Under the pieces are notes generated by a model. The model did no database searches. It was not told the DNA's origin and saw only the letters and a program-made list of their open reading frames with translations. This document shows positions 1 through 21,978 of a stretch of 21,978 nt of DNA, piece after piece. The stretch comes from Gemmatimonadota bacterium (lineage in GTDB: Bacteria > Latescibacterota > UBA2968 > UBA8231). The stretch is from contig JAYOYH010000043.1 in assembly GCA_038153405.1 (NCBI GenBank), forward strand, positions 1 to 21,978. The letters are read 5' to 3'. A program made the translations under genes and the position numbers. The first letter of the stretch is position 1, and each line of letters opens with the position of its first letter.

Positions 1-249
1 ACCCAACTTACCTATCCCACCCATCCCATAATGAGCATTTTCCTTTATTTGGGATATGTCACCAACCAAGAAATGCCAAATGCCGAAATACAGCTTGAAA
101 AAACGAGAAAGATACTCAAATCATCAGATTATTGGCAGGCGAGATTTCAGCAGTATCACCTATATTGGATTATGGAAAATCCGCCAACAAACTCCATCGC
201 AGTCAACTCTTTATTAGAAAAGATAAAAGCGAGCTACGGCATAGTGTAA
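1..249 (+). CDS. 3' end of an unidentified CDS entering from the left edge (partial)
   Basis: The frame of the 31..249 ORF is open back to base 1 and ends at TAA 247-249, just before a bidirectional-looking terminator hairpin. No recognisable motif. Confidence 0.5.
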   Translation, partial: TQLTYPTHPIMSIFLYLGYVTNQEMPNAEIQLEKTRKILKSSDYWQARFQQYHLYWIMENPPTNSIAVNSLLEKIKASYGIV

Positions 250-278
250 TTGGGCCCCTATCTACCATCTACCTTACA

Positions 279-318
279 ATAAAACGCACCCGAAACTCGT
301 GTTTCAGGTGCGTTTTAT
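279..318. terminator. Intrinsic terminator, probably bidirectional, between convergent genes
   Basis: ATAAAACGCACCCGAAAC (279-296) / TCGT / GTTTCAGGTGCGTTTTAT (301-318) is an 18-bp inverted repeat. Its one mismatch is a G-U wobble on the minus strand. T-tracts on both strands. Confidence 0.8.
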
Positions 319-344
319 ACTATTAAAAGCTTTATATTGCCGAG

Positions 345-944
345 TTAGACTGATACCGACTCCCATTTCATCTCACCAACCTGCACTTCAGGATGTGAGA
401 CTATGAGATGCCATATAACTGCTTGGAATGACTCCGATAATGGCGTAACCGTTTCGGGATTAACCGTGGGAACAATCACACAAGCGTCAGCTACTTGGGC
501 AGTAAACCCACCATCGCGCCCAACTATCCCACATATCGTTGCCCCTACTTCCTTAGCGTATTCTAATGCTTTAACTAAATTAACGCTCACATTCATCTCT
601 CGATTACCTCCCCCCACGGAAAAGACAAAAATGAGATCTTCTTTTTTCAAACGACTACCTTCGAGCCACTTAGCAAAAGCCGTATCCCACCCCTCATCAT
701 TAATCCGCGCAGTTAATTCCGAGACATTGTCCGTAGGAGCATAAGCTTCCATTCCGGCAATCTTGCGAAAATCGTTGACTGCGTGGCCAGCGTTACCAGC
801 GCTACCTCCAACGCCCAATATAAAAAGCCGCCCGCCCACTTTGCGAGTTTCAATAAATAACTGCACCATTCGATCAATGACCGCCCGATCAAATCCTGCA
901 ATTACTTGTGTTGCCTCATTGAGGTACTGCTCTGTATAACTCAT
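345..944 (-). CDS. SIS-domain sugar-phosphate isomerase, phosphoheptose isomerase (GmhA)-like
   Basis: 199 aa; GxGGS (GVGGSAGNAGH), LTARIND, FSVGGG, GRDGG. TAATG overlap with the upstream transaldolase stop. Confidence 0.85.
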   Translation of the reverse strand: MSYTEQYLNEATQVIAGFDRAVIDRMVQLFIETRKVGGRLFILGVGGSAGNAGHAVNDFRKIAGMEAYAPTDNVSELTARINDEGWDTAFAKWLEGSRLKKEDLIFVFSVGGGNREMNVSVNLVKALEYAKEVGATICGIVGRDGGFTAQVADACVIVPTVNPETVTPLSESFQAVIWHLIVSHPEVQVGEMKWESVSV

Positions 945-1669
945 TATATAGAATACCCTGCCGCTGTAGCATCTTCGTAGAAAAGTTTTACCGTCTCCAG
1001 CGAGAACTCCGTCAAATCCTTACCTAGAGTAGGTAGTTTCTTAATGATGTCACTAGTACATGTAATAATATGGCAACCAATAGAATCAGCCTCTACAACA
1101 TTATATACTTCGCGCGGGCTGGCCCAAATAAGCTCGGCCTTGGGGTTTGGCTGCAAAATTTTCATTGACTCAGTCATAGTCGGCATATACTCAACCCCAG
1201 CATCGGCAATTCGGCCGGCGAAGACCGATACGCAGCACGGAGCACCTCCATCTACAGCCTCGGCGACTCGACGCACCTGGTCTATAGTGAAAATAGCCGT
1301 GATATTTACTTTAACCCCTTCTCGTGACAGCCGTTTAGCCAAATCATAACTCGTCTCGCCTTTCGTATTGCTCACGGGGATCTTTACATACACATTATCA
1401 CCCCAGGTAGCAATCTCTCTAGCCTGGCGTTCCATATCGTCGAATTCATCGGAGAAAACCTCAAAGGAAATCGGGCGATCGGGTATCTCTTTGAGAATCT
1501 CCTTAGCAAAACCTACATAATCGCTGATGCCAGCCCGACGCATTAGCGTTGGGTTGGTAGTAAAACCCGAAACAAGTGGATTTGCATAGCTTTCAAGCAT
1601 GCTCTCTCGGTCGGCACCATCTGCAAATATTTTGACTTTGAGGTCTACTGCAGAAACATTTGACTTCAT
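944..1669 (-). CDS. tal: Transaldolase family protein
   Basis: 241 aa; FADGA, GFTTNP, YVKIP (Schiff-base Lys), VNITAIF, SVFAGRI. GGGGAG RBS upstream. Confidence 0.9.
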   Translation of the reverse strand: MKSNVSAVDLKVKIFADGADRESMLESYANPLVSGFTTNPTLMRRAGISDYVGFAKEILKEIPDRPISFEVFSDEFDDMERQAREIATWGDNVYVKIPVSNTKGETSYDLAKRLSREGVKVNITAIFTIDQVRRVAEAVDGGAPCCVSVFAGRIADAGVEYMPTMTESMKILQPNPKAELIWASPREVYNVVEADSIGCHIITCTSDIIKKLPTLGKDLTEFSLETVKLFYEDATAAGYSI

Positions 1670-1748
1670 AACTCAACTCCCCACTAAATTGAATAACCTG
1701 GTATAAAAAATACGGCAGAAAACAAATATTGTCGACATGCGCTCCGCC

Positions 1749-3062
1749 TTACAAGCCTATAATTCTCTTCTTACCTTCAACCCCAGATAGGGCATTTCTC
1801 GTATCCACAATCAACTCTGCTCGCGCGCCAATCCAAGCCCAATCAAAAACACTATGTGCCGTTAGCACTACAACACAGTCTGCAATAACGACTTCCTCTT
1901 CCGTCAATTCGACCGAGCACAGCTCACCCTCAATTTCGCCCTCCAAATCAGGCACATAAGGGTCGTGATAAACGACATCGGCCCCCTTCTTGCGCAACTG
2001 CTCTATAATCAGTAGCGCGGGACTTTCACGCACATCACTGATATTCGCTTTATAAGCAACTCCCAACACCAATATGCGCGCACCCATCAAAGCCTTCCCT
2101 TCATCGTTTAGCGCATCCATCACTTTGTAAACTACGTGATGTGGCATTTCGGAATTAACCTTGTCAGCTAAGTCTATAAAACGAGCTTCATAGTCAAGGC
2201 CACGCATTTTCCAAGACAAATACAACGGATCAATAGGAATACAATGGCCACCCAACCCAGGTCCAGGTGTAAATTTCATAAACCCAAAGGGCTTACTATC
2301 CGCAGCCTCAATAATTTCCCAAACATCCAGTTCTAATCGATTGCAAATAAGAGCTATTTCATTAACCAAACCAATATTAACAGCACGAAACGTATTTTCT
2401 AATATCTTCACCATCTCTGCAGCTGAAGGTGATGATACAGGGACTAAAGTATCTACTGCATGCCGATAAAGAGCTATAGCGACCTCTGTACAGTTAGCCG
2501 TTACTCCCCCAATTACCTTAGGAGTATTACGCGTTTTCCAAATGGGGTTTCCCGGGTCGACTCGCTCGGGAGAAAAAGCCAAAAAGAAATCTACGCCAAC
2601 CGTAGCACTTCCCTCACTAAGACGAGGCAAGATTACCTCTTCAGTAGTCCCAGGATACGTTGTACTTTCCAAAACAATTAGCTGCCCCGGTTGAAAATGC
2701 TGCACAATCGCATCGCAGGCCGCAACGATATAAGAAATATCTGGATCTTTTGTTTTGCTCAAAGGCGTCGGTACACTGATACAAATACAATCGACCTCAG
2801 CTAATACTGCAAAATCTGTAACTGCTCGCAGTCTCGCATCCGAGACCACCTGAGCAACAACTTCACTTGCTATATCATTGATATACGACTGCCCAGCATT
2901 TACCTGAGCAACCTTGTCGGAGTCGAGATCTACACCGATCGTTTCAAGACCAGCTTCAGCGAACTCCACAGCCAATGGCAACCCTACATACCCGAGACCA
3001 ATAACACCAACCTTTGCCTGCTTGCGCTCAATTTTGTCAATTAGCATACGATGCATACTCAT
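1749..3062 (-). CDS. Nucleotide-sugar 6-dehydrogenase (WbpA/WecC-like, UDP-GlcNAc 6-dehydrogenase type)
   Basis: GLGYVG Rossmann motif, ISVPTP, ESTTYPGTT, SPERVDPGN, GPGLGGHCIPIDP (catalytic Cys), DVRESP. Start placed at ATG 3062, which forms an ATGA overlap with the upstream stop; 437 aa. Confidence 0.92.
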   Translation of the reverse strand: MSMHRMLIDKIERKQAKVGVIGLGYVGLPLAVEFAEAGLETIGVDLDSDKVAQVNAGQSYINDIASEVVAQVVSDARLRAVTDFAVLAEVDCICISVPTPLSKTKDPDISYIVAACDAIVQHFQPGQLIVLESTTYPGTTEEVILPRLSEGSATVGVDFFLAFSPERVDPGNPIWKTRNTPKVIGGVTANCTEVAIALYRHAVDTLVPVSSPSAAEMVKILENTFRAVNIGLVNEIALICNRLELDVWEIIEAADSKPFGFMKFTPGPGLGGHCIPIDPLYLSWKMRGLDYEARFIDLADKVNSEMPHHVVYKVMDALNDEGKALMGARILVLGVAYKANISDVRESPALLIIEQLRKKGADVVYHDPYVPDLEGEIEGELCSVELTEEEVVIADCVVVLTAHSVFDWAWIGARAELIVDTRNALSGVEGKKRIIGL

Positions 3063-4000
3063 TGACTGGCCGCCAAGCAAAATGTTTGGGCTACGCTCTC
3101 TAATCCCTCGCGTAGAAGCACTTGGGGATGATATCCCAATTTAGCTTTCGCACTGCTAATATCTGCAAGAGACCGGGGCACATCGCCAGCCCGAGGAGGA
3201 CCATACGTTATATTGCCCTCTAATTTTACAATTTCTCGTATATGGGCTACCACTTCATTCACGCTAGTATTGTGCCCACATCCAACATTAAAAACCTCAC
3301 CACTAACCCCCTCAGCTTCTACCGCAAGCAAATTAGCATCAACTACATTGCTCACGTAGGTAAAATCCTTAGCCTGCCCACCATCACCGTCAATGATTAG
3401 AGAATGTCCCTCTATAATGCCTACTACAAATTTGGGTATGAATGCCGAATATTGGGTGTTGGGATCTTGGCGTGGTCCAAAGATATTGAAATAACGCAAT
3501 GCCACCGTCTCCAACCCATAGACTCGGGAAAAAACGTGACAGTATTTCTCCCCTGTCAGCTTTGCCACAGCATAAGGAGATACAGGTCTAGGTGTCATCT
3601 CCTCTCTCACGGGCAATTCGGGGTCTGGCCCATAAACGGAAGACGAAGAAGCATAAACGACTCTCTTTACACCAGCGTCTTTTGACGCATCGAGCACATT
3701 GAGAGTCCCCCCCACATTGACATCATTAGTTGTAATCGGGTCATTTATAGACCGAGGAACCGAGGGGAGAGCACCCTGGTGCAGCACAAAATCGACTCCT
3801 TGAACGGCTTCACGCACAATATGATAACTGCGTATATCTCCTTCGATCAATTCGATTTGATCTATCACTTTGCGAATATTTTCTCTTTTACCCGTGGAGA
3901 AATTGTCCAGCACTCGCACGTGTTGTCCGCGCTTTAGTAACTCTTCAACTAAATGCGACCCGATAAAACCAGCACCACCAGTAACTAAATAACTCGCCAT
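3059..4000 (-). CDS. Extended SDR, UDP-GlcNAc(A) 4-epimerase (WbpP-like)
   Basis: TGGAGFIGSH, SVPRSINDP, ASSSSVYG, YAVAK (YxxxK), RYFNIFGPRQDP. Start placed at ATG 4000 with an AGAGGAG RBS; 313 aa. Confidence 0.92.
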   Translation of the reverse strand: MASYLVTGGAGFIGSHLVEELLKRGQHVRVLDNFSTGKRENIRKVIDQIELIEGDIRSYHIVREAVQGVDFVLHQGALPSVPRSINDPITTNDVNVGGTLNVLDASKDAGVKRVVYASSSSVYGPDPELPVREEMTPRPVSPYAVAKLTGEKYCHVFSRVYGLETVALRYFNIFGPRQDPNTQYSAFIPKFVVGIIEGHSLIIDGDGGQAKDFTYVSNVVDANLLAVEAEGVSGEVFNVGCGHNTSVNEVVAHIREIVKLEGNITYGPPRAGDVPRSLADISSAKAKLGYHPQVLLREGLESVAQTFCLAASQ

Positions 4001-4184
4001 TTGCACTCCTCTAAAATACAATGCCAACCCATCAAATAAACTAAGAGGCTCCTAAAACTACATAGAACACCCCATTTCTTCTTGCAATTAATGGATGTGC
4101 TCAATGCCAATAAGGTCTCGCATTAAATTAATGTCCAAAAACTGTGAACAGGCTTGAAAAGGTCCACCAAATTGTTTAGTCTCA

Positions 4185-4213
4185 TTTACAGATATTATCA
4201 TTATAAATATAAT
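4185..4213 (+). promoter_or_regulatory. Sigma70-type promoter for the TolC-family gene
   Basis: TTTACA (4185-4190) - 17 nt - TATAAT (4208-4213), 26 nt before the ATG at 4240. Confidence 0.7.
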
Positions 4214-4239
4214 CAGCAAAACACGCAGGGCTTTAAACA

Positions 4240-5697
4240 ATGAGACTCATACTCCACACCTGTTCAACTGTATTTATCCTACTCGCCACCTCCCTCTCGG
4301 CCCAGCAATCCCTCTCCCTGCAGGACTGCATCGAACTGGCGCTGAACCGCAACCTGCAGCACCAGCGCAACGAACAAACGCTGGCGGCCAGCCGCACCAG
4401 CCTCGAATCGGCGCAGGCGCCCTTCGCCTTCAATATGGACGCCAACTTCACCGCGCCCACGTTTACGGAGGTGCGCGACACGCAGGAGAGCGTCGCGCTG
4501 GCCACGCGCGTGCGCGACGAGAGCACCAACTTTACCTACAACGGCAGCCTGCGCATGGCGCAGCGCCTGCCCTACTTCGGCTCGCTGCAGCTGACGACCA
4601 ATGCCGAGCGGCGCGACTTTTCCTCCAACCGCCGCGCCGACTTCCTCGATTTTTCCGGCGATATGCGCCTGGACTACCAGCACGACATCCTCAACCGCGC
4701 CCCCGAAGAAGTGACGCTGCAGCGCGCCCGACACACTTTCGCCAACGCGCACCTCAACTTTGAACAGCAAGGTTTACAGCTCGAGGGCCAGGTCATCGAC
4801 GATTACTACACCCTCGTCCAGCGCCTGCGCCAACTGGAAATACAGAAACAGCGCCTCGACCTATCGCGCGCCAACCTCGAGCTGGCCCAGCGCAAATTCG
4901 AGGTCGGCCTAATCGCCGAAGTTGAGGCACTGCGCCTGCAGGTAGAACTGCTGCAGGCCGAGTCGAGCTTTGCCCTGGCCGAAACGGCCATTGAGAGCCA
5001 GCGCGACCAACTGCGCCAGACGCTGGGCCTCAACCCAGAAGACCCACTCAACATCAGCACCGAGGTCGAACACCGCCTCTACGCCATCGACGCCGAGTTG
5101 GCCATGCAGCTGGGCCTGCAAAAGCGCACCGACATGCGGCAGGCCGAAATCTCCGAAAAGCTGCGCCGGCTCGACCTAGAGGACGCCGACCGCCGCAACG
5201 GCATCAACGCCACACTCAACGCCAATGTCAGCCTGCGCGGTCGCGGGGACGAAGTCGGCGATATAAGCGGCACCCTCGAGCGCAACCAGTGGGGTATCGG
5301 CGTGCAGGTGACCATGCCATTGATCGACAGCGGGGCGCGGCGCAGCAGCATGAACCAAGCGCGCATCGCCCTCGAACAGAGCCGACTCACGCGCGAGCTA
5401 CAGCGCCAGCAGGTGGTGCGGCAGATTCGCGACGCCGTGCGCAACCTCAAAGAGGCCGAGCGCCAGATCGCCATCCGCCAAGCGGGACTGAAGGTGTCGG
5501 AGCGAACCTACGAGGTCGAACAGAGCCGCTTTGAGCTCGGTCTGGCCCAAAGCCAAGACCTACTCGACGCGCAGAGCCAACTGACCCAATCGCGCATCGA
5601 CGCGCTGGGGGCCATCATCGACTATCAGCGGCGCCTAAAAGACCTCCGCATAGCGACGATGGCCGACTTAGGGGAGTTTGCCAGCGCTGCAGAATAG
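4240..5697 (+). CDS. TolC-family outer membrane efflux protein
   Basis: 485 aa; signal peptide (LSA|QQ), LSLQDCIELALNRN start, two repeated OEP-type halves (AQRKFEVGLIAEVEAL and EQSRFELGLAQSQDLLDAQ), GVQVTMPLIDSG strand. Confidence 0.9.
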   Translation: MRLILHTCSTVFILLATSLSAQQSLSLQDCIELALNRNLQHQRNEQTLAASRTSLESAQAPFAFNMDANFTAPTFTEVRDTQESVALATRVRDESTNFTYNGSLRMAQRLPYFGSLQLTTNAERRDFSSNRRADFLDFSGDMRLDYQHDILNRAPEEVTLQRARHTFANAHLNFEQQGLQLEGQVIDDYYTLVQRLRQLEIQKQRLDLSRANLELAQRKFEVGLIAEVEALRLQVELLQAESSFALAETAIESQRDQLRQTLGLNPEDPLNISTEVEHRLYAIDAELAMQLGLQKRTDMRQAEISEKLRRLDLEDADRRNGINATLNANVSLRGRGDEVGDISGTLERNQWGIGVQVTMPLIDSGARRSSMNQARIALEQSRLTRELQRQQVVRQIRDAVRNLKEAERQIAIRQAGLKVSERTYEVEQSRFELGLAQSQDLLDAQSQLTQSRIDALGAIIDYQRRLKDLRIATMADLGEFASAAE

Positions 5698-5704
5698 GGA
5701 CGGA

Positions 5705-6193
5705 CTAGTTGTCGTCGTCCTGATTCATTAATGGATGAGAAAATTCGCCCTCGTCTTCGCCAAACCAACGCCGCGGGCGCTGGCGCGTGTAGGAGGGTAT
5801 GCGGTGCTGCTCTTCGGCCTCTTGGCAAGCCACGCAGAGCCGAGCCGTCGGCAGGGCCTCCAACCGCGCTTTGGGAATAAAGGGGCAGGTTGCGCAGAGC
5901 TTCAACTCGGTTTCTATACAGGCTTCGCAGTGGCCGTACGAACCGTTTTCCAACTTCTCCAAGGCAACCGTTACTTCTTCTAACTCGCGGCGCTCCGTAT
6001 CGCCCAGCGCAACCAGCAGCTCCATAGCCCCCGCCTCGACGGCGCGGTCTAGGTCATCGGCCTTGGGATCCTGCAGCTCGTCGATCTCTTGCTCCGTGCC
6101 GTCCAAATCGCTCATCAGCGCGGCGCGGCGCTCCAGCAACAGCTTCTTGACTTTTTCTCGTTCTCTTTTGTTCAGCGCGGTCTTCTTGGCCAT
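5705..6193 (-). CDS. dksA: DksA/TraR family C4 zinc-finger transcription factor with an extra CxxC
   Basis: 162 aa; coiled coil with DxxDxA tip (DDLDRA), YGHCEAC ... RLEALPTARLCVACQ. GAGAGGA RBS. Confidence 0.85.
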   Translation of the reverse strand: MAKKTALNKREREKVKKLLLERRAALMSDLDGTEQEIDELQDPKADDLDRAVEAGAMELLVALGDTERRELEEVTVALEKLENGSYGHCEACIETELKLCATCPFIPKARLEALPTARLCVACQEAEEQHRIPSYTRQRPRRWFGEDEGEFSHPLMNQDDDN

Positions 6194-6246
6194 GATCCTC
6201 TCGTTTCAATGATACCCAGTCTACGCTACACACTGCTGATCGGGCT

Positions 6247-6281
6247 AAACAAATAGCCGAGGGATCGCTCCCATTCGGCTA
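6247..6281 (-). terminator. Intrinsic terminator after the UVR-motif gene, upstream of dksA
   Basis: The minus strand reads TAGCCGA-AT-GGGA-[GCGA]-TCCC-TCGGCTA then TTTGTTT: a hairpin with a GNRA tetraloop followed by a U-rich tail. Confidence 0.7.
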
Positions 6282-6307
6282 AAACCTCTTTGGCGCTTTC
6301 TCTGGGA

Positions 6308-7081
6308 CTATTCTTGGGTGCCGATAGTTTGCTCGCGCTCTAGGTCGCGCAGGCGATCGCGCAGATCGGCCGCGCGCTCAAACTGGTCGCCTTCGACGGC
6401 GGCGCGCAGTTCCTCGCGCAGCTGCTCTAATTTGCTCATGGGCCGCGCGCTCTCCACCTCGCTTTCCCACTCGCGCAGAAAATGCAGCTCGGGGCATTCG
6501 TCCAGTTGATCAAAACGCCCGGTCTTGCGCAGGTAATCCTCTATTTCGACAATGCCGCCGCGGATCACCCCCAGCGCCTTCTTGTGCTCTTTGCCGTCTA
6601 GGTGTGAAAGCACGCGCGCCTGAATGCGGTGCGCCGTGACAAAGGGAGTGTGCTGCTCGGCCATCTGGCGATCTTCTTCGGCTTCGGCATACTGGTAGCA
6701 CATGTCGAGAATGGCCAGATTGTGGCGCGCATCGCGCTCGGCTAGGGCGTATTCCTTGAGCTCAAAAAAGCTGATGCGCCGCCAGTAAAATTTCATGGCT
6801 TCCTGCGCCAACGCCCAGCAGTCTTCGCGCGACAGCGCAAACGAGCCGGGGCCGTGATCAACCTCCCAGCGCTCCAGCCTGTCGCGGTAGTATTCGAGCA
6901 GCGAGCGATGGCCGTGCGGTCGCTCTCCGTCGGGACGCCCTTCCCACTCCAACTGCATCACGCCCAAATCCATGCGAATCTGGATCTTATCCAGCCCGTC
7001 GCGCCCCTCTGTCTTGCGCACGCGCAGCTCGCCCGGCGCGTATTCCCAACCGCTCAAAATGGGGCTAATGTCGTTATCCAT
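6308..7081 (-). CDS. UvrB/UvrC (UVR) motif-containing protein of unknown function
   Basis: 257 aa with host-like codon use. The C-terminal LREELRAAVEGDQFERAADLRDRLRDL matches the UVR coiled-coil motif. The N-terminal domain (GRPDGERPHG) has no function I can assign. Confidence 0.8.
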   Translation of the reverse strand: MDNDISPILSGWEYAPGELRVRKTEGRDGLDKIQIRMDLGVMQLEWEGRPDGERPHGHRSLLEYYRDRLERWEVDHGPGSFALSREDCWALAQEAMKFYWRRISFFELKEYALAERDARHNLAILDMCYQYAEAEEDRQMAEQHTPFVTAHRIQARVLSHLDGKEHKKALGVIRGGIVEIEDYLRKTGRFDQLDECPELHFLREWESEVESARPMSKLEQLREELRAAVEGDQFERAADLRDRLRDLEREQTIGTQE

Positions 7082-7142
7082 GCGTGGTAAAAACCCTAAA
7101 AAAAACGACGTTTAAGGCGCAGTCTGAGACGAGATCGGCCCT

Positions 7143-7171
7143 ATTATAGACTAAGCCCATACTTTTGTCAA
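7143..7171 (-). promoter_or_regulatory. Perfect-consensus sigma70 promoter for the UVR-motif gene
   Basis: Minus strand TTGACA (7171-7166) - 17 nt - TATAAT (7148-7143), followed by GC-rich AGGGCCG. Confidence 0.9.
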
Positions 7172-7172
7172 C

Positions 7173-7997
7173 TCACGGTTCATCGATCGGCGACACGCCG
7201 TTTATTTCGCCGACGATGGACAGCAATTCCTGGCGCAGCGTCTGCGTCATCATGCCGGTATCAGAGATAAAACGCTCGATGACCGGCACGGCATCTTCAC
7301 CCACGTTAACGAGGGCTTCGTGCGTCTTTTCGCGCTCATCCGGCGTCGGATTGTACTGCATTTCGCGCGGGTCGATCTGCGTGCCGAACATGCTAATCTG
7401 CGGATACTGTTCGTCGCCTAATAGCCCCCCCATGCTCGGGTTGGCAAAGCCGCGCTGCGACCGCCCCAGCGAGTCGACCATCCCGGGCGCAAAGGGATAG
7501 GTTTGCTCTTCGCCGGTGAACACGCCGCGGAAGGCACGCTGCTCTTCGCGCATCATGAGCAAATCGTAGTAGCGCAGCGCATTGATGAGGATCTCGGCCG
7601 ACTTATCGCCGCCCAAATCGCCGAGCGCAGCAACGGCGGCCATGCGGATATCGGCATCGGCCGTATTGAGCGAGCGATCCAACAGGCGACCTATGTCGGT
7701 CACCGCGCTCGTATCGCCGATCTGCGCCAGAGAGCGCACGACGTCCTGCTTGAGCGTCGTGCGCTGCTCGTAGTCGTGCAGGGCACGGCGCAGAATAGGC
7801 ACGGCGCGCGGATCGCCGATCTCGCCTAGGATCTGAGCCGCTTTGCGCCGCGTAGCATAGGGGTAGTCAGGGCGCGAGACAATTTCCGCGATCCGATCGA
7901 ATTGCGCCTCGTCGCCCTGCTGATACTTCTGATGCATCTGGTTTATATTCGTGCAACCAGCCAGTGCTAGCAGCGGCAGCAGCAGTATCCAACCCAT
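7173..7997 (-). CDS. HEAT-repeat (PBS-lyase-like) lipoprotein
   Basis: Lipobox LAG|C after a hydrophobic stretch; repeats RRKAAQILGEIGDPRAVPIL, VVRSLAQIGDTSAV, RMAAVAALGDLG, EALVNVGEDAVPVI. GGGAG RBS. Confidence 0.85.
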   Translation of the reverse strand: MGWILLLPLLALAGCTNINQMHQKYQQGDEAQFDRIAEIVSRPDYPYATRRKAAQILGEIGDPRAVPILRRALHDYEQRTTLKQDVVRSLAQIGDTSAVTDIGRLLDRSLNTADADIRMAAVAALGDLGGDKSAEILINALRYYDLLMMREEQRAFRGVFTGEEQTYPFAPGMVDSLGRSQRGFANPSMGGLLGDEQYPQISMFGTQIDPREMQYNPTPDEREKTHEALVNVGEDAVPVIERFISDTGMMTQTLRQELLSIVGEINGVSPIDEP

Positions 7998-8029
7998 CGT
8001 TTAAACTCCCGGACGCGCGCTGCGGCACC

Positions 8030-8070
8030 TTGCAGAAGGTCGCGCAATCCCCTATTATCGTTAACGATAA
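8030..8070 (+). promoter_or_regulatory. Sigma70-type promoter for the mrp operon with an overlapping 16-bp palindromic operator candidate
   Basis: TTGCAG (8030-8035) - 17 nt - TATTAT (8053-8058). Perfect palindrome TTATCGTTAACGATAA at 8055-8070. Confidence 0.65.
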
Positions 8071-8093
8071 ACGCCTTTGGAAAGTCCGCAACC

Positions 8094-8885
8094 GTGACCC
8101 AAGTACAGACACACGATCGCCAGACCATCCCCGGAATTAAAGATATGCTCGCCGTATCGAGCGGCAAGGGGGGCGTCGGCAAATCTACCCTAAGCGCCAA
8201 CCTCGCCGTCGCTCTGGCCCAACGCGGTCTGCGCGTGGGCCTGATGGACGCCGATATCTACGGACCCAATATTCCGGGTATGCTCGGCGTCAACGAGCGC
8301 CCGCAGGCCGACCCGCAGACGGGGCGCATTCAGCCGATCGAGGCGCACGGGCTGAAGTTTCTCTCCATGGGCCTGCTCATCGAGGAGGGCGTCCCGGTCA
8401 TTTGGCGCGGTCCAATGCTAGCCAAAATGATCAACCAATTTCTCTTCAATACCGACTGGGGCGATCTCGACGTGCTCGTGCTCGACCTGCCGCCAGGCAC
8501 CGGCGACGTGCAAATCACCCTGACGCAGTCGGCGCCGCTAACCGGCGCCCTGATTGTCACAACGCCCTCGGCCATCGCCCTCGAGGACGTGCGCCGCGGC
8601 GTCGAAATGTTCCGGCAAACGGATGTACCACTGCTAGGTCTGGTCGAAAATATGAGTACCTTTAGCTGTGCAGAGTGCGGTCACCAGGCCGCGCTCTTTG
8701 GCGAAGGAGGCGGCGCGCAGACGGCCGACCAGTTGGCCATTCCCCTGCTCGGCCAGATCCCGCTCGACACCGCGCTGCGCGAGAGTGCCGACCGCGGCCA
8801 ACCGGCCGTGCGCACTCATCCCCAAGCGGCCAGTAGCCAGGCCCTGAGCGCGCTGGCCGAGCGCGTAGCCGCTCAGCTTTCCTGA
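8094..8885 (+). CDS. mrp: Mrp/NBP35 (ApbC) family Fe-S cluster carrier ATPase
   Basis: GTG start; SGKGGVGKST deviant Walker A, DADIYGP, WRGPM, DLPPGTGD, VTTP, ENMS-x2-SCAECG. Lacks the N-terminal FeS-assembly domain. Confidence 0.93.
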   Translation: MTQVQTHDRQTIPGIKDMLAVSSGKGGVGKSTLSANLAVALAQRGLRVGLMDADIYGPNIPGMLGVNERPQADPQTGRIQPIEAHGLKFLSMGLLIEEGVPVIWRGPMLAKMINQFLFNTDWGDLDVLVLDLPPGTGDVQITLTQSAPLTGALIVTTPSAIALEDVRRGVEMFRQTDVPLLGLVENMSTFSCAECGHQAALFGEGGGAQTADQLAIPLLGQIPLDTALRESADRGQPAVRTHPQAASSQALSALAERVAAQLS

Positions 8886-8892
8886 AGTATTC

Positions 8893-9672
8893 ATGCCGCC
8901 CGTCAAAGCCTACCGCAATCTAGAGTTTCTCGCCAGTCCCGACGCCCGCACGCTGCGCATTCTAGCCGAATACTTAGAGCCGGAAAGCCGCTTTGAGCGC
9001 GAAAACGTCCGCGATATCGTCGTGTTCTTTGGCTCGGCCCGCGCCCCCTCGCTCGAGGAGGCGGATAGAGCGCTCGAAAGCGCTGCCGGCCAGCAGACAT
9101 CGCCGCGCGAAATGGAGCGTCTACAGACTCGCAAGCGCCTGGCCCAGTATTACGAGGACGCCTGCGAGCTGTCGCGCTTGCTGACGAACTGGGCGCGCCG
9201 CGACGGGCAGGAGGCCTTCGTGCTGTGCTCGGGCGGCGGACCCGGCATTATGGAGGCGACCAATCGCGGCGCGCTGGAGGCCGGTGGCCGATCCATCGGA
9301 CTCAATATCAGCCTGCCCTTTGAACAGCAGCCCAATCCGTATATAACGGAGGAACTCAACTTCGAGTTCCACTACTTTTTTATGCGCAAGCTGTGGTTTG
9401 TCCATCTGGCGCGCGCCGTCGTCGTCTTTCCCGGTGGGTTCGGCACGCTCGACGAGTTGGCCGAAGTGCTGACGCTAGTGCAAACGGGCCGCGCCGCATC
9501 CATGCCCATCGTACTGTATGGCCGCGCGTTCTGGGACGAGGTGCTCAATATGGAGGCGCTGGCCCGTTGGGGCACCATCAGCGAGGACGACCTGCAGCTC
9601 TTTTACCGCGCCGACACCCCGGCGCAGGCCTTTGACTGCCTGCGCCAACAGCTGGGAGACGGAAGCCCTTGA
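8893..9672 (+). CDS. LOG family (TIGR00730-like) nucleotide phosphoribohydrolase
   Basis: VFFGSAR, SGGGPGIMEA, FHYFFMRK, PGGFGTLDE signature. Confidence 0.9.
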   Translation: MPPVKAYRNLEFLASPDARTLRILAEYLEPESRFERENVRDIVVFFGSARAPSLEEADRALESAAGQQTSPREMERLQTRKRLAQYYEDACELSRLLTNWARRDGQEAFVLCSGGGPGIMEATNRGALEAGGRSIGLNISLPFEQQPNPYITEELNFEFHYFFMRKLWFVHLARAVVVFPGGFGTLDELAEVLTLVQTGRAASMPIVLYGRAFWDEVLNMEALARWGTISEDDLQLFYRADTPAQAFDCLRQQLGDGSP

Positions 9673-10679
9673 GCCCTCTATCTATCGCCTGCGTGGGGGC
9701 CGGATACTGGGGGAAAAACCTAGTCCGCGTCTTTGACAGCCTGCCCTCGGCACACCTGACGCATATTTGCGACGCCAGCCCCGAAATACGCGCGCGCATG
9801 GAGGGTCTCTATCCCCATGCGGCCGTTACCGACGACTACGCGGCGCTATTGGACGACCCATCGATCGACGCCGTCGTGCTGGCCGTGCCGGCCAATGCCC
9901 ATTACGAAACGGCGCGCGCAGCGCTGGAAAAAGGCAAGCACGTCTATGTAGAAAAACCACTAACGCTACAGGTAGAGCACGCCGAAGCACTCTGCGCGCT
10001 GGCCGATGCGCGCGGCCTCAAGCTGATGGTCGGACATCTCTTGCTCTATCACCCCGGAGTGCAAAAGCTCCGCGAGCTGGTGCAGAGCGGCCAACTCGGC
10101 GACATTTACTACCTCTATGCACAGCGGGTCAATCTGGGCATCGTCCGGCGCGACGAAAATGCCCTGTGGAGTCTGGCGCCGCACGATATTTCTGTCGTGC
10201 TGCACCTGCTCGACGGAGAGCCCGACGCCGTCAGCGCACGCGGCGAGTGCTATTTACAGGAGGGCATCGAAGACGTCGTCTTTGCCAATTTGCACTTTGC
10301 CGACGGTAAGATGGCGCAGCTGCAGCTGTCGTGGCTCGACCCGCATAAGGTGCGCAAGCTCACGGTGGTCGGCAGCCGCAAAATGGCGGTATTTGATGAC
10401 GTGGAAAGCGCGGAGAAAATTCGCGTCTACGACAAGGCCGCCGAGCCGCGCCAGTATGCGTCCTACGGCGACTCCATCACGCTGCGCTTTGGCGACATCA
10501 CCATTCCCCACATCGACATGGCCGAGCCGCTGCGCATCGAGTGCCAGCACTTCGTAGACTGCATTGGCGAGGATAAGACGCCGCGCAGCGACGGGCGCGA
10601 TGGCCTGCGGGTCGTGCGCGTCTTGGACGCGGCGCAGCGCTCGTTGACGCAGGGCGGCGCCCCCGTTTCGCTTATTTGA
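9669..10679 (+). CDS. Gfo/Idh/MocA family oxidoreductase
   Basis: GAGYWG Rossmann motif, HVYVEKP, MVGH, SLAPHD. The TTG start overlaps the LOG stop (TTGA). Confidence 0.9.
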   Translation: MSPLSIACVGAGYWGKNLVRVFDSLPSAHLTHICDASPEIRARMEGLYPHAAVTDDYAALLDDPSIDAVVLAVPANAHYETARAALEKGKHVYVEKPLTLQVEHAEALCALADARGLKLMVGHLLLYHPGVQKLRELVQSGQLGDIYYLYAQRVNLGIVRRDENALWSLAPHDISVVLHLLDGEPDAVSARGECYLQEGIEDVVFANLHFADGKMAQLQLSWLDPHKVRKLTVVGSRKMAVFDDVESAEKIRVYDKAAEPRQYASYGDSITLRFGDITIPHIDMAEPLRIECQHFVDCIGEDKTPRSDGRDGLRVVRVLDAAQRSLTQGGAPVSLI

Positions 10680-12906
10680 CGACGCGAAACGCGCTGCGCA
10701 CCTGGCGCTCATTGCCGGCCATATCGCGCACGCGCACCGTCCACTCGTGCGCCCCCAGCGCTAGCTCTTGCGGCGGCCGTGCACGCACCGTCTTCGCTTC
10801 GGGATCGTATTCGGCGATCAACGCCTGACCATTCAGCTCAATCGCAATATCTTCTTCGCGACCAATGCCGCTGCCCGCGTCGTCGATCCGCGCGCTCAGC
10901 TGGGGTTGCCGGTCTCTTGTCTTGGCCGCCCGGCGCGGTCGCAGCCCATCGACTTCGGGTGCGATCCCGTCGCGCAGAAGCGCAAAGCGACCCAATCGAC
11001 GCAATGACGCGCCGACGGAGCCCTCTTGGCGCTCGCTGCCGACCAAGCCCCACTGCACCTCACCCATCTCTTGGTACAGCCCTACGCGCGCGTCCTGACA
11101 GGCAGTTGGCGCGCAGCGCAGCCACACGCCCACGCGCGCGTCAAACGGCACGTCTTCCGGACCGAGCGCATAGCCTTGGCCAACAGCGACCAGTCCCTCC
11201 GGCACCTGCGGCACAAAGCGCTCGGCCTGCGGAAAGACGATATCGTAAGCGCTGCGTTGGGCAACGTCCAACGCCACTTCTCGATCGGCCAACTCGATGC
11301 GCTGCGCCGCGCCCGGCCGCACGGCGACCTGGTCTAGTTCAATAGAACGCCGCCGGTCGCCTAGCGCGACTACCGCCTCGATGCGATCGCCCGGCTCTTC
11401 CCCCAGCGGCACATGCACCTCATAGGTGTGCTGGGCGATCTGCCGCGGCCACAGCACGCGTTCGCCCAACAGCACGCGCGGCTGCCGACTGAGCGCATCG
11501 CCAACGTGCAAGACCAGCTGAACCGCATCGGCGCGCGCCCGACGCGCCACCCGCATAGCAGCCAGCGCATCTGCGTCGGTAGGCGGCACCGCGCAGACGA
11601 GCGAATCCACCCCGCCCTTTGCATCGCGCACCTGCAGCTTCCACAGCCCTTTTTCCGTGCCGACATCCCAGCGCAGTAGACCAGAAGCCGCTGCCACTTG
11701 GCGCGCGCTGTGTTGCTTCCATACACCTTTTTTTTTGCGGTGGTAGAGCACGCTGTTTAGAAGGGCATCGTCGCCGTCGGCTATTTCTCCTTCAATGGCC
11801 CAGCCATCGCCCTGCGGCACCACGGCGACGGTGCGCAGACTGGGGACGTCGTTGACGGCGATGTGCAGGAGCGCACGCGCGCGGTTGCCGTTGGCATCGA
11901 CGGCAAATACTTCAACCTGGTGCACACCCTCCGATAGAAAGCCTGGGCCGGTGCCCACGGCGCTGCGCAATAGCCCATCGCCCGGACGCTGATAAAATTC
12001 AAGACGGCTGCCGGGCGGGCGAAAAAGGGCGTGGAAACGCCCCGTTCCGCCGGGATAGTCGATGGAGAGGCGATCCAACTGCACCTGATGCCCATCGGCG
12101 TAAGAGATGCGATCGTAGGATACGAGAAACGCGTCCTGACCGTCGACGCGCAGACCCAATTGGTGCGGCGCTAGCTTGTTGGCCGCCGCTTCGGCGCGGT
12201 CCCATACCAAGACCGCTACGCCAATTCGACCGCGCACCTGGACAGTATCCGACGCAGCAAAAGAACGGCTCGGTTCGTCCCAGCGCAGCGCGACGCTAAA
12301 TGGCTCGGCCCGACCGTCGACGCGGCTGTATCTCCCCAATGGCACCAGTGCCAAGCGCTTTAGCACCGGCGGCGTTGCATCGTCTATCGCATAATCGCCT
12401 AGCAGCGGATTGATTGGAATGTTGTCGCGATCGCGCAGCTCCAGGTGCAAGTGCGGCGGCCCGGCGCCGCTCTCGCCGCTGCGGGCGATGACCTCACCGC
12501 GGCGCACCGGGATCTCACCTTCCTTAAACCACAGGTCAATGCTGTAGCGCATCGATTCTTGCTGGGCGGCCCTGACGCGCTGCAGGGCCGGGCCGACAAA
12601 GGCCTCCAGATGGGCGTAGACGGCCATCCGGCCATCGGATAGGCGCTGATACACCGCGCGCCCGTAGCCCCACGGCGAGGTGCGCACGCGCTCGATATAG
12701 CCGTCGTCGATCGCCCGCACTTCGTAGCCGGTGCGCCCCCACGTTTTGATATCGATGCCGGCGTGAAAGGCCGTCGTGCGCGACTCGCCAAACGAAGACG
12801 ACAGCGCCGGCGCTATGGGCATGGGCCACGGCAGCTCACCAGGCGCTGCCGGTGCTGGCCAGCCCGCTAACAGACATCCGGCCAGCACGCATAACCACTT
12901 AGGCAT
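10672..12906 (-). CDS. Secreted M23 family metallopeptidase with C-terminal beta-rich (Ig-like) domains
   Basis: Start placed at ATG 12906 (MPKWLCVLAGCLLAGWPAPA signal peptide; 744 aa). HAGID (HxxxD), YAHL and PHLHLE (HxH) zinc motifs. 8-nt overlaps with both neighbours. Confidence 0.85.
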   Translation of the reverse strand: MPKWLCVLAGCLLAGWPAPAAPGELPWPMPIAPALSSSFGESRTTAFHAGIDIKTWGRTGYEVRAIDDGYIERVRTSPWGYGRAVYQRLSDGRMAVYAHLEAFVGPALQRVRAAQQESMRYSIDLWFKEGEIPVRRGEVIARSGESGAGPPHLHLELRDRDNIPINPLLGDYAIDDATPPVLKRLALVPLGRYSRVDGRAEPFSVALRWDEPSRSFAASDTVQVRGRIGVAVLVWDRAEAAANKLAPHQLGLRVDGQDAFLVSYDRISYADGHQVQLDRLSIDYPGGTGRFHALFRPPGSRLEFYQRPGDGLLRSAVGTGPGFLSEGVHQVEVFAVDANGNRARALLHIAVNDVPSLRTVAVVPQGDGWAIEGEIADGDDALLNSVLYHRKKKGVWKQHSARQVAAASGLLRWDVGTEKGLWKLQVRDAKGGVDSLVCAVPPTDADALAAMRVARRARADAVQLVLHVGDALSRQPRVLLGERVLWPRQIAQHTYEVHVPLGEEPGDRIEAVVALGDRRRSIELDQVAVRPGAAQRIELADREVALDVAQRSAYDIVFPQAERFVPQVPEGLVAVGQGYALGPEDVPFDARVGVWLRCAPTACQDARVGLYQEMGEVQWGLVGSERQEGSVGASLRRLGRFALLRDGIAPEVDGLRPRRAAKTRDRQPQLSARIDDAGSGIGREEDIAIELNGQALIAEYDPEAKTVRARPPQELALGAHEWTVRVRDMAGNERQVRSAFRVVK

Positions 12907-13579
12907 TCCCCGACTCGTCTTCGTAGATACAGAGCTCGATCTGGGTGCCCTGGATGCGCACGTGGTGCAGCGGCCGCTCGGTCCACGCGCCCGTATTGAG
13001 ATAGCGTTGGCCATCGCGCTCAATATCCATCGCCGCGTGCGTATGGCCACAGGTAATGGCGGCAAAGCCCCGCTCGGCTGCCGTGCGCAGCGCATTGCGC
13101 GCCACGCGCTCGTTGAGCACCCGGTAGAGCAGACCCCACTTCTTGGCGTATTCGGCCACGTGCATATCGCGCCAGCCCAGCGCCACACAGAGGTGGTGCA
13201 CGCGGCGAAATAGCCACTTAAATACGCCGTGGCGCGGCATGACATCATCGAGATCGTTGCCGTGCACGACGAGCAGCTGCCGTTCGATTGCCCATTCGTC
13301 GACGAATTCGATCGCGCCGGCATCGTCGATGTGAAAACCGGCGTCGTGGTTGCCGTAGACCCAGATTATCCGGCGCCGATGTGACTCGGCGATCAGCTGC
13401 TGCAATACCTCCTCGTGCTCTGCCGGCAGAGCGCGACGCGGGTCGTCAATGACATCGCCGTTGAGAATCAGCGTCGCCTCTTCAGGCAGCGCGCCGAGCC
13501 AGGCGCAAAAGGCGCGCTGGTGAAAGTAGGCATTCCCCAGGTGTAAATCGCTAACTATGTAGTGAAGCTCGTCCGCCAT
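12899..13579 (-). CDS. Calcineurin-like metallophosphoesterase, LpxH/LpxH2-like UDP-2,3-diacylglucosamine diphosphatase family
   Basis: SDLHLG, NGDVID, GNHD, VHG, CGHTH, YLNTGAW. AAGGA RBS. Confidence 0.85.
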   Translation of the reverse strand: MADELHYIVSDLHLGNAYFHQRAFCAWLGALPEEATLILNGDVIDDPRRALPAEHEEVLQQLIAESHRRRIIWVYGNHDAGFHIDDAGAIEFVDEWAIERQLLVVHGNDLDDVMPRHGVFKWLFRRVHHLCVALGWRDMHVAEYAKKWGLLYRVLNERVARNALRTAAERGFAAITCGHTHAAMDIERDGQRYLNTGAWTERPLHHVRIQGTQIELCIYEDESGNA

Positions 13580-13714
13580 TTCCTTGCCATAATACGCATG
13601 CCTATTGAACTTCTACGAACCATGAATAACGCAGTGATTGTCTTAGAGAGCAAAATCTTATCGCAACCAATCGACTGAATCCATCAACTTTTACGTCAAA
13701 CAAGGATTACTTGT

Positions 13715-14611
13715 ATGCTAACACACGGTACTGAGGTTCCCGAATCTCCTCATCGAGTTTTAATTCTAGGAACGGGTGGTTTCATCGGAGGCACTTGCCT
13801 AAAGCATGTACGAGAGCAGCAAGTGCCCGTCATAGGACTTACGCGGAGCGAAATCGACTTACTTAGTGAAGATGCTGCCTCGACGCTCGCCCGACACATA
13901 GAGCCTGATGATGCGTTAGTAGTCATCTCTGCACGCGCTCCTGTCAAAGATAATGATATGCTGCTAGACAACATCGCCATGATGAAAAACGTCTGCTCTG
14001 CTTTAGAGCAAAAACAGCCTAAGCATATCATCTACATCAGCTCAGACGCCGTGTATGCCGATTCCACAACGCCACTTACCGAAAACTCTTGTGCTGAACC
14101 CGGTTCGCTGCACGGCGCCATGCACCTAACCCGTGAGTTAATGCTAGCGCAAGTGGCCAAAGCACCGCTGGCCATTCTACGCCCCACTCTTGTATACGGC
14201 CTGGAGGATCCACACAATGGCTATGGCCCCAACCGCTTCCGCCGTTTAGCAGTTGCGGGTGAAGATATCGTACTGTTTGGCGAGGGCGAAGAGCGTCGCG
14301 ACCATGTTCACGTCGAAGATATAGCCGGATTAGTCTATCGCGTTTTATGTCATCAGAGTGAGGGTGTGCTGAACATTGCTACGGGTACCGTCACCTCGTT
14401 TCGCGAAATAGCCGAAATAACCGTAGACCTATTTAACAAAAAAGTCTCCGTAAAAGGTTCTCCCCGCCAAGGCCCCATGCCGCACGGTGGCTACAGACCG
14501 TTTGACAGCAGCGCAACGCAGCGCGCATTTGCAGACTTCCAGTATACAGGTTTGAAAGAAGGGCTCGCTCGTGTTCATGCACAGTGGCAGCGGCAAAATG
14601 GCGCTATATAG
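13715..14611 (+). CDS. Atypical NAD-dependent epimerase/dehydratase (SDR) with HxxxH at the catalytic YxxxK position
   Basis: GTGGFIG Rossmann motif, ISSDAVY, LRPTLVYG, GEGEERRDHVHVED. AAGGA RBS. AT-richer codons than the flanking genes. Confidence 0.88.
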   Translation: MLTHGTEVPESPHRVLILGTGGFIGGTCLKHVREQQVPVIGLTRSEIDLLSEDAASTLARHIEPDDALVVISARAPVKDNDMLLDNIAMMKNVCSALEQKQPKHIIYISSDAVYADSTTPLTENSCAEPGSLHGAMHLTRELMLAQVAKAPLAILRPTLVYGLEDPHNGYGPNRFRRLAVAGEDIVLFGEGEERRDHVHVEDIAGLVYRVLCHQSEGVLNIATGTVTSFREIAEITVDLFNKKVSVKGSPRQGPMPHGGYRPFDSSATQRAFADFQYTGLKEGLARVHAQWQRQNGAI

Positions 14612-14632
14612 TAGTTATTTACTGATCTACTG

Positions 14633-16087
14633 ATGACAGTTCAACACATTTCACCCGATCGCCTGCAGCCTCTCTTGGACCACTTGGGCCTGCTGCTACC
14701 CGACGAGAAGGAACGCCGCGCCTTTGCCGACTGCTCGCGCACCCCGCTGCCGCCGTCGCTGCGCATCAATCCGCTGATCGCCCAAGCCGAGCAGCTTCAC
14801 CCGACGCTGGCAGAGCGCGGGCATCCCGTTCCTTGGTGTTCAAACGGCTATGCGTTTCCCGCGGCTGAGACGCGCCTGAGCCACACCATCGAATACGCGG
14901 CCGGGGCCTATTATCTGCAGGCCACAGCGCCGATGCTGGCCGTCGAAACCCTCGCGCCGCAGCCGGGCGAACGCGTCCTCGACCTGTGCGCTGCCCCGGG
15001 CGGCAAAACGACTCAGCTGGCCGCCCATATGCGCAACAGCGGCCTGCTCGTCGCCAACGAAATGAGCAAAAAGCGCATCCCCGCACTAGTGGGCAACCTC
15101 GAGCGCTGCGGCGTTGGCAACGCCGTTATTACGCAGGCACAGGGCTCGATGCTGGCACGCCACTTCCACAACTTCTTCGATCGCGTCCTAGTCGACGCCC
15201 CCTGCAGCGGCGACGGTATCGTGCGCAAAGACTTAAGTATGCTGCGCTACTGGTCGCCGGACGACGCACAGCGCCAGGCGCAGACGCAAACCGGCCTGCT
15301 ACGCGCCGCCTTTCACATGCTGCGCCCCGGCGGCACGCTGGTCTATTCGACCTGCTCACTGTCCTTAGAGGAAAACGAACACGTGCTGCTCGCCCTCATT
15401 CATCGCTACGGCGAAGCGGTGGAACTGCTCCCCGTTGCCGGCCGAGCCGGTCCGCCGCTGGCCAGAGCCATTGCCGCTGACCTGCCCCCTGCACTGGGTC
15501 TGGCCGCGCGCGTTTGGCCGCACGTGCACGACAGCGAAGGTGCTTTTGTCGCCCACCTGCAAAAGCGCGCACCCACCCAGTGGCCCCAGGTCGATTCCGA
15601 CGCACACGCATGGCTGCGCGCCGAATCGGACGAAGAGCAGACACTGGACGCCTGCCGCACGCTCGAACGCCTGTGGCACTTTGCCATACCGCGCACCGCC
15701 GACCAAGTCGTGGCCGGTCGCGGACGCCACCTCGTCATGCAGCCGGCCGCCAGCGATAGTATCGAAAAGCATCTGCCCTTTTTCGTGCGCGGGGGCATGC
15801 GCTTTGGCCGGCGCCATCGGACGCACTTCTACCTGACGCAGCAGGCCGTCGCGCTGTGGGGCCATCTGGCCACCGCCCGCTACGTCGATCTAGACTGGTC
15901 GCAGGCGTGCTCCCTTTTTGCCGGCGAGCACGTAGCACTAGACGAACCGATCACCCAGCGCGGCGAAGTCATCTGTCGCTATGGAACCTGGTCGCTGTGC
16001 CGAGCCATGGTCGAAGAGGAAGGAACGCGCCTCAACGGCATGCTGCCGCGATCCTTTTACCGCAGCGAATTGCATCAACTCACATAA
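14633..16087 (+). CDS. rsmF: RsmB/NOP family RNA m5C methyltransferase, RsmF (YebU)-like
   Basis: 484 aa; GAYYLQ, DLCAAPGGKT, VANE, VDAPCSG (motif IV Cys), VYSTCS (motif VI Cys), plus a long C-terminal extension as in RsmF. Confidence 0.85.
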   Translation: MTVQHISPDRLQPLLDHLGLLLPDEKERRAFADCSRTPLPPSLRINPLIAQAEQLHPTLAERGHPVPWCSNGYAFPAAETRLSHTIEYAAGAYYLQATAPMLAVETLAPQPGERVLDLCAAPGGKTTQLAAHMRNSGLLVANEMSKKRIPALVGNLERCGVGNAVITQAQGSMLARHFHNFFDRVLVDAPCSGDGIVRKDLSMLRYWSPDDAQRQAQTQTGLLRAAFHMLRPGGTLVYSTCSLSLEENEHVLLALIHRYGEAVELLPVAGRAGPPLARAIAADLPPALGLAARVWPHVHDSEGAFVAHLQKRAPTQWPQVDSDAHAWLRAESDEEQTLDACRTLERLWHFAIPRTADQVVAGRGRHLVMQPAASDSIEKHLPFFVRGGMRFGRRHRTHFYLTQQAVALWGHLATARYVDLDWSQACSLFAGEHVALDEPITQRGEVICRYGTWSLCRAMVEEEGTRLNGMLPRSFYRSELHQLT

Positions 16088-16432
16088 GGGGAAAATACTT
16101 CCCTAAGCACAGCCGCTTTCCCGCCTGAATTTGTTCTACGGTAGCCCGTTTTTCCCTTCAGAATAGCTCCCATATTCCCCAAGGGAAGCTTTTTCTCCCT
16201 AGCCACACATTTTTTCCCACCCGTCCTCACACCCCCGCTGCGTCCCTTTCCACATCTTGTGCATACCCCGCTATCAGACCCTATATGGGGCGAGTAATCC
16301 CATGAAAAATCACATGGTATTACATAGTTTTTTTGTTTTTATTTTTTTACTTAAGATAAATAAAAATAATTATTTGCATTCTTCGTCATATTTCTCATCA
16401 CCAAGCGGGCACACCCCTTGCGATAGGACGGG

Positions 16433-16535
16433 CAGACACAATGGTCCTCTTGTCTGGGACCCGGAGGCGGTCCTCCCCTCCCCATCATCTGCCGCTCCTC
16501 GCGCAGATGGCCTCCGGGTCCTGTTTATACAGGGA
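16433..16535 (+). ncRNA. Candidate structured leader or sRNA with CU-rich loops
   Basis: CAGACA/TGTCTG stem (16433-16456). Perfect 12-bp stem GGACCCGGAGGC (16457-16468) / GCCTCCGGGTCC (16510-16521) stacked on CATCTGC/GCAGATG (16486-16509) with loop CGCTCCTCGC. Confidence 0.5.
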
Positions 16536-16547
16536 TTGGTAGAAGAT

Positions 16548-16721
16548 ATGAACCGCACGGAAACGTCCTACGCGGATCGCATGCGCCTGCTGCTGCTCTG
16601 CATACTATTGGCCAGCCTGAGCGCGCTCTTGATCGAGTTGGCGGTGCAAAACGCCCCGCTCGTCGAACAGACGAACCCTTCGGCAGACGTGGCCCAGTTG
16701 GGCAGCGCCGCCGACCAATAA
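16548..16721 (+). CDS. Small (57 aa) hydrophobic, probably single-pass membrane protein
   Basis: MNRTETSYADRMRLLLLCILLASLSALLIELAVQNAPLVEQTNPSADVAQLGSAADQ. G/C-ending host-like codons from ATG 16548 onward; AGGGA 12 nt upstream; one hydrophobic run of about 20 aa. Confidence 0.65.
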   Translation: MNRTETSYADRMRLLLLCILLASLSALLIELAVQNAPLVEQTNPSADVAQLGSAADQ

Positions 16722-16729
16722 GACCAAAA

Positions 16730-16864
16730 GAGAAGGCCGGCCTCCCGCTCCTCGGGTAGGTCGGCCCCTTCTCCCCCGCATCGGCCTCCCCCTCCCCGGG
16801 CAGGTCGATGCACCAGCCAAGCGCCGGCCTCCCACTCCTCGGGTAGGTCGGCGCTGCTTTTTTT
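16730..16864 (+). ncRNA. Candidate sRNA of three tandem hairpins with anti-SD (CUCCUC) loops; the last hairpin doubles as terminator
   Basis: 26-nt core CGGCCTCCC-nCTCCyC-GGG-y-AGGTCG at 16738, 16782 and 16825. The outer stems differ but stay complementary. A conserved G-U pair and a T7 tract (16858-16864) indicate the plus strand. Confidence 0.7.
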
Positions 16865-17483
16865 AGTCTTCTGCTGCGCCCTTTGAACCCGTCCAGCGCG
16901 GAAAGAGCGCGTGTTCGATACCCAACAAACTGCAGATGCGCCCGGCGATAAAATCACCCAGATCGTCAAAGGTCTGCGGCCCCTGATAAAAGGCGGGCAT
17001 GGCCGGCAGCACGACAGCCCCCGCCTCCGTTACGGCCGTCATATTGCGCAGGTGAATGAGGTTGAGCGGCGTTTCGCGCACCACCAGGACGAGCCGTCGC
17101 CGCTCCTTGAGGACCACGTCGGCGGCGCGCTCAATTAGATTGTCAGCGTGCCCGTGCGCGATGCCCGACAGCGTCTTGATCGAACAGGGTACAATCACCA
17201 TGCCGTCCGTATCGAACGAACCGCTGGCAATCGCGCTGGACTGATCGGCCACGGCGTATTCGCGCAGCTGGCCGACCATCACTTCTTCGCCATAGAGGCG
17301 CGCGAGAAACGCCCGCAGCGATTCGCTGCCCGGTTGAAAGCCCAACTCTTCGCGCAGCAGGTAGCGACCGTATTTCGACAGCACTAAGTGGACGCTGTGC
17401 CCGCCTATCAACAGCGCGCGCAGCAAGCGGCCCGCATAGATTGCTCCGCTGGCGCCCGTTACAGCGACGACGATTTCTTTCAC
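16863..17483 (-). CDS. ubiX: Flavin prenyltransferase UbiX (MqnM-type context)
   Basis: Start at GTG 17483 (GTGA overlap, GGAGGAGG RBS; 206 aa). VTGASGAIY, IASGS, PCSIKTL, RAADVVLKERR, RETPL, PAFY. Confidence 0.93.
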   Translation of the reverse strand: MKEIVVAVTGASGAIYAGRLLRALLIGGHSVHLVLSKYGRYLLREELGFQPGSESLRAFLARLYGEEVMVGQLREYAVADQSSAIASGSFDTDGMVIVPCSIKTLSGIAHGHADNLIERAADVVLKERRRLVLVVRETPLNLIHLRNMTAVTEAGAVVLPAMPAFYQGPQTFDDLGDFIAGRICSLLGIEHALFPRWTGSKGAAED

Positions 17484-18385
17484 GAGGCCCCCTCCTCCCA
17501 GATCAGAAGCGCACCCCCGTCGCCAAAGGCGAGCAGGTCGATGAGCGTACAAATGAAATACACGACACTGATAATGGCGTTGAGATTGAGAAAGGCCATA
17601 TTGACGCGCGCCAGATCGTCGGGGCTGACCAAGCGGTGTTCCCACACTAGCAGCAGCGCAATGGCCAACACGCCCGCCGCGTAGGCCCACCCCATGCCGA
17701 CATGCCAGCCCAGCGCCACCATAAGCGCAACTGCGACAACGTGCAGCAAGCGCGCCACGCGCAGGGCACCGACCAGGCCAAAACGCGCGGGAATCGAGTG
17801 CAATCCGACGCGCACATCGTGCTCGCGATCTTGACAGGCGTAGATAATATCGAATCCCGCTACCCAGGCCAGCACGGCGGCACACAGCAACACGGGGGGC
17901 AGGGCAAAGGATCCGGTCACGGCGATCCAAGCCCCCAGCGGCGCGCCCCCGAGACTCAGTCCGAGCACTAGGTGCGAAGCCCAGGTAAAGCGCTTGGTGA
18001 GCGAGTAGAAAAACAGTATGCCCAACACGAGCGGCGATAGGTACAAGCACAGCGGGTTGAGCTGCCACGCCGCGGCGACCAGCGCCAAGCTGGACAAGAC
18101 GACAAAGAGACCGACGGCTGACGGGGCAACCTGACCGCTGGGCAGTTCGCGCCCGGCCGTGCGCGGATTGTCGGCATCAATGCGGCGATCTACGAGGCGA
18201 TTAAAGCCCATCGCCGCGCTGCGCGCCCCTACCATGGCGACGACGATCCAGGCAATCTGCCGCGCGCTAATCCCGCTTTGGGCGGCGGCCAGCGCCGCGC
18301 CGCTCAGCGCAAAAGGCAGGGCAAAAATGCTGTGCGAGAACTTGATCATGCGCCCGTAGGTATGGACCGACTGCAGCAAATTCAT
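17480..18385 (-). CDS. mqnP: UbiA-like polyprenyltransferase of the futalosine pathway (MqnP)
   Basis: Start at ATG 18385 (ATGA overlap; 301 aa). IKFSHSIFALPFA, NRLVDRRIDADNPRT, FDIIYACQD Asp-rich motifs; multiple TM helices; mqn gene context. Confidence 0.88.
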   Translation of the reverse strand: MNLLQSVHTYGRMIKFSHSIFALPFALSGAALAAAQSGISARQIAWIVVAMVGARSAAMGFNRLVDRRIDADNPRTAGRELPSGQVAPSAVGLFVVLSSLALVAAAWQLNPLCLYLSPLVLGILFFYSLTKRFTWASHLVLGLSLGGAPLGAWIAVTGSFALPPVLLCAAVLAWVAGFDIIYACQDREHDVRVGLHSIPARFGLVGALRVARLLHVVAVALMVALGWHVGMGWAYAAGVLAIALLLVWEHRLVSPDDLARVNMAFLNLNAIISVVYFICTLIDLLAFGDGGALLIWEEGAS

Positions 18386-19179
18386 AGCGCCATCTGCGGA
18401 AAAAAATCCAGCGACGGCACCGATCCGATCAGTCTGTGCGCATGCGCTTTGGCGTAAAACAGGCGCAGTCCCTCCACTTCGCACTCGCCCATAGCGTAGC
18501 GAATATGCTCGCTGAGGTAGCGCCTGTAGAGCGCCGCATCGCCGCCGTTGGCCGCGGCATGCTGTGCGGCAATCGCATCGACCTGCTCCACTCCCGCGCA
18601 CATGGCCTCCTGCAGCGCGGCGACCTGCTCCCCGTCTAGGGCGCCGCGGTGGCCAACCCAGAAGGCAAAGACAAAGGGCAGCCCGGTGTGAGCAAACCAT
18701 TCCTCTGCCAGATCGAGGCTGGGCACGCCGCAGTCGAGCTGGGCAAAGACGGGATCGCCGATGAGCAAGGCCGCGTCGGCCTCAGCCAGCATGGCCGCCA
18801 GATCGGGCGCAGCCTCCACCCACACCGGCTCAAAGCCGTAGCGCTCGCGCAGTAAAATACGGAGCAGGGCAACCGAAGTGCGCGAACTCGTGTCCAGCGC
18901 TACCCGGCGCACCTGATCCAACGGAGTGCGATGGTAGAGGCGCACAGTGAGCACCGGACCAGTAGCGGCGATGGCCAACCCGGGAACGATCTGATAGGGC
19001 TCGGCGCTGCGCGCATATTCGATGGAGGGAATCAGGCCGACGTCTACGCGCAGGGTCTGCAGATCGGCGGCGCAGCGCGATGGAACGGAATAGGTCAGAT
19101 CAAAGCGCGCGTCGCGTTGCAGCGAATGGACGAGGGGACGGGCGTTGAGAAAGGAAACCACCCCCAGGCGGACGCTCAT
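18382..19179 (-). CDS. mqnA: Chorismate dehydratase MqnA
   Basis: VSFLNARPL, SSRTSVAL, LLIGDP, TGLPFVFAFW; 4-nt overlap with mqnC. Confidence 0.92.
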   Translation of the reverse strand: MSVRLGVVSFLNARPLVHSLQRDARFDLTYSVPSRCAADLQTLRVDVGLIPSIEYARSAEPYQIVPGLAIAATGPVLTVRLYHRTPLDQVRRVALDTSSRTSVALLRILLRERYGFEPVWVEAAPDLAAMLAEADAALLIGDPVFAQLDCGVPSLDLAEEWFAHTGLPFVFAFWVGHRGALDGEQVAALQEAMCAGVEQVDAIAAQHAAANGGDAALYRRYLSEHIRYAMGECEVEGLRLFYAKAHAHRLIGSVPSLDFFPQMAL

Positions 19180-20318
19180 GGCAGTGCGGCCCGGGTCGGC
19201 TCCGAGGCCGTTGCCCCCACGCGGCGATAGCGCGTATCGCGGCGCTGCGGCGCAAAGCCGGCCTCGCCGATCAGGCGCTCCATCACTTCCAGCGTCATCT
19301 GCTCGGCGTGGCTTGTACCGGCCGCGCTAACGACGTTTTCCTCCAGCATGGTGCTGCCGAAATCGTCGACTCCATAGCGCAGGCTAACCTGGGCGATCTT
19401 GGGCCCCTGCGTTACCCACGAGGCCTGAAAGTGATCAAAATTATCGAGGAAGAGGCGCGCAACCGCCACGGTGCGCAAATGGTCGTAGCCGGTGGCTTTC
19501 ACGCCGTTCCAGCGCGCGCTGTCGGCGGCCAGATCGGTGTGGTCGGGCTGAAAGTTCCAGGCGATAAAGGCGGTAAAGCCACCGGTCTCGTCCTGCAGGT
19601 CGCGCAGCAGCTGCAGGTGTTCGAGGCGATGCTCGACCGTTTCTACGTGTCCGTACATCATCGTCGCCGTCGTGCGCATGCCCAAGCCGTGCGCAATGCG
19701 GTGCACGTCGAGCCACTCGCTCGTGCGGTCCTTGCGAAAGCCAATAATATCGCGCACCTCGTCGACCAGTATTTCAGCACCGGCCCCCGGTATGGAGTCC
19801 AGCCCAGCGTCGCGCAGCCGGCGGATCGTCTCCTCGAGCGACAGCTTGGACAGATGGGCGATATAGATGATCTCGGTGGCCGACAGGCAGTGCAGCTGCA
19901 CCTGCGGATAGCGCTGGCGAATGGCCGAGAGCAGTTGCTCGTAATAGTCCAAGCGCAGCTTGGGATTGAGTCCGCCCTGCATGAGAATTTCGCAGGACTT
20001 GGGCTCATCGCCGCCAACGGCAATCAGTTCGTCGATCTTGGCAAAGATCTGCTCGTTGGGCAATACGTAGCCCTCGTCCGAGCCCGGCTTGCGATAAAAG
20101 GCGCAGAAGTCGCACTTGACCCAGCAGACATTGGTGTAGTTGATATTGCGACCGATGTTGTAGGTAACGACCCGTTCGGGATGCCGCTGCGTGCGCACCC
20201 AGTGGGCGAGCATGCCCAACTCGGCCACGTTTGCATGGGCGTAGAGGCGCTGCGCTTCCTGGCGATCGATGCGCTCTCCTGCATAGACCTTTTCGGCGAT
20301 ATCGTCGATCACCCTCAC
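19176..20318 (-). CDS. mqnC: Cyclic dehypoxanthinyl futalosine synthase MqnC (radical SAM)
   Basis: RNINYTNVCWVKCDFCAFY (CxxxCxxC), QASWVTQG, DFGSTMLEENVV. The start may instead be GTG 20312, which has better RBS spacing. Confidence 0.92.
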   Translation of the reverse strand: MRVIDDIAEKVYAGERIDRQEAQRLYAHANVAELGMLAHWVRTQRHPERVVTYNIGRNINYTNVCWVKCDFCAFYRKPGSDEGYVLPNEQIFAKIDELIAVGGDEPKSCEILMQGGLNPKLRLDYYEQLLSAIRQRYPQVQLHCLSATEIIYIAHLSKLSLEETIRRLRDAGLDSIPGAGAEILVDEVRDIIGFRKDRTSEWLDVHRIAHGLGMRTTATMMYGHVETVEHRLEHLQLLRDLQDETGGFTAFIAWNFQPDHTDLAADSARWNGVKATGYDHLRTVAVARLFLDNFDHFQASWVTQGPKIAQVSLRYGVDDFGSTMLEENVVSAAGTSHAEQMTLEVMERLIGEAGFAPQRRDTRYRRVGATASEPTRAALP

Positions 20319-21436
20319 CCTCCCGCAGCCGCTAGGGCCGAGTCATCAACGACGTTGTAGAGCGTATCGCGCTCAACCGGTTTGCGCCCGGCCTCGACAA
20401 TGCGATCGAGAAACGCGCGCTGCGTCAGGCGCTGCTGCGTTTCTTCATAGCTGCGCCGCGTAATCTCGTAGTCCATAACAGTGCCGTCGATATCGTCGGC
20501 TCCGTACCACAGCGCCGTCTGCGAAATCTCGATCGTATTCATGATCCAGAACGTCTTGACGTGCGGAAAATTGTCCAGCATCAGCCGCCCGATGGCGATC
20601 TCTTTTAGGTCGAGACAGCCGGTGGGACCGGGCAGATCGGCCAACTCGGTGCGCTCGGGATGGAAGGACAGCGGAATGTAGGCCAAGAATCCGCCCGTCT
20701 CGTCCTGCACGTCGCGCAGCCGCGTCAGGTGGTAGACTTTTTCCTGCGTATTTTCGATGTGTCCGTAGAGCATCGTCGCATTAGAGGGCAGCCCGCTGCG
20801 ATGAGCCGTCGCGGCGATGTGCAGCCAGTCTTCGGAGTCGGCCTTGGTCCAGAACAGATCGCTCTGCACGCGGTCGCTGAATACTTCGGCGCCGCCGCCG
20901 GGCAGCGACTCGAGACCGGCCGCCTTCATATCGGCAAAGACCTCTTCGAGCGACCGGTTGGCTATGCGCTGAATCTGCGCAATCTCAATCATCGTGAAGG
21001 CCTTTAGGTGCGCCTCGGGACGCGCCGCTTTCATCGCCTTTAGCACGTCGATGTAGTACTGGTACGGCAGTTTGGGGTTGACCCCACCTACCATGTGAAT
21101 TTCGGTAATCGGTATCTCGGCGTATTCGCGCACGCGCTGCGCGACCTGCTCGGGTTCCAGCACGTAGCCGCGCTCGTCTTTGGGCTTGACGTAGAAGGAA
21201 CAGAACTTGCACAGCTTGTTGCAAATATTGGTATAGTTGATGTGCTGGTTGCGCACGTAATAGGTCGTGTCGCCGTTGAGCCGCTCGCGCACGAGGTTGG
21301 CCATATAGCCCAATATAGGCAGGTCGTCGCAGGCGTAGAGTCGCAGCCCATCGTCGCTATTCAAGCGCTGACCGGCGCGCACTTTCTCGCATATATCGGC
21401 GAGTCCGGCGCGTTCTATAATGGCGTCAAAAACCAC
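20315..21436 (-). CDS. mqnE: Aminofutalosine synthase MqnE (radical SAM)
   Basis: HINYTNICNKLCKFCSF, PGGGAEVF, NATMLYGHIE, HVKTFWIM, GADDIDGTV. GTG start with AGGGGG RBS. Confidence 0.92.
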   Translation of the reverse strand: MVFDAIIERAGLADICEKVRAGQRLNSDDGLRLYACDDLPILGYMANLVRERLNGDTTYYVRNQHINYTNICNKLCKFCSFYVKPKDERGYVLEPEQVAQRVREYAEIPITEIHMVGGVNPKLPYQYYIDVLKAMKAARPEAHLKAFTMIEIAQIQRIANRSLEEVFADMKAAGLESLPGGGAEVFSDRVQSDLFWTKADSEDWLHIAATAHRSGLPSNATMLYGHIENTQEKVYHLTRLRDVQDETGGFLAYIPLSFHPERTELADLPGPTGCLDLKEIAIGRLMLDNFPHVKTFWIMNTIEISQTALWYGADDIDGTVMDYEITRRSYEETQQRLTQRAFLDRIVEAGRKPVERDTLYNVVDDSALAAAGG

Positions 21437-21468
21437 GCATTTCCCCCTGTAAAAGGTCGATTGCTAAC

Positions 21469-21497
21469 ATAATACCAACGGTCTCTTCTTTCGTCAA
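21469..21497 (-). promoter_or_regulatory. Internal sigma70-type promoter for mqnE-mqnC-mqnA-mqnP-ubiX
   Basis: Minus strand TTGACG (21497-21492) - 17 nt - TATTAT (21474-21469) with a TGn extended -10. The -35 contains the upstream TGA stop codon. Confidence 0.8.
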
Positions 21498-21978
21498 CTT
21501 ACGGCCTTACGACCGCGATAAATGCTGCAAATCCCCATCGTCAGCGGCGTGGCAGACGACTCGACAAAGCCGGCCTCGTCGAGCAGGCGCACAAACGCAG
21601 CTCCTTGGGGAAAGGCGCCGACCGAGCGCGGTAAATAGGCATAGGCTTGGCGCTGGCCAGAAATCAGACCGCCGACCAGCGGCAGCACGTTGTGAAAGTA
21701 AAATAGGTATAGCTGCTTGAAGAGCGGCACGGCCGGTTCGCAGAAGTCGAGCACGAGAATCTGCCCGCCCGGTCGCAGCACGCGAAAGGCTTCGGCCAGA
21801 CCGCTGGGAATATGGCCAAAGTTGCGCACGCCAAAAGCGCCCATAACGACGTCAAAACTCTCGTCGCGAAACGGCAGGCTCTCGGCATCGCCCCCCAGCA
21901 GCGGGGGGGGGGGGCCCCGCGCGCCCGCCCGGCCCCGGCCCAGACGCCCGCCCGCAAGAACCCCCACCCCCCCCAAAA
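21494..21978 (-). CDS. menG: Demethylmenaquinone methyltransferase MenG/UbiE, 3' part only
   Basis: GDAESLPFRDESFD, AFGVRN, RVLRPGG, YFHNVLPLVGGLISG, AYAYLPRSV. The gene runs off the window and the sequence beyond about 21890 looks unreliable. Confidence 0.88.
   Translation of the reverse strand, partial: LGGVGVLAGGRLGRGRAGARGPPPPLLGGDAESLPFRDESFDVVMGAFGVRNFGHIPSGLAEAFRVLRPGGQILVLDFCEPAVPLFKQLYLFYFHNVLPLVGGLISGQRQAYAYLPRSVGAFPQGAAFVRLLDEAGFVESSATPLTMGICSIYRGRKAVS

Follow-up and report, generated by a model that had tools for sequence, protein, structure and literature searches.

The window analysed here, a stretch of 21,978 nucleotides on contig C43 of a Latescibacterota genome (G000; 4.86 Mb, 93% complete), includes a 775-nt gap between the gene of an RsmF-family methyltransferase and the convergent ubiX gene, and this gap is the site of the studied locus (Table 1). 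Close protein homologs and matching records are labelled Candidatus Latescibacterota or, under an older name, Gemmatimonadetes. On the minus strand, ubiX forms part of an operon (16863-21976) together with a ubiE-like methyltransferase gene, two radical-SAM genes, an mqnA-like gene and ubiA; this operon apparently represents the futalosine menaquinone pathway, all names except that of ubiX having been assigned by eye. A preliminary description of the locus had reported a 57-aa hydrophobic protein outside the DUF1127 family, flanked by stable stems with CU-rich loops, the recurrence of the loop GCTCCTC on both sides of it, and a closing terminator. Both copies of the loop are found exactly where they had been placed (16494-16500 and 16747-16753), the open reading frame (ORF1) encodes a protein with one TM helix, and the unit is predicted to end in an intrinsic terminator, in which the third 3' hairpin is followed by a U7 tract (16858-16864) that overlaps the ubiX stop codon. 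No Rfam family reached its gathering score within the window, matches by E-value only being at chance level, and no paralogs of the RNA or of ORF1 were detected elsewhere in G000.

Table 1. Features of the locus and its neighbours; coordinates are those of the window, except for ORF2, which is found in relatives.
Feature	Coordinates	Strand	Remarks
RsmF/RsmB-family RNA methyltransferase, upstream neighbour	14633..16087	+	Pfam PF01189; synteny kept in many relatives
GGAA-N3-TTTTTC ... TTTTTTCCC motif, candidate activator (UAS) site	16184..16218	.	By eye in most family loci
Tandem NrdR-box-like sites, 31 bp apart	16248..16292 (16248-16261; 16279-16292)	.	11/14 and 9/14 consensus matches
Palindrome ACATGGTATTACAT (consensus ACDTRRTAYYAHRT), candidate operator	16312..16325	.	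At most 2 mismatches in 34/38 loci
AT-rich tract, putative IHF-like bending region	16326..16390	.	AT-rich in most loci
Sigma-54 -24/-12 element GGGCAC-N5-TTGC	16407..16421	+	At most 260 nt 5' of core hairpin in 38/38 loci
5' hairpin P1 (CAGACA/UGUCUG), GGUCCUC loop	16433..16456	+	Varies within family
Conserved sRNA core	16456..16521	+	Outer stem of 13 bp; bulge rich in CU at 16469-16485; inner hairpin at 16486-16509
ORF1, 57-aa single-pass membrane protein, optional module	16548..16721	+	Predicted N-in by charges
3' hairpin 1, CUCCUC loop	16729..16773	+	Folding and repeat match
3' hairpin 2, CUCCCC loop	16778..16811	+	Folding and repeat match
3' hairpin 3, CUCCUC loop, followed by U7 as predicted intrinsic terminator	16820..16864	+	Folding
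UbiX flavin prenyltransferase, convergent downstream neighbour	16863..17483	-	NCBIfam ubiX_pad; synteny in most loci
ORF2	L006:1092-1273		Orthologs in G005, G011, G018, G020, G021, G051, G082, G083, G085, G088

The conserved unit of this locus is the 5' RNA, previously regarded as a leader, rather than the open reading frame that follows it. The two sets of flanking stems differ in how well their stability is supported. The 3' region folds into three hairpins with a z-score of -7.95 (none of 200 shuffles as stable), while the folding energy of the leader barely exceeds that of its shuffles (z -1.77; 12/200 as stable), and the evidence for its structure comes from covariation. Among 29 aligned cores, 92.6% of 555 cells are paired and 11 of the 20 pairs are altered on both sides, a value attained by 0/500 shuffles, with slid controls at 33-52%; since shuffles can be beaten by related sequences that share no structure, it is the slid control that carries more weight. 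The alignment also holds 50 G-U or U-G cells, which fix the plus strand as the transcribed one. The inner hairpin of the core exposes a 10-nt loop, CGCUCCUCGC, whose CUCCUC is invariant.

Within this family of uncultured Latescibacterota, a first DNA search detected the region in 12 genomes out of 24, and a hairpin pattern gave matches in 30 of 76, two of which lie in coding sequence (L037, L038) and were left out of the alignment, as was the match in G004 (C186). A covariance model, for which the 29 cores served as training set, identifies one core copy in 38 of the 76 family genomes, distributed over 16 of 18 genera; the 87 genomes searched from other families, under stricter filters, contained no copy. 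The exact hairpin pattern, searched over all GTDB genomes, occurs at 43 loci, 18 of which score 45-90 bits with the model; the remaining 25 belong to unrelated phyla, do not exceed 35 bits and were taken as chance. The ubiX flank was inspected in 12 model-negative genomes. Four members of genus g14 (G058, G071, G048 and G062; loci L079, L080, L081 and L083) have rsmF abutting ubiX, a clean deletion of the cassette, and are also devoid of flagellin or csrA matches; G017 retains one upstream box and nothing more; G024 and G084 preserve the sigma-54 site together with a divergent RNA with CUCCCC hairpins; and in five genomes from other families the ubiX flanks are unrelated. Outside this set of 12, G089 has a site and RNA like those of G024 and G084, and the loop motif is kept in all three divergent RNAs. 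The RNA family is real, and was found neither in Rfam nor in the openly accessible literature searched, in whose listings no description of an sRNA from the Latescibacterota came up.

The cassette is modular. Neither small open reading frame is present at 21 of the 38 core loci, and minimal loci (G022, G044, G045) consist of promoter, P1, core and U8 alone, within 107-108 nt. ORF1 occurs at 16 of the 38 loci and a second small frame, ORF2, at 11; the number of 3' hairpins varies from 0 to 5, and in genus g13 the core itself is duplicated. ORF1 and the 3' array are add-ons to the RNA core and not obligate parts of it. This modularity bears on the earlier view of leader, frame and hairpins as one functional unit, possibly a CcsR-like small-protein/sRNA system, for which synteny in relatives had been named as a check. 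A single transcription unit that combines anti-SD hairpins with a small protein survives the comparison, as does the CcsR-like logic, but frame and hairpins are not obligately co-conserved, and the element that persists at every core locus, alone at more than half of them, is the 5' core. Two rearrangements of the surroundings were also observed: in several genera, a glycoside-hydrolase-like gene, recognized by eye, is inserted 5' of the promoter, and in G081 (C44, L095) a same-strand gene resembling PAS/histidine kinases lies 3' of the RNA core, replacing the small frames.

The 3' array of G000 is built from three 30-nt repeats (at 16736, 16780 and 16823), which are 77-100% identical to each other. 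Elsewhere in the family, CUCCCC or CUCCUC loops are kept on stems that are unrelated between genera. Over 40 loci, CU motifs amount to 264 in sense orientation as against 20 in antisense, most of them with a predicted unpaired probability above 0.5, and the number of such seeds per locus ranges from 2 to 10, varying through the duplication of hairpins with near-identical loops.

The hydrophobic helix of ORF1 covers residues 15-33 (mean Kyte-Doolittle value 2.64), and one TM helix preceded by a positive N-terminus is found at 16/16 ORF1 loci. The dN/dS ratio is below 1 in 18/18 pairs, and lies between 0.06 and 0.38 over the TM part where dS is unsaturated, a substitution pattern by which ORF1 is judged to be a real protein under purifying selection. 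Its homologs form 50 clusters, the few named ones being hypothetical; no corresponding family was found in Pfam, NCBIfam or the Atlas (the highest Atlas score, 0.89, falls short of the reliable range), and there is no DUF1127 match for ORF1 (44 members) or ORF2 (9 members). A tandem duplication of ORF1, with an early stop in one copy, is seen at L010/L020 (G011, C99). ORF2 defines a conserved, basic 54-aa family with the pattern RWY..QL..LP...LPS..EW and without a Pfam family; it is small, a search of 1.84 billion proteins giving only 11 clusters at E<=1e-10, and its member in G012 looks frameshifted. The predicted structure is a three-helix bundle (pLDDT 82.5) of generic fold, with a best Z of 5.6 and no Foldseek match, and this basic protein is a candidate RNA-binding partner of the RNA. 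ORF2 was not found in G000, and a single-protein scan of genome contigs gave no match.

The absence of a clear -35/-10 pair, remarked upon from the outset, is confirmed for the plus strand of the locus, where no sigma-70 promoter was found (the scan returned a single minus-strand site, at chance level, with 0.8 expected), and is accounted for by a conserved sigma-54 element that had been overlooked. This element, identified by the -24/-12 consensus of sigma-54 promoters, predicts a transcription start at approximately 16433, and in relatives it reads as the consensus TGGCAC-N5-TTGC. The G000 genome encodes RpoN and 13 strong bEBPs; rpoN is present in 75 of 76 family genomes, and its near-universality makes its presence uninformative. 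The GGAA...TTTTCCC pair upstream is also discernible by eye in GC-rich minimal loci. The NrdR-like tandem, scored with the NrdR consensus, averages 19.8 across the 38 loci, against 16.6 +/- 1.2 for shuffles, although in G000 it is only one among 59 strand-counted tandems that score at least 20. The nrd promoter of G000, where nrdR is present, bears a 14/14 plus 10/14 tandem at 32 bp whose right half-site is the same as that of the locus tandem. The locus boxes stand ~150-185 nt 5' of the sigma-54 start, an odd position for NrdR, and they may thus be the site of a bEBP that recognizes a similar sequence. At C52:4026-4176 (L098), nrdR lies directly 5' of a ribonucleotide reductase gene, with two NrdR-like box pairs 32 bp apart in between. 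The palindrome is located at -84/85 from the -24 box (13 loci), at -92 to -96 (18 loci) or at -103/104 (3 loci), classes that differ by steps of about one helical turn. The AT-rich tract may be a bending region for IHF.

Taken together, these features lead us to consider it probable that the locus specifies a trans-acting, multi-seed, Hfq-independent anti-SD sRNA which represses translation and is expressed under sigma-54. The loops are read as anti-SD seeds because of the strong use of AGGAG and GAGGAG in this genome and of the 16S tail: AGGAG precedes 588 of ~3,975 crudely predicted G000 starts (24 in a control window), GAGGAG precedes 177 (11 in that window), and the 16S RNA terminates in ...CACCUCCUUUCU. 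No match to Hfq was detected in the 93% complete G000 genome. According to the proposed mechanism, transcription would begin at ~16433, activated by a bEBP bound upstream with the help of IHF looping, and the unpaired CUCCUC/CUCCCC loops would pair with the AGGAG/GGAG SD sequences of other mRNAs, blocking their translation. In ORF-free species, the core stem would likely double as terminator and release an sRNA of ~110 nt (the 10 nt that follow it include at least 5 U at 10/21 ORF-free and 5/17 ORF-bearing loci), while in the lineage of G000 likely read-through would generate one RNA of ~430 nt, with six anti-SD seeds and the message for a small membrane protein, that may be processed in the manner of CcsR; in some relatives, the added small basic three-helix ORF2 may serve as the partner of the RNA. 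A weak hint that core and ORF1 reside on one RNA comes from two metatranscriptome runs (0.09 share of words), each of which includes a single depth-2 contig, 255-261 nt long and ~96.5% identical to the relative G001, that covers the core and the whole of ORF1. These contigs carry neither strand nor ends and may stem from DNA carry-over, the 3' array and flanking genes that they leave uncovered prove nothing, and both runs derive from one year and habitat, possibly from one campaign.

A search for mRNA targets in G000 and its relatives yielded none that is conserved or covarying. Duplex energies at start regions are, overall, modestly better than in coding controls; for the core loop they are no better at starts (515 vs 543 of 1,500 below -12 kcal/mol). 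The sole perfect 10-nt complement to the core loop among 3,945 G000 start regions belongs to a flagellin gene (C1:205822), a candidate that was rejected, as the match is kept only in G001 and is missing from G002, G004 and G005 despite the same loop. Three further flagellar candidates were also discarded: the 9/10 match in fliE recurs only in G006 among 15 genomes, fliM displays matches of 0-7 nt that are not conserved, and flgE has at least 6 nt in 8/15, no more than expected from a strong SD.

It is this lack of a conserved target that makes a sponge or decoy the main rival explanation, in which the CU loops would titrate a CU/C-rich RNA-binding protein, a factor that binds the 16S anti-SD tail or GGA-rich RNAs, much as CsrB/RsmZ and CrcZ act through motifs of their own. 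Sponges, too, multiply their binding sites by hairpin duplication with near-identical loops, as the seeds do here, and sigma-54-driven sponges such as CrcZ are known. Nevertheless, the commonest SD of G000 is exactly complementary to the loops, no candidate ligand was found, and we regard titration as unlikely. The CsrB/RsmZ-type variant of this explanation encounters additional difficulties: on the plus strand, fixed by G-U pairs, promoter and U-tract, the loops contain CUCC and no GGA, so that CsrA would not be the ligand, and 12 genomes in which no csrA was found still carry the RNA.

The RNA could instead act in cis, as an attenuator or riboswitch-like terminator for the small frames, with the 3' hairpins stabilising the RNA or terminating transcription in both directions, for ubiX as well. 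U-rich runs do follow the core stem and are weaker on average at ORF-bearing than at ORF-free loci (mean 3.5 vs 4.8 U); hairpin 1, read on the minus strand, is terminator-like, and the U7 tract overlaps the ubiX stop codon. However, 21 loci lack a small frame and still keep promoter, core and loop, and the core is duplicated in g13; neither the invariant CUCCUC loops nor the strand bias would be needed by a terminator, and there is little chance that this explanation holds.

A type I toxin-antitoxin-like system had been put forward in the preliminary description. In such a system ORF1 would be a membrane toxin, and its silencing would depend on an antisense RNA and on anti-SD elements within the toxin message. 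The size, single TM helix and purifying selection of ORF1 would suit such a role, and transcription of ubiX could run in antisense into the 3' end. The predicted folds speak against it: at 16 loci, the SD region of ORF1 is on average 48% unpaired and its predicted pairing with CU motifs is 0.00-0.20 (mean 0.04), and in the only two loci where the SD is predicted to be mostly paired (unpaired <0.3), the partner is other sequence. An antisense sigma-70- or sigma-54-like consensus site was found at none of the 16 loci, and ORF1 has no toxin-family match. These SD and promoter results make a type I system unlikely and are the reason why a repressor acting in trans is favoured; in addition, the RNA occurs in single copy at a fixed housekeeping position and is conserved far better than the frame, and we consider the toxin proposal highly improbable. 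Finally, the three near-identical palindromic repeats might recall a REP-like element beside a conserved promoter with incidental structure, an explanation left with almost no credit and largely refuted by the restriction of the 30-nt repeat to these three copies (none elsewhere in the genome, even with 5 mismatches allowed), the covariation of the core, and invariant loops that recur on unrelated stems.

Comparison with described RNAs also places the proposed trans-acting repressor outside known families. Cuckoo RNAs consist of 2-4 adjacent hairpins of 24-50 nt with spacers of at most 10 nt (PMC4615179), a geometry also displayed by the 3' array, with hairpins of 45, 34 and 36 nt and spacers of 4 and 8 nt. 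Cuckoo, CcsR and NfeR1 RNAs are described as having conserved anti-SD loops on variable stems in varying copy number, and as lying in UTRs, 5' or 3', of genes for small proteins (PMC4615179, PMC8034643, PMC10746234); the same sources present NfeR1 of Sinorhizobium as Hfq-independent with three aSD loops (PMC10746234), and CcsR of Rhodobacter as associated with a small-protein frame (PMC8034643). Modular hairpins, variable stems under anti-SD loops, changing copy number and a small-protein frame are thus shared with cuckoo and ar14. Membership in the cuckoo/alpha-r14/CcsR family was nonetheless rejected. The cuckoo motif CCUCCUCCC, in its strict form, is found at 0/38 loci within 700 nt of the predicted start, the loops here being CUCCUC/CUCCCC; ar14 (RF02344), the Rfam match to the 3' array with the lowest E-value (0.5), scores 18.1 bits vs a gathering score of 58.8; the conserved 5' core here has a different shape, its two-tier stem being interrupted by a CU bulge; and the CIN1 cuckoo locus has an adjacent DUF1127 gene, in place of which ORF1, with its TM helix, and the basic, three-helix ORF2 are found. 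Cuckoo and ar14 belong to Alphaproteobacteria and to RpoH/sigma-70 promoters, whereas the present locus belongs to Latescibacterota and sigma-54.

Sigma-54-dependent sRNAs of the Qrr/CrcZ/FlmE kind offer a second comparison, the -24/-12 element being present at 38/38 loci alongside rpoN and bEBPs. FlmE (CJnc230) of Campylobacter jejuni is described as RpoN-dependent, cut from the 3' end of flgE mRNA, pairing with ribosome-binding sites within the flagellar hierarchy and having flgM and cfiR as validated targets (PMC11187230). A sigma-54 promoter and a flagellar association are common to FlmE/FlmR and to the RNA studied here, which differs in that it has more than one seed and a promoter to itself, in the gap separating rsmF from ubiX; none of its flagellar matches proved to be conserved. 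In Firmicutes, FsrA works with small basic Fbp helper proteins. SD-occluding CU loops, dual coding and regulatory transcripts and small basic helpers are likenesses to the C-rich loop sRNAs of that phylum (RNAIII, RsaE, FsrA), from which the present RNA is separated by phylum, promoter class and a lack of sequence or Rfam similarity. Unpaired UCCC/CU-rich loops of RNAIII are indeed reported to occlude SD sequences (PMC4615179). Type I loci such as hok/Sok and aapA/IsoA, where the toxin SD is masked by an anti-SD element within the toxin mRNA itself (PMC8594479), also combine a short hydrophobic protein with flanking folded RNA that bears anti-SD elements; at the locus studied here, SD sequestration is not predicted, no antisense promoter was found at the 16 ORF1 loci, and the frame is dispensable while the RNA stays.

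For the Latescibacterota, these results add a covariation-supported sRNA family with its promoter class, upstream motifs and two small-protein families, and they suggest that anti-SD-loop hairpins coupled to a small protein arose again outside the Alphaproteobacteria, under sigma-54 and without Hfq. The range of cassette states (bare RNA, duplicated core, 0-5 extra hairpins, 0-2 small frames, clean deletion) renders the growth of multi-seed, dual-function sRNAs traceable, and, with reporters in E. coli, the RNA is open to study although its host is uncultured.

The palindrome provides a lead, and only a lead, towards a connection between the RNA and the flagellar programme. In G000 it lies 3' of 10 of 27 sigma-28-like promoters vs 0.4-2.5% of intergenic windows, an enrichment which is optimistic, as the pattern was widened after those sites had been seen; the promoters concerned include those of three flagellin genes and of a fliS-like gene. 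The consensus ACDTRRTAYYAHRT stands just 3' of the sigma-28-like -10 boxes, sometimes repeated at 10-11 bp (G000 sites: C1:205576, C1:180452, C8:103608, C3:81378, C7:52490, C39:33938, C1:69708, C14:13670 and C83:723), and its enrichment over a reversed control is clear in 6/8 genus genomes. It is likely an undescribed operator of the flagellar regulon. At the flagellin promoters of relatives it was found in 3/23 cases, where 0.32 would be expected, two of the three being those of G000 and G001. Core and flagellin are both present in 32 of 76 genomes, the core alone in six, flagellin alone in four, and neither in 34. Three of the flagellin-only genomes have no ubiX in the assembly, and in the fourth, G087, the contig ends inside the locus, with two CUCCCC hairpins visible; the RNA is therefore found in every flagellated genome with an assembled locus, and all 16 ORF1 loci sit in flagellated genomes. 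Against such a link, a single genus, g14, supplies 26 of the 34 double negatives, and several lineages that lack flagella still carry the RNA. A bolder proposal, on which we would not place much weight, is that the logic of CcsR-CcaF1 was invented independently in an uncultured phylum, in the form of an expandable sigma-54 anti-SD cassette with a membrane microprotein (ORF1) and a new family of small basic RNA-binding proteins (ORF2); the cassette would be wired to flagella through an operator shared with sigma-28 flagellin promoters and would throttle translation of strong-SD mRNAs as motility is switched on or off.

Several minor observations were made in the genome of G000, which has nine matches to flagellin domains. 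A flgL-fliW-csrA cluster is located at C1:167573-169530 (L096), and most flagellin leaders (C1:178951-182015, C1:205487, C8:103859) bear ACAAGGAGG over the SD, a CsrA-type site. The palindrome also accompanies a second sigma-54 promoter, on C17, beside which a candidate activator, a bEBP with a patchy distribution (14/76 genomes), is encoded. Genome-wide, ~44 intergenic sigma-54-like sites precede genes, and the N-termini encoded behind them resemble those of dnaK, groES, groEL, lon, pspA and flagellar genes, an arrangement that suggests that heat-shock genes may be under sigma-54 in Latescibacterota.
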